From: Sedimentisphaerales bacterium
GTDB lineage: Bacteria > Planctomycetota > Phycisphaerae > Sedimentisphaerales > Anaerobacaceae
NCBI GenBank assembly: GCA_049510335.1
Contig: JBEKZA010000005.1
Span: 10,763-74,762 of the forward strand
Length of the DNA: 64,000 bases
Direction: 5' to 3'
Below, in pieces: positions 1 through 64,000 of this stretch (positions are counted from its first letter, which is position 1; each line of letters starts with the position of its first letter). Below the pieces are notes generated by a model. That model did no database searches. It was not told the DNA's origin and saw only the letters and a list, made by a program, of their open reading frames with translations. Position numbers and translations under genes: made by a program.

Positions 1-63
1 TGATGCGCCGTTCACAAATAAAATCAGCAAAGCGCCGAATGCGGTTTTGATATGCCGTCTCAT
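1..63 (-). CDS. Partial ORF, N-terminus only, running off the window start (MRRHIKTAFGALLILFVNGAS...). It has a hydrophobic signal/anchor. Its position downstream of a TolC-like gene hints at an efflux adaptor, but 21 aa cannot prove this.
   Basis: ATG at 63-61 with GGGGGA 6 nt upstream. Open to the window edge, so it is absent from the supplied ORF track. Confidence 0.3.
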   Translation of the reverse strand, partial: MRRHIKTAFGALLILFVNGAS

Positions 64-112
64 TTACTGTCCCCCTGCTTTTTTTGTAAGCATCCGTGTA
101 ATCTCGCCATGG

Positions 113-1435
113 CTAATCCAGTTTTGTCCCCGTCAACATTTCCAGTTCGGCCAGCTTCTGCCTGTTAATTGCCAGTGCCTTCTCGTATCCCAGTCGGTAC
201 GACAGCGAAACACGCCCTGTGTTGATTAAATCGGCAAGGTTCCGCGTTCCTGCGTAGTATTTCTTTTCCAGCGTCTTCAGCAGATTTTCACTTTTTGCGA
301 GCAATCCGTTTTTGTATAAGCGTATATGGCTGGAGCTGTCTTCGTAATCATACATCGCCTGTATGGCTCTGGCCAGCATGTTGTTCTCCGCTTCCATCCT
401 CTCCTGTTCCTTTTTTTGAATATCCATTTTTGTCTGCAACTGGGCTGCCTTGTAACTATCCCTCCCGAGGGGCACGCTCATCGAAAGCATCAGGAACATC
501 AGGTCTTTCTCGTCAGGTCTTATTCCCGACGTTATTGTCTGTTCCGTTCGAATAAAGTCAATTCCTACTCCTATGTCCGGGTAGAACTGTGCCCTTGCCA
601 GCTTCCCTTTGTCCATTGCCGCCTCTATCTCTTTGTCTAATTTTGCAAGCTCCGGATTTTTTTGCCGCAGCATATCCACCACAATTGTACGGTTAAGCTG
701 CACCGGCTTGAATTCTTCCGGTTCCGGGCGGGCGAGTTGGGCGTCTTTGGGCCTGTTAAGAAAAGAGTTCAGTTTCACCGCCGTCGGTGCTGTGAGATGT
801 TTCAGTTCCTCGAGCATATTTTCGAGTCCGGCCATTTCCATACGCGCAAACGTCACGTCTGCAACGCCCGCCGCCGTCAAGCTATATCGTTCATCCGCGG
901 CATCCTCGACCCGCGCGAGCGTCGCCAGATGCTCTTGTGTTGTCTCTGTTGCTTTTGTCAGATACACGTATTCGTAAAACGCCTCCTTCACCTCCAGGAA
1001 GAGCTGAAACTTCATCTCTTCGTATTTAAGGCGGGCCGCTTCCGCTTTTGCCTCCGCCTCGCTTTCTGCCGCAGCTTTTTTGCCGAACAACCCGAACGTC
1101 TGGCTTACTCCGACCCGCTGCCGCCCCGTCTCAACTTCCTGGATGTAGTAACCGTAGGTCAGCTTCGGGTCCAGAATCGCCTTTGCGTTCGGCACAGATG
1201 CCGCTGCCGTCTGCCATTGTTCAAAGGCCGCCTTCAAATCCGCGCTGTTCAGCGCCGCGTGTCGCAAATAGCCCTGAACTGTTCCTGATAATAAATCGGA
1301 ATTCGGCTCCTGCCTGCCCTCGAATGTTGTAGTCGGGGGTTGTTCTCCGCTTGTGCTGCCGGCAGCCGTGACCAGTAATATTATCACCGCCATCGCAACA
1401 ACCTTCGGCTTTATTTTGTGGGGATTTCTGGTCAT
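113..1435 (-). CDS. TolC-family outer membrane efflux protein
   Basis: The ORF 113..1492 translation has repeated coiled-coil/OEP-like halves and an LSYRLGYEKAL-type C-terminus. The likely start is the internal Met at 1435 (MTRNPHKIKPKVVAMAVIILLVTAAG signal peptide). Confidence 0.75.
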   Translation of the reverse strand: MTRNPHKIKPKVVAMAVIILLVTAAGSTSGEQPPTTTFEGRQEPNSDLLSGTVQGYLRHAALNSADLKAAFEQWQTAAASVPNAKAILDPKLTYGYYIQEVETGRQRVGVSQTFGLFGKKAAAESEAEAKAEAARLKYEEMKFQLFLEVKEAFYEYVYLTKATETTQEHLATLARVEDAADERYSLTAAGVADVTFARMEMAGLENMLEELKHLTAPTAVKLNSFLNRPKDAQLARPEPEEFKPVQLNRTIVVDMLRQKNPELAKLDKEIEAAMDKGKLARAQFYPDIGVGIDFIRTEQTITSGIRPDEKDLMFLMLSMSVPLGRDSYKAAQLQTKMDIQKKEQERMEAENNMLARAIQAMYDYEDSSSHIRLYKNGLLAKSENLLKTLEKKYYAGTRNLADLINTGRVSLSYRLGYEKALAINRQKLAELEMLTGTKLD

Positions 1436-1540
1436 TAGCCCTTTGCGTTCACTTTCGGTTTCAATATACGCCTCCTCCTGCCTTTCGTCCACCGTTAAAA
1501 CTTTTGGTTGTGATAATCAGTACGCTTATAATAATTGGCT

Positions 1541-2131
1541 ATGAGTGAAAAAATAGAACTGTTCACAATCGGCCATTCCAGCCGGACCTTCGACCATTTT
1601 CTCGCCCTGCTGCGCGAGTTCAAAATCGCTATCCTCGTCGATATCCGCCGCTTCCCCGGCTCACGGAAGTTCCCGCATTTCAATCGCCAGTCTCTCGAAA
1701 AGACACTGCCGGCAGCGGGTATTGATTATGTCTGGCTTGAAGACCTCGGCGGCCGAAGGTCAGGCGTCGATATTGCGGAATCGCCTAATCTCGGCCTCAG
1801 ACATTCCGCCTTTCGATACTACGCCGATTACATGCATACTGATTCGTTTCGTTCAGCCGTAAGCCGGCTCATGTCGGTTGCCTCTGAAAAACCGACTGCC
1901 GTAATGTGTGCCGAAAAACTCTTCTGGAAATGCCACCGCCGCTTGTTATCCGATTATATGGTCGCACAGGGCGTTCTTGTCGAGCACATTATGGATTCAG
2001 GGCATCTGCAATCGCACAAACTAAGCGCCGTCATCACAGCGGATTTGCGGGTAATTTATCCCTCGTCCGGTCCGGATGTAAATACTCCGTCGTTATTTTT
2101 TAGGGACAATTTGACATTCAAAAAAGAATAA
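1541..2131 (+). CDS. DUF488-family protein
   Basis: The N-terminus ELFTIGHSSRTFDHFLALLREFKIAILVDIRRFPGSRKFPHF is the typical DUF488 signature. ATG at 1541 lies inside ORF 1535..2131. Confidence 0.75.
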   Translation: MSEKIELFTIGHSSRTFDHFLALLREFKIAILVDIRRFPGSRKFPHFNRQSLEKTLPAAGIDYVWLEDLGGRRSGVDIAESPNLGLRHSAFRYYADYMHTDSFRSAVSRLMSVASEKPTAVMCAEKLFWKCHRRLLSDYMVAQGVLVEHIMDSGHLQSHKLSAVITADLRVIYPSSGPDVNTPSLFFRDNLTFKKE

Positions 2132-2206
2132 TGTAGAATAACGCGTTCTCACGACATGGTTTACACCACGTCCTGAAGGTTCGCTAATCCATTTTGAGAT
2201 TTTCGT

Positions 2207-4063
2207 ATGTATTCGGATTATATTCGTAATGTTGCGATAATCGCCCACGTTGACCACGGCAAGACCACGCTGGTTGACCGGATGCTGTATCAATCGGGGA
2301 TGTTTCGGGTCGAAGAGCTGGACAAGCTCGCCGGCGGCGAGTTCGGCCTCATTATGGATTCAAACCCCCTCGAACGTGAACGCGGCATCACAATCCTGAG
2401 TAAAAATTGCGCGATTACCTATAAGGACTCCAAAGGCCGCGAATACAAAATCAATATAATCGACACCCCGGGCCACGCCGATTTCGGGGGCGAGGTCGAG
2501 CGGGTCCTCAAAATGGCCGACGGCGTCCTTCTCCTCGTTGACGCCTTCGAAGGCCCTATGCCCCAGACAAGGTTCGTCCTCACCAAGGCCCTGGAGCTCA
2601 AGATAAAACCCATAGTCGTCATTAACAAGGTTGACCGCGAAAACAGCCGGCCCGACGATGTCGTCAACGAGGTCTTTGATTTGTTCGTGCAGCTCGGTGC
2701 CAGTGACGACTCCCTTGATTTTCCCATCATTTACGCCTCGGCAAGGGAGGGCTGGGCGACGACGAAACTTGAAAAGAAAACCACCAATCTTAAGGTCATC
2801 TTCGATACCATCATCAAAAAAATCCCTCCTCCAAAGGCCGTCCCAGATGCTCCGCTGCAAATGCTTGTTACCAATCTCGAATATTCTGACTACGTCGGGC
2901 GAATTGCGATAGGCAGGGTCTTCGCCGGCCGCGTAGCCGAGGGCCAGGCGGTAACCGTAATCAACAACGCAGGCGTGCATACCCAGCAAAAAATTATGCA
3001 AATCCACCAGTTCCAGGGTCTCAGCCGAAAACGCGTCTCTGATGTTGAAGCCGGCGATATATGCGCAATCTCAGGCCTCGACCCCATCGAAATCGGCGAT
3101 ACCATCGCCTGCGCCGATAATCCCTCGCCGCTGGCAATCATCTCCGTCGATGAGCCGACAATGACAATGACCTTCAGGGTCAACGACGGCCCATTCGCCG
3201 GAAGAGACGGCAAATACGTTACCAGCCGGCAAATCGGCGAACGACTCGAAAAAGAGCTCCAGGGCAACGTCGCCCTGCGAGTTGCGCCAGGCGAGACCAC
3301 CGAAGAATTCAACGTCTCGGGCCGGGGTCTTATGCACTTAGGTATCCTGCTGGAAAATATGCGCCGCGAGGGTTTTGAGATTTGCGTGGGCAAGCCCAAT
3401 GTCATCATCAAAACCATCGACGGCATACCTCACGAGCCGGTTGAGCTTCTCGCTATTGATTGCCCTATGGATTGCCAAAGTGCGGTAATGAGCTTGTTAG
3501 GCGACCGAAGGAGCGAAATGATTAAGTTGGACGCCAAAACCGGCGCATCCGGCTTTATTCATATAGAATTCTTCATCCCATCCCGCGGTCTTTTCGGCCT
3601 GAATGCCCGGATGATGAACGCCACACAGGGAAAGGCCGTTATGCATCACTCCTTCGAAAGATACGAGCCGATGAAAGGCGCCATTCCCCGGCGAAAAGCA
3701 GGCGTTATGATTGCCACTACCACAGGCACCGTAACCGCTTATGCCCTCGACGCCCTCTATGACCGCGGTTTCTTCTTCGTCGAGCCGGGCGAACAGGTCT
3801 ATGAAGGTCAAGTCGTTGGCGAGCACTGCAAGGAAGACGATATAACCGTTAACGCGGTAAAAGCCAAACAACTGACCAATATGCGCGCCGCCGGCAAAGA
3901 CGATGCCGCACGAGTCAAACCGCCCCGAAAGATGGCCCTTGAGGTCGCGATGGCATACATCCAGCAAGATGAGCTTGTTGAGATTTGCCCCAATTCCGTT
4001 AGAATCCGCAAACGCTTCCTCAAGGAATCCGACCGCCGACGCCAGGCCCGCAAATCCGAGTAA
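2207..4063 (+). CDS. typA: Translational GTPase TypA/BipA
   Basis: [22 protein letters not shown] (G1), [12 protein letters not shown] (G3), NKVDR (G4). The 618 aa length and the C-terminal BipA-specific region also fit. Confidence 0.95.
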
Positions 4064-4064
4064 T

Positions 4065-4092
4065 GACGGTTGGTTTTTCCCGTCGGTTTTTA
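4065..4092 (+). terminator. Putative rho-independent terminator after typA
   Basis: GACGG / CCGTC stem immediately after the stop codon, followed by GGTTTTTATT. Confidence 0.5.
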
Positions 4093-4207
4093 TTCGCCAT
4101 TTAAAAAAACACTCCCAGCAAACACGATGGCCCTATAATATCTGGCGTCAATGCACGCAACTAAGAGAGCAGAAAGTTTTTTCGAGAAACGCCACAAATT
4201 ACCCAAA

Positions 4208-4282
4208 TAATCTAATCCTCCCAAATTAACATTGCCGATAAATTCAGGAAAGGCAAGACACTCTAATATGGAGATTAGATTA
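4208..4282 (+). promoter_or_regulatory. Predicted leader helix sequestering the Shine-Dalgarno sequence and start codon of the PilZ gene
   Basis: UAAUCUAAUCCUCC (4208-4221) is complementary to GGAGAUUAGAUUA (4270-4282). That is 13 bp with one bulged C. The 3' arm contains the GGAG SD and the first base of the AUG. Confidence 0.35.
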
Positions 4283-4608
4283 TGGAAACGATGGTAGAAC
4301 AGCGCGGAAGTGTAAGAACAGAGGTATTTTGGCCGGTCAGCGTCTGGCTTCCGGAGGCGAACAGGTTTTTTAACGGCAGAAGCTCAAACATCAGCAAGAC
4401 CGGTGTTCTGGTTCGCCTGCCACTCACTACCCCTCTGCAGGCGGGCAGCACAGTCGAGCTGAATTTTCCGCGGACGATGGTCCTGGCAAAGAGAAAGGGC
4501 TGCTTTGCGCGGATAAAGAGCGGGAAGATAGTGCGAGTTGAACGCGGCGGATTGCTGGATGATACTACAATAGGTGTCGGTATTGTTTTTGAAGGAATTG
4601 AATCGTAG
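4282..4608 (+). CDS. PilZ-domain protein (putative c-di-GMP receptor)
   Basis: An RxxxR motif (RGSVR) near the N-terminus and a D/NxSxxG motif (NISKTG). 108 aa single-domain size. Confidence 0.75.
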   Translation: METMVEQRGSVRTEVFWPVSVWLPEANRFFNGRSSNISKTGVLVRLPLTTPLQAGSTVELNFPRTMVLAKRKGCFARIKSGKIVRVERGGLLDDTTIGVGIVFEGIES

Positions 4609-4686
4609 CGTCCTTTTCTGCTTTTTTGCAATAAGTAAATGATTTCATAGAGCATTTACTGTCAGCACACGATAGAGGGAAAAAGA

Positions 4687-5529
4687 GTGACCGGCGATAT
4701 GGTATGTCGCCGGTCAATTTTTTTGCGCTGTAGCGTTCCGCGGCGCGGCTTTATAATCTTGTTTATGCTGCTGTTCAAGAGATGGCGTCGAAAAAAGATA
4801 GCAGGTCGGGTTTTCCCGCTGGCGTGGCTGCGTATTATCGAGAGCAACGTCTCAATCTATCGCAAATTACCGACAGCCGACAAGGAAGAATTGCGGCGGC
4901 ATATACTCATATTCCTGGCCGAGAAGCGATTTGTCGGCTGCGGCGGGCTTAAAATCACCGACGAGATAAAGGTGACGATTGCCGCCCAGGCGTGTGTGCT
5001 GCTGCTGCACCGCAAGACCGATTACTATCCGGGATTGCGCACCATACTTGTTTATCCGGCTGCTTACGTTGCAAAGGCGAGCAGGCACCTTCCCGGCGGG
5101 ATTGTGGAGGAAGGATTTGACGTTCGCCTGGGCGAGTCGTGGCATCACGGCTCGGTTGTGCTTTCGTGGGATGACGTCAGGCGGGACGCGGCGGACATTC
5201 ACGATGGCCACAACGTCGTTTTCCACGAGTTCGCACACCAGTTGGACAGCTCATCCGGCAAAGGTGACAGCAGCACAGTGCTGCAACGTCCGTCTACATT
5301 CATCGCCTGGGCGCGAGTCCTTCATAAAAGTTACGAGCAATTGCGACGCGACATCGACACGAATAAACCCACCCTGCTGCGGTCGTATGCTGCGGAAGAT
5401 CCCGCGGAGTTCTTTGCCGTGGCGACGGAATACTTTTTTGAACGGCCGGATGAATTACAGAAAACCTACCCTGACCTGTATCAGGAGCTGAAGAATTTTT
5501 ACCATCAGGACCCCGCTGAGCCGGGTTAG
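4687..5529 (+). CDS. mtfA: MtfA-like zinc metallopeptidase (peptidase M90 family)
   Basis: HEFAHQLD zinc motif, WHHGSVVLSWDDV and a C-terminal EFFAVATEYFFERP block typical of MtfA. The start is uncertain (GTG 4687, ATG 4699 or ATG 4765). Confidence 0.75.
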   Translation: MTGDMVCRRSIFLRCSVPRRGFIILFMLLFKRWRRKKIAGRVFPLAWLRIIESNVSIYRKLPTADKEELRRHILIFLAEKRFVGCGGLKITDEIKVTIAAQACVLLLHRKTDYYPGLRTILVYPAAYVAKASRHLPGGIVEEGFDVRLGESWHHGSVVLSWDDVRRDAADIHDGHNVVFHEFAHQLDSSSGKGDSSTVLQRPSTFIAWARVLHKSYEQLRRDIDTNKPTLLRSYAAEDPAEFFAVATEYFFERPDELQKTYPDLYQELKNFYHQDPAEPG

Positions 5530-5614
5530 CGGATTCAGGACGCAAGACCGCAAACCGGAGACAAAAAACAAGATTGCGGATTACACGAAATTTTTGTAAA
5601 TAACAAATATAACG

Positions 5615-6379
5615 TTACCAGAGGCCCGGCAGAAGGCGATATTTTGTCTTTTTGGTGTAGTCGGAATAACCGGGAAGCTCTTTTTGAAGTGTTATGTCCT
5701 CGAGATATGTGCGGATAATGATTAAGACAATAGTGACGGCGGCGGGAATCAGTGCATAGAGGGAGCCGAGAAGCAAGGCCATAGCAGGCAAAAGGACGAT
5801 AATCCCGGCGTAGCCGGGATGACGAACAAAGCGATAAGGGCCTTCGGTGATAACGTAGTGGCCTCTGTCGGTCTGGATGCGAACCCTGCTGGAAAAAAAC
5901 TTATTGGTCAACATAGCCCACAGAACACCGCAATAACTCAGAAGCGTCAAAACGAACGCCAAAGGATAGAGGAAAATGGGCAGTTCAGACGACCAGTGGA
6001 ATCGGCCCGCATCGAGGGCGGCGATCAGGATAATCGAAACAGCCAAGGGAACGTAGAGGGCTAAGAAGATTTTGTCCCACCATTTGACGCCCGGGCCGGG
6101 TTTGAATCGTTCCTGGATTAGCTCCTTGTTGTTTTTGGCAAACCGCGCGGTAAACGTCACCATCAATACAAGATACATTACAATGACCAGCCAGCCCTGC
6201 CAGTAATTGAGTCGGCCAGCCAATACGAAGACGGCAACCCACGCAAGAACGATACCGACGAAGGCGCGTATCACCATTCGCGGGTATGAGGGCTTTTTCT
6301 TTATGTCGTTTTGTGCGTTGTCCATTTTATGCGATTTTGGCTTTTCAAACAGCACCCAAACGGATAAGCTTTGAGCCAA
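5615..6379 (-). CDS. Isoprenylcysteine carboxyl methyltransferase (ICMT)/phospholipid methyltransferase-family membrane protein
   Basis: Multi-pass hydrophobic protein with GPYRFVRHPGYAG and a C-terminal EE..L motif (YLEDITLQKELPGY). The start is uncertain (6379 or 6325). Confidence 0.75.
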   Translation of the reverse strand: MAQSLSVWVLFEKPKSHKMDNAQNDIKKKPSYPRMVIRAFVGIVLAWVAVFVLAGRLNYWQGWLVIVMYLVLMVTFTARFAKNNKELIQERFKPGPGVKWWDKIFLALYVPLAVSIILIAALDAGRFHWSSELPIFLYPLAFVLTLLSYCGVLWAMLTNKFFSSRVRIQTDRGHYVITEGPYRFVRHPGYAGIIVLLPAMALLLGSLYALIPAAVTIVLIIIRTYLEDITLQKELPGYSDYTKKTKYRLLPGLW

Positions 6380-6417
6380 ACTATAGTTTATTTCAGAATT
6401 ATATGAAAGGAGAAGAT

Positions 6418-6714
6418 ATGCTTTGTTGTGCCAATACAGTCCATACAGGTCCTTGCGACATTGCTCCGGTGCTTATTGTAATGTTCGTAGGGCTTGTACT
6501 GATGGCGGTTCTTGTCGTAGCCATAGTAAAGACATGGATTTACTGCAGGATTTTCTCCAAGGCCGGCTATGGCTGGGCCTGGGGACTGCTGACGCTGGTG
6601 CCCGTTGCCAACATCATAATGCCGTTTGTGCTGGCTCTGGGCGACTGGCCGGTGCAGAAGGAGCTTCGTCTGTTCAAACAACAGACAGGTGCGGGCAAGC
6701 CACAGGCGAAATAA
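6418..6714 (+). CDS. Small two-TM membrane protein, function unknown
   Basis: AAAGGAGAAG RBS upstream of ATG 6418. Two hydrophobic helices followed by a charged tail. Confidence 0.55.
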   Translation: MLCCANTVHTGPCDIAPVLIVMFVGLVLMAVLVVAIVKTWIYCRIFSKAGYGWAWGLLTLVPVANIIMPFVLALGDWPVQKELRLFKQQTGAGKPQAK

Positions 6715-6750
6715 TTTTTTTGCGACACAATTAAAAACAGGAGAAAGGAT

Positions 6751-7665
6751 ATGGACACTTTGCGTCCACAGCACGTAAGCGTAATCGATCCGATTAGGCC
6801 TGCCATCGAGCACGTTCGATTGATGCTGTTTAAGCCGTTTGATATTTCGAAGTGGCTGACGGTTGGCTTCTGCGCCTGGCTGGCGTACCTTGGCGAGGGC
6901 AGTGGTGGTTCGGGGTTCAATTACTCGATGAACGACCACAATACATCCGTAATCAAAGACCATATATTTACGTATCTGCCATTGATAATCATAGGGGTGG
7001 TAATAGCCATACCGATATTCATAATAATAGGTCTGGTCCTTTGCTGGCTGCGGAGCAGGAGCCAGTTTATGTTCGTTCACTGCATCGCGGGCAACAAGGC
7101 AGAGGTTGTAGCCCCCTGGAACAAGTTCGCCGGTCAGGGCAATTCGCTTTTTTTGTTCCGCGTCGTTGTCGGGCTGATAGGTTTCGCGGTTGTGGGTTTG
7201 CCGCTGGCGATTGCTGTCGTTGCGACTATTGCGCTGCATCAAACAGGATTGGTTGCGGGGGTGGTATCGGGCCTGCTCGTGGCTGTTTTAGGCGTCGTTG
7301 GGGCCGCCATTTTGTTTATTTTAATCGCAAAGCTCACTACCGATTTTGTTGTGCCGATTATGTTTCTGCGCACGACGAGCTGCATCGCCGGCTGGCGAGA
7401 ATTCCTCGTTCTGCTCAGTTGCAACAAGGCACGCATAGCGTTCTATATTCTTTTTCAGATTATGATATCGCTGGCCATCTTCTTCGTTATTATCACCGTC
7501 TGCGTGATAGGATGCTGCTGTTGCTGCGCGAGTTTGCTTTTGTTTGTGCCATACGTTGGGACAGTGATTCTATTGCCTATTTTTGTTTTCAAACGGGCGT
7601 ATTCGCTTTTTTATCTGCGCCAGTTCGGGGCACAATTCGATGTTTTTAGCGGGCAGGTGTTATAA
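6751..7665 (+). CDS. Multi-pass membrane protein, function unknown, with an intramembrane CCCCC run
   Basis: GGAGAAAGG RBS before ATG 6751. About 6 hydrophobic segments. Five consecutive Cys codons at 7513-7527. Confidence 0.6.
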   Translation: MDTLRPQHVSVIDPIRPAIEHVRLMLFKPFDISKWLTVGFCAWLAYLGEGSGGSGFNYSMNDHNTSVIKDHIFTYLPLIIIGVVIAIPIFIIIGLVLCWLRSRSQFMFVHCIAGNKAEVVAPWNKFAGQGNSLFLFRVVVGLIGFAVVGLPLAIAVVATIALHQTGLVAGVVSGLLVAVLGVVGAAILFILIAKLTTDFVVPIMFLRTTSCIAGWREFLVLLSCNKARIAFYILFQIMISLAIFFVIITVCVIGCCCCCASLLLFVPYVGTVILLPIFVFKRAYSLFYLRQFGAQFDVFSGQVL

Positions 7666-7671
7666 GCGGCT

Positions 7672-8847
7672 ATGTCCGGCGAGGATAGAAAGCGACTGAT
7701 TTTCATAAGTGCGGCCGAACCAAGCGCCGACAGGCACTGTGCGGGCCTGATTCGCGCGATGCGGCAGAAGCGGCGCGATATTGAGTTTGTGGGGCTGGGC
7801 GGGCCGAAAATGGCCGAGGCCGGCTGCACGCTCATCGAAAATACCGTCGGACGTGCCGCGATGGCATATAATGCCTTTGCGCATGTTTTTTACTACTACC
7901 GGCTGATAAGGCGGGTAGCCAGATTTCTGGCGACGAATAAAGTTGAGATGGTCATCGTTTGCGATTCGCCTGCGTTCAATTTTCACGTTGCAAAGGCCGC
8001 AAAGAAGCTCGGCATAAAGACGCTTTTTTACGTCGCCCCGCAGCTTTGGGCGTGGGCGCCCTGGCGAATCGGCAAACTGCGAAAGCACTGCGACAAACTG
8101 TGCTGCATTTTGCCCTTCGAGCAGGAGTGGTTCGCCAGCCGGGGCGTGCCTGCTGAATTCGTTGGTAATCCCCTGTTTGATGAGATTACATCGTCGGACC
8201 TTGCTGGCGCCAGGCGAAATTATGCCGGCTTCAATCCTGCAAATGCGAGAGTAGCAATTATACCCGGCTCCAGGCCCGCGGAGGTGGGGACGTTGTGGCG
8301 ACCGATGCAGCAGATAGCGATTGCGCTGCGCAGGAAATACCCGAACCTGACATTCACAACGGTGGCCGTTGACGAACCGACGAGAAGCGCGCTGGATTCC
8401 ACCCGCCTTATGGGCTTTCGGACCACTTACGCGATTGACGCAGTTTATCAGACGGCCAGAAATTGCGACTTCGCGATTGTCGCAAGCGGCAGCGCCACTT
8501 TGCAGGTGGCCTCGGCGGGCTGCCCGATGGTGATTATGTATAAGACCAATCCGGTATTGTGGCACCTGTTTGGCCGATGGCTGGTTATCACCAAATACCT
8601 GTCTTTGGTCAATATTCTCGCGGACAGGCAGTCCTTGGGCGGCAAGCCCGGGGCAGAACCTCTCGTGCCTGAGTTTATGCCGTATTTTAGCTCAATCGAA
8701 CCAATCGTCGAAACAATCCATGGGCTGTTCGAGGACAAGAGCCGACTGAGTCAAATCAGCGCCGACCTGCTTTCTGTTGTGCGGCCACTGACGGCCAAAA
8801 AAGCCGGCAACGAGGTCGCCTGGATAGCTGCGTCGATGCTTGGCTGA
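7672..8847 (+). CDS. lpxB: Lipid-A-disaccharide synthase
   Basis: LIFISAAEPSADRHCAGLIRAM, GGPKM, VASGSATLQ blocks. 391 aa. Confidence 0.9.
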   Translation: MSGEDRKRLIFISAAEPSADRHCAGLIRAMRQKRRDIEFVGLGGPKMAEAGCTLIENTVGRAAMAYNAFAHVFYYYRLIRRVARFLATNKVEMVIVCDSPAFNFHVAKAAKKLGIKTLFYVAPQLWAWAPWRIGKLRKHCDKLCCILPFEQEWFASRGVPAEFVGNPLFDEITSSDLAGARRNYAGFNPANARVAIIPGSRPAEVGTLWRPMQQIAIALRRKYPNLTFTTVAVDEPTRSALDSTRLMGFRTTYAIDAVYQTARNCDFAIVASGSATLQVASAGCPMVIMYKTNPVLWHLFGRWLVITKYLSLVNILADRQSLGGKPGAEPLVPEFMPYFSSIEPIVETIHGLFEDKSRLSQISADLLSVVRPLTAKKAGNEVAWIAASMLG

Positions 8848-8886
8848 ACCGCTGGCGTCATTTCTTTCACCGGTTAACTGCGGGGG

Positions 8887-8950
8887 AAAAAAACAAGGAG
8901 ACGAGGCACCCCCCCGTTGCACGGGTTAGTCGGTTAGCAACCCCGTCTCC
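8887..8950 (-). terminator. Large structured rho-independent terminator downstream of rpiB (minus strand)
   Basis: On the minus strand, GGAGACGGGG ... CCUCGUCUCC form a 10 bp stem including one G-U pair. The stem encloses an inner CCCG-UGCAA-CGGG hairpin and is followed by UUGUUUUUUU. Confidence 0.5.
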
Positions 8951-9132
8951 CTTCGAAGAAGAGAGGAGAAGAGAAGAGCAAGTGTTAATGTTCTAACTGT
9001 TCCGTTTAAAATATAGGTAATGTTTCGGGGGAATCCAAAAAGGAGATACGATTTTTTTTGTTGCAGACTGATAGTTATAGATAGTGAGCGGCGAAGACGC
9101 CGGAGGGATTAATTCACCGTATGCCCGGTGGA

Positions 9133-9606
9133 TTAATCAGAGTTGTTTTTTATGGACGTTGGGTCTTTGTCCTGTTCGATGGCCTGTATTTTGCGGACCC
9201 TTCTGAGGTGTCTGCCGCCGGCAAAATCGGTGCCGAGCCAGACCTCGACCATTCTGCGCAAAAGCACTTCGCCGAGCAGCTCGCCCGAGACACAAAGCAC
9301 GTTGGCGTCATTATGGTGGCGTGAAATGCGGGCGCTTAGCTCGTCATAGCACAAAGCCGCCCTGACGCCTTTTACTTTGTTGGCGCTGATGCTCATTCCT
9401 ATTCCGGTGCCACAGGCCAGAATCGCCCTGTCTGCCTTTTTTTCGGCTACGGCCTTGGCAGCACGATAAGCCGGGTCCGGATAATCGACCGGATTGTTGT
9501 CGAGCGTTCCGACGTCGATACATTCGTGGCCGAGCTGGGTGACGATGGTTTTTATCAGCTCTTTGACCTTGTAACCGCGATGGTCGCTTCCAACCACTAC
9601 TTTCAT
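9133..9606 (-). CDS. rpiB: Ribose-5-phosphate isomerase B
   Basis: MKVVVGSDHRGYKVKE..., CGTGIGMSISANK, 157 aa. Its start overlaps the upstream stop codon (ATGA). Confidence 0.9.
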   Translation of the reverse strand: MKVVVGSDHRGYKVKELIKTIVTQLGHECIDVGTLDNNPVDYPDPAYRAAKAVAEKKADRAILACGTGIGMSISANKVKGVRAALCYDELSARISRHHNDANVLCVSGELLGEVLLRRMVEVWLGTDFAGGRHLRRVRKIQAIEQDKDPTSIKNNSD

Positions 9607-10724
9607 AGCACCAGTTTGCCAATCCTTTCTTTTACTGCCCTGTCAATCAGTTCGGCACAGTCATCATAGGTTGCCTGCGACTGGCCAATCGGGTCAGGGA
9701 TATCAGCGTTTTCGGCGAGCAGCGCACATTTGTCCGCCGCCTCGGGGCTTATGTCAACGACGGTGTCCCGATGGACCCGCGCCACGGCGAATATCAGGCT
9801 GCTCTCCTCAATCAGATGTTTGCTCAAGGCCCTGCTTCTATGGCCGCTGATGTCACTGCCTTTTGCCGCGCAGGCCCTGACAGCTTCTGCGCTGGCAGGA
9901 AACCCGACTATACCGAGCGTTCCTGCCGAAGTAACTGTATAACCTTTTTCTTCAAGCCGGTCAACCGGGCAGCCCAGTTTTTCCGCAAGGTATTTTTTGA
10001 ACAGACCCTCGGCCATAGGGCTTCTGCAACTGTTGCCCGTGCAGACAAACAGTATCGTAACCTGCGACATCTCAAGGATTTGGGATTCGGAATAGACGCT
10101 CTGTCTGAGTATTTCAAGTCCGGTTTTGCTCAGCCGGACAACCGTGCTGCTTTTTCCATATTTGCAGGGCCCGCCGTCTATCACCGTTTCAAGCAGGCCC
10201 GCGAATTGTTCGACTACCTGATTTGCCTCGACCGCCGGCACTTGGCCGCCGGCATTTGCGCTTGGCGCCACGACGGCACTTTTTGTCTTTGTCAGCAGCA
10301 TCGAGGCGATTGGGTTGTCGGGACAGCGAATCCCGATTGAGTTGTCGCGGTAAAGATTTCCAAACACTTCCGGCGGCAGTTTGGCCTTTTGTTGCTCTAT
10401 GTCTTTGTCATCAAGCTCAAAAACTATAGTCAGCGGCCCAGGCCAGGCGTTTTTAATCAGTTGTTTCGCCCGCAGACCAATTGTGGGGACATAACTGGAG
10501 ACATCGGAGGGACTGGCGATGTGGAGAGTATAGTATTTGTCGCTTGCTCGGCCCTTAAGCCGGTCGAGCCGGGCCAGCGAATCGTTGCTCACACGACAGC
10601 CGATTCCGTAAACGGTTTCGGTGGGAAATGCGACCAGTCCGCCGGCGTCTATTGTCGCCGCCGCCTCTTTTATTGCCGCCACGTCGATATTCGCAGCATC
10701 GAGTTTGATGACCTTCGTTTCCAC
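9603..10724 (-). CDS. Fusion protein: L-threonylcarbamoyladenylate synthase (Sua5/YwlC/TsaC type) plus a low-molecular-weight phosphatase domain
   Basis: N-terminal YrdC domain (VAFPTETVYGIGC) and a Sua5 C-domain. The C-terminal part has the CX5R(S) P-loop CTGNSCRSPMAEG and a DP general-acid motif (DIPDPIG). Confidence 0.85.
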   Translation of the reverse strand: METKVIKLDAANIDVAAIKEAAATIDAGGLVAFPTETVYGIGCRVSNDSLARLDRLKGRASDKYYTLHIASPSDVSSYVPTIGLRAKQLIKNAWPGPLTIVFELDDKDIEQQKAKLPPEVFGNLYRDNSIGIRCPDNPIASMLLTKTKSAVVAPSANAGGQVPAVEANQVVEQFAGLLETVIDGGPCKYGKSSTVVRLSKTGLEILRQSVYSESQILEMSQVTILFVCTGNSCRSPMAEGLFKKYLAEKLGCPVDRLEEKGYTVTSAGTLGIVGFPASAEAVRACAAKGSDISGHRSRALSKHLIEESSLIFAVARVHRDTVVDISPEAADKCALLAENADIPDPIGQSQATYDDCAELIDRAVKERIGKLVL

Positions 10725-10799
10725 GAAGGCCCAAAATACACTAAAGCGGGTCTCGTCGCAAGCCAGCTTCCAACTCGGTGGTGTCCCGCGGGCATTCTA

Positions 10800-11999
10800 C
10801 TAAGGAGGCGGGATGGACTGTTGCCAGTGTGCGGCGAGCAGCGCAAAGTCCGTAAAGTCCACCTTTTTGTCGTTGTTGAAGTCGGGCCAGCCGACAAGGT
10901 ACTGGTCCGGCCAGTAATCGCAGAATATTATGAGGTCATCGATGTCAACGTTTCTGTCGTCGTCAAGGTCGCCGACAAGCGTGATGTAATACTCCTTCAA
11001 CGTGACGGTCGAAGCGGGCTTATTTTGCAGATCATAGCCCTTGTCGGTTAGTCCGCCTGCGCTTGGGCTTGTTTCCCAACTCCACCAGAAAGCGCCTTCC
11101 CACCAGGGATAGGTCCTGCAGACGGACAAAAGCGCCTTATAACAGTCATTTTGTTCATTGATGTCCAGCACAGACGATGAGCCGGGGTTTGCATAGGGTG
11201 TGATGTTTGTGCCGTCGTAGCTGGCATAGCCGCATTCAGTGAACATAATTTGCTTGTAAGGCCAGTTACTGTTTCGCCAGGACTGGATGGAGTTTGCTTG
11301 GCTGGTCCAGGCGGTTTGAAGTTGAGCAGGAGTGGGATTTTTACTGTTTGTCAGCGGATAGTAGGCGTCGATGCCTATGTAATCAACAGCGTCCCACCAG
11401 GTGATATTTGTTTCGTCGCCCCAGTTGGCAGCATAGGTAATGGGACCTGAGTAAAGTGCTCGGACGCCGCTTACGACGGAACGCCACGAGGTGGTATTGG
11501 AGGAGCCGCTGTCGGTGCCAACCAGTTCGCAGCCGATACAGAGCATATCGCAGTTGTTTGCTGTGGCGAAGGCCGCCCAGTAGTTGATGAAGCTTTTATA
11601 TGAGGTAAACCAGGCGGTTGATCCGGGGATGTCTCCTCGCCAGTGGGACGAGTCGTTCGAAAGGTCGAGCATCGGCTTGAGCATAACTTTCATACCGAGC
11701 TGGTGGCATCGGTTAACAGCGATCTGGACAGCGCATGGATCGGCGGAATACGAAGTTTTAATGGGGGCGATAGTAGTAGAACTGATGTTGGTCTGGAACC
11801 ACCAGACACATATGGCAACCCAATTGCAGCCGACATTTTGTGCGTTGGCCAGCGATGTGTTGGAATTGGTCGAATTGTAGTCCTCCCAGCTCCAGCCGGT
11901 GTAGCTTACTCCCTTGAATTCGATTGCGCCGCAAAGGGCAGGGTAGAGCAGAGCTACAACCGCTATTGCGGCAAGGATTTTAACTGTTGATTTTTTCAT
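10800..11999 (-). CDS. Secreted TIM-barrel (clan GH-A-like) glycoside hydrolase with a C-terminal dockerin-type module
   Basis: Signal peptide MKKSTVKILAAIAVVALL. Candidate acid/base and nucleophile Glu in IGCELVG and MFTECGY. C-terminal GDLDDDRNVDIDDLIIF and DFNNDKKVDFTDFALLAAHW repeats. Confidence 0.65.
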   Translation of the reverse strand: MKKSTVKILAAIAVVALLYPALCGAIEFKGVSYTGWSWEDYNSTNSNTSLANAQNVGCNWVAICVWWFQTNISSTTIAPIKTSYSADPCAVQIAVNRCHQLGMKVMLKPMLDLSNDSSHWRGDIPGSTAWFTSYKSFINYWAAFATANNCDMLCIGCELVGTDSGSSNTTSWRSVVSGVRALYSGPITYAANWGDETNITWWDAVDYIGIDAYYPLTNSKNPTPAQLQTAWTSQANSIQSWRNSNWPYKQIMFTECGYASYDGTNITPYANPGSSSVLDINEQNDCYKALLSVCRTYPWWEGAFWWSWETSPSAGGLTDKGYDLQNKPASTVTLKEYYITLVGDLDDDRNVDIDDLIIFCDYWPDQYLVGWPDFNNDKKVDFTDFALLAAHWQQSIPPP

Positions 12000-12020
12000 C
12001 ACCACTCCCTGAAAATAATT

Positions 12021-13799
12021 TTATGTGCCGCCAGTGGTACCGGTTACTGGTTGTTTGACGTTTTGGCTGGCGTGGGCGTCAATGTAGTTGAGGAGGATTT
12101 GGAGGTCGTTTACGTCGATGATGCCATCGGAGTTGATGTCGCCAAACAGGTAGCGGTCGGGCGTATCAATGCCTGCGAGGATATTGTCGAGCAATACGGC
12201 GACATCAAGGTCATTGACGGAACCGTCGGCGTTGAGGTCGAGCCAGAGCGCATCGTCTCTGGCGGGCTTCGGCGCTACGTTCCAGGCCAGGCCGTAGGGT
12301 GGGCTGATTGCCGGCTGGTTGATGTCGTGGTCCCGGCTGTATGAAACTATGATTTCGTACTCGGTGAAATTAGCGTCCGCCTGATAGTAGATGTGTTCAA
12401 GGTTGTCGGTTCGGCTGTCGCTGTAATCGAGCAGGTAATCTTTACTGTGGTCATTTGAATCGACGGCCCAGACCTCAAGCCGAATATCGGCGTCTTTGTC
12501 CGTCTGGTGTTCAAAGGGATAAGCGGCAGCGAAAAGCTTGTTCCAGACCACCGTTGCAGTAATCATCTTGTCCGCCGGCTCCGGAACGGTGATTTTGTAG
12601 GTATTGGCGGGCGCTTCGTCACGGTTGAGTTTATTCAGGTCCCAGCCGGTTGCGGGGCAGTCGCCGGGCGAGTGATGACCCGCCGATAACTGATTGTGTG
12701 CCGCGACTGCGTTGACCATCCCGGCTCCCTGCATATAGTCGAGAGGGACATCATGGTCGTCATCTTTTGTCAGCAGGCCCTTGTGCCAGTAGGGCAGCTT
12801 GGTGGCGGAGTTGAGCAGCACGGTTTTTATGACGCAGTTGCCGCCATCATGTGCTGTGGCCGGCTGAAGGTTCGCGTCGGCGGAGGCCTGCTGTATCAGC
12901 AGAGCAGCGGTCCCGGCGACAATCGGCGCAGCGAAACTCGACCAGCTGCCCGTCGGCGCATAGATATTTGGTTCGCCTGCGACCGCGGCGAGGCAGTTTC
13001 CCGGAGCAACGATATCCGGTTTGCATCGGCCGTCGGAAGTCGGTCCTCCGCTGGAATACTCGGGGTACGCAAGCGCGAATCGTGAAAGCTCTGTTGCCAG
13101 GTTTGTGGTGTTGATGGATTTTACCACGCCCACGCCTATAACATTGGCGCCGGCGCCCGGGTACAAAACGGGGTCTGAAACGTTGGAGCCGTTGCCTATG
13201 CCGATGACTACAGTCAGACCATATTGCTGCGCCATTGCCTCGATGCCGCGGGTCCACCAGTCCTCGAACTGATAACCTATGTCGGCTGTGATAACGTTGG
13301 CGTCAGGGACCGAGCCGGGGAAGACGTTATTGGCAAGGAAGTGCCAGAACTCGTAGATGTCCGGCTGTGCTTCCGGCGCCGCGCCCTGATAATGGAAGCT
13401 GCCGAGTTGTTCGTTGTATGCGTTGGGGTCCCGGCCGAACAGAATCGAGCAGACAGCGGTTGAATGCGCCGAAGTACTTGCCGGCAGACGATTCTGGTCG
13501 TGAAAAACAAACCGCGTGTTTTTGAAGCAATTATGGTCGCCGGCGGGGCGGTAATCGTTTTGCGGCTCGCCTGCGGTGTAGGTAATACTTCTGCAGATGA
13601 CAGCAATTTTTACGCCGGCACCAGTCAGGTTAGGGTCAAGTTGCTTGAGCTTATACAGCCCAGCATAATCAAGTGCCTGCGGCTGAACGTCCGGCTGTGC
13701 TGAAAAGGCGACACCACTCAGGGCCAATATTGCCACAAGCCCTGTTATCAGGTATGAGCATCGGGCTTTTATAGGACATCGAGCCACCGTATCCTCCAA
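12021..13799 (-). CDS. Secreted subtilisin-like (S8) peptidase homologue with a C-terminal dockerin-type module
   Basis: HSTAVCSIL (His motif), GIGNGS (oxyanion Asn) and SSFAAPIVAGTAALL (Ser motif). The Asp motif position reads AVICRS. C-terminal LNADGSVNDLDVAVLL and GDINSDGIIDVNDLQILLNYI. Confidence 0.75.
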   Translation of the reverse strand: MEDTVARCPIKARCSYLITGLVAILALSGVAFSAQPDVQPQALDYAGLYKLKQLDPNLTGAGVKIAVICRSITYTAGEPQNDYRPAGDHNCFKNTRFVFHDQNRLPASTSAHSTAVCSILFGRDPNAYNEQLGSFHYQGAAPEAQPDIYEFWHFLANNVFPGSVPDANVITADIGYQFEDWWTRGIEAMAQQYGLTVVIGIGNGSNVSDPVLYPGAGANVIGVGVVKSINTTNLATELSRFALAYPEYSSGGPTSDGRCKPDIVAPGNCLAAVAGEPNIYAPTGSWSSFAAPIVAGTAALLIQQASADANLQPATAHDGGNCVIKTVLLNSATKLPYWHKGLLTKDDDHDVPLDYMQGAGMVNAVAAHNQLSAGHHSPGDCPATGWDLNKLNRDEAPANTYKITVPEPADKMITATVVWNKLFAAAYPFEHQTDKDADIRLEVWAVDSNDHSKDYLLDYSDSRTDNLEHIYYQADANFTEYEIIVSYSRDHDINQPAISPPYGLAWNVAPKPARDDALWLDLNADGSVNDLDVAVLLDNILAGIDTPDRYLFGDINSDGIIDVNDLQILLNYIDAHASQNVKQPVTGTTGGT

Positions 13800-14128
13800 A
13801 AGTTAAAACCGCCCCGTCTCGCAAAACTGCTGCCAAAAACGATATTCCAAGACATTCGTATTATACCACAAAATCGCAGCATTTTCAAGTCATTCGGCTG
13901 TGCCTGCGCCCATCCGTTAATTTATTTGATTTATTTGAGGTATATTTCGGCACACAGGCATACAAAAATAGCCCCCAAATCGACAAAAATGACCGCCGCC
14001 AGACCGCTTATATCAGATTTTTTGTCGGCAGCCGGGGCCTTCTGTTTAATCAGGTAAACAGCGGAAATTTTTGGCTCGTCGCCGGTTTGGGGTGATTACA
14101 TTGGACGACCTTCGGCGGGCTATCGGGT

Positions 14129-15298
14129 TTATTCATCGGCAGGCGGGGCATTTTCGTCAGCCGGTTCGCCGGGTTCGGCCTGAGCGGTCCCGTCAGCGGG
14201 TTGTTTTTGCTTCTCTGCCGGTTTCAAATCTTCCACCAGTTCCGCAAGCGGCTTGGTCATGTTCTCAGCAGAGTAGTTTGGTATCCGATACACCCAGCCC
14301 TTGTGCTTTTCCGAAAACTCCTCCGCGGCATCGCGGGCAAGCAACTTTGTTTCCTTTTGCCTGAGCTGGTCCTCCGGTTCCACCTCGCCCTGCGTTTTGG
14401 TGACTGGGGTTTTGTCGGCGAACTGGGTGTCGCACCTGGCAAGCCATTTGTTCGCGTCTTTGGCCAGCCAGAAGGTATAAACGGTCGAATCCTTCAGCCG
14501 GCAAATATATCTTCTGTCGAATTTCAAATTACCCCTTGAGGACTCAGCGTTGACGTCCTCAAACTTCAGGTTGGCAAGTGCGGTGAAGACCAGCTCGGCC
14601 ATATCCTTTTTGAGTTTTTTGCCTTCGGGCAGGTTATCGAGAACGATGGTCTTGTCGTCTTCTGGCCTGAGCAGATAGGTCTCATCGGGATAGCTGACTG
14701 TCACCGAGTTGATGTCTTCCCGCTTGACGCTGGTAAGCTCCTGTTTGACGTAGTCGATTGCGCGTTTTTTAATCCAGGGTATCTGCGCCGTTGTCAAATA
14801 GACCTTGTTGTCTGAAACCAGCCGGACGTATCCTCCCATCCGGCCCTGTCCGGCGGACTTGCCGATTATAACGCCGGCCAGCAGGGATGAATCAGCTTTA
14901 TAGAACTTGACTACAATTTTGGCGTCTTCTTCGGTGACGCCGAGGTCTTTGTGGTTGGCGGGATTGTCGGTGTAAAGTTCGGAGGTCTGGATGTCCAGAC
15001 AGGTACTGATAAGTTTATTTATCTCGTCAGCCGAAGCCGGATAGTTGTCCATACCGGCCGCCACAAAGTTAGCGCCGCGCCTGGTCAGTATTACCTGTTC
15101 GCTGCTCGCTGCTTTCGGTTGTGGGCTTGCCGAACCAATGATGATGCTGGCTATCTGGTCGGGGTCGAGCCCCTGGATAAGATAGGAGCCGGTTTTTGCC
15201 GACACGTAAGGTCTTTGCGAAATTCGCGGCTGCACCACCGCCCAGGCCGCTATCAGCACGGTCACTAAACCAAGTATCGTAAGATTCCGGTTGCTCAT
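14129..15298 (-). CDS. DUF4340-like protein, the last gene of the GldG-type ABC operon
   Basis: N-terminal anchor MSNRNLTILGLVTVLIAAWAV. It sits directly after the GldG-like gene, which is the usual partner position. Acidic, Pro-rich tail. Confidence 0.65.
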   Translation of the reverse strand: MSNRNLTILGLVTVLIAAWAVVQPRISQRPYVSAKTGSYLIQGLDPDQIASIIIGSASPQPKAASSEQVILTRRGANFVAAGMDNYPASADEINKLISTCLDIQTSELYTDNPANHKDLGVTEEDAKIVVKFYKADSSLLAGVIIGKSAGQGRMGGYVRLVSDNKVYLTTAQIPWIKKRAIDYVKQELTSVKREDINSVTVSYPDETYLLRPEDDKTIVLDNLPEGKKLKKDMAELVFTALANLKFEDVNAESSRGNLKFDRRYICRLKDSTVYTFWLAKDANKWLARCDTQFADKTPVTKTQGEVEPEDQLRQKETKLLARDAAEEFSEKHKGWVYRIPNYSAENMTKPLAELVEDLKPAEKQKQPADGTAQAEPGEPADENAPPADE

Positions 15299-15327
15299 AT
15301 TGCAAACTCCCGCTCATTCGCCACGCA

Positions 15328-17289
15328 TCAGGCGTCGCTGGCGTGACTGATATAGTGTCTTTTCATAACGCTTCGTCTGATGCCGAGCGTCACCGCGATT
15401 ATCAGTATCACGGCCGGCGCCGCCAGCATATTGAAGTTCCGCAAAACGTTGCCCAGGTGCTCGATGCGCTGGCGTCTTTGCATTCTGACCTCACGCAACT
15501 GACGCTGGGCCTTGAGCTTTTTCAATTCGAGGCCCCGTGTCTTTTGAACAATCGAGCTTCCTATAATCTGTTTTTCTTTCTCGTCTTTTGAGGAGATGAG
15601 TTTTTTCAGCTCATCTTCAAGGCCGGCTATTTCGTCGTTAAGTTTGGCCACTTCGCCGGCGGTTTCTGCGTCGGCTTTCGCCTCGATGTCGTCAACGACG
15701 GTAAAAGGTCTCTGGAAATTGCCGCGAGACCTGATTGAAATCAAATCGCTTGAGCCGACGAGGTCGTCAATCGCGTTCAGCAGCAGTGCGCTGTTGTCGC
15801 CGACGATAATCGTTCCGAAGAGCGGGTTCTTCTGATAAGCCAGCCCGTCACTTATGAAATCGACGTCGGAGAACACAGCGACGGAACAGTTTCCTGCCGC
15901 TTCCTTCAGACCGGCTATATGCACCGTAGTTTCCCCGGGAGCGTTGGCGTCGTTTATGTCTTTCCTCAACGAACTCTTCGCTTCGATACCGTTCGGGAAG
16001 CTGGTTTTGAATTTCCCGCTCACAAGATAACCCATTACCACCGGCTTATTGCCGTCGGTGAATTTTTGCATAAGTAAACCGGAATCAAGCGCCTGCAACT
16101 CCATTGGGTTGTCAACTTTAAAGCTGTTGCCTCTGGCTGTGGTCATTATCAGCGGCGTTCGTTCGATTTTGTTCTGTCCGTTCGCGTCATTTGGCGGATT
16201 GATTTCGTTCAGGACTCCCGCAAACCACATACGAACGATGTTAAGCTGGGCGGTAATTACACTGTTATGATTAAAACACATCGGGGCCTTGAGACCCAGA
16301 AAACCGATAATCTGCTCCGCTCTCTGGTCAGTAAGGTTGCGGTCGCCCGCGAAAGTAAGGGCGGGCATATCAAGTCCCCAGGTATTGAGCAGCTTGTTGA
16401 GGTTCGATTCCTGCGAAGCCCCGCCGAACTGTCCCGCCATCGGGTTCTGCTGGTCCGCGTAACAGTAGGGGTCAACGCAGACAATCATCCTGCCGCCTTT
16501 CAGAACGAACTGGTCTATTGCGAACAGCGTCCGCTCGGGCAGATTCTTGGGATGAATGACCAAAAGGATATCGATATCGTTGATTTCGTTGACGTCGGTC
16601 GCAATGCCCTTGACCTCGTATTGCTGCCTGAGGTGCTCGATAATAGTCCAGGGGGATTTGGGGGTCTGCCCCTGCATACGCATCATATAAGCCATATAAG
16701 GGCTGGTGTCGTCGCCCATTATCGGTATGGAACTTAAGACCCCTATGTTTTTTTTCTGGCGTGTGATGGCGGTGTCTATCAGACGGCTTATATCGTATTC
16801 GACGAAGTTCTGGCGGTCGGGCGAGAAGAAGGGGACCGCTTTATCGACGCCGAACTGCGTCTGGACGACCAGGCCGAAGACAAAATTTTCCTCTTCCGTT
16901 ATCGGGAACCTTTTCAGCCCATAGCGGGCGGCGTCCACCTCGTCGTCCGAGAAAGGCCTCGGGTCGATTATCTCCAGAGTGACCATTCCTTTTGCGGCCG
17001 CGACGTATTCTTCCAGGAGGGCTTTGACAAACTCATAGTAGTTGTTGAAGTATTTAATCTGGTCGGGGCCTTTCATCGCGGCGGTCCTGGCGTAGTAAAG
17101 CTTGAGCTTTATCGGCTGGTTAAGTTTGGCAAGGATGGCCTTTGTGCCTGCGGAAAGCGTATAAAGCTTCTGTTCGGTGACGTCGATTTTCAGCCGGCCG
17201 CCGATGTTCTGGCATATACTTATGGCGCTGAAAGTTATTACCAGAACGAAGACCACCGCGATTACAGCCCGCAGAGTTCTGCTCATCAT
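15328..17289 (-). CDS. GldG-family ABC-transporter auxiliary component
   Basis: N- and C-terminal TM anchors, a large periplasmic domain and a C-terminal coiled coil. The ATGA overlap with the upstream ABC-2 permease is the typical GldA/F/G arrangement. Confidence 0.75.
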   Translation of the reverse strand: MMSRTLRAVIAVVFVLVITFSAISICQNIGGRLKIDVTEQKLYTLSAGTKAILAKLNQPIKLKLYYARTAAMKGPDQIKYFNNYYEFVKALLEEYVAAAKGMVTLEIIDPRPFSDDEVDAARYGLKRFPITEEENFVFGLVVQTQFGVDKAVPFFSPDRQNFVEYDISRLIDTAITRQKKNIGVLSSIPIMGDDTSPYMAYMMRMQGQTPKSPWTIIEHLRQQYEVKGIATDVNEINDIDILLVIHPKNLPERTLFAIDQFVLKGGRMIVCVDPYCYADQQNPMAGQFGGASQESNLNKLLNTWGLDMPALTFAGDRNLTDQRAEQIIGFLGLKAPMCFNHNSVITAQLNIVRMWFAGVLNEINPPNDANGQNKIERTPLIMTTARGNSFKVDNPMELQALDSGLLMQKFTDGNKPVVMGYLVSGKFKTSFPNGIEAKSSLRKDINDANAPGETTVHIAGLKEAAGNCSVAVFSDVDFISDGLAYQKNPLFGTIIVGDNSALLLNAIDDLVGSSDLISIRSRGNFQRPFTVVDDIEAKADAETAGEVAKLNDEIAGLEDELKKLISSKDEKEKQIIGSSIVQKTRGLELKKLKAQRQLREVRMQRRQRIEHLGNVLRNFNMLAAPAVILIIAVTLGIRRSVMKRHYISHASDA

Positions 17290-18020
17290 CAGCTTGCCTT
17301 CCTTTCTTCGAGTATAATTGCGCCGGAGGCAATCCAGCCGATAATCAAAATCGCAAAATAGGAGACGTCTCTGAATTCGAGCACGCCTTTTTGAATCGAC
17401 TCGAAGTGCGTCTGGAAACTTGTCGCCTCAATCGCCGTCACCAGTCCCGCCGGCAGGAACGTCGAGAGATAATTCATTGTCGTGGGCAGCCCGGCAAAAA
17501 CCAGCGCCGCGCAGGCGACGACCGACAGGACGAAACTTATTACCTGATTTTTGCTCAAAGCCGAGAAAAAGCAGCCCACCGCCAAAAAGCCGCCTGCCAT
17601 CAAAATGCTGCCCAGATACCCCGTCGCTATGAGACCGGCGTCGGGGCTGCCAAGATAATAGACCGTGATGACCATCGGGAAAGTCAGCAGCAAGGCGATT
17701 GTAAGAAACACCCACGCCGCAAAGAACTTGCCCAATACCGCCTGTGTCACGGTGATGGGCAGGGTCATCAAAAGCTCGATTGAGCCGCTCTTTCGTTCTT
17801 CCGCCCACAGCCGCATCGCCGTGGCGGGCACTAAGAACGCAAAAAGCAGAGGCATATTAATAAAAAACGCCTCCATGTCCGCCTGGCGAATCTCGAAAAA
17901 GCCCTGCTTGAACGCCAGGTAGCCGGCGGAGGCCAGAAAAACCACAAGAAACACATACGCGATAGGCGTGGTGAAATACGATTTCAACTCTCTCTTGAAT
18001 ACCGCCCAAAAGCCGTGCAT
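17289..18020 (-). CDS. ABC-2 type transporter permease (GldF-like)
   Basis: Start at the internal Met (MHGFWAVFKRELKSYFTTPIAYVF). Six hydrophobic segments. Confidence 0.8.
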   Translation of the reverse strand: MHGFWAVFKRELKSYFTTPIAYVFLVVFLASAGYLAFKQGFFEIRQADMEAFFINMPLLFAFLVPATAMRLWAEERKSGSIELLMTLPITVTQAVLGKFFAAWVFLTIALLLTFPMVITVYYLGSPDAGLIATGYLGSILMAGGFLAVGCFFSALSKNQVISFVLSVVACAALVFAGLPTTMNYLSTFLPAGLVTAIEATSFQTHFESIQKGVLEFRDVSYFAILIIGWIASGAIILEERKAS

Positions 18021-18058
18021 TTTCAACTCCTGTTTTGATTTTGAGCCGGCCTGGCAAC

Positions 18059-18778
18059 TCAGGCCGCTTTGGTTTTTGTAATTCTGCGAAATACCTCCTC
18101 GAGCGAGCAGTTGTATTGCTGCCGCAGTTTGTCGGGCGTGGAATCGACAATGATTTTGCCTTTCGCGATGATTATGGTCCTGTTGCAGACGGCCTCGACC
18201 TCTTCGAGGATATGCGTCGAGACAATGATGCATTTGTCCTGGGCCATTTTGCTGATGAGTCCCCGCACCTCGTGTTTTTGATTTGGGTCAAGCCCATCCG
18301 TCGGCTCGTCGAGGATTAACACCTCAGGGTCGTGAATCAGTGCCTGTGCAAGTCCCACGCGCCGCCGATACCCTTTCGACAGCGTTTCAATTGTCTGGTG
18401 ATATACCGATTCAATCGCGCACATCGGCACGATGCGGTCGAGCGCCTTTTTGCGGTCTTTGCCGGAGATTTGTCTTGCGTCGCAGATGAAATTCAAAAAG
18501 CCGCCCACCGTCATCTCATTGTAGGCGGGGACGTTTTCCGCGAGGTAGCCGATTGATTTTCTGACGTCGAGGGGGTTTTTGAGTATGTCGTGGCCGCAAA
18601 CCGTGGCCGTGCCGCTGTCGGGCTTCAGAAAACAGGCGAGCATCCGCATCACCGTGCTTTTGCCCGCCCCGTTAGGCCCCAGGAAGCCCAGCACGTCGCC
18701 CTTTTTTGCGTCAAACGAAACGCCGTCGACCGCGATTATCGCCCCGAAACTGCGTCTTAATTCTTTTATGTTTATCAT
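18059..18778 (-). CDS. ABC transporter ATP-binding protein (GldA-like)
   Basis: Walker A GPNGAGKST, signature LSKGYRRRV, Walker B LILDEPTDGLD. GAGGAG RBS before ATG 18778. Confidence 0.9.
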   Translation of the reverse strand: MINIKELRRSFGAIIAVDGVSFDAKKGDVLGFLGPNGAGKSTVMRMLACFLKPDSGTATVCGHDILKNPLDVRKSIGYLAENVPAYNEMTVGGFLNFICDARQISGKDRKKALDRIVPMCAIESVYHQTIETLSKGYRRRVGLAQALIHDPEVLILDEPTDGLDPNQKHEVRGLISKMAQDKCIIVSTHILEEVEAVCNRTIIIAKGKIIVDSTPDKLRQQYNCSLEEVFRRITKTKAA

Positions 18779-19163
18779 TTTTTTCTCCTCTGCTGCTCCG
18801 TCCCGTCGCGCCGGGATAACACCAGAGCGCACAAACACTTATATCGTCTAAACCGGCTTTATTTGTGCAATAGTTTGCTTCTGCAACATTATTGTTGAAT
18901 TATAGCGAGACACACCCCCGACAAACGTATAATATGTAAGGAAACCCGTTCTCGGCACATCGAGAAAGGATTCTTGCGCCACAAAGGCGCTGCGTGTTTA
19001 GGCAAGTGGGTTGCTGTCCGGATGCCGCGCAAAAATGGTTTGGACATCCTGTTTGTGAGGAGTATTGACAAATTAAAGCAATTTAGTTTGGATAGCACAG
19101 GTTGTAGCTAATAACAGGCAACAAGGCGATTTGAGGAAGTAAGCGAATTTAGACACAAACGTG

Positions 19164-22100
19164 ATGAAAGACACGGTAAGGATATTTTGCTCGCTTGGGA
19201 GGGCCGGGGTTTGCTTGCTGGCATTATGGCTTTCGGCGTTGCCGGGGCTGTGGTGTGACACAGCATTGGCGGCGCCGGTCGGTCCGGACCGGGCACACAA
19301 GATGGTGAAAGCGTGGCTGGCGAAGAATGCGAGGCCTATGGGCAGCCGGCTCGGCAACCAGGTCGAAAGTGTTGAAACGTTCACCGATGAGCAGGGCCAG
19401 CCCGTTTACTATGTTGTTTATCTGCGACCCAACGGATTTGTGATAGTTCCTGATGAGGATCTGATTGAGCCGGTCGTGTGCTTCTCATCGGGAGGCAGTT
19501 ACGACTCGTCAGACCGCAATCCCTTGGGCGCTCTGGTCAGCCGGGACCTGCCGGGCAGGGTGAATGCGGCAAGGGCGATTCAGAAGAAGACCGTCGCCGG
19601 CCAGGCGGAAGGAGGCCTTGCGGGGCAGAAAGTCGCCGTGCCGGATTCAACAGAGAAAGCTCTTGGCAGGTGGAGAAAATTGCTTGCCGACGAAGGTAAT
19701 TCACCTGGGTTGAAAACCGGGTCTGGGAGTATTTCAGATGTTCGGGTTGCGCCGCTTTTGCAAACCAGGTGGGGACAGGATACTACCGTCTGCGGGAACG
19801 TGTGCTTCAATTACTACACGCCGCCGTATGGCCCGGGAGATGCAAACAATTACTATAGTGGGTGTATAGCGACTGCGATGGCGCAGTATATGCGGTTTTG
19901 GCAATATCCCACGGCTGGAGTGGGGGCCGGGTGTTTTACGATATCCGTTGATGGCCATCCCAAGACCAGGTGTCTGCGCGGCGGCAACGGCGTGGGCGGG
20001 GCATACAATTGGAGTGAGATGGTGCTCGTTCCTGATTGCAGCACGACGCTGACGCAGAGACAGGCAATAGGCGATCTTGCCTACGACGCGGGCGTTGCCG
20101 TGGGAATGGATTACGAGTCGGATGGGTCCTCCGCATACACATCTGATGCCGCTGCGGCGTTAGTCGGCACGTTTGGTTACAGCAACGCGATATATGGTTA
20201 TAACAATAGCAGCGACCTCGGCGCCGCCCTAAACGGCATGGTCAATCCGAATCTTGATTACGGCAACCCTGTTATATTGGGCATTTCCGGTCCTGGCAGC
20301 GGACATGAAGTTGTTGCCGATGGTTATGGATATCAAAGTTCGGTGCTGTATCATCATCTGAATATGGGCTGGGACGGCGATTATGATGCCTGGTATAATC
20401 TGCCGAATATCGACGACTCGTATTCTTCATATAACGTTGTTGACGAGACAATTTACAACATCTACATCAGCGGGACTGGCGAGATTATAAGCGGACGGGT
20501 TACGGCTGCCGGTTCAGGTGCGCCGATTTCCGGTGCGACGGTAACCGCCCTGAAAACCGGCGGCGGAACATACCAGGCCACGACCAATTCTAACGGCATT
20601 TACGCAATTGCCAACGTCCCGTCAAATTCAACTTACACGGTGAGCGTTACCAAATCCGATTATTCTTTCACAAGTCAGGCCGCAAGCACCGGCTTGTCTC
20701 AGGATTCCCATGCGGTATCGGGGAACTGTTGGGCGGTTGATTTCACGGGCATAACGACGGAACCGATACCGGTTGCTTCAGATTCAACGGCCACTGTTGG
20801 TTCAGGAGCGTCCGGGATTATTGCGATGCAGGCCAGCGACGATGGTCAGCCCAATCCACCTGGTGCGCTTACCTACATAATCACATCACTGCCCAGCCAC
20901 GGGACTCTGGCTGACCCTGGTGCCGGCCAAATCGATAGCGTGCCTTATTCGCTGGTCAATTTCGGCAATGATGTTGTTTACACGTCAGTTACGGGCTATA
21001 CGGGTCCTGACAGCTTCCATTTCAAGGTCAACGACGGTGGCAGTCCGCCGACGGGCGGGAATTCGAACGTGGCTACCGTCAGCATAACCGTCCAGGGGCC
21101 GTCGCCTCAGGTCATTTATGAAACGCACTTTGATACGGGGCTGCCGGCCGGCTGGACGATTGTAGATGGCGGCAGTTCGTCAGATACCTGGCGGTCAGAC
21201 AACCCAGGGGGGTGGAGCAGTCCGTACTGGACCGGCGTGTTTATGATTGTTGACAGCGATTACGCCGGACCGGTCGATATGGATGAACAGTTGATAACTC
21301 AAAGTATTGACTGCACAGATTTGTCCGGTGTCAAACTCAGGTTTGAGCACGACTTTTATCATGATTATAAAGAGATTGGTGATGTGGACGTTCGCATAAA
21401 TGGCGGGGTATGGCGGAACATAGCGAGGTATCAGAAAGCCGATTACGCAGGGCTGGTGGAGCTTGCCCTGTCAGGTTTTGGGGCGGACGGCGACCCAAAT
21501 GTGCAAATTCGATGGCATTACTACAATGCCAATTATGACTGGTACTGGGGCATCGACGATGTTCAGATAATCGCCTCACATATTGTTCCGACAGTCGCGG
21601 TCAAGAAATGTAGTGTCGCCGCAGGCAGCAATTATAACAGCGGCGCGATTTCATTTTCAGGTACGATGAACGCCATCACGGGTCACATGTCAGCCGCCAG
21701 CGCTGTCGAGGTTACTGTTGATTCCAACGATATGATTAGTCCCTGCGTTCTAACCTTTCCCATTAACGACAAGACCTTTAAGAAAGGCAATTATAGTTAT
21801 TCGGGGACCGAGAACGGGGTAAGGAAGTCCTTTACATACAATTTGAAGACCGGCAAATTCACCTTTGCGGCAAGTAACGTCAACCTGTTAGGTCTTGGCT
21901 GTCCGATGACTGTAGCGATTAAAGTAGGCGATTACGTCGGCGTGGCTGATGTGAACGAAGCGATAATAAATAAGCCGATACCCATAAACCTGATGATGGA
22001 GGTAAAAGACGTCCTGAGGGTTGACAAGATTAAGGTCAATAAGCCGAAGAGCAATCAGTTGTCGGTCACAGGCGGCTTCGCGGTTGACGACCCGGCCGTG

Positions 22101-22355
22101 AGTATGGCGAACAGGATCAGCGAGGGCCTTGTCGTCACTTTAGGCGCACAGCAGTTCACCATACCCGCCAATGAGCTTAGTGTCGGGGCAAACAAATTTA
22201 CCTGCCGAAATGCCCATGTAGCCGAGGGCGGTTTTGCCACTGCCGATTTCAATTTCAAGACGTGCGTTTTCACCCTGACAATAAAGAACACCCAGATTGT
22301 GGCCGACCCCTCCACCGCGGACTTTGGTGTTGAGTTCTTTGGCTTTAGCGAGTGA
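19164..22355 (+). CDS. Large secreted multidomain cysteine peptidase, family C10 (streptopain-like)
   Basis: Signal peptide. TRWGQ...YYTP...GCIATAMAQYMRFWQYP (catalytic Cys block) and GHEVVADGYG (His block). Followed by a carboxypeptidase-regulatory-like fold (ISGRVT...YTVSVTKSDYSF), an Ig/cadherin-like segment, a MAM/choice-of-anchor-J-like segment (GWTIVDGG...WGIDDVQI) and beta-rich C-terminal repeats. Confidence 0.85.
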   Translation: MKDTVRIFCSLGRAGVCLLALWLSALPGLWCDTALAAPVGPDRAHKMVKAWLAKNARPMGSRLGNQVESVETFTDEQGQPVYYVVYLRPNGFVIVPDEDLIEPVVCFSSGGSYDSSDRNPLGALVSRDLPGRVNAARAIQKKTVAGQAEGGLAGQKVAVPDSTEKALGRWRKLLADEGNSPGLKTGSGSISDVRVAPLLQTRWGQDTTVCGNVCFNYYTPPYGPGDANNYYSGCIATAMAQYMRFWQYPTAGVGAGCFTISVDGHPKTRCLRGGNGVGGAYNWSEMVLVPDCSTTLTQRQAIGDLAYDAGVAVGMDYESDGSSAYTSDAAAALVGTFGYSNAIYGYNNSSDLGAALNGMVNPNLDYGNPVILGISGPGSGHEVVADGYGYQSSVLYHHLNMGWDGDYDAWYNLPNIDDSYSSYNVVDETIYNIYISGTGEIISGRVTAAGSGAPISGATVTALKTGGGTYQATTNSNGIYAIANVPSNSTYTVSVTKSDYSFTSQAASTGLSQDSHAVSGNCWAVDFTGITTEPIPVASDSTATVGSGASGIIAMQASDDGQPNPPGALTYIITSLPSHGTLADPGAGQIDSVPYSLVNFGNDVVYTSVTGYTGPDSFHFKVNDGGSPPTGGNSNVATVSITVQGPSPQVIYETHFDTGLPAGWTIVDGGSSSDTWRSDNPGGWSSPYWTGVFMIVDSDYAGPVDMDEQLITQSIDCTDLSGVKLRFEHDFYHDYKEIGDVDVRINGGVWRNIARYQKADYAGLVELALSGFGADGDPNVQIRWHYYNANYDWYWGIDDVQIIASHIVPTVAVKKCSVAAGSNYNSGAISFSGTMNAITGHMSAASAVEVTVDSNDMISPCVLTFPINDKTFKKGNYSYSGTENGVRKSFTYNLKTGKFTFAASNVNLLGLGCPMTVAIKVGDYVGVADVNEAIINKPIPINLMMEVKDVLRVDKIKVNKPKSNQLSVTGGFAVDDPAVSMANRISEGLVVTLGAQQFTIPANELSVGANKFTCRNAHVAEGGFATADFNFKTCVFTLTIKNTQIVADPSTADFGVEFFGFSE

Positions 22356-22487
22356 TTGGAAGTTATCCCGTCTTAATGAGCCATTTTCCTCCTGTTAAGC
22401 CCCATCGACGCAGTGGAACAGTTCTGTAAAAGTGAGCGCAAAGAAGCTGAATTATACGCTTAAACGCAACTGTATGATGAAAAAACG

Positions 22488-24527
22488 CTACTTTGTATTT
22501 GAAGACGGGCTGTTTTTATAGGATTGTAGTTGCTCTTGTATCTGACTCGCCATTTCGTTATTGCCAGCGCTAATTGCCAAGTTAAGTGCTTTCTCCGTTA
22601 TTTTTATTGCCTGGTCTAAATTGCCTGTCGCCGCATAAGAAGCCGCCAATTCGACAAGCACCTCAGGTTGATTGGGGTCTAATCGTAAAGCAAAACTGTA
22701 GTGTTCGATTGCAGGACGGTGTTGGCCTTCTTGGGCCAGAGCAAGAGCGAGATTTAAATGTGTATGAATAAGGTTTGGGTCAATCACCAGTGCTTCATTC
22801 CACTTTTGTATGGCTTCATTAATCTTTCCTTGCTCCCCATAAATTATTCCGAGATTGTTGAGCGCGGTTACATTGTCTGGTTGAATCCTTATGGCTTGTC
22901 TGAAATTTTCGGCAGCCAGTTCATGGTTGCCCATTCTGTAGTAAATATCCCCGAGCATATAATAGGCGCCGGGCAAATCAGGTTTAATTTTTAATGCTGT
23001 ATTAAAATGATTTACGGCCTCTTCGTAACGACCCTGCGCAGCAAAGGCCCGCCCTAAATTTGCATTAGCATTAGGATGGTACGGCTCCATTGCCAATACC
23101 TTTTCCCATTGGATAGCAGCTTCGTCGATTCTGCCCTGAGCCATTAACGCCATCCCCAAATTGTTCATCGCAGCCACATAATCCGGTTTGAGTTGCAAAG
23201 CCTTATTAAAATTTTCGACTGCCGAATCAAGTTCACCGTGCTCCTGGAGGCAACATCCGTAATTGTTGTATATGACGTAATTATTCCTTGTGATTTCGAG
23301 AGTGTGCCTGTAAAGCGTGCGAGTATTTTGCCAATAGGATAATTGTACCCGTGTACCAATCAGTAACGCGATTAGTGCTATAGAAGTTGTTAAGCCAATT
23401 AGGACTTTCTTATACTTCCATCCGGCAAGAAAGTCATCAATCCCCCAGGCAAGCATTATAAATATTCCTATTGATGGCAAATAGGTATACCGGTCAGCCA
23501 TGGCCTGCGAGCCCACCTGTACAACACCAATGACCGGAACGAGCGTCCCGAGATACCAGAGCCAGCCCACGAGAAGAAAACGCTTCTTCGAAGCCAAATA
23601 GAATACAACCGCTGTCATAAATACAATCACTGCGAAAGCAGCTATTGGCTGCCATAACGGCAAGTTACTGCCGGGATGAGGGTATAAAACAGCCAGCTTT
23701 GCAGGATAGAATAATTTGGCGATATAGCATATATAGGCAACGAAAGCGTTTGATATACGAGTCATCAAAGAATAGTTTTCGCCTCGTATCATTGCTCCGG
23801 CATGTTTCTGAACAACAAAAGTGATGGCCGAAGAAATCATCGAGAGCAAAAGCAACGGGAGCTTTTCGGCTATCAACCTCCAAAATGATCCTCTTTTGTA
23901 TTGTTGTCCCAATTTGAGACGTTCCAGCGGCCAATAATCCAGCAGAAGCAAAACAAGAGGCAAAGTCACCAGCATTGGTTTAGCCATCAATCCCATTATG
24001 AAAGACAAAACCACCAATACATATCTTTTGATAGTTGGATTTGTGGCGTATGTAATATAAGCTGCTATGGTCAGCATCCAGAAAAGGCCGCTCAAAACGT
24101 CTTTACGTTCAGCGACCCACGCGACAGATTCGATGTGCAAAGGGTGTAAGGCAAACGCCGCTGCGACAAAGAAACTCTGCCAGAGAGCTTTCGACATTTT
24201 GTTGAAAATCCAGAACAGCAGGAGGGTATTAGTAATATGGAACAGCAAACTAACCAAATGATGCCAGAAGGGGTTTGCTCCAAATAACTCGATGTCCAGC
24301 ATGTGACTCAGCCAGGTAAGAGGATGCCAGTTTGCTGTAAGGTCCGTTTCAGTAAAAGACCATACCACCCCATCTTTAGTGAGCCCTCTTAAAACCTGGG
24401 CGTTCCCGGTCACATAGTCATTGTCATCATAATCTACGAAACCATTATGCCTCATCGGCTCGTATGCGATAAAACTTGCCAGGGCCAGTGTCAGGCAAAT
24501 AAAGATGAGTTTGGCATTTAGTTTCAT
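22488..24527 (-). CDS. TMTC-like membrane protein: N-terminal multi-pass glycosyltransferase-C-like (PMT/DUF1736-type) domain plus C-terminal TPR repeats
   Basis: About 10 TM segments with DYDDNDYV near the N-terminus, then more than 7 canonical TPR units (A..NLG.A....G..EEAI..F..AL...P). Visibly AT-richer than neighbouring genes. Confidence 0.75.
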   Translation of the reverse strand: MKLNAKLIFICLTLALASFIAYEPMRHNGFVDYDDNDYVTGNAQVLRGLTKDGVVWSFTETDLTANWHPLTWLSHMLDIELFGANPFWHHLVSLLFHITNTLLLFWIFNKMSKALWQSFFVAAAFALHPLHIESVAWVAERKDVLSGLFWMLTIAAYITYATNPTIKRYVLVVLSFIMGLMAKPMLVTLPLVLLLLDYWPLERLKLGQQYKRGSFWRLIAEKLPLLLLSMISSAITFVVQKHAGAMIRGENYSLMTRISNAFVAYICYIAKLFYPAKLAVLYPHPGSNLPLWQPIAAFAVIVFMTAVVFYLASKKRFLLVGWLWYLGTLVPVIGVVQVGSQAMADRYTYLPSIGIFIMLAWGIDDFLAGWKYKKVLIGLTTSIALIALLIGTRVQLSYWQNTRTLYRHTLEITRNNYVIYNNYGCCLQEHGELDSAVENFNKALQLKPDYVAAMNNLGMALMAQGRIDEAAIQWEKVLAMEPYHPNANANLGRAFAAQGRYEEAVNHFNTALKIKPDLPGAYYMLGDIYYRMGNHELAAENFRQAIRIQPDNVTALNNLGIIYGEQGKINEAIQKWNEALVIDPNLIHTHLNLALALAQEGQHRPAIEHYSFALRLDPNQPEVLVELAASYAATGNLDQAIKITEKALNLAISAGNNEMASQIQEQLQSYKNSPSSNTK

Positions 24528-24769
24528 TTGGATTCAAACGCTCTTTAGTTCCATCGAACGATTTTAATGGCTAATCAAGGTACTTTTGAGAAACAGCTTC
24601 GCCTCACTGTACTGTGAGGGTTAAAAAACACTAATATTGCGATTCTTTCAAGAGAAGATATAGCTACACCCAAAGGGATCCCAGCCTTAGACCTTGAACC
24701 TGTCACTCGCTGGTGTTTGTTCTTGTAACTCCTGACGACTTGGTAAAATTCTTTTCCCGGACCCTTTTA

Positions 24770-24803
24770 GGGTTCGAATCCCCCTCTTCGGGGAAGCGAA
24801 CCC
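24770..24803 (-). terminator. Compound GC-rich hairpin immediately 3' of ssrA
   Basis: GGGTTCG/CGAACCC outer arms enclose a CCCC/GGGG inner stem. An A/U-rich stretch follows on the minus strand. Confidence 0.4.
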
Positions 24804-24805
24804 AA

Positions 24806-25161
24806 TGGAGGCGGGGGGATTCGAACCCCCGTCCCGGAATGCATCAAGACGAGCATACTACACACTTAGTCGTATTTTTGTTTTATCGCCTCCACGACAG
24901 GCAAACGACGGCCAATCGCTTTGGCTATTCCGGGATTGGTCTTAACCCATCGGCCCGAAAGCTCCGACGAGAGCAGCCCGCTATCTTACGCCCGAATCAG
25001 GCCCGCAGGCGCGACCTGAAAGGACGGGTTGCCTAATTTAGGCAGCCATTTGCAACTGGTAGTTGCCAATTAAATTTAGTGCCGGAATGATTAGCCAGGC
25101 CAACCGGCGTCCTGGGTATGCAGCTCGACTCTCCGACATCCGGTCGAAGCCATTCGCCCCC
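24806..25161 (-). ncRNA. ssrA: tmRNA (SsrA)
   Basis: 5' GGGGGCGAAUGGCUUCGACCGGAUG pairs with 3' ...GGACGGGGGUUCGAAUCCCCCCGCCUCCA, giving an acceptor stem with a G3:U pair, a T-arm and discriminator A. CCA is not encoded. The internal tag frame GGC AAC UAC CAG UUG CAA AUG GCU GCC UAA reads (A)GNYQLQMAA*. Confidence 0.9.
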
Positions 25162-25233
25162 TTATCCACTTTTCAAATATCCCGCTTTCAACCTATTATA
25201 CCATTAACCACGCTCTAAAACAAACTATGTGCG

Positions 25234-26358
25234 TCAGAAGTAGTATCGGCCTAAGTAGCCGATGATGACTTTCTTCACTTCGAGGGGGTCAATGGGACCC
25301 GGGTGACGATACAGAATTTCCCCGCCGGGTTTTACAATAACCGTGTAAGGAATGCCGCCCTCCCAGTCCTTGTCAACGGCTTCGCCCAATTCTGTCTTGT
25401 CTTCGCCGCTGAACTGGTAATTTTTGCACGAAACCTGTTTGTCTTTCAGAAATTTCAGGACATCGTCCTTTTTGCCTGCCACATCAGCGCTGATAGTAAT
25501 CATTTCGAATGGTCTGCCGCGATACATCCGGTTTATTTTGACAAGCTCAGGCATTTCGATGACGCAGGGGCCGCACCATGTCGCCCAGATGTTGATTAAT
25601 CGCAGTTTGCCTGAGTCGTTTTTCGCAATCGCCCGGATGCCGTTGGCGTCTATGAGGTTCACGTCAACCGGCTCTTTCGCCCAGTCGGCGAACGCCGTTT
25701 CGACCGATTTGCGTTTGTCAGCCCATTTGATAGTGCAGCCGAAGGTCTTGACTTTCTTTACGGTCACTTCCCGGCCTTCGAGTAAAGCATCTATCGCATC
25801 TTTTGCAAAACTCTTTTTGATTTTGGCGGGGTTGTCGTCGTTATCAATTGCGCCGGCGTATTGCAGTTTACGCTGCTTGTCGAAGATGAATACGTGCGGC
25901 GTGCTGACCGGGCCGTAGGCGAGAGAGACGCTTTGCGTCCGGCCGTCGTAGAGATAGGGGAAGTTGAATTTTCTTTCGGCTGCGCGCATTTTCATTTCCT
26001 CGAACGAATCACTCATATCGGTGAATCCCAATTCGTCGAGCCGGACCGCAAGAGGGTCGTTGGGCGATATTGCGACGAGCGCGACGCCTTTATCTTTGTA
26101 GTCGGCTGCGAGTTTCATAATCCGGTCCTCGTATGCCTGCGCGGTCGGGCAGTGATTGGCGGTGAATACGACGACAAGGATATTGGCGTCGGCGAAATCG
26201 GCGAGATGGTAATTTCGTCCATCGATGCCGGGCAGGTCAAAATCCGGCGCCTGTGCTCCTATTTCCAGAGGCGTGACGCCTTGCGGCCCCGCGGCAAACG
26301 CCGGGATAACAACGAATGACGAAACAATCATTATTAGGGTGAGCTTTTTACCGTTCAT
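25234..26358 (-). CDS. Secreted double thioredoxin-fold (redoxin/TlpA-like) protein
   Basis: GGAGG RBS before ATG 26358. Signal peptide MNGKKLTLIMIVSSFVVIPAFA. The first domain has ANHCPTA and the second has the canonical WATWCGPC. Confidence 0.8.
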   Translation of the reverse strand: MNGKKLTLIMIVSSFVVIPAFAAGPQGVTPLEIGAQAPDFDLPGIDGRNYHLADFADANILVVVFTANHCPTAQAYEDRIMKLAADYKDKGVALVAISPNDPLAVRLDELGFTDMSDSFEEMKMRAAERKFNFPYLYDGRTQSVSLAYGPVSTPHVFIFDKQRKLQYAGAIDNDDNPAKIKKSFAKDAIDALLEGREVTVKKVKTFGCTIKWADKRKSVETAFADWAKEPVDVNLIDANGIRAIAKNDSGKLRLINIWATWCGPCVIEMPELVKINRMYRGRPFEMITISADVAGKKDDVLKFLKDKQVSCKNYQFSGEDKTELGEAVDKDWEGGIPYTVIVKPGGEILYRHPGPIDPLEVKKVIIGYLGRYYF

Positions 26359-26554
26359 ATTCGAGCGACCTCCAGTCAAACGTTTTATCGATAAAAATGG
26401 GGTTTTCGACGCCGCCATAATAGACAATCGCATACGTATAATCAATCGGGAAGCAGAATAGGCCGTGTTGCTGGTTTTCTCTTTACTGTGGCCGCCCATA
26501 ATAGTATTAGTATTGTCGAAAACAATCCTTCAAGCTCTCTGAAAGGGTGAAATT

Positions 26555-27040
26555 ATGGCAAAGGCGTATGTTTATAAGCGGGACCATATAAATACGGATG
26601 AGATTATACCGGCCAGGTACTTGAATACCGACGACGAGAAGGAATTGGCCCGGCATTGTATGGAAGACCTAGACAAGGACTTCGTGAAGAAAATCCGTCA
26701 GGGCGACGTGATTGTGGCCGGCGATGACTTCGGCTGCGGCTCATCGAGAGAGCACGCCGTTTGGGCGCTCCGCGGGGCGGGCGTGCAGACCGTTATTGCC
26801 AGGACCTTCGCGAGGATATTCTACCGCAACGCGATAAACTGCGGGTTCTATCTTGTTGAAAGCAAAGACGCTGTCGAACGAATCAACAACGGCGACGAGG
26901 TGCAAATTGATTTTCAGGCCGGCATAATCGAGGACAGAACCACAGGCCAAAAAATCGAGTTTCAGCCGCTGCCCGATTTTGCGATGGAAATAATCAACGA
27001 CGGCGGGCTTTTAGAACATATAAAGAAAAGTAAAAAGTGA
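26555..27040 (+). CDS. leuD: 3-isopropylmalate dehydratase small subunit (LeuD/aconitase swivel domain)
   Basis: 161 aa with [11 protein letters not shown] and GCGSSREHA motifs. Confidence 0.85.
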
Positions 27041-27054
27041 AAAGGAGACAAGAC

Positions 27055-28152
27055 GTGGCGAAGAGCAGTAAGAGTTACAAGATAGCGGTAGTGCCGGGTG
27101 ACGGGACAGGGCCGGAAGTGACGACGGAAGCGGTAAAGGTTGCTAACGCGGCGGCGGGTAAATTCGGCTTTAAGCTGGATATGACTAACTTTGACTTCGG
27201 CGGCGAAAGATACAAAAGAACCGGAGAAACACTGCCCGATAGCGCGATAGCGGAGCTGCGCAAGTTCGATTCGATATTACTCGGAGCGATTGGTCATCCG
27301 GACGTTAAGCCGGGGATATTGGAAAAAGGCATCTTACTGAAGCTGCGGTTTGAGCTTGACCAGTATATCAACCTTCGGCCCGTCCGGCTGTACCCGGGCG
27401 TTGAGACGCCGATAAAAGGCAAAGGGCCTGAGCAGATTGATTTTGTCGTGGTGCGTGAAAACTCCGGCGACGCGTATACCGGCACGGGCGGTATTACGAT
27501 GAAAGGAACGCCCCACGAGGTGGCGGTGCAGTCAGCGGTGTATTCACGGTTCCAGGTCGATAGATGTTTGAAATACGCGTTTGAATACGCAAAGAAAAAC
27601 GGCAAGAAGGCGCGAGGCAAGGGCGAGAACAATACACTTGCCCTTTGTGGAAAGACAAACGTCCTGACTTTCATTTATGATTTATGGGAGAGAGCGTTCC
27701 ACGAGATGGGACAAAAAAGCTATCCCAACATAAAGCGAGAGTATTATCACGTTGACGCGACGTGTATGTGGTTTGTGAAAAACCCGGAGTGGTTCGACGT
27801 AATCGTTACGGGCAATTTGTTCGGCGATATCATCACCGATTTGGGCGCGATGATTCAGGGCGGGATGGGTATAGCCGCAGGCGGCAACATCAATCCCGAA
27901 GGCGTCAGTATGTTTGAGCCGATCGGTGGCAGCGCCCCGAAATATACGGGCAAGGGCGTCATCAACCCGCTGGCGGCGATTTGCGCAGGCGGAATGATGC
28001 TCGAAACCCTCGGCGAACAGAAGGCGGCGACCGCAATCGAAGACGCCGTAAAATTCGTCACGGCCAACAAACTTAAATCCCTTGCCGCGGGAAAAATGGG
28101 TTACTCAACAAGCCAGGTTGGAGACCTCGTAGCGGAAAAAGTGAGTGGGTAG
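27055..28152 (+). CDS. leuB: 3-isopropylmalate dehydrogenase (isocitrate/isopropylmalate dehydrogenase family)
   Basis: [41 protein letters not shown] blocks. AAGGAG RBS before GTG 27055. The assignment within the family rests partly on adjacency to leuD. Confidence 0.8.
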
Positions 28153-28182
28153 CTCAAAATTCGGATTTCGGATTTTTGGAAG

Positions 28183-29166
28183 ATGCCAGCGAATCTTACG
28201 CCTGATTATTTCAAGGCGGAGCAGTGGTACCGTCAGGCGACGACCGCGGAGGAGAAAATTCTTGCCCTTGAGCAGATGCTGGCGGTGATGCCCAAGCACA
28301 AGGGGACAGACCACCTCAAGGCGGACATCCGGCGCAAACTAAGCGCATTAAAGGAGGGCGAGGGAAAGCGGCATAAGAGCGCGGGAGTGGATATTTTCCA
28401 CGTTCCGCGGATGGGGGCCGGCCAGATAGTGCTGCTGGGAACGCCCAACAGCGGAAAAAGCTCGATTGTCGAGGTGCTTACTAACGCGAAGGTTCACGTG
28501 GCGGATTTCCCGTTTGCGACCAACTCGCCGGTGCCTGGGATGATTAATTTTGAGGGCGTTCATATTCAGCTTGTGGATATGCCGCCGATAACGGCCGATT
28601 TCATGATGCCGGGACAGGTGGGAACATACCGCAACTGCGATTTGATTGCGATTGTGATTGACCTGTCGGCAGATGTTGAAGAGCAATTACAGGTCTGTCT
28701 GGATTTTTTAGAGACGAGAAATTTGCTGCTGGATGAAAAAACGCAGGGACGCGATGAACATGGCAACTTTCTTGGCAAACGAGTGGTTTGTATATGCACG
28801 AAGACCGACATAGCCGGCGAAGGTGCGGCTGAAAAGGTAAAGGCGCTGTGCGGAAATCGTTTTGAGATTATTTCGGTTTCGGTAGAGTCAGGTGAAGGAA
28901 TGGGTGAGTTGCCGAGGGTTTTGTTTAAGCAGTTGAATATTATTCGGATTTACGCCAAGCCGCCGGGCAAAAAGCCGGATATGAATGACCCGTTTACGAT
29001 GCCCGTGGGAACAACCGTGCAGGACCTGGCTCGTGCGATTCATCGTGAGCTTGCGGAAAAGTTGAAGCACGCCCGGATTTGGGGGACGGACGTTTACGAG
29101 GGTCAGAGCGTGCAGAAAAACCACGTTTTGCAGGATAAGGACATCGTCGAATTGCACTTTTCGTGA
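28183..29166 (+). CDS. DRG/Obg-like GTPase with a C-terminal TGS domain
   Basis: N-terminal helical HKGTDHLKADIRRKLSALKE segment and G1 GTPNSGKS. DMPP sits at G3 and TKTD at G4. C-terminal TGS-like IIRIYAKPPGKKPD...HVLQDKDIVELH. Confidence 0.8.
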   Translation: MPANLTPDYFKAEQWYRQATTAEEKILALEQMLAVMPKHKGTDHLKADIRRKLSALKEGEGKRHKSAGVDIFHVPRMGAGQIVLLGTPNSGKSSIVEVLTNAKVHVADFPFATNSPVPGMINFEGVHIQLVDMPPITADFMMPGQVGTYRNCDLIAIVIDLSADVEEQLQVCLDFLETRNLLLDEKTQGRDEHGNFLGKRVVCICTKTDIAGEGAAEKVKALCGNRFEIISVSVESGEGMGELPRVLFKQLNIIRIYAKPPGKKPDMNDPFTMPVGTTVQDLARAIHRELAEKLKHARIWGTDVYEGQSVQKNHVLQDKDIVELHFS

Positions 29167-29235
29167 CCTGTCTTTATAATTGGTCTTCGAAGTTACCGTA
29201 TTTCCTTAGGCAGGATAAACCGCAAAGGAGGCGTT

Positions 29236-31212
29236 ATGAACAGAGCACGCATAATCACAATTACGGCGGTTTTTGGGACGGCCATCGCATTTTTACTCTC
29301 GGAATGCAACGCACAGAACAACCAGGGGCCGGCGGCGCAACCCGCAATGGTTGAAATTGACGCGAACAAAACCAAGGAGCCAATATCGAAATACATATAC
29401 GGGCAATTCATAGAGCATCTTGGGCGGTGCATTTACGGCGGGATATGGGCGGAGATGCTGGAGGACCGCAAGTTTTACTATCCCGTAACCGACGACTTCA
29501 ATCCCTGGGCGACGAACAAGGATGCACAGTGGAACGCCGGGCCGTATAAATATCTTAAGGCCTCGCCGTGGAAAGTCATCGGCCCACCGGGGACGGTGAC
29601 GATGGACACCAATAATCCGTATGTCGGGAAACATACGCCTGCGATTCATCTGGCCGGCGACGGGAACGAGGCGGGTATTTCGCAGGATGGCCTGGGGGTC
29701 ATGAAGGGCAGGGGATATACGGGCAGGATAATTCTGGCCGGGGACAAAGAAGCGGCGCCTGTTATTGTGCGAATTGTGCCGGACAAGGGCGACGCAATCA
29801 ATATCGACGTCGGCGGGATAGGGCCGGAATTCAAGCCGTATCTGCTGTCTTTCACGGTGCCTGAATCGAGCGACAACGTCAGGATTGAAATCGTCGGCAG
29901 GGGCAAAGGAACATTCAGGATAGGGACGCTGTCTTTGATGCCTGCGGACAACATTGAGGGCTGGCGCAGCGACGTTGTAGCGTTATTGAAGGAGCTTAAT
30001 GCGCCCGTGTATCGCTGGCCGGGAGGCAATTTTGTCAGCGGTTATAACTGGCGCGACGGCATCGGCGAGCGGGACAAAAGACCGCCGCGGAAAAACCCGG
30101 CGTGGAAAGGCGTGGAGCACGATGACGTCGGCATACATGAATATATGGAACTGATGGAGTTGATAGGTGCAGAGCCGTTTGTCTCGGTCAATACGGGTCG
30201 CGGGACCGTGGAGGAAGTGGCACAAGAGGTTGAGTATTGCAACGGTGCAGCGAATACCCAGATGGGAAAGCTTCGTGCGCAAAACGGTCATCCGGAGCCG
30301 TATCAGGTGAAGTGGTGGGCGGTCGGCAACGAGATGTATGGCGATTGGCAGCTTGGTCATATCCCGTTGTCGGAATACGTGAAGAAGCATAACAGGGTGG
30401 CCGAGGCGATTTGGAAAATAGACCCGAACGCGAAACTCGTCGGTGTCGGAAACGTCGGCCAGTGGAGCCAGACAATGCTCAGGGAATGTTCCGATTATAT
30501 GAATCTTATCAGCGAGCATATTTACTGCAAAGACGATAATGACGTCGTAAAGCACACGAAGCTGTTGGCTGGCGAGATAAGACGCGTGGCAAATGCGCAC
30601 AGACAATACCGCAGGGACATCAACGAATTGTCGGGCAAAGACATTCGCATCGCGATGGACGAGTGGAACTACTGGTACGGCAATTACATCTATGGCGAAC
30701 TGGGAGTCCAGTATCATCTCAAGGATGCGCTCGGTGTCGCGACGGGTTTGCACGAGTATTTCAGAAACAGCGACCTGTATTTTATGGCCAATTACGCCCA
30801 GACGGTCAACGTGATAGGTGCTATCAAAACGTCGAGGACGGCGGCGGCCTTCGATACGACGGGAGTTGCGCTGAAACTTTACAGGCAGCACTTCGGCACG
30901 ATTCCGGTCGTGGTTACCGGCGACGTCTCGCCAATGGATGTGGCGGCGGCGTGGACGAGCGACCACAGGGTGATGACCGTAGGCATCGTCAACCCGACGG
31001 GTAAAGAGCGTGAGCTGCTAATGGAGTTGAAGGGCGTTAAAGTTGCGGATAAGGCGACACAGTGGGTTATAGCTGGTACGGACCCGCTTGTATGCAATGA
31101 GCCGGGCAAAGAGCCGCAGGTTGTAATCAGCGAAAAATCTGTCGATGGATTATCCAATGAATTGACCGTGCCGGCGCTTAGCGTCAGCATTTTTGAATTT
31201 GCAATAGAATGA
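29236..31212 (+). CDS. Secreted alpha-L-arabinofuranosidase, GH51
   Basis: AAAGGAGG RBS and a signal peptide. YGQFIEHLGRCIYGGIW, WAVGNEMYG (acid/base Glu), IAMDEWN (nucleophile Glu). Confidence 0.9.
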   Translation: MNRARIITITAVFGTAIAFLLSECNAQNNQGPAAQPAMVEIDANKTKEPISKYIYGQFIEHLGRCIYGGIWAEMLEDRKFYYPVTDDFNPWATNKDAQWNAGPYKYLKASPWKVIGPPGTVTMDTNNPYVGKHTPAIHLAGDGNEAGISQDGLGVMKGRGYTGRIILAGDKEAAPVIVRIVPDKGDAINIDVGGIGPEFKPYLLSFTVPESSDNVRIEIVGRGKGTFRIGTLSLMPADNIEGWRSDVVALLKELNAPVYRWPGGNFVSGYNWRDGIGERDKRPPRKNPAWKGVEHDDVGIHEYMELMELIGAEPFVSVNTGRGTVEEVAQEVEYCNGAANTQMGKLRAQNGHPEPYQVKWWAVGNEMYGDWQLGHIPLSEYVKKHNRVAEAIWKIDPNAKLVGVGNVGQWSQTMLRECSDYMNLISEHIYCKDDNDVVKHTKLLAGEIRRVANAHRQYRRDINELSGKDIRIAMDEWNYWYGNYIYGELGVQYHLKDALGVATGLHEYFRNSDLYFMANYAQTVNVIGAIKTSRTAAAFDTTGVALKLYRQHFGTIPVVVTGDVSPMDVAAAWTSDHRVMTVGIVNPTGKERELLMELKGVKVADKATQWVIAGTDPLVCNEPGKEPQVVISEKSVDGLSNELTVPALSVSIFEFAIE

Positions 31213-31294
31213 GCACATAGTAAAAAGGTGAAAAACAAAAGACATAAAACATAATTGCAGATTTAGGATTCTAAAAACGTTGCAGGGAGGTGTC

Positions 31295-33445
31295 ATGGAC
31301 AAGGTACGCATAATCGCACTTAGTGGGATGTTAATCGCCAATATTATTGCGGCGGGTTTGCAGGCGGCGGTTCCGGATGCCAAGCCGTCTTTGGTGGGTA
31401 ATGAGGATTTACGAAAAATTCTTTTCGTTGCGGTTCATCCCCATAACAACTTCGAGAAACATCGCGCAAAGTGGGGGCAAGTTTTCTCTGCCTATCATAT
31501 TCAATGGCTTGATCGCAGCACAGCGTTTAATGACACGGGCTTTGAAGACCGTTTGGATATTGCCACCATTGAAACAGCACACAAGCATGGTATCTTCACC
31601 GCATCGTATTTTACCCAAAACCCTGTCGAGATTACCCCAGAGTGGGGGTTCAAGGTCAAATATTATAAACATCTACCGTCAGCCAACCGCTGGTGCAACC
31701 CGACCGGTGTTCCATTCGACGACCCTTATGAAGCAGCGGGTAGTCGAGATTTGCATGGAGGTCAGGTCTATGCCGAAGGAACCGCACGTATGGCAATGAG
31801 CATCTTCAGCCCCTATTGGCTCGATTACCAGAAGGCTTCCATCGCATATGTCCTAAGTCATGGGGTTGATGCTATTGACATTGACTCGGCTGGGCAGGTC
31901 GGCGGCTTTTATGGGATGCGAGGTGATTTCAGTGATTGGGCGGTTAAGGCATTTAGAGACCATTTGCGTAATCAGGTCGCTTGTGGACGCCTTCATCTTC
32001 CAGATACCTTACAGATCGATACTTTTGATATAAAGGCGGAGTTTCAAAAGCTGTTGACTACGGCGAAAAATCCTGACCAGCTTTTGAATAAGCCGCTGAT
32101 TAAGGAATGGGTGATATTTAATTATTCCACATTACAGGATTTCCATCGGTCGCTGAACGCCTATGCCAAGGAGTACGGGCTTAAAACGGGTAAATCATAT
32201 GTGCCATATTACGGCAACCTGTGTCTTGGTGACCAACTATACCCATTGGCAATAGCTAACCCATCGGTAATTCTAGGTCCGTGCATGGATGTGATTCAAG
32301 TGGAAAATGCGCCTGCGGTTCCACCGCTGCGATTAACCACTTTACACAAACTTGGCATGGCGATGGGTGACTACCAAAAACCTGTTTGGAGCTTACATTC
32401 ACCATATTCCAGTGATTCTTACGAATCCAAATTTGCCCTGCATCCAGATCATCCGTATGAAGCTTTGCTCCAGATTTATATTGCTGAATGTTATGCTGCA
32501 GGAGTGATACCCGAAATTGACTTAGGAGGTTGGTCTGTGGAGCGGCAGACTCTTTTTATCAAACCTGACTGCACACCCTTAATTGGTTTGATTCCGTACT
32601 TTGACTTTGTATTTAACCATCAGGATTTGTTTCTTGATGTCGAGCCGTATAACAAGGTGGCGCTGGTTTACTCCGTGCCTACGTTCACATGGAATGACCT
32701 TCCCCAATTCCAGAAATACCTCGGCCTATATCGCACAACATTTCTCGGCTTAGGCAGGGCGATGGAAGAGCTACACATACCGTATGATGTATTGATTTTT
32801 GGACAGGCAGGTTTATGGGATGATGCCGACAGTTTGAACCGGCTTTCAAAATACCATACTATTGTGCTGCCCTTAATTGATTGTATCAGTGATGAACAGA
32901 CGAAGGCACTGGAAAAATTTGTGGCGAGCGGTGGGAAGCTATTAATTACCGAGGACAGGCAGACAACGGCTTGTCGAAAGGAAGATTATTCATTACGGGA
33001 CCGAGGCGCTCTGGACGATTTACTTAAACAGAAGTCAAAGGTGCGCACGGTAGCAGCAGATGCTGTTAATCGTTACTGCGAGAATTCAATAAACAGTGCG
33101 CGTGAAGATGCATTTGGCCGAGAGATAATAAGAAGGGCAGTTGGCCAGGCGGAACAATTGCAAACGGATGCCTCTCCAAGAATCGGGATAAATGTTTTCA
33201 GACAGAAACATCGGACTATTATTCATTTAGTGAACCATGATTATGTAAAAGATACAGACGCAGTTCCTTCGAGGGGACCATTTTTTGTTAAGATTGTACC
33301 CGCAGAGGGGAGTAATCAAGCCAAAGTCAGATATTTTTCCCCAGAGCTGAATGAACCAATGTTACTCGAATCGCAAAGTTCCGGCTCAACTGTCTCGATT
33401 CAGGTGCCATATTTAAAAGTATGGGCAATTATTGTGATTGAATGA
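31295..33445 (+). CDS. Large secreted protein of unknown function, possibly a glycoside-hydrolase-like barrel plus a GH42M/GATase1-like domain
   Basis: GGGAGG RBS before ATG 31295 and a signal peptide. The segment HTIVLPLIDCISDEQTKALEKFVASGGKLLITED resembles the beta-galactosidase trimerisation-type domain. There are no firm catalytic motifs. Confidence 0.55.
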   Translation: MDKVRIIALSGMLIANIIAAGLQAAVPDAKPSLVGNEDLRKILFVAVHPHNNFEKHRAKWGQVFSAYHIQWLDRSTAFNDTGFEDRLDIATIETAHKHGIFTASYFTQNPVEITPEWGFKVKYYKHLPSANRWCNPTGVPFDDPYEAAGSRDLHGGQVYAEGTARMAMSIFSPYWLDYQKASIAYVLSHGVDAIDIDSAGQVGGFYGMRGDFSDWAVKAFRDHLRNQVACGRLHLPDTLQIDTFDIKAEFQKLLTTAKNPDQLLNKPLIKEWVIFNYSTLQDFHRSLNAYAKEYGLKTGKSYVPYYGNLCLGDQLYPLAIANPSVILGPCMDVIQVENAPAVPPLRLTTLHKLGMAMGDYQKPVWSLHSPYSSDSYESKFALHPDHPYEALLQIYIAECYAAGVIPEIDLGGWSVERQTLFIKPDCTPLIGLIPYFDFVFNHQDLFLDVEPYNKVALVYSVPTFTWNDLPQFQKYLGLYRTTFLGLGRAMEELHIPYDVLIFGQAGLWDDADSLNRLSKYHTIVLPLIDCISDEQTKALEKFVASGGKLLITEDRQTTACRKEDYSLRDRGALDDLLKQKSKVRTVAADAVNRYCENSINSAREDAFGREIIRRAVGQAEQLQTDASPRIGINVFRQKHRTIIHLVNHDYVKDTDAVPSRGPFFVKIVPAEGSNQAKVRYFSPELNEPMLLESQSSGSTVSIQVPYLKVWAIIVIE

Positions 33446-33497
33446 GAAGGGAAAACGGAACGTAAAAGAAAAGGGATTATTGCAAGGAGATTATGTG

Positions 33498-33692
33498 ATG
33501 GAATGCCAGAAAAAGCAGAATCTGAAGAATTGTGTCTGCACGTATGCGGGTTGCGACAAAAAAGGGATGTGCTGCGAATGTATCAGTTATCATTTGTCGA
33601 GCAAGCAACTGCCCGGCTGTTGTTTCCCGCCTGAAGCGGAAAAAACCTACGACCGCAGCTTCAAGGCATTCGCAAAGGCCTGGAAGTTGTAG
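33498..33692 (+). CDS. Small cysteine-rich cytoplasmic protein (DUF6485-like)
   Basis: AAGGAG RBS. MECQKKQNLKNCVCTYAGCDKKGMCCECISYHLSSKQLPGCCF carries 9 Cys in about 45 aa. Confidence 0.55.
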   Translation: MECQKKQNLKNCVCTYAGCDKKGMCCECISYHLSSKQLPGCCFPPEAEKTYDRSFKAFAKAWKL

Positions 33693-33716
33693 TCGACCGC
33701 TTATCGCTCGTATTTT

Positions 33717-33781
33717 ATAAAAAACCCGCGCCTTGATTTTCAAAACGCGGGGTGGATTACAAACCGCATCACTGGATGCGG
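33717..33781 (-). terminator. Two hairpins after the 33782..34399 gene; the distal one is followed by a U-run on the minus strand
   Basis: CCGCATC/GATGCGG (33764-33781) and CCCGCG/CGCGGG (33725-33751), followed on the minus strand by TTTTTTAT. Confidence 0.5.
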
Positions 33782-34399
33782 CTAATCGGAACCGGGTTCG
33801 TAACCAAGCCCTTGGAAGTAGGTATCGATTGCGCCAATTACATCTGCGTCGCTGGACACCAGTGCTGTAGTAATCTTAGAGTTCAGTGTCAATGACACCG
33901 GACCTCCGCCGATGTCCTGATTATCGTTGATACTTCCATAGATTGAGTAGCCGCTCAGGGCAGCAGCGACAGTATACGTGTGGGAGCCAATCTTCGACGA
34001 CTTTGCCTGGCCCGATAACGTAATGCGTGTGTTATACCCGTCATCTAAAGTACCCTCGACAATCCACATATTCTTAGCAATCGTCGTTTGTAGGAAACTA
34101 ATAGTGTACGGGCCGTCTACTGTGTAATTTTTGTACGCTTCGCCGGTGTCTGGGTCTTTTCCCTTCTGAGTGTTAATCGAATAGATATTGACGGAGTCAG
34201 GAGAGTTACTGTCCACCTGAATAACAACGTATTCTGTGTCGCTTGACTTTGGTGATTGGACCCAAGCGCCTTCGCCATCTTTTGTGTCTGCGTTGTATTC
34301 GAACTCCACACCGCTCTGCTTGAGGTTGTAGACAAACACGTTTGCGACTGCCGGAACCGACAGTCCCAGCACCAACAAAACCAATAGTAATCGTTTCAT
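33782..34399 (-). CDS. Secreted protein of unknown function
   Basis: Signal peptide MKRLLLVLLVLGLSVPAVA. Beta-rich, Cys-free mature part. Confidence 0.6.
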   Translation of the reverse strand: MKRLLLVLLVLGLSVPAVANVFVYNLKQSGVEFEYNADTKDGEGAWVQSPKSSDTEYVVIQVDSNSPDSVNIYSINTQKGKDPDTGEAYKNYTVDGPYTISFLQTTIAKNMWIVEGTLDDGYNTRITLSGQAKSSKIGSHTYTVAAALSGYSIYGSINDNQDIGGGPVSLTLNSKITTALVSSDADVIGAIDTYFQGLGYEPGSD

Positions 34400-34505
34400 T
34401 TTTCAATCCTTCCTTTCGCAAGATATTAGACGACGATTTCCCACAGGACTTACGTTTTATAAACACCGCGAACATACCGCATATGTTTCTCTGCCATCCA
34501 TAGTA

Positions 34506-35000
34506 TCAACGGGCTGGTTTGATGAGGAAATCAGCATAGAGCCGTTTGCCCGACGGGCAAAAGCAGGTGATGTGCAGGATGCAGGTATCGGCGGGCGGTT
34601 TCTCCAGCGGCAGCGAGAACAGATAGGCGCGGAGAAAATCCTGCCAGTGATTGTTGTTAATTGCCGGGTCGGTCAGGTCAATATCCGGCCAGATGACAAG
34701 CCGTTTGCCTTTCGGGTCGGCGGAACGCTGGAGTTGCTCGAACAACTCGAAGCGAAAGACGGCCGGGGCCTTTATCTGCGAGTCGAAAGAGTCAAGAAGA
34801 CATACATAGGCGTTAATACTGGGGTTACGGCCGGCATCCGGCGCGTGGACGAGCGATGTGAGAGGAATGATGTCAACTCGCTCCGAGCCGTAGCGGGTGC
34901 AGGGCTGGGGGCCCGCGGGGGTGGTTGAGGCGGACGGCAGGCCGGTGCAGCCGGCGTAAAACACAAGAGGCAACAGAATCAGCAGTATAGCAGTTTTCAT
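34506..35000 (-). CDS. Putative lipoprotein of unknown function
   Basis: Start at the internal Met (MKTAILLILLPLVFYAGC, lipobox-like AGC). Confidence 0.55.
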   Translation of the reverse strand: MKTAILLILLPLVFYAGCTGLPSASTTPAGPQPCTRYGSERVDIIPLTSLVHAPDAGRNPSINAYVCLLDSFDSQIKAPAVFRFELFEQLQRSADPKGKRLVIWPDIDLTDPAINNNHWQDFLRAYLFSLPLEKPPADTCILHITCFCPSGKRLYADFLIKPAR

Positions 35001-35076
35001 GTTGAATATTTCGGCGATGTTTTTGTGTTTAGTTGAATGAAAACGCCGCGCACCGCACAGGTCGCCTGAGCGGAGG

Positions 35077-36318
35077 TCATAAGTCATCATCGAGGATGTG
35101 GCCGAAGCGGTATTTTTTTGTGCGGAGGTAGTCGATATTGTGCGGCGTTGGGGCATTCAGCAGGGGGATTTGCTCGACGATTTTGATGCCATAAACTTCG
35201 AGCCGGTTGATTTTTTTGGGGTTGTTGGTGAGGATTCTGATTTGTTTTAGCCCGAGGTCGCGGAGAATCTGGGCGCCGATGCCGTAATCGCGTTTATCGG
35301 GAGAAAAACCGAGCTTTAGGTTCGCATCGACGGTATCAAGGCCCTGTTCCTGAAGTTTATAGGCGTGAAGCTTGTTTTTGAGGCCGATACCTCTGCCTTC
35401 CTGCCGCAGATACACCAGGGCGCCTTTGCCTGCCTGCTCAATCATCTGCATAGCGGCAACGAGCTGCCGACCACATTCGCATCGTTGGGAGCGAAACAGG
35501 TCGCCGGTCATACATTCGGAGTGGACCCGGACGAGGACGGGTTCCGGATGTTCGACGGGTTTGCCGGATGGGTCGAGGTTGCCGACGCCGCCTTTGCAAA
35601 GCGCAAGGTGCGGTTCGGGTGAAGATACGGATTCGTAGCCGATAAGTTTGAAATCGCCGTAATCGGTGGGCAGGTGGACGACTTCGACTCGCTTGATTTG
35701 GGTTTCGCGCTGAAGACGGTATTCGATTAGTTTGGCGATAGAAGCGATTTTTAGATTATGCTTCCGGCAGAAATCGAGCAGTTGCGGAACGCGGGCCATC
35801 GAGCCGTCGTCGTTCATAATTTCACATATTACCGCGGCGGGTTTGAGGCCGGCCAGTTTCATCAGGTCGATTGCGCCTTCGGTCTGTCCCGCGCGAACAA
35901 GGACTCCGCCTTCGCGTGCTCGCAGCGGAAATATATGACCTGGTCGGGCAAAGTCGGATGGTTTCGCCTTGTCGGCAACCGCGGTTTGAATCGTATGAGC
36001 GCGGTCCGCGGCGCTGATTCCGGTGGAAATGCCCGCGGCAGCGTCAATGGAAACGGTAAAAGCGGTATGGAGGCGGGCGGTGTTGTCGAGGACCTGAGGA
36101 TGAAGCGCCAGTGCGTCGCATTTTTCGCCTGTCAGCGGCAGACATATCAGCCCTCTGCCGAATTTTGCCATAAAGTTGATGGTTTCCGGCGTGACCCTCT
36201 CCGCGGCGCATACGAGGTCGCCCTCGTTTTCGCGGTCTTCATCGTCAACTAAGACGATGATTTTGCCCGCCCGAAGGTCATCTAATACTTCCGGTATTTG
36301 GCTGAAGTCCACTGACAT
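35077..36318 (-). CDS. ribBA: Bifunctional 3,4-dihydroxy-2-butanone-4-phosphate synthase / GTP cyclohydrolase II
   Basis: DDEDRENEGDLV (RibB). The RibA half has VHSECMTGDLF..RCECG and YLRQEGRGIGL. Confidence 0.92.
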   Translation of the reverse strand: MSVDFSQIPEVLDDLRAGKIIVLVDDEDRENEGDLVCAAERVTPETINFMAKFGRGLICLPLTGEKCDALALHPQVLDNTARLHTAFTVSIDAAAGISTGISAADRAHTIQTAVADKAKPSDFARPGHIFPLRAREGGVLVRAGQTEGAIDLMKLAGLKPAAVICEIMNDDGSMARVPQLLDFCRKHNLKIASIAKLIEYRLQRETQIKRVEVVHLPTDYGDFKLIGYESVSSPEPHLALCKGGVGNLDPSGKPVEHPEPVLVRVHSECMTGDLFRSQRCECGRQLVAAMQMIEQAGKGALVYLRQEGRGIGLKNKLHAYKLQEQGLDTVDANLKLGFSPDKRDYGIGAQILRDLGLKQIRILTNNPKKINRLEVYGIKIVEQIPLLNAPTPHNIDYLRTKKYRFGHILDDDL

Positions 36319-36401
36319 AAGATAAGAATTAGCAGGAATAAGGTGTTTGGTCAAGGGTTTGACGATTGAAGGCCAGAGAAGGAAGGAATACAATAAAAGG
36401 T

Positions 36402-37034
36402 ATGGAGACCGCGGTTTTAATTTTTGACGATGTGACGGCCCTGGACGTTGTGGGGCCGACGGAAATATTATCAAAGCTGCCTGGGATGACGGTCAAATAC
36501 GTTGCAGCGCAGCCGGGGGTCAAGAAGTGCGACGGCGGTTTGGGAATCGTTGCAGATTTCTCATTGGAGGATGTCCCTACGCCGGATGTGGTTTTGATAC
36601 CCGGAGGCAAAGGCATAAAAGCGCTGCTTGGCGATACGAAGGTCATCGGCTGGGTGCGCAGCGCTCACGAAAACTCGAAATGGACTGCGTCGGTATGCAC
36701 GGGAGCGATTGTTTTGGGGGCGGCGGGAATTCTCAAGGGTTTACGTGCGACGACTCACTGGCTTGCGCTTGAGCATCTCGGCAAATTCGGCGCGATTGCC
36801 TGCAGTGAGCGTGTGGTAATCGATGGCAAAATAATCAGCTCGGCGGGCGTATCAGCCGGTATTGATATGGCTTTGACGTTGGCCGGGCGTATAGCCGGCC
36901 CGAACGTAGCAAAAGCAATTCAGTTGGCTATTGAATATGACCCAAAGCCGCCATTTGATGCAGGTTCGCCGGACAAGGCCCCGCCTGAAATTGTGGAAAT
37001 GGTCCGACGCAAGGCCGCCGAGAGAAGCAGGTGA
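36402..37034 (+). CDS. DJ-1/PfpI-family protein
   Basis: LIFDDVTALDVVGP, nucleophile elbow SVCTGAIVLG, ISSAGVSAGIDMAL. Confidence 0.85.
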   Translation: METAVLIFDDVTALDVVGPTEILSKLPGMTVKYVAAQPGVKKCDGGLGIVADFSLEDVPTPDVVLIPGGKGIKALLGDTKVIGWVRSAHENSKWTASVCTGAIVLGAAGILKGLRATTHWLALEHLGKFGAIACSERVVIDGKIISSAGVSAGIDMALTLAGRIAGPNVAKAIQLAIEYDPKPPFDAGSPDKAPPEIVEMVRRKAAERSR

Positions 37035-37064
37035 GAACAGAGGCCGGGGGTTTAAACAATTCCA

Positions 37065-39386
37065 TCAAGCAGGTGATTTGGCGGATAAGTAATCGTGGAT
37101 GGATTTCGCGGCTTTTTTGCCGTCGCCCATAGCGAGAATGACGGTTGCGGAGCCGCGGACGATATCGCCGCCCGCGAATACGCCGGGAATACTGGTCATC
37201 AGGTTCTCATCGGTCTCGATGTAATCCCACTTGTTGAGTTTTAAGCCGGGGGTGGTTTTGGTAAGCAGCGGATTCGCACCCGTGCCGATGGCGACGATGA
37301 CCACGTCGCAGTCGATTGTGAATTCCGAGCCGGGGATTGGCACGGGCCGGCGTCTTCCTGAAGAATCGGGCTCGCCTAACTGCATTCTGATACATTTCAA
37401 CCCGCGGACCCAGCCCTTCTCGTCGCCGAGGACTTCGACCGGCGCGGTGAGCATTTCGAACCTGATGTCTTCCTCTTCGGCGTGGTGCACCTCTTCGACG
37501 CGTGCGGGCATTTCGGTCCGGCTGCGGCGATAAACAATGGTGCTTTCGGCTGCACCGAGGCGTTTGCTGGTTCGCACCGCGTCCATCGCGGTGTTGCCGC
37601 CGCCAATGACGCAGACGCGTTTGCCTCGGACAATCGGCGTGTCGGCGTCTGGATTGTAGGCCTCCATAAGGTTCGCTCGGGTTAGGTATTCGTTGGCGGA
37701 GTAAACGCCTTTGAGGTTTTCACCGGGGACGTTCATAAATTCGGGCAGCCCCGCCCCGACGGCAATGAACACGGCGTCGAATTTCTCATCTTTCATAAGT
37801 TGCGAGATTGTTACCGTCCTGCCGACGATGACGTCGGTTTCGATTTTCACGCCGAGGGCTTTGAGGTTCCGGATTTCGGCATCGACTATTTTCTTCGGCA
37901 TACGAAATTCCGGGATGCCGTAAACGAGGACGCCGCCGGCCCTGTGGAAGGCCTCAAAAATCGTCACGTCATAGCCGAGTTTTGCCAATTGGCCCGCGCA
38001 GGTAATGCCCGCGGGTCCTGAGCCGATGCAGGCGACTTTTTTATCTGTCTTTTTGACGGCGAGCGGTTTTGTTTTTGTCTGGTATCGCATCTGGTAGTCG
38101 GCGACAAACCGTTCGAGCCAGCCGATAGCGACGGGGGTATCGCTTTTGCAGCGGATACAGGTCGCCTCGCACTGGATTTCCTGCGGGCAGACCCGGCCTG
38201 TCACGGCAGGCAGGTCGTTGTTTTTGCGGATAAGCTCTGCGGCGGCGAGAAAATCGCCTTGCGAAATCAGCGTGATAAAACCCGGTATGTCGATTCCGAC
38301 GGGACAGCCGGGGACGCATTTGGGATTTTTGCACTGCAGACATCGCTGCGCCTCGCGGATGGCGACCTGCTCAGGCAAACCGAGGTTGACTTCTTTGAAG
38401 TCCTTGTTTCGTTCGCCGCCGGGTCGCTGGGGCATTTTCTGACGCTGTATCGCCAAACGCTCTTTGGTTGTGAGCTTGGCTGGCCGTATATCAGAACCGG
38501 CTTTGCCGGTTGCTGGCGGCGGTTCAGCTTTTTGTCGGTCTATTGCCTGGACGAGTTTGCACTTGTGGTCTTCGTATCTTTTCAGGACTGTATCCTCGTG
38601 GCCTTTATAGGTTCTGAGGCGGTCCATCAACTCGTCGAAATTGACTTTGTGCCCGTCGAATTCGGGGCCGTCAACGCAGGCGAATTTGCGCTTGTTGTCA
38701 ATCGTGACCCGGCATCCGCCGCACATACCCGTGCCATCGACCATAACCGGATTCAAGCTGACGATTGTGGGGATATTGAGCGGGCGGGTCAGTTCGGAGA
38801 CGGCCTTCATCATTATTACGGGGCCCGCGCAGTAAACAGCATCGACCTTGCCATTGGATTGGACGAGTTCTCGCAACGCGTCAGTGACGAGTCCTTTTTT
38901 GCCTGATGAGCCGTCGTCGGTTGTGATAATGAGTGTGTCGCTGACTGAGCCGAGCAGTTGTTCGAGAATAATCAGGTCTTTTGTTCTGGCGCCGATGATT
39001 GAGATTATTTTATTGCCCGCCTGTCGCAGTGCGACTGCCTGCGGATATACCACGGCTGTTCCGAGTCCGCCGCCTATCACGGCCACTGTCCCGTATTTTT
39101 GGATGTGGCTGGGCTGCCCTAACGGGCCTGCCACGTCCGCGAAATGGTCGCCTTTTTTGAGAGCGGACATTTCCAGCGTGCTTTTGCCTACGGTCTGGAC
39201 AATAAGTGTGATGGTGCCTGCCCCGGCATTGACGTCGGCTATTGTCAGCGGTATGCGTTCGGAATGGTCAAGGGCACGAACGATGACGAACTGTCCGCAT
39301 CGCCGCGATTTGGCGATTCGCGGCGCCTTTATCTCATACCGGGTCACATTCGGCCCGATAGTTTCTTTTTCCACGATTTCGAACAT
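37065..39386 (-). CDS. Single-polypeptide NfnA+NfnB-like (SudB+SudA / GltD-like) iron-sulfur flavoprotein oxidoreductase
   Basis: The N-terminal ~280 aa is an FNR-like module with GMCGGCRV...FACVDGPEF (2Fe-2S). The C-terminal ~460 aa is GltD-like: CLQCKNPKCVPGCPV, GSGPAG (FAD), GGGNTAMD (NADPH). Confidence 0.8.
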   Translation of the reverse strand: MFEIVEKETIGPNVTRYEIKAPRIAKSRRCGQFVIVRALDHSERIPLTIADVNAGAGTITLIVQTVGKSTLEMSALKKGDHFADVAGPLGQPSHIQKYGTVAVIGGGLGTAVVYPQAVALRQAGNKIISIIGARTKDLIILEQLLGSVSDTLIITTDDGSSGKKGLVTDALRELVQSNGKVDAVYCAGPVIMMKAVSELTRPLNIPTIVSLNPVMVDGTGMCGGCRVTIDNKRKFACVDGPEFDGHKVNFDELMDRLRTYKGHEDTVLKRYEDHKCKLVQAIDRQKAEPPPATGKAGSDIRPAKLTTKERLAIQRQKMPQRPGGERNKDFKEVNLGLPEQVAIREAQRCLQCKNPKCVPGCPVGIDIPGFITLISQGDFLAAAELIRKNNDLPAVTGRVCPQEIQCEATCIRCKSDTPVAIGWLERFVADYQMRYQTKTKPLAVKKTDKKVACIGSGPAGITCAGQLAKLGYDVTIFEAFHRAGGVLVYGIPEFRMPKKIVDAEIRNLKALGVKIETDVIVGRTVTISQLMKDEKFDAVFIAVGAGLPEFMNVPGENLKGVYSANEYLTRANLMEAYNPDADTPIVRGKRVCVIGGGNTAMDAVRTSKRLGAAESTIVYRRSRTEMPARVEEVHHAEEEDIRFEMLTAPVEVLGDEKGWVRGLKCIRMQLGEPDSSGRRRPVPIPGSEFTIDCDVVIVAIGTGANPLLTKTTPGLKLNKWDYIETDENLMTSIPGVFAGGDIVRGSATVILAMGDGKKAAKSIHDYLSAKSPA

Positions 39387-39653
39387 TGGGTTGGCAACTC
39401 CTGCCCTGCAACCACTACGAATATAAGCCCACGGAAAACAACAGATTATACCCTTATCGCTTGCCCAATAAAAATTAAAAGTGCGGGTTTAGAGCATTAG
39501 ACGTTCTTATAGTAATACGTTCGAGAGAACAAAGAGGTCAGCCGGAAAACAGAGGACAGAAGGCAAAAGTAAAAAGGCAGAAGATAAAAAGTTATTGGAG
39601 CCGACAATACAAAGAGCAGCGGGTAGAAATCCGCTAAACGCTGGAGAGTAGTA

Positions 39654-40910
39654 ATGGCTGAAATTACGACAACAGTAGTCGAGATGAATAATAAAGAAGG
39701 GCTGGGATGGCGTATCGGCTTAGTTGTGATTGCGCTTATGGCGATAGGAACGATATTCGTTTTTTCGGCGGGTGTCGATGTCGCCAGAGACATCAATCTG
39801 TCAAGATTTTACGAGTCCGCCAACCTGCGGAAGGTGCTGTTTTTCCCGTTGGCCGTTGTGGTAATGCTGGTCGCGTCGCGGATTGATTATCGGCGGTTCG
39901 GTTTCGACAAAGGGCCGTTGCGCTCGCCGATGACCTACCTGTTTATTGTCAGCGTGATTTTGTTAGTGATAGTGCTGATGCCGGGCATTGGAAGGGAGGT
40001 GAACAGGGCGAGGCGGTGGCTGTGGATTCCGCTTGGGCCTGCGACAATCAGCTTTCAGCCCTCGGAACTCGCCAAGTGGGTGATGGTTTTTTCGCTGGCG
40101 GGTTTTTGCGCGAAGTATGGCGACCGGCTGAAATCGTTTAAGCGGGGGTTCGGGCCGGTTTGTCTGGTAATCGGGCTGGTGGTCGGACTTGTAATCATCG
40201 AGGATTTCGGCTCGGCGGCGCTGATAGCGCTATTGAGTTTCTTCATACTATTGGTGGGCGGCGCGAACTGGCGCTATCTGGTGGCACCGCTGCCCGTCGC
40301 AGCAGTTGGGTTTGTGGCTGCCATACTCACTTCGCCCGCGCGAATGATGCGGATTCTGGCCTTTCTGCATCCCAACCAGTGGACGGCTGGAGCCAATTAT
40401 CAGGCGAGCCAGTCGCTCATCGCGATTGGGTCAGGGGGCATATTTGGCAAAGGGCTGGGCAGGGGAGTGTGCAAATATGGCCATCTCCCCGAGGACACGA
40501 CGGATTTTATTTTTGCGATTATCGGCGAAGAGATGGGCTTTGTGGGGACGGCGGTGGTGATAGCGCTATTCATAATATTCGTCTGGCTTGGTATTCTGGT
40601 GGTGATGCGGTGCAAAGAGCCGTTCGGCCGGCTTCTGGCGACGAGCATCGTGCTGGCGGTTGGCGTGCAGGCGGCGCTGAATATCGGCGTCGTGACGGTA
40701 GTTCTGCCGACCAAGGGTCTGCCCCTGCCCTTTGTCAGCGCGGGCGGAACAAGTATGCTTTTAAGCGCCGCGGCGATCGGGGTGCTGTTGAATATCGCGT
40801 CTCATGGTGAGCTTGCCTGCCCTCGAATGTCGTTGTCGGGGGTCGAACCCGCGCAATGCGCCGAAAATGTGGAGTATAGTCCTCCGGATGCAACGGGGAA
40901 TAACGCGTAA
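39654..40910 (+). CDS. ftsW: SEDS-family peptidoglycan glycosyltransferase (FtsW/RodA)
   Basis: 10-TM pattern. QPSELAK, SAALIALLSF, LPEDTTDFIFAIIGEEMGF, GLPLPFVSAGGTS. Confidence 0.85.
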   Translation: MAEITTTVVEMNNKEGLGWRIGLVVIALMAIGTIFVFSAGVDVARDINLSRFYESANLRKVLFFPLAVVVMLVASRIDYRRFGFDKGPLRSPMTYLFIVSVILLVIVLMPGIGREVNRARRWLWIPLGPATISFQPSELAKWVMVFSLAGFCAKYGDRLKSFKRGFGPVCLVIGLVVGLVIIEDFGSAALIALLSFFILLVGGANWRYLVAPLPVAAVGFVAAILTSPARMMRILAFLHPNQWTAGANYQASQSLIAIGSGGIFGKGLGRGVCKYGHLPEDTTDFIFAIIGEEMGFVGTAVVIALFIIFVWLGILVVMRCKEPFGRLLATSIVLAVGVQAALNIGVVTVVLPTKGLPLPFVSAGGTSMLLSAAAIGVLLNIASHGELACPRMSLSGVEPAQCAENVEYSPPDATGNNA

Positions 40911-42016
40911 TGGCGGCCAGAACCTTCTTTTTCGCGGGCGGCGGAACAGGCGGGCATATTTACCCCGCCGTGGCGGTTGCCGAGCAGATTCGCGCGATTT
41001 GCCCGGAGGCGGCGATTCATTTCTTCGTCAGCGGCCGCGACATCGACAAGCGCGTCCTGGCAAAGACCGGTTTTGAATGCACTGCGCTGCCGGCGGTCGG
41101 GTTTTCACTCAGACCAGTCGGGTTTCTCAGGTTTTGCAAATCGCTCCTGTCGAGTTATAAAATCGCGGCCGATGCAATCCGAAAAAGCGAACGCCCGCTG
41201 GTGATTGGCGTCGGCGGATACGTCGCGGCTCCGGTCTGTCTGGCGGCACATCGGCAAAAAATCCCACTTGTGCTGCTGAACGTGGACATTGTCCCGGGCA
41301 GGGCGAACAAACTGCTTGCTCGCTGGGCGGAACGAATTTTCGTCCAGTTTAAGGAAACAACCGATTATTTCAGCAGGCGCAGCCATAAAGTAAGCGTCGT
41401 GGGCTGTCCGCTGCGAAGCGGTTTCCAAAATCCCAATCCGCAAATGGCCAAAGATGCCCTTGGTCTTGATAAGACAAAAAAGATTTTACTCATAACGGGC
41501 GCATCGAGCGGGTCGCAGAACATAAACCGGACCGTCTGCTCGCTTTTGGATAAGCTCAGTCGCTATGCGGACGGCTGGCAGATAGTGCATCTGGCCGGCA
41601 GGGCCAACCTTGAACAGACAAAAGCCGGATACGCCAACGCCGCGATAACCCACAAGGTCCTCGATTACTGGGATGATATGGCGGACCTGCTGGCCGCGGC
41701 GGATGTGCTGATTGGCAGAAGCGGCGCCGTCAGCGTGGCGGAATACGCCGCGGCGGGCGTGCCGAGTATTTGTATGCCGTATCCTTATCACAGGGACATA
41801 CATCAGTATCTAAACGCCGGCAAATTAGTCGAGGTTGGAGCGGCGGTTGTCGTCGATGATGTGGGCGACGACAAAGACAGGCGAGAGTGGCTGTGGGAGG
41901 AGCTTGAGCCGATTCTTAAAGACGACAAACTTCGGCTGCAAATGAAAGACGCCTGCAAACTGGCAGCGAGAAAAGACGCGGCAAAAAAAATCGCCGAAGA
42001 GCTTCTGGCGGGTTGA
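40910..42016 (+). CDS. murG: UDP-GlcNAc:lipid I N-acetylglucosaminyltransferase MurG
   Basis: FFAGGGTGGHIYPAVAVAE, GGYVAAP, GRSGAVSVAEYAAAGVPSI. Start codon overlaps the ftsW stop (TAATG). Confidence 0.9.
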   Translation: MAARTFFFAGGGTGGHIYPAVAVAEQIRAICPEAAIHFFVSGRDIDKRVLAKTGFECTALPAVGFSLRPVGFLRFCKSLLSSYKIAADAIRKSERPLVIGVGGYVAAPVCLAAHRQKIPLVLLNVDIVPGRANKLLARWAERIFVQFKETTDYFSRRSHKVSVVGCPLRSGFQNPNPQMAKDALGLDKTKKILLITGASSGSQNINRTVCSLLDKLSRYADGWQIVHLAGRANLEQTKAGYANAAITHKVLDYWDDMADLLAAADVLIGRSGAVSVAEYAAAGVPSICMPYPYHRDIHQYLNAGKLVEVGAAVVVDDVGDDKDRREWLWEELEPILKDDKLRLQMKDACKLAARKDAAKKIAEELLAG

Positions 42017-42075
42017 GGAAGTTTGATTTGACGGTAGGCCTGGTCTGCGGTATCCTCCCGGTTCGACGACTACAA

Positions 42076-43029
42076 ATGGCACTAATATCAGAAACAACGA
42101 AACGATACATCGTCTTAATTGTAATGTTGGCCGGTATGCCTATGGCTAAATCGCACGCTCAGGAAAAACCTCTGCTCCAGAATAATCTCAAAGGCGTCCA
42201 GCATCTCGGAATCCCCGTCACCGATATCAACAACGCGAAACGCTGGTACGCGGAGAAACTCGGTTTCCGCGTTGTCCACGAGCCGAACGTCGTCACCGCA
42301 GACGGCGTCATCCAGGTCGCCTTTCTGAAGAAGGCCGATATCACTATCGAGCTTTATCAGTTGCTCGGCAAAGACCTCGACGAAGTCAAAACCCGCGGCC
42401 ACGGCCACATCGACCATTTCGCAATTGATGTCACCGACGTTAATAAGGCGCTCAAGGACACTCTCAAAGCCGGCGCCAAACTCGATTCCTCAACGCCCGA
42501 CGGGCCGAAATACATCCCAACCTTCTTCTCAAAAGGCGTAAAATACGTGGTTCTGCAAGGCCCCACGGCCGAGAAGGTCGAACTCAACCAGCGGCTCGAC
42601 CGGGAAATATTACCCTCTGATGACACCCTGACCGGCTGGTCGCACCTCGGCATTCCCGTCGTCGATATCAACGAATCCAAAAATTTCTATCGCAGGTTCG
42701 GTTTCGCTGATGTTATGTCCGCCGAGATTCCCCAGCCCGCAGGTGCCATCAAATGTTCTATGATGCAAAAAAATGGCTTCACTATTGAGCTTTACCAGTT
42801 ATATGGCGATGCCCTCGCCGAGGTTTCAAAAAGAAAAGATGGCCATATCGACCACATCGCTTTCGACGTTGCCGACGTTAACGCCGCCTGCGCTGAGCTT
42901 AAAAAAGCCGGTTTTGCGACCCTCGAAGACGCCCCTGTATTCCTCAATTTCTGGGACAAAGGCATGAAATACTTCAACATTCGAGGCCCCAGCGGCGAAA
43001 AACTCGAATTTAGCCAAATACTTAACTAA
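42076..43029 (+). CDS. Secreted tandem VOC (glyoxalase/bleomycin-resistance/dioxygenase fold) protein
   Basis: Signal peptide, then two repeats of the HLGIPV.DI...FY..LGF ... HIDH.A.DV.D pattern. Confidence 0.7.
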   Translation: MALISETTKRYIVLIVMLAGMPMAKSHAQEKPLLQNNLKGVQHLGIPVTDINNAKRWYAEKLGFRVVHEPNVVTADGVIQVAFLKKADITIELYQLLGKDLDEVKTRGHGHIDHFAIDVTDVNKALKDTLKAGAKLDSSTPDGPKYIPTFFSKGVKYVVLQGPTAEKVELNQRLDREILPSDDTLTGWSHLGIPVVDINESKNFYRRFGFADVMSAEIPQPAGAIKCSMMQKNGFTIELYQLYGDALAEVSKRKDGHIDHIAFDVADVNAACAELKKAGFATLEDAPVFLNFWDKGMKYFNIRGPSGEKLEFSQILN

Positions 43030-43255
43030 CCACATCGTCTCTTTGGCCATAACTCCCGCCACGACAAGCACTTACGTTTGCCGGCTCACCCTTAAAACTG
43101 GTTTCATTACCATTTGGTTCTTGAAAAAATTAATTATTTATGGTAATTTTAAGGTGTCACAGGTAACGGGCAAAAACGTAGGAGTAAATGGGCAGGCACA
43201 CTCGTTACGCCGCTGTTTCATACTGGGGAGCGGTATGATTTTGGAGATTAGAGCG

Positions 43256-45484
43256 ATGAAATCAAAAATGGAGTTGATGTTCTGCACCGGACGTTGTGCC
43301 AGCGTCATCCGAAACGGGTATGTCGCGGCTGTTGTGGTATGCCTGCTGTTTTGTTCAATCTCGCCGGTTAACGCCTCCACCCCGTGGCTGCACGTGGACG
43401 GCAATCAAATCGAAGACCCCAACGGCAATGTTGTTGTACTCAGGGGCGTTGATATGATTGACCTGGGTGTCACTCAGGCCCAGCGAGGCGGCGTGGTCCA
43501 AGTGATTAGCCGGCTGACAAACAAAAGCGATCCTAACGGTAGTTCCCCCGGCTGGTACCCCAAGGTCATCCGGCTTCCCATTGTGCCGGCTGATGCCGCC
43601 GGTGCGAGCGGTTATCCAAATCATTTCAACCCCAGTGACCCCAATACTTACTATAACAATATTCTCAGGCCGGCCGTTAATGCCTGTGCTGCGAATGACG
43701 TTTATGCAATCATTGACTGGCACTATGTCGCGAAAACCTACGAACACCGCACCACAACAACCCAGTTTTGGCAGTATATGGCGCCGAAGTTTGCCAATGA
43801 TTCCCACGTTATCTTTGAGCTTTTCAACGAGCCGAATAATGACGTTGGTTCAGATGACGACGACTGGTGCAGCGTCAGGACTGATATGCAAACCTGGGTC
43901 GACCTTGTGCGGTCCTATGCGCCTAATAATCTTATTCTTGTCGCCGGGGCCAGCTACTCTCAGAATATTGGGCCAGCGGCCAACTATCCTCTCCTCGGAG
44001 ATAACATCGCCATTGTTTCCCATATTTATCCGGGTCATTGGCTGTCCGGCAGTTCCTGGTATGTAGATAATATTAACCAATGTCTTACTGTCTATCCCGT
44101 CTTTATGAGCGAATGGGGATTCCGTCAGGGCGCAAGTTATACGCTGCTTCGGGGGACAATTACCAATTACGGTCAGCCGCTAATGGATTTTCGCGAAGGA
44201 CTTAAAATCAGCGGCAGTGCCTGGTGTACCGACTATTCCTGGGAACCAGCGATGTTTTATTCTACTCCTCTCTGGGGACTTCGTGTTGGCCCGAATGAAA
44301 TGGGCGGTTTTACAAAAGACAAGCTTTATGAAAAGAGAAACGACGACCAGCCCGGCGGGCCCGGCCAGGGTCCTTACGGCCAAATCGCCTGGTCTATACC
44401 AGGAACCATTCAGGCGGAAAATTATGACGTCGGTGGCGAAGGCGTCGCGTATCACGACACCACCACCGGCAACAGCGGCGGTGCCTACCGTTCGGACGAC
44501 GTGGATATAGAGACGTGTAGCGAAGGTGGTTACGACGTCACCGGAATTCAGACAGGCGAGTGGCTGGAATATACGACCAACATTAAAACATATGGTCTCT
44601 ATGACCTCGAGGTGCGGACTGCGGCGGTCGGTTCAGGCGGCAGCTTCCACATTGAGTTCGACGGCACCGATGTCACGGGGCCGGTAAGCGTTCCTGCCAC
44701 GGGCGGCGGACAGACCTATACGACCATACAGGTCAACGATGTTGTCCTCGACGCCGGTTATCATGTAATGCGGCTCTCGATGGATTCCGCCGACTGGAAT
44801 GTGAACTGGATTAAGTTCACCAAGGTCGGTGGCGGCGGAACCGGCAGAATCACTCGTGAATGGTGGACCGGAATATCGGGAACCTCAGTCAGCAATTTGA
44901 CTTCTAATGTGAATTACCCTAACAAACCGAGCGGAAGAGGACTGCTTTCCACACTTGAAGCGCCGATGAACTGGGCGGACAACTACGGCACGCTTATTAG
45001 CGGCTATCTGTATCCGATAACCGACGGCGAGTATACATTCTGGATTGCCAGCAACGCCAGTAGCCAGCTTTGGGTGAGCACGGACGACAATCCTGATAAT
45101 GCCTCTGTGGTTGCATATGTGCCCGACTCTAATAGCGCCGCACGTCAGTGGGACAAGTACGACTCACAGGAGTCAGGACCTGTTTGGATGGCTGCCGGTG
45201 AGAGGTATTACATAAAAGTGCTCCACAAGGCAGGCACCGGCGACGATCACGTCGCCGTGGCCTGGCAGGGACCATATCTGAACCAGCAGATAATCGATGG
45301 CACATATATGTCGCCGATCAATACCACCTTTACGGATTTTGCTGCTTTTGCCTCACAGTGGCACCAGGCCAATTGCGGTTCGGCAAACAACGGGTGCAAT
45401 GGCTTCGATTTTGATAACGATGGCTCCGTGATGCTCGATGACCTCGCGGCATTTGTTGAAACCTGGCTCATCGGCAGTGGATAG
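43256..45484 (+). CDS. Secreted GH5 glycoside hydrolase with CBM6-like, PA14-like and dockerin-type modules
   Basis: VIFELFNEPN (acid/base) and VFMSEWG (nucleophile). CBM6-like IQAENYDVGGEGVAYHDTT. PA14-like REWWTGISGTSVS...YYIKVLHKAGTGDDHVAVAW. C-terminal FDFDNDGSVMLDDLAAFVETW. The start is uncertain (43235 or 43256). Confidence 0.85.
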   Translation: MKSKMELMFCTGRCASVIRNGYVAAVVVCLLFCSISPVNASTPWLHVDGNQIEDPNGNVVVLRGVDMIDLGVTQAQRGGVVQVISRLTNKSDPNGSSPGWYPKVIRLPIVPADAAGASGYPNHFNPSDPNTYYNNILRPAVNACAANDVYAIIDWHYVAKTYEHRTTTTQFWQYMAPKFANDSHVIFELFNEPNNDVGSDDDDWCSVRTDMQTWVDLVRSYAPNNLILVAGASYSQNIGPAANYPLLGDNIAIVSHIYPGHWLSGSSWYVDNINQCLTVYPVFMSEWGFRQGASYTLLRGTITNYGQPLMDFREGLKISGSAWCTDYSWEPAMFYSTPLWGLRVGPNEMGGFTKDKLYEKRNDDQPGGPGQGPYGQIAWSIPGTIQAENYDVGGEGVAYHDTTTGNSGGAYRSDDVDIETCSEGGYDVTGIQTGEWLEYTTNIKTYGLYDLEVRTAAVGSGGSFHIEFDGTDVTGPVSVPATGGGQTYTTIQVNDVVLDAGYHVMRLSMDSADWNVNWIKFTKVGGGGTGRITREWWTGISGTSVSNLTSNVNYPNKPSGRGLLSTLEAPMNWADNYGTLISGYLYPITDGEYTFWIASNASSQLWVSTDDNPDNASVVAYVPDSNSAARQWDKYDSQESGPVWMAAGERYYIKVLHKAGTGDDHVAVAWQGPYLNQQIIDGTYMSPINTTFTDFAAFASQWHQANCGSANNGCNGFDFDNDGSVMLDDLAAFVETWLIGSG

Positions 45485-45601
45485 CATGCCGGCCTTGTTG
45501 TAATCCGACTGGCAGAGAAACACTTGCGTTTGCCCTCGCTGCCGTGAGGCAATCCCCTTTTTTAGCCGGCCGGCTGCGGTATGCCTGCCCGTATTTTTGC
45601 G

Positions 45602-45629
45602 TTGACAATGAAAAGACGGCAAGTAAACT
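45602..45629 (+). promoter_or_regulatory. Putative sigma70-type promoter for the 45674 gene
   Basis: TTGACA, a 16 nt spacer, then TAAACT, about 45 nt upstream of the ATG. Confidence 0.35.
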
Positions 45630-45673
45630 AACATGTTCCAGACGAAATCATTTCAAAGTGAAAGGGCACAGAA

Positions 45674-46075
45674 ATGGGTGTAAAGCGAGTCACCGTGCAC
45701 TGTGTCGACATCGAGGATAAACCGGGTAGTCTGCACAGGTTCTTGTCGCAGAGCAATTTGTCGGGCGTGGATTATCTGTGTTTTGAAGCATTTTCGTGCG
45801 GCAGCAACCGCAGTCGTGTTGTGGTAGGCGTCAAAAACCCCGAAGCTTTTGAGGCCTTTGTGCAGGAGGCCGGGATAAAGGCAACTGTGGCGGCAGGGTT
45901 TCTTGTGGACGGCGAGGACCGTTTGGGTGAAGCGGCGAAGATAATAGCTAAACTTGCCGAAAATGATATTGGCGGCATTGCCTGCGCTGCAATAGCCCAC
46001 GGTGGTCAGTTCCACATGCTGATAGTCGTTGACGCCAAAAACGCCGACCGGACGCACAAAGCGCTTTGCGATTAG
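45674..46075 (+). CDS. Small protein with two ACT-like halves
   Basis: Two repeated beta-alpha-beta-beta-alpha-beta-like halves (VTVHCVDIEDKPGSLHRFL... and FLVDGEDRLGEAAKIIAKLAE...). Preferred over the longer antisense ORF 45653..46306 on the basis of codon composition and the promoter. Confidence 0.5.
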   Translation: MGVKRVTVHCVDIEDKPGSLHRFLSQSNLSGVDYLCFEAFSCGSNRSRVVVGVKNPEAFEAFVQEAGIKATVAAGFLVDGEDRLGEAAKIIAKLAENDIGGIACAAIAHGGQFHMLIVVDAKNADRTHKALCD

Positions 46076-46281
46076 CGAGTGGCTGGTGTGTAGGAGTGGT
46101 AATGTGTGGCTCGCGACGAATGGATGGGGGGGAGTATAGATGCGCAGCCGGCGATGCCGGGCCGCGGCGATTAAAGTAAAACATTGGAACAAACAAAATT
46201 TGGATTTTTTAATGTGTAGCTGGTAATATAAATCTGCCGGCGATAGATAAATTATTTCATAACGTTTTGGAGGTAGCAGAT

Positions 46282-47325
46282 ATGTTGCTTTGGATTTTGA
46301 GGGCATTTTTTATCATTATAATTGTTGCGGTTCTGCTTGTAAATCTTACCGTACCGGAGGTTTCAGCCACGAAGGGCCGGGCCGATTTCTACACCATACT
46401 CTGGAGCGGCTTAATACTGGTAGTGGCGACGATGTTCGTCGATGTCGTCACGCCGAAGAAATCCCTGGCGGCCCTGGCCGGAGTATTTTTCGGACTCCTC
46501 GTCGGAATAGTGGTAAGCTGGGCTTTGGCCCAGGTGATCGAGATGATTATCAGTATTTATCGTATAGGAGTCAGCGCAACAGCAGAAAATGCGCTTCAGT
46601 GGATGGTCGGAATTTGCGTCTGCTTTCTCATAATCAGCATTGTTATTCGCACCAAGGATGATGTCCGGTTCGTCATACCTTATGTTGAGTTTACCAAGCA
46701 AACCAAAGGCGCAAGGCCTTTTGTGCTGGATACCTCGGCGATTATCGACGGGCGCATCGCGGATTTATACAAGAGTAAATTGTTCGACGCCCCGCTTATA
46801 GTGCCTCGTTTCGTCCTCAACGAGATGCAGTTGATTGCCGATTCGGCGGACAAGCTCAAACGCAACCGCGGCAGACGCGGCCTTGACATACTCAAGGAAA
46901 TGCAGATGGACACCGCGATTGATATAACGGTTGATGATGCCGTTGTGCCGGACGAGGAAGGAATAAAGGGAGTTGACCAGAAGCTGATTGTCTTCACCAA
47001 GAACTGCGGCGGCCGCCTTGTGACAACGGATTACAATCTCAGCAAGGTCGCTGCCGTTCGGGACGTGGATGTCCTCAATATCAACGACTTGGCCAACTCG
47101 CTTAAGACCATTGCGCTGCCGGGCGAGAACATGAAGGTTCGCATCATAAAGCCGGGCGAAGAGGCGCAGCAGGGCGTAGGATATCTCGACGACGGGACGA
47201 TGGTGGTTGTCGAGGAAGCCCGCAACAAAATAGGCAAAGAAATCGTTATCGCGGTGACAAGCTCGCTGCAGACCTCGGCCGGCAAAATGATTTTCGGCAA
47301 ATTCGAAAACTTCCCCGGACAATAA
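46282..47325 (+). CDS. PIN/TRAM-domain membrane-anchored protein (YacL-like)
   Basis: GGAGG RBS. Three or four N-terminal TM helices, a PIN domain (PFVLDTSAIIDGRI, TTDYNL) and a TRAM-like C-terminus (QGVGYLDDGTMVVVEE). Confidence 0.8.
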   Translation: MLLWILRAFFIIIIVAVLLVNLTVPEVSATKGRADFYTILWSGLILVVATMFVDVVTPKKSLAALAGVFFGLLVGIVVSWALAQVIEMIISIYRIGVSATAENALQWMVGICVCFLIISIVIRTKDDVRFVIPYVEFTKQTKGARPFVLDTSAIIDGRIADLYKSKLFDAPLIVPRFVLNEMQLIADSADKLKRNRGRRGLDILKEMQMDTAIDITVDDAVVPDEEGIKGVDQKLIVFTKNCGGRLVTTDYNLSKVAAVRDVDVLNINDLANSLKTIALPGENMKVRIIKPGEEAQQGVGYLDDGTMVVVEEARNKIGKEIVIAVTSSLQTSAGKMIFGKFENFPGQ

Positions 47326-47353
47326 CCGCCGGAAGGATACAACTTGTATTTAG

Positions 47354-47397
47354 CCCCGCCATCTTCGCCGAAGGCGAGTGGCGGGGTTTATCTTTTA
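47354..47397 (+). terminator. Rho-independent terminator after the PIN/TRAM gene
   Basis: CCCCGCCA ... TGGCGGGG stem followed by TTTATCTTTT. Confidence 0.55.
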
Positions 47398-47400
47398 CTA

Positions 47401-48474
47401 TCACAGATTCTTTAGTAGTTTCATCAACGTCGGCACAATTTGGTTTTCCGCGACTACTGCTGTTTTCTTTCCTTTTTTGTAAATGAACGCCTTGTTTTTC
47501 GCCGCACATACTGCCAAATCCGCGTCTGCCGCCTCCCCCGGCCCGTTGACAATACAGCCCATCACGGCGATTCGAACGTTCTTTCGTGAAATCTGTGTAA
47601 TCTGTGGTTCGACTGCCTTTTTGACCTTGCGGGCAAGCATCGCTATATCAATTTCCGTTCGCGCACAGGTCGGGCAAACTATCAGTTGAAGTTTTGGCGC
47701 CTCATAAAGTCCGAGCGCGACGAGGATTTGTTTGGCCATTTTCGTTTCGACGACGGGGTCGCCTGCGGTGCTTACGCGTATCGTGTCGCCGATACCCTCC
47801 GCCAGCAGTGTGCCCAGCGTTACGGCCGATGGGACGCAGGCGTCTTCCGGCAAACCAGCATGGGTCAGGCCGAGATGAATGGGATAATCGAATGTATCGG
47901 CGATGCGCCTGTTGATTTCAATGGTCCGGCACGTGTCGCTGCTTTTGGCGCTTAGAACAATTTGCGAAAAGCCCCGTTTTTCGAAAAGCCGAACGTAACT
48001 TTTCATTTCTTTGAGCATAAGCGCAACTCGTTTGCCGGAGACAACGTCGGGTTTGCGGAGGTCTCTTATGCTGGCTTCGTTGACGCCGATGCGGATTGCT
48101 GCCTTGTGCGTCTTTGCCGCGTCAATGATTCGCAGAATATCGTTTCGATTCTTTATGTTCCCGGGATTGAGACGGATTTTTGCGGCTCCCGCCTCGATGG
48201 CTTCAATCGCCCGTTCCGCGCTGAAGTGAATATCCGCTATGAGAGGAACTTTGACCTTTTGCGTGATTTTTGCGAAGGCGACCGTGTCCGCTTTGGTCGG
48301 CACGGCTATGCGAACCAGTTTGCACCCGGCGCTTGCCAGTCGGTTTATCTGTCGGACACAGCGGTCAACGTCTGTAGTGAGGACTTTTGTCATCGACTGG
48401 ATGACTATTGGGGCCGATGAGCCGATTTTGACGCCCGCGACGCTGACAATAATGGTTTTTCTTCGTTTGAGCAT
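47401..48474 (-). CDS. ispG: 4-hydroxy-3-methylbut-2-en-1-yl diphosphate synthase
   Basis: IQSMT, RIAVP, IRLNPGN, CPTCARTEID, AVMGCIVNGPGEA. Confidence 0.93.
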   Translation of the reverse strand: MLKRRKTIIVSVAGVKIGSSAPIVIQSMTKVLTTDVDRCVRQINRLASAGCKLVRIAVPTKADTVAFAKITQKVKVPLIADIHFSAERAIEAIEAGAAKIRLNPGNIKNRNDILRIIDAAKTHKAAIRIGVNEASIRDLRKPDVVSGKRVALMLKEMKSYVRLFEKRGFSQIVLSAKSSDTCRTIEINRRIADTFDYPIHLGLTHAGLPEDACVPSAVTLGTLLAEGIGDTIRVSTAGDPVVETKMAKQILVALGLYEAPKLQLIVCPTCARTEIDIAMLARKVKKAVEPQITQISRKNVRIAVMGCIVNGPGEAADADLAVCAAKNKAFIYKKGKKTAVVAENQIVPTLMKLLKNL

Positions 48475-48523
48475 AGGCGGATTGTAGCTTGTCTGAATTG
48501 CCCAGGCAAATTAAAATACGTCT

Positions 48524-49378
48524 ATGGGTTCAACGGTTATAACTATTGTCTGTATGCTTTTTGTGGCCTACTGGGGGGTCGGCCTCGTACTGTATTTTAT
48601 GCAGCCCAAGTTTGTATATGACCCCGTTCGTAATATCCCCTATACGCCGGCCGAGCTCGGACTTGATTACGAAGAGGTCTTTTTCAGGACCGGCGACCGC
48701 CTCCGACTGCACGGCTGGTTCGTCCCCGCCCAAAACGCCGAGTTTACGGTGCTTTATTGTCACGGCAACGGCGGCAACATGATGTATTTTCTGGATACAG
48801 TCAACCTCCTCAACGGCCTAGGGGTAAATTGCTTCGTTTTCGATTACCGCGGATACGGCAGCAGCCAGGGTATCCCCTCCGAAAACGGGACGTATCTCGA
48901 CGTGCGGGCGGCATACAGGTGGCTCACAAAGAACAAGGGCGCCGACCCGCAGCGGATTATTATTTTCGGCTGGTCGCTCGGGGGCAGCGTCGCCGCGTAT
49001 TTGGCGGGCAAAACAAAGGCGGCTGCCCTGATTATCGAGGGGGCCTTTACTTCGTATACCGATATAGGCAGCAAATACTACCCCTATATGCCCGTGCGGT
49101 GGTTCGCGAGGTTCAAGTATCCGACAATCGACTACATGCGCAAGGTCAAATGCCCCGTGATGGTGATACACAGCAGGGACGACGAGACGGTGCCGTTTGA
49201 GTTCGGCCTCGAGCTTTATAATGCCGCCAATGAGCCGAAGGAATTTGTCGAGCTGCGCGGTGGCCATAACGACGCGTTTTTGGTTTCCGGCGAAACGTAT
49301 AAAAAGGCCTGGACCAAATGGCTGGATTTCCTGAAAAAATCAATGCCGGACGAGAGTGTTCGGCAAAAATCGGTTTGA
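48524..49378 (+). CDS. Alpha/beta-hydrolase-fold protein (membrane-anchored)
   Basis: N-terminal TM segment. HGNGGN oxyanion region, GWSLGGSVA nucleophile elbow, later D and H (GGHND). Confidence 0.8.
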   Translation: MGSTVITIVCMLFVAYWGVGLVLYFMQPKFVYDPVRNIPYTPAELGLDYEEVFFRTGDRLRLHGWFVPAQNAEFTVLYCHGNGGNMMYFLDTVNLLNGLGVNCFVFDYRGYGSSQGIPSENGTYLDVRAAYRWLTKNKGADPQRIIIFGWSLGGSVAAYLAGKTKAAALIIEGAFTSYTDIGSKYYPYMPVRWFARFKYPTIDYMRKVKCPVMVIHSRDDETVPFEFGLELYNAANEPKEFVELRGGHNDAFLVSGETYKKAWTKWLDFLKKSMPDESVRQKSV

Positions 49379-49387
49379 GATGTTTAG

Positions 49388-49424
49388 CCCCCCGATTTAT
49401 CGGGGGGTATCCGCCGAAGGCGGA
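49388..49424 (+). terminator. Two tandem GC-rich hairpins after the hydrolase gene
   Basis: CCCCCCGA-TTTA-TCGGGGGG and TCCGCC-GAA-GGCGGA. No strong U-run, so terminator function is uncertain. Confidence 0.35.
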
Positions 49425-49442
49425 TTAGAATTAGGAGCGATT

Positions 49443-49652
49443 ATGAAAAAGAACACGTTGCATAAGATTTTGAACCCGATTTTGTTTGTGCTGTTTGTCA
49501 ATCAGGCGGTGACGGTGTTGTTTCTCGATGAGCTGCCTCGCCAGGCGTTCCAGATTTTTCACAAAGGCGGCGGAGCGGTATTGCTCGCCCTTATCGCAGT
49601 CCACTTTATCCTGAACTTCAACTGGGTCAAGGCAAATTACTTTGCAAAATAG
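49443..49652 (+). CDS. Small two-TM membrane protein, function unknown
   Basis: TAGGAG RBS before ATG 49443. Two hydrophobic helices. Confidence 0.5.
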   Translation: MKKNTLHKILNPILFVLFVNQAVTVLFLDELPRQAFQIFHKGGGAVLLALIAVHFILNFNWVKANYFAK

Positions 49653-49699
49653 AGCAAAGATAACTCACTGCGGTTAAAAACTGTTTGTTGGAGTCAGGT

Positions 49700-50968
49700 A
49701 TGGCAAAGGCAGCGGCAAATGCGATAGTAGCACAATCCGGCGGACCGACGGCGGTAATCAATTCGAGCATCTGCGGCGTGATTCAGGAGGCCAAACGCTC
49801 GAAGAAAATCGGGCGGGTATTGGCAGCCCATAACGGGATACTGGGCGTGCTCAAGGAGGACTTGTTTGACGTAAGCGCAGAAAAGCCGGCGGTGATAGAG
49901 GCATTGAAGCGGACACCATCAGCGGCGATGGGGTCGTGCAGATACAAACTGAAATCATTAGACCAGGCGCAGGCGGATTTCGACCGGGTATTAGACGTCT
50001 TCAAGGCGCACGATATACGATACTTCTTCTACGCAGGCGGCAACGACTCGATGGACACGGCCGACAAGGTGAATAAATTGGCGGCACATCGCGGCTACGA
50101 GCTTGTGTGCATCGGGATACCGAAAACGATAGACAATGACCTCGCATACACAGACCACTGCCCGGGATTCGGAAGCGTCGCGAAATTCGTCGCGACCTGC
50201 ACGATGGAGGCAGGCAGGGACACCGATGCGCTTTATACGCACGATACCTGCACAATTATGGAGGTGATGGGCAGAAACGCCGGCTGGATTGCCGCGGCCA
50301 CGGGACTGGCGGCCAGAACCGAAGACGATTCGCCACAACTGATTTATATGCCCGAGGCGGCGTTTACGCCTGAGAAATTCATAAACGACGTGCGGGATGT
50401 TTACAATCGGCTGGGCGGGGTCTTTATCGTCGTCGGCGAAGGACTCAAAGACGAGAAAGGCCAATATATCACCGCGGATTCAGGGGTGTTTGCGAAGGAC
50501 GCCTTCGGGCACGCTCAATTAGGCGGCGTGGCCGATATGCTCAAGGCCGTTATCGAAAAAGAGGTTGGCATAAAGACACGCTGCAACAGGTTAGGCACCA
50601 ATCAGCGGGCGTCGATGCACTTCGCGTCCCTTACCGATGTTAATGAAGCGTATATGTGCGGAAAAGCGGCGGTGAAGGCGGTGATGAACGGAATCAACGG
50701 TAAAATGATAACGCTGGTCAGAGAGAAAGGCGCGAAATATAAATGTACAACGGGACTGGCGGATTTGAAGGACGTGGCTAACGGTGAAAAGAAGGTGCCT
50801 AAGGAATACATAAATCAACAGGGCAATCATATTACTGATGCCTGTCGTAGATACGTTGGGCCTTTAATCAAAGGCGAAGCGCCAATCACAATCGGCAAGG
50901 ACGGCCTGCCCGTCTATGTCCGGCTTGCGAAAAGGCCGGTAGAGAAGAAACTGCCAAACTATTTATAA
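49700..50968 (+). CDS. pfp: 6-phosphofructokinase, PPi-dependent type (diphosphate--fructose-6-phosphate 1-phosphotransferase)
   Basis: AQSGGPTAVINSS. GGNDS has Asp where ATP-PFKs have Gly104. GIPKTIDNDL has Lys where ATP-PFKs have Gly124. MGRNAGW. Confidence 0.85.
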   Translation: MAKAAANAIVAQSGGPTAVINSSICGVIQEAKRSKKIGRVLAAHNGILGVLKEDLFDVSAEKPAVIEALKRTPSAAMGSCRYKLKSLDQAQADFDRVLDVFKAHDIRYFFYAGGNDSMDTADKVNKLAAHRGYELVCIGIPKTIDNDLAYTDHCPGFGSVAKFVATCTMEAGRDTDALYTHDTCTIMEVMGRNAGWIAAATGLAARTEDDSPQLIYMPEAAFTPEKFINDVRDVYNRLGGVFIVVGEGLKDEKGQYITADSGVFAKDAFGHAQLGGVADMLKAVIEKEVGIKTRCNRLGTNQRASMHFASLTDVNEAYMCGKAAVKAVMNGINGKMITLVREKGAKYKCTTGLADLKDVANGEKKVPKEYINQQGNHITDACRRYVGPLIKGEAPITIGKDGLPVYVRLAKRPVEKKLPNYL

Positions 50969-51009
50969 CCGGCTGTTTTACTGACGGCGCGGATTTGCAG
51001 GAGAGTTTG

Positions 51010-51915
51010 ATGACTGATGCGGCGGCACCATTAAAAGAGTTTAAGGCGACAAAGAAATTTTTCGTTGGGATTGACTCGGACGGGTGCATATTCGATACGA
51101 TGGGGATAAAGCAGCGGGAGTGTTTCTGCCCGTGGACGGTGGCATTTTTCGGTTTGCAGCCGGTCGCGGAGGCGGCAAGAGAATGCAGGATATTCGCGGA
51201 TTTATTCAGCACAACGCGGGGTGCCAACCGGCACAAGACGCTCAAGCGGATTTTGTCGGAATTATTGCCGAATCATCCGCACGTCAGGCAAAGGGGATTT
51301 AAGGTCCCGCAACTGCCTCATTATTTCGCGTGGGTGGACGACCCGAGGAGCATGTTGAGCAATGACGGGTTAAACAGGGCGTTAGAGGCCGCGAAAGACC
51401 CGATGGTGAAAAAGGAATTAGCCCTTGCGCTTGACTGGAGTAAAAAGGTGAACCAGGCGATAGCGGATATCGTCAGGGGGATACCGCCATTCCCATACGT
51501 GCGTGAGTGCCTGGAGAAGATACAGAAATTGGCGGACGTGATTGTGGTGTCCGCCACGCCGGGTGAGGCGCTGGTGCGCGAATGGCAGGAGCACGACATC
51601 GCGAAGTTTGTCGCCGTCATCGCTGGCCAGGAGATGGGAACAAAAGCGCAGCATCTTGAGTACGCTACAAAGGGCAGATACGAAAAAGACCACGTCTTGA
51701 TGGTGGGCGATGCACCGGGTGATTTGAAGGCGGCCAGGGTGAACAACGCATTGTTTTTTCCGATAGTGCCGGGCACAGAGACGGAGTCGTGGAAGCGTTT
51801 TTTTGATGAGGCGTTCGACAGGTTTATCAAGGGGAAATACGCTGGCGGTTATGAGCAGAAGCTGATTGCGGAGTTCGAGAGCTGTCTGCCTGAGAAGCCG
51901 CCGTGGGAAAGGTGA
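51010..51915 (+). CDS. HAD-superfamily hydrolase
   Basis: AGGAGA RBS. Motif I FFVGIDSDGCIFDT (DxD), motif II VVSATP, motif IV MVGDAPGD. Confidence 0.7.
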   Translation: MTDAAAPLKEFKATKKFFVGIDSDGCIFDTMGIKQRECFCPWTVAFFGLQPVAEAARECRIFADLFSTTRGANRHKTLKRILSELLPNHPHVRQRGFKVPQLPHYFAWVDDPRSMLSNDGLNRALEAAKDPMVKKELALALDWSKKVNQAIADIVRGIPPFPYVRECLEKIQKLADVIVVSATPGEALVREWQEHDIAKFVAVIAGQEMGTKAQHLEYATKGRYEKDHVLMVGDAPGDLKAARVNNALFFPIVPGTETESWKRFFDEAFDRFIKGKYAGGYEQKLIAEFESCLPEKPPWER

Positions 51916-51922
51916 GCAGGAT

Positions 51923-53173
51923 ATGGTAATTGAACGGCAAAATCCGGATGGGGTCATCAGCAGCGGGCAGATGCGAGAGGCAGTGGAGGAGTTTTTCAGA
52001 CGGAAAGATTGTTCCGGCAAAAGTATATTGTTAATTGTCCCCGATAATACGCGGTCGGGGCCTGTGGGGGAGGTATTCAGGGCTATATTCGATTGCATAG
52101 GGGCTGATGTCAAGCAGTTGGATGTTTTGGTTGCGCTTGGGACTCATCCGTCGATAAGTGATGAGCAGATTTGCGTTCGGCTGGGGATGACGGCCGGAGA
52201 GCGAAACGGGAAATACAAACGGGTGAGATTTTTCAATCACCAGTGGGACAATCCTGAGAAGTTTACATTCATCGGCAAGATAAAAGCCGCGGAGATTAAG
52301 GAGTTGACTGGCGGGCTGTTCAGTCAGGGGGTGGACGTCACTATTAACAGTATGATTCTCAATTATGACGAGTTTTTTATTTTGGGGCCGGTATTACCGC
52401 ACGAAGTTGTCGGTTTTTCGGGCGGGCACAAGTATATTTTTCCGGGGATAGCGGGCCCTGAAATCATCAACTTTTTCCACTGGCTTGGCGCGGTGATAAC
52501 GAACCCGGTGATAAACGGCAACAAGTGGACGGCGACGCGGGCGGTTGTGGAAAAGGCGGCGTCGTTTATAGAAAAACCGCACGAACTTTTTGCTGTCGTG
52601 GCCGTGGAGGGTGTGCCCAAAGGGATATTCATCGGCGACTGTAAACAGGCGTGGGAAAAGGCGGCGGATTTGTCGGCGAAGGTGCACATCGTTTACAAGG
52701 ACAAGCCATTTAAGACGGTGCTGGGCATCGCGCCGAAGATGTATGAGGATATATGGACGGCGGGCAAGGTGATGTATAAACTGGAGCCCGTGGTTGCCGA
52801 CGGCGGGATGCTGATTATCTACGCCCCGCACATCAGCGAGGTTTCCTATACACACGGCGCAATCATCGAACAGCTTGGTTATCATACCAGAGATTATTTC
52901 CTGAAGCAGTGGGACAAGTTTAAGAATTTTCCCGGCGGGGCGATGGCGCACTGCACGCACGTCAAGGGTATTGGTTCTTACGTCAACGGCGTGGAGAAAC
53001 CACGAATAAACGTTGTTTTGGCGACGGGCATAAGCAGGGAGCGGTGCCGAAAGATAAACCTCGGCTATATGAATCCAGAGCAAATCGACATAGCCAATTA
53101 CGAGAACAAGGAAGACAAAGACATATTGGTTGTGCACAACGCGGGCGAGACGTTATATAAATTGCGGGCTTGA
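51923..53173 (+). CDS. LarA-like nickel-pincer-nucleotide-dependent 2-hydroxyacid racemase/epimerase homologue (DUF2088 family)
   Basis: ILLIVPDNTRSGP, ALGTHPS, LPHEVVGFSGGHKYIFPG. The counterparts of LarA His108, His174 and Lys184 are present. Confidence 0.8.
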   Translation: MVIERQNPDGVISSGQMREAVEEFFRRKDCSGKSILLIVPDNTRSGPVGEVFRAIFDCIGADVKQLDVLVALGTHPSISDEQICVRLGMTAGERNGKYKRVRFFNHQWDNPEKFTFIGKIKAAEIKELTGGLFSQGVDVTINSMILNYDEFFILGPVLPHEVVGFSGGHKYIFPGIAGPEIINFFHWLGAVITNPVINGNKWTATRAVVEKAASFIEKPHELFAVVAVEGVPKGIFIGDCKQAWEKAADLSAKVHIVYKDKPFKTVLGIAPKMYEDIWTAGKVMYKLEPVVADGGMLIIYAPHISEVSYTHGAIIEQLGYHTRDYFLKQWDKFKNFPGGAMAHCTHVKGIGSYVNGVEKPRINVVLATGISRERCRKINLGYMNPEQIDIANYENKEDKDILVVHNAGETLYKLRA

Positions 53174-53188
53174 AAGGAATCGGCAAAA

Positions 53189-54640
<1,452 letters not shown>

Positions 54641-54649
54641 TAACTTCAG

Positions 54650-54680
54650 GCCGCTGGCAGGAATGACGCAGCTCAGCGGC
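54650..54680 (+). terminator. Hairpin after gnd
   Basis: GCCGCTG ... CAGCGGC stem. The downstream T-run is weak. Confidence 0.3.
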
Positions 54681-54683
54681 AGA

Positions 54684-54712
54684 TTGACTTTTGCGAATCA
54701 TGAGGTTATATT
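54684..54712 (+). promoter_or_regulatory. Near-consensus sigma70-type promoter for the 54765 small ORF
   Basis: TTGACT, a 17 nt spacer, then TATATT. Confidence 0.45.
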
Positions 54713-54764
54713 TTGCAGAGAGTGGTTATTTCAAGTTTCTGAAGGATAATACAGAAGGTAAAAT

Positions 54765-55010
54765 ATGACGCTGTTTTGGACGCTGATAATAACGGCCGCA
54801 ATCCTGGTGGGGCTGGGCTGGATTGCATACGGGATATACGATTACAGGGAAAGCAAGCTGGAAAAGCAAAGGCCCAAGGAAAGGTCCGAGCGCTACACGC
54901 AGGCGACGGACTCGGTTTCCGACTATGCGAAAAAACTGGCCGAATTCAAAAAGCCCACCTACAAGCGAGATGAATCCTCTCCCCCGGATACAAACCAGCC
55001 GCAGGGATAG
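54765..55010 (+). CDS. Small single-TM protein with a charged tail, function unknown
   Basis: N-terminal helix LFWTLIITAAILVGLGWIAYGIY followed by a Lys/Glu-rich tail. Sits behind the promoter above. Confidence 0.5.
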   Translation: MTLFWTLIITAAILVGLGWIAYGIYDYRESKLEKQRPKERSERYTQATDSVSDYAKKLAEFKKPTYKRDESSPPDTNQPQG

Positions 55011-55145
55011 TTGCCGATGGCAGGCGCGTTTCTAAACGGTGATGCTCAGGTAGCCGGGCGGAATGCATTTGTAGAAAATTTTTGGCTCGTAAATGCCCCA
55101 CCCCGAAGAGCTTATGAACACAGGCGTAAAATTTACATTTTTTAC

Positions 55146-55225
55146 TTGATGTTCCCGATAAATCTTATATAGTAGATTATCACTATATGGTTTAGAGGAG
55201 AATAGAACGATAATGAATTATCGTT
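55146..55225 (+). promoter_or_regulatory. Putative promoter with two inverted repeats (operator-like) upstream of the TPR / Cys-rich / unknown three-gene module
   Basis: TTGATG, a 16 nt spacer, then TATAGT (55146-55173). IR1 is ATATAGT-N8-ACTATAT (55167-55188) and overlaps the -10. IR2 is AACGATAAT-GA-ATTATCGTT (55206-55225). Confidence 0.4.
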
Positions 55226-55351
55226 AGATAGCTTAGAGAGAGAGGAAAACACATGCCCACATCCAACACCCTAAGACAGATCTTTGTTCGTAAAACCCAT
55301 TTTTTCTGCAATTCACAAATCAAACCTCGTTTCCCGGAAAGGACGGCAATT

Positions 55352-57001
55352 ATGTCGAGGCAGATATACTGCATTATTGTAATCCTTCTTGTGGTGAGCA
55401 TTGTTAAACCACTGCCGGCCAACGCTTCGCCACTCGATATTGGCTCAGAAAAATCTCAGATTGTTTCATTCATCGCAGCAGGCAATCTGGGCGAGGCGGA
55501 TTCAGCGGTTGCCGAAATTATGGAGATGCCCGCCAGCAGGGAAAAGGGTCATACACTTCAGCAGATAGCCGGAGCATATCAACAAGCCAAGCAGTATGAC
55601 AGGGCGATAACGCTTTGCGACTATGTGCTGAAGAACTGGCCTAATGAGGATTTTGCCGTCTGGGCGGGGATGTCGATGGCACTTTCGCAGATGGACAGCA
55701 AGGATTTCACGGCGGTCGAGAAGACGATTGAGCGTATAACTAACGATTGTGCCAACGATGCTAATCTGCCGTGGGTGCTTTCGATTATCGCGGACGGCTA
55801 CGCAGCCAATAAGATGGACGACAAGGCCCGGCATCTCCGCGAGGTCGCTATCGACAAGTCGCCGGAAAGTATATGGGGTGCTGAGGCGCAGATACTGTCT
55901 TTGATTAATCAGCGGGGTTATAAGGTCGCGCAGAAGCGGGTTAATTCGCTGATAACGGATTTTAACGGTAATCCGAATTTGTCAGAGATGGTGTTTCGAA
56001 TCGGTCAGGAATTCTGCTGGAAACACAGATATGCCGAGGCAAACGATGTTTTTGCCCGTTTCGATACCGACAAAGCGAAATTGTGGCGTCAGTGCGCTAT
56101 AACCTGCGATTTCGTCAGGCAGGGGCAGGATGACCAGGCGGCCAAAGCCCTCAAAAAAATGAACGCGGACTTCCTGAATAATCCGGGATTGGCGGAGGCG
56201 ATGTATCGGGTGGGTCAGGAACTTGAGTGGTGCAAAGGCGAAAAGGCCGCCGGTTCGCGCGAATATGTCGCGGCAACTGAAGCATATAAGGGGGTAATGC
56301 AGCAGTTTGGCTCGACAGCGACAGGCAAACAGGCCGACTGGGATTCTCGCCGGCTGGAAGCGCGTATCGCTATCCTTGACGCGATTGAAAACAACTCTCC
56401 GGGGGCTGATGCGGCGGTGGATAAGATGGCTTCCGAACTTGCCGGCAGACCTGAGCTTGCCGACGAGCTTTCCTGGATGGCGGCCTGGTGCAATGACCAT
56501 CAAAAATACGATATGGTCGATAAACTTGACAGGCGGATAATGACGGAATACCCCAACAGTGACGCAAGCGTTCAATCGCTGTGGCGTATAGTCACCGCTA
56601 TTGTCACAGCGAACGACGATGCAAATGACACCGTCAGCCAGATAAAAAAGCGGTTCGCGGACGGTCGGAAGCTCCTGCCGGCGTTAATTACAGCGGGGAA
56701 AATTTATCAGCAGAAGGCAGAAGGACTGCCGGAGGTAGACCAGAAACCATATTTAGAGAAGGCGATTCGGCTGTTCACCGAGACCGTACAAACCGCACCA
56801 AGCCCCACTGCGACGCCCGGGACATACCTGCAACTGGCGGATTGTTATCGAAAATTGCACAGGTTTTCGGAGGCGCTTGCCTGCTACGAAGAAATAAAGG
56901 GGAAATGGCCGGATAGCTCACTCGAAAAAGAATGCCTTATGGGTATCCAGACGTGCAACATAGAAATTCACAAGGACAAGGAGAATGGCTATGTTAAATA
57001 A
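55352..57001 (+). CDS. Secreted TPR-like helical-repeat protein
   Basis: Signal peptide MSRQIYCIIVILLVVSIVKPLPANA. Recurring modules of the type NSLITDFNGNPNLSEMVFRIGQEF / MNADFLNNPGLAEAMYRVGQELEW and a terminal canonical TPR (YLQLADCYRKLHRFSEALACYEEI). An alternative start lies at 55253. Confidence 0.7.
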   Translation: MSRQIYCIIVILLVVSIVKPLPANASPLDIGSEKSQIVSFIAAGNLGEADSAVAEIMEMPASREKGHTLQQIAGAYQQAKQYDRAITLCDYVLKNWPNEDFAVWAGMSMALSQMDSKDFTAVEKTIERITNDCANDANLPWVLSIIADGYAANKMDDKARHLREVAIDKSPESIWGAEAQILSLINQRGYKVAQKRVNSLITDFNGNPNLSEMVFRIGQEFCWKHRYAEANDVFARFDTDKAKLWRQCAITCDFVRQGQDDQAAKALKKMNADFLNNPGLAEAMYRVGQELEWCKGEKAAGSREYVAATEAYKGVMQQFGSTATGKQADWDSRRLEARIAILDAIENNSPGADAAVDKMASELAGRPELADELSWMAAWCNDHQKYDMVDKLDRRIMTEYPNSDASVQSLWRIVTAIVTANDDANDTVSQIKKRFADGRKLLPALITAGKIYQQKAEGLPEVDQKPYLEKAIRLFTETVQTAPSPTATPGTYLQLADCYRKLHRFSEALACYEEIKGKWPDSSLEKECLMGIQTCNIEIHKDKENGYVK

Positions 57002-57902
57002 GCCCACTACAAATGAGAAAATCAAGGTCCGTCAGTCCGTAAGGACTCCACGGGAGGACTCCCTAGGAGAACACCGGCTCATAAGAACGGGATTTCTGGC
57101 GCTATTTGTGTCCTTTTGTCTTCTTGCGGGTGTCTGCAGCCCCGTTTTTGCCAATGGTTGTGTGCCTACCTGCTCGGGCTATACGTACTGGGAACAGATT
57201 TATAGTTGCGACGTTACTCCATGGCCATATTGCATGTGTGAGCAGATGGTATTAGAAACGCTGAATTGGAAGACAACAGGAAACTGCTGTAGCGGGATAT
57301 GCCGGGTAAAATCTGTCACAACAGGAGTCGTTGGGCAGATATATGAATGCTACGGGGGGCTTCCAAACTGTAGTCCGGGCGTTTGCCCCACTTCATTGTA
57401 TGAGGAAGTTGAAGGCAACGTCCCCGCCGAGTTCGGCTGCACCTGCTGCGACCCCCCCTGCCACGCGGACTACTGCGAGGAGTGCGTGGATTGCGTCTGC
57501 AAAGTTTGCGGCGACGACCCGAAAAAGTGCTGCAAAAATGGGGAATGCAAACAATGTTGCTACACCTGGAATAAATTCGCGTGCGAAGTACATAATTATG
57601 GTTGCGGTTGCGATCCCATTGGCACTTCAACTTGCACTGATTCTGACCCAAAAGAGTGGACCATTGGAACTTTAAACGATTGTTCTTCGGAGTGTACTGG
57701 CGGTCCCCCCTGTAGTGATTACACTTACATAAATATTCCGTGCTATGCGACGCAGTCCTGTATCGAAGGATCATGGTCTTATGATAGTACTTGCATTGCC
57801 CCGCCTGAGGACTGCACTCCTACATATTTAGGAATTTGCCAGCATTGTCAAGGTGGTGGTCCAGCTACTGTCGTGAAAGGCCCTGATTGTCAGTGTAATT
57901 GA
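56985..57902 (+). CDS. Secreted/anchored hyper-cysteine-rich protein, function unknown
   Basis: AGGAGA RBS. Its start lies within the last 17 nt of the upstream gene. Hydrophobic segment FLALFVSFCLLAGVCSPVFA, then a mature region dense in CC, CxC and CxxC (for example CTCCDPPCHADYCEECVDCVCKVCGDDPKKCCKNGECKQCC). Confidence 0.7.
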   Translation: MAMLNKPTTNEKIKVRQSVRTPREDSLGEHRLIRTGFLALFVSFCLLAGVCSPVFANGCVPTCSGYTYWEQIYSCDVTPWPYCMCEQMVLETLNWKTTGNCCSGICRVKSVTTGVVGQIYECYGGLPNCSPGVCPTSLYEEVEGNVPAEFGCTCCDPPCHADYCEECVDCVCKVCGDDPKKCCKNGECKQCCYTWNKFACEVHNYGCGCDPIGTSTCTDSDPKEWTIGTLNDCSSECTGGPPCSDYTYINIPCYATQSCIEGSWSYDSTCIAPPEDCTPTYLGICQHCQGGGPATVVKGPDCQCN

Positions 57903-57960
57903 TTATATTTTGTTCTGACGTAACCAGAAAAATATTTTGATATGATAAAGAGGTTATAAG

Positions 57961-59127
57961 ATGAATATAAAATTTATGGATGTTCGTAGCCAAAACAAAA
58001 CAATATCGTTGTGGTTTATTACCTTGCTTGTTTTTTTTGCAATTCCACAGCAGGTTTATTCGGCAAATGAGCAGCAATGGATTCAAGTACCGGAGGCAAA
58101 TTATGCCGATGTTCTTGAACTGATTGTGTTGAGAGCGAAGGCAAATTATGATGAGATTTCTTCGTGGCAGGGCCGAATAAATATAATGGAGACAATCCAT
58201 CATTATGGAATGAATGCTGCAGAAATGGTTCGAGTAGATAAGAATGTTCTAAAAGGAGATACGCAACATATATGCAGTATAGACAAAACAGTTGCTGAAT
58301 TTGCTGTGGATATGCGCGAAGACAAACTATATTCCAGTGTCAAACCAGCTGTGCAGTTTAAAGCTGTAGATTTGGACCAGTATGTTCCGTTGGCTAAGGG
58401 GATAAAGATATCAAGTAGAATAAGGACAGTTCTGACACCAGATAGTTGGATGTCGTATGAACCTGACTTCAACTATGCCCCAAAGTTTCATCAAGGGCGA
58501 CCAAATAAGATGGTATTTATTAACGTACCTACGGAGGTAAAAGGCGGACAGAATGGAGAGATTCGCGACCCTCGTATATTTTTCAATTCCGGAGGAGAAA
58601 ACAAAAAACTATGGGATACCCTTTTACAAATAAAAAGTAATATCAACGAACGTATAAAGGAGCGTGTCGCGGGTTATCCTCATATAGAGATAAGTTCTTT
58701 GAATACGGATAAAAGCATTAGGTATCGTATTTTAACTACATGGAGGGGCGGCGAGAATTATGTGATGAAGTATATCCGTTCACTGCTTGAAGTTGACGAG
58801 GCAGTTGGTTTTAACACGACAAAGGTTGAGGTAAGTAGTCCGGATGGAGTTAAGTTAACTTCACAGCAGTACACTTACGAGCAAATCGGGGAAATGTATG
58901 TTCCCAAAACTGTCAAGAAAGAGCAACGCAATAATAAAGGCGATATTACAGACACATCTGAAATAACTATCGAAACTACCGGCATAAATAAACCTCTGCC
59001 GGAAGATACGTTTACCATCAAGAATCTTGGAGTCGAAGAAGATGCGATTGTCACCAACAACATAAAAAAAGCCGAGTTTAGATATAGCAAAGGTAATCTT
59101 GTCCCGATTGCAGATACGAATGAATAG
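57961..59127 (+). CDS. Secreted protein of unknown function, encoded by a markedly AT-rich gene
   Basis: AGAGG RBS. Signal peptide ISLWFITLLVFFAIPQQVYSA. Beta-rich with no recognisable catalytic motif. Any LolA/RseB-like fold resemblance is speculation. Confidence 0.65.
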   Translation: MNIKFMDVRSQNKTISLWFITLLVFFAIPQQVYSANEQQWIQVPEANYADVLELIVLRAKANYDEISSWQGRINIMETIHHYGMNAAEMVRVDKNVLKGDTQHICSIDKTVAEFAVDMREDKLYSSVKPAVQFKAVDLDQYVPLAKGIKISSRIRTVLTPDSWMSYEPDFNYAPKFHQGRPNKMVFINVPTEVKGGQNGEIRDPRIFFNSGGENKKLWDTLLQIKSNINERIKERVAGYPHIEISSLNTDKSIRYRILTTWRGGENYVMKYIRSLLEVDEAVGFNTTKVEVSSPDGVKLTSQQYTYEQIGEMYVPKTVKKEQRNNKGDITDTSEITIETTGINKPLPEDTFTIKNLGVEEDAIVTNNIKKAEFRYSKGNLVPIADTNE

Positions 59128-59281
59128 CTTGTTCAAGCGGGTGTACGGCGTATTTGAAACGGCGGTTCGGAAAATGAGAAAGAAAATCGCTTTATTAACG
59201 CAGACGCCAGCCGTGCGAATCCAACATTGGTTATATTCTCGGCGAAACAAACGCCGAGGACCATTTTATAATTTGGTCCGA

Positions 59282-59815
59282 TTAATTTTTCGCCGCAGGA
59301 TTGTCGTGCAGCCCGGGCCCGGGTTTCATATATTCGAACAGCTCGAAGATTTCGCCTGATGGTCCCCTGAAAAACGCGATTTTAACGCCGCCGAACAGAT
59401 TCGGGTCTTCCGTGACGGGCATATTGAAGCTGATGCCTTTGGCTTTGAGCTGCTCAAAAGTTTTGTTAATGTCCGCCACTTCAAGCGCGACATGGTTGAT
59501 AACCCCGGTAGGCCACGGTGCGATTTTGGCAACGTCCTTTGGTTCCAGCAGCTCGATTATGCACGAGCCCTTCCTGACAAGAACGAACTTGAAGCCGGAC
59601 GCAAGCTCTGTTTGGTGAATCAGCCCGAACCCGAGGGTGTCGGTGTAAAATTTGAGCGACTTCTGAATGTCTTTTGTATAAATGCAGATATGCGCAAGGC
59701 CCGTGATGCCGACGCTGTTGGCGTCAGCGGCAAGCGCGGGGCGCTGGGCAGAAACGATTGTCGCCGCGGCTAAAAGCAATTTAGCCAGATTTTTCCTGAT
59801 TTGTCCTGTAGACAT
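59282..59815 (-). CDS. Secreted VOC-family (glyoxalase-fold) protein
   Basis: Signal peptide ending ALAADA. LAHICIYTKDIQKSLKFYTDTLGF and NHVALEVADI. Confidence 0.75.
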   Translation of the reverse strand: MSTGQIRKNLAKLLLAAATIVSAQRPALAADANSVGITGLAHICIYTKDIQKSLKFYTDTLGFGLIHQTELASGFKFVLVRKGSCIIELLEPKDVAKIAPWPTGVINHVALEVADINKTFEQLKAKGISFNMPVTEDPNLFGGVKIAFFRGPSGEIFELFEYMKPGPGLHDNPAAKN

Positions 59816-59829
59816 AGTTGGTCATCCTT

Positions 59830-60483
59830 TCAAAAATTGTTATGTGGAAGATGGTTAACAGGGCACCCGCTGCATTTGGGAGCGGGCCTGCAAAAATCCT
59901 TGCCCAAGTGGACCAAAAGGGCGTGATATTCGTTAAACAATTTAATATCGGAGGGGAGGTTCGATTCGAATAGCTCCTGAATCTGGTGGTAATCGGCCCC
60001 TTCATCAATCAGATGATGGCGAAAAGCGATACGAGCGGTGTAGGCATCGACAACAAAGACAGGTCTATTGAGGGCGTAAAGTAGAATCGAGTCAGCGGTT
60101 TCGGGGCCAATGCCTTTTATGCTTAGAAGTTGTTGACGCAGCTCAGCGGTGGGGACATTTTCGAGATTTTCCAGTTTGCCCGCGTAATTTTCGAAAAGCC
60201 AGTCGAGGAAGTTTTTCAGACGCTTCGCCTTTATATTGTAGTAGCCCGCGGGTCGAATCAATTCCGCGAGTTGTTTGATATCAAGCTTGTGCAGCTCATT
60301 GGGCGACAACACCTTAGCTTTTTTAAGATTAGTGATTGCCTTTTCGACGTTGGTCCAGTTTGTGTTCTGTGTGAGGATTGCGCCGATGATAACTTCAAAT
60401 GGCGTATCCCCCGGCCACCATTTCTGTGGCCCGAATCGGGAAAAGAGCAGGTCGTAAATTTCTTTCAACTGTTCAGATAGCAT
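59830..60483 (-). CDS. Endonuclease III-related HhH-GPD protein
   Basis: HhH LLSIKGIGPETADSILLYAL, downstream VVDAYT Asp, C-terminal FCRPAPKCSGCPV cluster. Confidence 0.8.
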   Translation of the reverse strand: MLSEQLKEIYDLLFSRFGPQKWWPGDTPFEVIIGAILTQNTNWTNVEKAITNLKKAKVLSPNELHKLDIKQLAELIRPAGYYNIKAKRLKNFLDWLFENYAGKLENLENVPTAELRQQLLSIKGIGPETADSILLYALNRPVFVVDAYTARIAFRHHLIDEGADYHQIQELFESNLPSDIKLFNEYHALLVHLGKDFCRPAPKCSGCPVNHLPHNNF

Positions 60484-60500
60484 CGCGGTGAGATTATAAA

Positions 60501-60532
60501 GTCGTTAGTCGTTAGTAGATAGTCGTTAGTAG
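60501..60532. repeat. Short direct repeats (GTCGTTAGT-type, three copies) in the nth-like/groEL divergent intergenic region
   Basis: GTCGTTA GTCGTTAGTAG ATA GTCGTTAGTAG, read directly from the sequence. Confidence 0.6.
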
Positions 60533-60739
60533 CACGAACCTGTCATAATGGCTATTGCGCTGCCAAAACTGGTTTGCACAGGAAGGGCAGTCAAACGCGG
60601 ATTCGACTTAACTTGTTATATTAAAAGGAATTAGGGAAATGGCTGGCATTATTGACATCGCTGGTATATGATTTGCGGGATTCGTGAGGGTTTCTACCGA
60701 AATCAGGCAAGGTTTTGATATTGATAAGGAGTGCAGGCA

Positions 60740-62419
60740 ATGGCGGTGAAACAATTGGCGTTCGATGTTGAGGCCCGACGGGCATTATTGAGGGGCGTGG
60801 AGAAATTAGCGGCGGCGGTGAAGGCAACACTTGGGCCGAGAGGACGAAACGCAATCATCGACAAAAGCTGGGGCGGACCAACCGTTACCAAAGACGGCGT
60901 GACAGTCGCCGAGGAAATCGACCTGCTCGACAAAAACGAAAATATGGGCGCAAAATTGGTGAAGGAAGCGGCCAGCAAGACCTCGAAAATAGCGGGCGAT
61001 GGAACGACTACCGCGACGGTGCTGACCGAGGCGATGTATAAGGAGGCGTTTCGCAACATCGCGGCGGGAGCCGACGTGATGTCGCTTAATCGCGGGATGC
61101 AGGAAGCGTCAAAGGCGGTGGTGGAGCGTCTCAAGACGCTGGTCAAGCCAGTGGACATCAGCCAGAGAACGGACATCGTCAATGTCGCTTCGATATCCGC
61201 CAACAACGACACTGAAATCGGCAACAAGATGGCTGACGCGTTTCAGCGGGTCGGCAAAGATGGCGTGATAACGATTGAAGACGGCAAGGGGCTGGCAACA
61301 ACGGTGGATTTTGTGGAGGGTATGCAGTTCGACAGGGGGTATTTGTCGCCTCATTTCGTGACCAATCCCGATAGTATGACCTGCGAGCTGGAAAAGCCCC
61401 TGATACTGGTTTATGAGGATAAAATCAGCAGCGTGGCGAAGTTGGTGCCTTTGCTGGAAAAAGCTGCCAAATCCAAACGGGCTCTATTGATTATCGCCGA
61501 AGACGTTGAGAGCGAGGCGCTGGCGACACTGGTAGTCAACAAACTCAAGGGGATTATACATTGCGTCGCTGTGAAAGCGCCTGGATACGGCGACAGACGC
61601 AAGGCGATGCTGGAGGATATCGCGATACTGACCGGTGCCGAGCCGATATTCAAGGATTTGGGTATCGAGCTTGAGAACATAAGCGTCAAGCAACTGGGCC
61701 AGGCCAAAAAGGTGACGATAGACGGCGACAACACGATTATCGTCGAGGGCGCCGGAGACGAGAGCGCCGTTAAGGGCCGGATTAAGCAGATACAGGATGA
61801 GATAGAGAGAACCACCAGCGATTACGACAAGGAAAAACTGCAGGAACGTTTAGCCAAATTGACGGGAGGCGTAGCGCAGATAAACGTCGGCGGCGTCAGC
61901 GAGGCGGAAATGAAGGAGCGCAAGGCGCGGATAGAAGACGCGCTTCACGCGACGCGGGCGGCGATAGAAGAAGGCATAGTGCCGGGCGGCGGCGTGGCGT
62001 TGATTCGCTGCATCGATGCCGTGAAACAATTAAAATTAACCGGCGACGAAAAAACCGGCGCCGACATCGTCGCCAAATCGCTGTCGATGCCGTGCTACTG
62101 GATAGCGGCCAACGCCGGAGCCACAGCCAACCTGGTTGTCAGCAAGGTATCGCAAGGCAAGGGCGCTTTTGGCTATAACGCTGATACCGATACCTACGAG
62201 GACCTGATGAAGGCGGGAGTGATTGACCCCCTGAAGGTGACAAGAATTGCCCTGCAGAACGCCGTCAGCATTGCGGGACTATTACTTACAACGGATTGCG
62301 TCATCACCGAAAAGCCGCAGGATAAAAAAGAAGGACATCAGCACCCCGGCATGGGCGGCATGGGAGGAATGGGGGGCGGTATGGGCGGCATGGGTGGTAT
62401 GGACGATTACGGAATGTAG
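60740..62419 (+). CDS. groEL: Chaperonin GroEL (copy 1, with a GGM-repeat tail)
   Basis: [59 protein letters not shown], and the tail [18 protein letters not shown]. Confidence 0.95.
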
Positions 62420-62464
62420 CAACAGATAGAAGACAGAAAACAAAGGACTAAAAGGAGATTTGGT

Positions 62465-62755
62465 ATGAAACTGGTGCCATTGGATGACAGGGTAGTGATA
62501 AAGCAGTCGGAAGCGGAAGAGAAAAGCGCGGGCGGAATTATATTGCCGGATGCGGCCAAAGAAAAACCCCAAAAGGGCAAGGTCATTGCCGCAGGCCCCG
62601 GCAAAATGACCGACGAAGGCAAGCGAATCCAGATGAGCGTGAAAAAAGGCGACGAGGTCATATACTCGAAATACATCGGCAACGAAGTTGAAATTGACGG
62701 CGAGAAATACGTGATACTGCACGAAACCGACGTGCTGGGAGTGATTGAAAAGTAA
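62465..62755 (+). CDS. groES: Co-chaperonin GroES
   Basis: MKLVPLDDRVVIK...GGIILPD...GKVIAAGPG..., 96 aa. Confidence 0.95.
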   Translation: MKLVPLDDRVVIKQSEAEEKSAGGIILPDAAKEKPQKGKVIAAGPGKMTDEGKRIQMSVKKGDEVIYSKYIGNEVEIDGEKYVILHETDVLGVIEK

Positions 62756-62808
62756 ATTGCTGATTGACTATTTTAAGAAACGACGGAAGAAATTGAGAGG
62801 CGGAAAAT

Positions 62809-64000
62809 ATGGCGAAGCAAATGATGTTTGATGACGCGGCCAGGGCTCAGCTTAAAGTGGGATTGTCGGAGCTGGCAAACGCGGTGAAGGTGACGCTTGG
62901 ACCGACGGGCAAGAACGTGATACTGAATAAAAGCTGGGGCTCGCCGAAAATAACAAAAGACGGCGTCAGCGTCAGCAAGGAAATCGAATTGCCGCAGCCG
63001 TTCCAGAATATGGGCGCAAAAATGGTCAACCAGGCGGCCAGCAAAACCGCCGATGAGGTCGGCGACGGAACAACCACCGCTACCATACTGGCCGAGGCGA
63101 TATATACCGAAGGTCTCAAGCACGTCACCGCTGGCGTCAACCCGATGGCGATTCAGCGAGGCATAACAAAGGCCGTCGAGGTGGTCGGCAAGTTCGTCAA
63201 GTCGATTTCGACGCCCGTGAAAGGCCGTGAGGATATCGCCAAGGTCGCGACCATCAGCGCAAATAACGACCGCACCGTCGGAGAGCTGCTTGCCGACGCG
63301 ATGGATAAGGTCGGCAAGGAAGGCGTGATAGAAATAGAAGAAGGCAAAGGGATGGAAAACGAGGTCAGCGTCGTCGAGGGGATGCAGTTCGACCGCGGGT
63401 ACATTTCGCCTTACTTTATGACCAATATGGAGACGCTGGAGTGCGTCTTGGAAGACGCTTATATCCTGCTGCACGAGAAAAAACTGTCGAACGTGCGGGA
63501 GTTGATACCGCTGTTGGAAAAAATTGCCAGCGTGGGCCGCCCCATACTGATTGTGGCCGAAGACGTGGAAGGTGAAGCCCTTGCCGCGCTGGTAATCAAC
63601 CGGCTGCAGGGCGTGCTGAAGGTCTGCGTCGTGAAGGCGCCGGGCTTCGGCGACAGACGCAAGGCGATGCTCCAGGATATGGCTATTCTGACCGGCGGAG
63701 AGGTAATCAGCGAGGACCTCGGCATAAAATTGGAAAAAATTGAGCTTTCGCAGTTGGGCCGCGCGACGAAAATCGTCGTGGACAAGGAAGCAACCACGCT
63801 AATCGAAGGCGCAGGCAAAAAGAAAGATATTCAGGCGCGGTGTGACCAGATACGCAGCCAGATAGAAAAGACCACCAGCACCTACGACAAGGAGAAACTG
63901 CAGGAACGATTGGCCAAACTGACCGGCGGCGTCGCTGTGATAAAGGCGGGCGCGGCAACTGAAACTGAAATGAAAGAGAAGAAGGACTTGCTCGACGATG
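62809..64000 (+). CDS. groEL: Chaperonin GroEL (copy 2), 5' part only, running off the window end
   Basis: My own translation from ATG 62809 gives [61 protein letters not shown]...[13 protein letters not shown]. Absent from the ORF track because it is open-ended. The listed minus-strand ORFs here are shadows. Confidence 0.93.

Follow-up and report, generated by a model that had tools for sequence, protein, structure and literature searches.

A conserved, hitherto undescribed putative operon of Phycisphaerae and Planctomycetota pairs a hyper-cysteine-rich protein with a LolA-like partner

Three genes (g1, g2 and g3) lie in this order on the forward strand of a 64,000-nucleotide stretch of DNA (the window) from a Sedimentisphaerales metagenome-assembled genome (Planctomycetota), as an earlier sequence-only reading of the window had described and as our open reading frame (ORF) analysis confirms. 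The first gene, g1 (55352–57001), encodes a tetratricopeptide repeat (TPR) protein of 549 aa in the NCBI annotation, while an alternative start at 55253 gives the 582-aa form used by JGI. Its TAA stop codon (56999–57001) lies within g2, a hyper-cysteine-rich gene on the forward strand that ends at 57902 and can be read from ATG 56985 (305 aa) or ATG 56991 (303 aa), with overlaps of 17 nt and 11 nt, respectively; the 17-nt overlap reported earlier is true from the first of these. The second start appears likelier, because a Shine-Dalgarno sequence (AAGGAG, 56978–56983, forward strand), located within the 3′ end of g1 at the putative coupling junction, stands 7 nt upstream of it and because the public 303-aa call (P0001) begins there. 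After a gap of exactly 58 nt follows g3 (57961–59127, forward strand), encoding a 388-aa protein with a predicted LolA-superfamily-like fold. The flanking genes are unrelated, as previously stated: a LarA-like gene and the 6-phosphogluconate dehydrogenase gene (gnd) upstream, and on the minus strand downstream Glyoxalase/VOC and HhH-GPD genes, then GroEL.

The AT-rich non-coding region of ~340 nt described ahead of g1 corresponds to a leader of 341 nt (55011–55351, forward strand; delimited by sequence and composition) in a segment with a GC content of 0.415 versus ~0.52 locally, and a search for Rfam families in the leader gave no match. The promoter-like element noted there is present (TTGATG-16-TATAGT, 55146–55173, forward strand; pattern match), but we consider it weak evidence because shuffled sequences give such matches as often (6 found versus 7.0 expected). 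The A/T-rich g2–g3 spacer (57903–57960, forward strand; its 58 nt agree with the earlier value) carries an extended Shine-Dalgarno sequence (AAAGAGGT) and is conserved at the nucleotide level among cassettes with close ("type I") relatives of g3 (alignment of 13 loci). Its mean pairwise identity is 0.62 versus 0.335 in shuffles (z = 15), and 0.54 without the Shine-Dalgarno region (z = 10); a consensus RNA structure was sought among type-I cassettes and none was found, so that the spacer appears unstructured. A terminator-like hairpin with a T-rich tail (59236–59270, forward strand; a pattern match of a kind no commoner than in shuffles) lies 109 nt past the g3 stop codon, where the g3 and VOC genes converge.

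All three proteins have signal-like N-termini as read from the sequence (g1: MSRQIYCIIVILLVVSIVKPLPANA before SP; g2: ...GFLALFVSFCLLAGVCSPVFA before NG; g3: ...ISLWFITLLVFFAIPQQVYS before A), which matches the signal or anchor segments ascribed to them before, and all are probably exported through Sec. Pfam and NCBIfam gave no enzymatic family for any of them (only TPR for g1, none for g2 and a faint LolA_like for g3), as the sequence-only reading had anticipated, and in profile searches none matched a well-characterised family of unrelated function. g1 is a TPR-repeat protein (TPR_19 at 35.6 bits with a cut-off of 25, plus TPR_14 and TPR_6, and nothing beyond TPR above cut-off in Pfam and NCBIfam) whose roughly six long repeats form a type of their own, and NCBI names it "tetratricopeptide repeat protein" (MGA2171872.1). 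In NCBIfam it comes closest to YbgF (CpoB; E = 5e-15) and BamD (E = 3e-9), periplasmic TPR scaffolds with which it shares a signal peptide and TPR_6/TPR_19 repeats. Identification as either was rejected, as the scores fall far short of the cut-offs (56 versus 90.1 and 36.6 versus 81.4), and g1 differs from both in lacking a Tol-Pal or Bam context.

The 305-aa form of g2 contains 42 cysteines (13.7%), and across g2 and its homologues the cysteine content is 13.7–18.8%, with numerous CxxC and CC motifs. A variable N-terminal Cys-repeat region containing CxxCxxxxCxxCG[GD]D is followed by a conserved C-terminal domain (CE.HN..CGCDP.G..C....KEWT.G...C..EC....CY....C...C..C...C.C.). No match to g2 was found in Pfam, NCBIfam or PDB sequences, and structure prediction gave no usable model (pLDDT 34.5). 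The gene is absent from the NCBI annotation, as the accessions of g1 and g3 run consecutively. In only some homologues does a cysteine directly follow a cleavage site of the AxA or G type, and g2 does not look like a consistent lipoprotein; it is probably a disulfide-bonded, modular, secreted protein. The host organisms are anaerobes, and for this reason oxidative folding of ~40 cysteines is not a given. As a predicted exported protein, g2 resembles the YTV-domain cell-wall proteins and OmcA/OmcB of the chlamydial cysteine-rich outer-membrane complex, which are exported, very cysteine-rich envelope proteins from the same superphylum. It differs in that a Pfam search with 20 g2 homologues gave no family at E ≤ 1, and YTV and Omc proteins are not known to occur in pairs with LolA-like genes. 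YTV-domain proteins of Planctomycetales have also been reported missing from early-branching planctomycetes (PMC8567305), among which this organism falls.

The AlphaFold2 (AF2) model of g3 (pLDDT 85.8, pTM 0.79) has an N-terminal helix and then a long curved antiparallel sheet. Its best Foldseek matches are the LolA/LolB-like PF17131 structures 3BUU (NE2245; 3buu_B, E = 4e-8) and 3BK5 (E = 1.5e-7), both with probability 1.0, followed by LprG (3mha; E = 5e-4, probability 0.99). The model thus points to a LolA-superfamily-like half-barrel, an assignment that is partial because the TM-scores are low (0.31/0.48). By sequence, g3 reaches 13.3 bits against Pfam LolA_like (cut-off 30), and 12 of 35 g3 homologues match PF17131 weakly in their C-terminal half. 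The gene had been called an AT-rich unknown, of which the first part stands (GC 0.39; GC3 0.37 versus a window median of 0.64, low GC3 being a family-wide trait) while the second gives way to the predicted fold. The unnamed family comprises 882 clusters at E ≤ 1e-3. g3 carries the signature motifs NYxxIxxWQG, DPR..F, GFN and N.P[LI]P.DTFT..NLG and is better conserved than either g1 or g2. Type-I g3 proteins are 56–62% identical between genomes in which GroEL and LpxB are at 58–62%, and therefore evolve under purifying selection at a housekeeping-like rate.

Like LolA-like proteins, g3 is predicted to be exported and soluble, with a helix preceding a curved sheet; it differs in being ~170 aa longer, in its own motifs (NYxxIxxWQG, DPR, GFN), in having no lolCDE, MMPL or ABC partner and in being paired with a Cys-rich protein. 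Because only some g2 homologues look like lipoproteins, Lol-type acyl-chain carriage in the classical sense finds no support. LprG and LppX are mycobacterial LolA-like glycolipid carriers, and LprG transports hydrophobic cargo in the envelope, but both are lipoproteins, whereas g3 lacks a lipobox cysteine and has no sequence similarity to them.

Across genomes, a Cys-rich ORF ends 23–87 nt upstream on the same strand in 23 of 30 assessable g3-family genes, among them 14 of 14 of type I, and the reverse search from g2 found g3 immediately downstream wherever sequence existed. The order TPR, Cys-rich, g3-like recurs outside the window in eight further loci (L001, L002, L029, L012, L016, L011, L031, L032), with g1 homologues of 23–29% identity heading cassettes in other genomes. 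The TPR gene heads many operons and arrays, though not all, and usually abuts or overlaps g2 (by 4 nt in L001 and 1 nt in L012, L011 and L029, with a 3-nt gap in L016); L004 has no such gene, and in L006 a beta-helix protein takes its place. The proposal of an undescribed secreted multi-gene module is thus borne out as a conserved unit matching no characterised family of unrelated function, and its three-gene form does recur, but the invariant unit is the g2–g3 pair: this pair is the core, which a TPR gene often but not necessarily accompanies.

The cassettes are often duplicated into tandem arrays of diversified copies, with up to 4–5 cassettes per array; such arrays were found in L006, L007, L009/L024, L013, L030 and L031, and the duplicated cassettes of L031 carry 3′-end fragments of the TPR gene before the Cys gene. 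Similarity of the g2 C-terminal domain follows similarity of g3 (Mantel r = 0.89, reached by 0 of 5000 permutations), and distinct cassette types share one genome without mixing of partners; g2 and g3 duplicate as a unit and co-vary by type. Some array cassettes combine the Cys-rich gene with another secreted protein of ~340–370 aa that is not detectably g3-like (hhalign probability 1–3%), and distant g3 relatives without Cys-rich neighbours were found in L014, L018 and L020–L022.

Our preferred reading, to which we assign a probability of about 40%, is that the genes encode an exported envelope system, where LolA-fold g3 would bind or escort its cognate disulfide-rich g2, with the TPR protein g1 as scaffold. 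The pairing of a helical-repeat scaffold or chaperone with a cargo protein, suggested in the sequence-only reading, would be a plausible mechanism. It is unlikely that the genes instead form a signalling pair, with g3 as a periplasmic sensor or receptor (cf. RseB/MucB), g2 as its ligand or modulator and output via a membrane anti-sigma or ECF sigma factor encoded elsewhere. RseB also carries a LolA-like domain and offers with RseA, in sigma-E signalling, a precedent for a periplasmic protein of this kind binding an exported or membrane protein, as is predicted for g3. In Singulisphaera sp. Ch08 a g3-family domain (HMM E = 1.3e-26) is built into a 996-aa fusion in the order ECF sigma factor, transmembrane helix, g3 domain and PD40/TolB-like propeller, a topology suggesting that the domain is an extracytoplasmic binding module, which speaks for the envelope-system reading as well. 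Five polar residues invariant among 72 diverse members (N62, D117, D203, N343, D366) likewise suggest a specific binding site. Against signalling, no sigma factor, anti-sigma factor or other regulator adjoins the cassette in the window or the Phycisphaerae loci examined, the g3 family has no match to MucB_RseB in Pfam, and arrays of up to 4–5 cassettes are unusual for sensors.

Somewhat more doubtful is a conflict cassette, in which g2 would be a secreted disulfide-rich toxin or bacteriocin with an active C-terminal domain and g3 its cognate periplasmic immunity or export accessory protein. A protein with a variable N-terminus and a type-specific C-terminus followed by a type-matched gene, diversified tandem cassettes and low GC3, as in many accessory islands, all recall polymorphic toxin–immunity arrays. 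Different cassette types at a syntenic site in the close relatives L001 and L010, whose GroEL proteins are 95% identical, also favour this reading. However, searches of Pfam, NCBIfam and PADLOC found no known toxin, immunity or defence domains, secretion-system genes are absent near the cassettes, and every array member encodes a complete protein with its own signal peptide, with no orphan C-terminal modules. The type-I cassette is moreover widely retained rather than patchy, and g3 is large and slowly evolving, unlike immunity proteins.

Less probable again is an enzymatic or ligand-processing function of g3 in place of a carrier role; its target would be g2 or else a polymer or lipid of the envelope, with g2 as substrate or co-factor-binding partner. 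The strong conservation of g3, near-invariant Asn, Asp and Trp residues across 17–58% identity, and the distant g3-like genes beside PMT_2-type membrane glycosyltransferases in L015 and L017 would suit this, and decarboxylase- and VioE-like enzymes are among the proteins with other folds of the beta-cone or half-barrel kind. Foldseek also returns acetoacetate-decarboxylase-like enzymes (E about 4e-4), but these matches are low (probability 0.2–0.3, TM about 0.1), g3 belongs to no catalytic family by sequence, and the extracytoplasmic use of the domain in the sigma fusion fits binding over catalysis. A role of g2 as a periplasmic or exported thiol-rich protein with metal or redox activity, sequestering or buffering metal in an anaerobe with g3 and g1 as accessory binders, is very improbable: its CxxC- and CC-rich composition and periplasmic disulfide formation that is less assured in anaerobes favour it, and an odd cysteine count in 5 of 9 predicted mature proteins (cleavage sites guessed by eye) is compatible with it, but histidines are few and aromatics many, the cysteine spacing of the C-terminal domain is fixed as is typical of folded disulfide-rich domains, g2 matches no metallothionein or metal-binding family, and no metal transporter or regulator lies near the cassette in the loci examined.

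The three proteins are linked here by gene-level data, and binding between them is predicted. In the envelope-system reading, the genes would be co-transcribed and translational coupling would yield g1 and g2 in fixed proportion, after which the exported g1 may hold or scaffold g2. In the periplasm, g3 would then recognise its matching type of g2 by the conserved C-terminal domain and bring it to, or place it in, the envelope or the cell surface, where g2 would be a structural or adhesive component; or g3 may instead hold a hydrophobic ligand that this step requires. The three genes form a conserved and hitherto undescribed putative operon of Phycisphaerae/Planctomycetota, whose products may serve in envelope assembly.

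The three-gene module in the window is real, conserved and undescribed; the searchable literature yielded no description of a cassette joining a Cys-rich gene to a g3-like gene. Its three ORFs lie on the plus strand: the TPR gene g1 (55253 or 55352 to 57001; 549 aa from 55352 in the NCBI call, 582 aa in the JGI call), the hyper-Cys-rich gene g2 (56985-57902; 305 aa, of which 42, or 13.7%, are Cys) and g3 (57961-59127; 388 aa), whose product resembles the LolA superfamily. The sequence-only reading had placed the start of g2 within the 3' end of g1, and the g1 stop codon (56999-57001) does lie inside g2, with an overlap of 17 nt counted from ATG 56985 or 11 nt from ATG 56991. The second start is the likelier one because an AAGGAG Shine-Dalgarno sequence (56978-56983) lies 7 nt upstream of it and because a public 303-aa gene call for g2 (P0001) begins there. 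The g2-g3 spacer is exactly the 58 nt first counted, and the AT-rich non-coding leader was recovered at 341 nt (55011-55351; GC 0.415 versus ~0.52 around it). The promoter-like element reported in this leader fared less well: hexamers are present at 55146-55173, but such matches occur at the chance level (6 found versus 7.0 expected from shuffles). Promoter and terminator pattern matches in the region did not exceed chance in shuffled-sequence comparisons, and no Rfam family matched there. From the overlap of 11-17 nt, the conserved 58-nt spacer without a terminator-like hairpin and a gene order kept in more than 10 genomes, we infer that g1, g2 and g3 form a single transcription unit. All three proteins begin, as had been claimed, with a hydrophobic N-terminal segment followed by a small-residue, cleavage-like site.

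The flanking genes are indeed unrelated to the module, with a LarA-like gene and 6-phosphogluconate dehydrogenase (gnd) upstream and, downstream on the other strand, a glyoxalase/VOC gene and an HhH-GPD gene, then GroEL. The glyoxalase/VOC-family protein (59282-59815, minus strand) may be exported too, given its signal-like N-terminal segment (…LLLAAATIVSAQRPALAADA). The GroEL gene (60731-62419) has a GGM-repeat tail and is probably a paralogous chaperonin copy, since its product shares only 58% identity with the groES-linked GroEL of two other loci carrying the module families (L001 and L010) and groES is not directly upstream. Between gnd and the leader lies a small plus-strand ORF of 81 aa (54765-55010), whose product has a single transmembrane segment at its N-terminus and a tail rich in Lys and Glu; it had no family match in Pfam or NCBIfam and is not kept beside the module elsewhere. 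A tmRNA gene (24806-25161, minus strand; tag peptide GNYQLQMAA) is the sole tRNA-like gene of the window. In protein sequence, window g3 is identical to 'hypothetical protein ABSG82_02510 [Sedimentisphaerales bacterium]', which assigns the window to a planctomycete MAG in the class Phycisphaerae.

Searches of Pfam, NCBIfam, PADLOC and PHROGs with g2 gave no match, and a profile built on 20 g2 homologues retrieved nothing from PDB sequences at E ≤ 1. Its AlphaFold2 model, built from 7 sequences, was unusable (pLDDT 34.5, pTM 0.24). Homologues share a signal peptide, Cys-rich repeats that differ in number and have the recurring unit CE[ST]CVDG.CKVCGGDP.K.CC.G.C, and a C-terminal domain (~120 aa) that is conserved, its Cys residues being regularly placed from homologue to homologue (fixed spacing), with conserved Trp and Tyr and a terminal C.C[NP]. 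Their cleavage context is mostly AxA-like and a Cys directly follows the predicted site in some homologues only, so that the family as a whole cannot be called lipoproteins, and we rejected that assignment for want of a consistent lipobox. With cleavage sites guessed by eye, the number of Cys in the mature protein was even in 4 cases and odd in 5.

The Cys-rich gene is easily missed by annotation. g2 has no NCBI annotation, the accessions of g1 (MGA2171872.1) and g3 (MGA2171873.1) being consecutive, and homologues are likewise uncalled in L001 (7279-7923), L004 (7545-7940) and L032 (8279-8938), which are two NCBI MAGs and one JGI contig. As gene callers skip these genes, the family is under-represented in protein databases and word-indexed protein searches yielded few relatives (3-7 proteins only, 7 with the g2 alignment); a metagenome scan with a narrower g2 alignment found 5 loci only. 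Two copies look damaged beside an intact g3: that in L004 (7545-7940) is truncated, with a GTG start and without a signal peptide, and that in L031 (8003-8945) is split between two frames, by either a frameshift or a sequencing error.

To survey the neighbourhoods of g3 homologues, we combined protein look-ups with scans of GTDB representative genomes and of metagenomes. A same-strand Cys-rich ORF lies directly upstream of 23 of the 30 assessable g3-family genes (gaps of 23-87 nt) and of all 14 type-I genes, that is, those close to window g3 (gaps of 54-77 nt). In the reverse search from g2, g3 was found directly downstream in all loci with downstream sequence. The grouping of the three genes proposed by the sequence-only reading clearly recurs, homologues of g1, g2 and g3 being found together elsewhere. 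Flanking genes vary by genome, with loose synteny only (for example, groES/groEL or lpxB near some loci). Flanking repeats and tRNA genes were looked for and not found, and g3 identity equals that of housekeeping orthologues, so that the conservation of g3 can be explained without recent horizontal transfer; a mobile-island origin of the module is therefore not supported.

The similarity of g2 C-terminal domains tracks that of the adjacent g3 proteins (Mantel r 0.89, reached by 0 of 5000 permutations). At least four cassette types are distinguishable, and different types do occur side by side in one genome, each g2 type with its own g3 type. Since neighbours are co-inherited anyway, this co-variation, as read from the sequences, shows the g2-g3 pair duplicating and diverging as a unit, and it is consistent with, though no proof of, a specific partnership. 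Tandem arrays of a Cys-rich gene plus a gene for a secreted protein of ~340-400 aa occur in L006, L007, L009/L024, L013, L030 and L031. In some array cassettes the partner is not detectably g3-like (hhalign probability 1-3%), and such an assignment is not supported for the two sets compared, three L009 genes and the pair L004 6434-7462 and L009 6106-7119 (2.5% and 1.4% for the two sets), although a C-terminal motif, N.P.IP.E.F...P.G..V.D, looks similar. Distant g3 relatives in termite-gut MAGs and Singulisphaera have no Cys-rich neighbours.

Arrays of 3-5 cassettes of mixed types were found in L009 (1-9386, the same as L024), L030 (1-7829) and L031 (300-10158), and a cassette of a long Cys-rich protein (512-563 aa) and a HEAT-repeat protein is common to L031 and L011. 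In L011, an IS200-like Y1 transposase gene (3213-3875; PF01797, E 5e-13) is inserted so as to separate the g3-like gene from the Cys-rich/HEAT genes. L001 (8001-13363) and L010 (493-6095), whose GroEL proteins are 95% identical, share a cassette site upstream of Memo-groES-groEL, and the cassette is of type I in the former and type IV in the latter (normalised g3 similarity ~0.22), which suggests that cassettes are replaced or differentially lost while the locus stays fixed.

By its Pfam scores g1 is a bona fide TPR protein, exceeding the gathering scores of TPR_19 (35.6 bits, cut-off 25), TPR_14 (33.9, 23.5), TPR_6 (32.1, 26.3) and TPR_2 (29.6, 27). It was rejected as YbgF/CpoB (TIGR02795), with 56 bits versus an equivalog cut-off of 90.1 and a match to the C-terminal repeat only, and no tol/pal genes adjoin it in the window. 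It was also rejected as BamD/YfiO (TIGR03302; 36.6 bits versus 81.4 needed); BamD is marked by a lipoprotein signal, and g1 has an AxA-type site (between ANA and SP) without a lipobox Cys. A TPR gene stands first in the cassette or array of the window, L001 (with an additional LamG domain in its product), L002, L029, L011, L012, L016, L031 and L032, and its stop usually overlaps or abuts the start of the Cys-rich gene. It is missing in L004, and a beta-helix protein takes its place in L006. Each Cys-rich gene of L031 is preceded by a duplicate of the TPR gene's 3' end.

The fold of g3 was approached from both sequence and structure. PF17131 (LolA_like) matched g3 at 13.3 bits (E 0.068), short of the gathering cut-off of 30; the weak match recurs in 12 of 35 g3 homologues (best E 0.004), and the homologue P0046 matched at 19.4 bits (E 8.7e-4). 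A g3 profile gave chance-level matches only against PDB sequences (E > 0.6). The AlphaFold2 model from a 35-sequence alignment was confident (pLDDT 85.8, pTM 0.79), and its top Foldseek matches in the PDB were the LolA-superfamily structures 3buu_B and 3bk5 (E 4e-8 and 1.5e-7, both at probability 1.0), with LprG next. Because these are the top matches but TM-scores are low (0.31 query-normalised, 0.48 target-normalised; rmsd ~10 Å), the model is read, tentatively, as an enlarged, divergent LolA-superfamily fold outside any named family. The g3 family is large and without a name: an exhaustive profile search, counting cluster representatives at 50% identity, gave 882 at E ≤ 1e-3, 389 at ≤ 1e-10 and 80 at ≤ 1e-30. 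Conserved motifs are NYxxIxxWQG, DPR..F, GFN and N.P[LI]P..TFT..NLG.

Given the observed gene architecture, fold assignments and pairing statistics, we read g1-g2-g3 as an exported envelope module in which g3 would bind and escort its cognate g2, with a probability of about 40%. The TPR protein and the Cys-rich protein would be made together through translational coupling; the LolA-fold g3 would bind the C-terminal domain of its cognate g2, or a hydrophobic ligand associated with g2, and would escort or position g2 in the envelope or at the cell surface. Co-transcription, export, binding and a part in envelope assembly are the inferred elements of this reading. By analogy, the module would work most like the LolA-fold carrier-cargo or partner systems Lol, LprG/LppX and RseB-RseA, yet it falls outside each of them, with scores below family cut-offs. 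Unlike the Lol pathway (LolA with LolCDE/LolB), g3 has no PF03548 match in Pfam searches, the operon has no LolCDE-type ABC transporter genes, and g2 homologues do not consistently have the lipobox of Lol cargo, and a place for g3 in the canonical lipoprotein pathway was rejected on these three grounds.

The nearest competing explanation, which we consider unlikely, is that g2 and g3 are a ligand-receptor signalling pair. The chromosome of Singulisphaera sp. Ch08 encodes a 996-aa ECF sigma-factor fusion (L018, 7014-10004) that joins ECF sigma regions 2 and 4, a predicted transmembrane helix and a Pro-rich linker to a g3-family domain (residues 332-683, HMM E=1.3e-26) ahead of a PD40/TolB-like beta-propeller; it has no Cys-rich neighbour. 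The position of the domain between helix and propeller, a hint at how g3 may work under the envelope reading too, suggests that it works extracytoplasmically as a binding or sensing module. This fusion is a functional hint only as regards RseB/MucB; g3 was rejected as a member of that family, having no MucB_RseB Pfam match, and sigma and anti-sigma genes are absent from the window locus, which speaks against signalling by the window pair. Other distant g3-like genes (424-441 aa) occur in termite-gut Planctomycetaceae MAGs (L015, 95-6770; L017, 1-3665), each followed 3' by a gene for a small secreted protein (~143 aa, 8-9 Cys) and then by one whose product, a large membrane protein, combines PMT_2 (ArnT/PMT-type glycosyltransferase) with BPL_N/GATase-like domains.

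That the module is a toxin-immunity or conflict cassette appears distinctly unlikely. By sequence comparison g3 is the most constrained of the three components: type-I g3 proteins of different genomes share 56-62% identity, at the level of GroEL and LpxB there (58-62%), with ~40-50% between type-I genomes for g2 C-terminal domains and 23-29% between genomes for g1, and this constraint argues against the role of a fast-evolving immunity protein. Polymorphic toxin-immunity or anti-phage defence was rejected with 0 PADLOC matches for g1-g3 and no such domain in Pfam or NCBIfam; no homologues of the module proteins were found on viral contigs, and searches of PHROGs, PADLOC, viral contigs and flanks gave no defence, phage or mobile-element signal at the module. 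It is improbable that g3 is an enzyme. Least probable of all is g2 as a metal- or thiol-buffering protein: its aromatic content and fixed Cys spacing favour a disulfide-rich rather than a metal-binding protein, no metal genes adjoin the window module, and metallothionein was rejected for lack of a family match (Pfam, NCBIfam) and for the conserved Trp/Tyr of the C-terminal domain.

The g3 genes also have a distinctive composition. In nearly every locus (L001, L002, L004, L006, L010, L013, L020, L022 and the window among them), g3-family genes have a GC3 of 0.26-0.43, much lower than that of neighbouring genes, with the Singulisphaera sigma-factor fusion (0.77) as the exception. Window g3, at 0.37, is the lowest of 38 ORFs (median 0.64; minimum of the other 37, 0.45), and GC3 drops along the module from 0.60 in g1 to 0.50 in g2. 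Low GC3 beside protein conservation at the GroEL/LpxB level is an evolutionary puzzle. The type-I spacer of 54-77 nt (57903-57960 in the window, with equivalents in 12 other loci) is conserved as well, with the consensus ..AATCTGA..TAACCA.AAAAATATTTT.A.AT.ATAAAGAGGTGATAAGATG and an extended Shine-Dalgarno sequence. Its mean pairwise identity is 0.62 versus 0.335 in shuffles (z=15), or 0.54 without the Shine-Dalgarno region (z=10), approximately that of g3 third codon positions (0.53). A consensus RNA structure was sought in the spacer of type-I loci and none was found; the spacer may contain an internal promoter or serve in translation initiation.

Little is known of the proteins that make up the unusual envelopes of planctomycetes, particularly those of Phycisphaerae. 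The YTV cysteine-rich wall proteins have been reported only from Planctomycetales, not from early-branching planctomycetes (PMC8567305), and g2 was rejected as one of them, as Pfam found zero families at E ≤ 1 in all 20 g2-family proteins. With YTV confined to Planctomycetales, Phycisphaerae could, speculatively, have a Cys-rich envelope protein of another kind. A bolder proposal, which we hold to be rather unlikely, is that the TPR-headed cassettes of Cys-rich and LolA-fold proteins are planctomycete-specific machinery that builds a cross-linked, Cys-rich protein layer or surface structure. If so, layer-building cassettes would operate in Phycisphaerae, in lineages without the YTV wall proteins, and each LolA-fold protein would be the dedicated periplasmic escort of one type of wall or surface protein. 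This would be a use of the LolA fold for protein, non-lipoprotein cargo that has stayed largely invisible because gene callers skip the Cys-rich genes.

What is new here is a candidate LolA-fold partner system in which an orphan Cys-rich protein is joined by a putative TPR scaffold. It exposes an annotation blind spot, the Cys-rich gene being missing at NCBI for the window MAG and uncalled in at least three others, and offers a widely conserved, testable envelope candidate in which an unnamed family of ~880 clusters with a probable LolA-like fold is tied to an orphan hyper-Cys-rich family. If the escort model is true, the uses of the LolA fold would come to include dedicated protein partners beside the carriage of lipids and lipoproteins, and if one of its rivals is true, the module would be a new signalling or conflict system. 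The module thus matters to genome annotation as well as to the envelope biology of planctomycetes.
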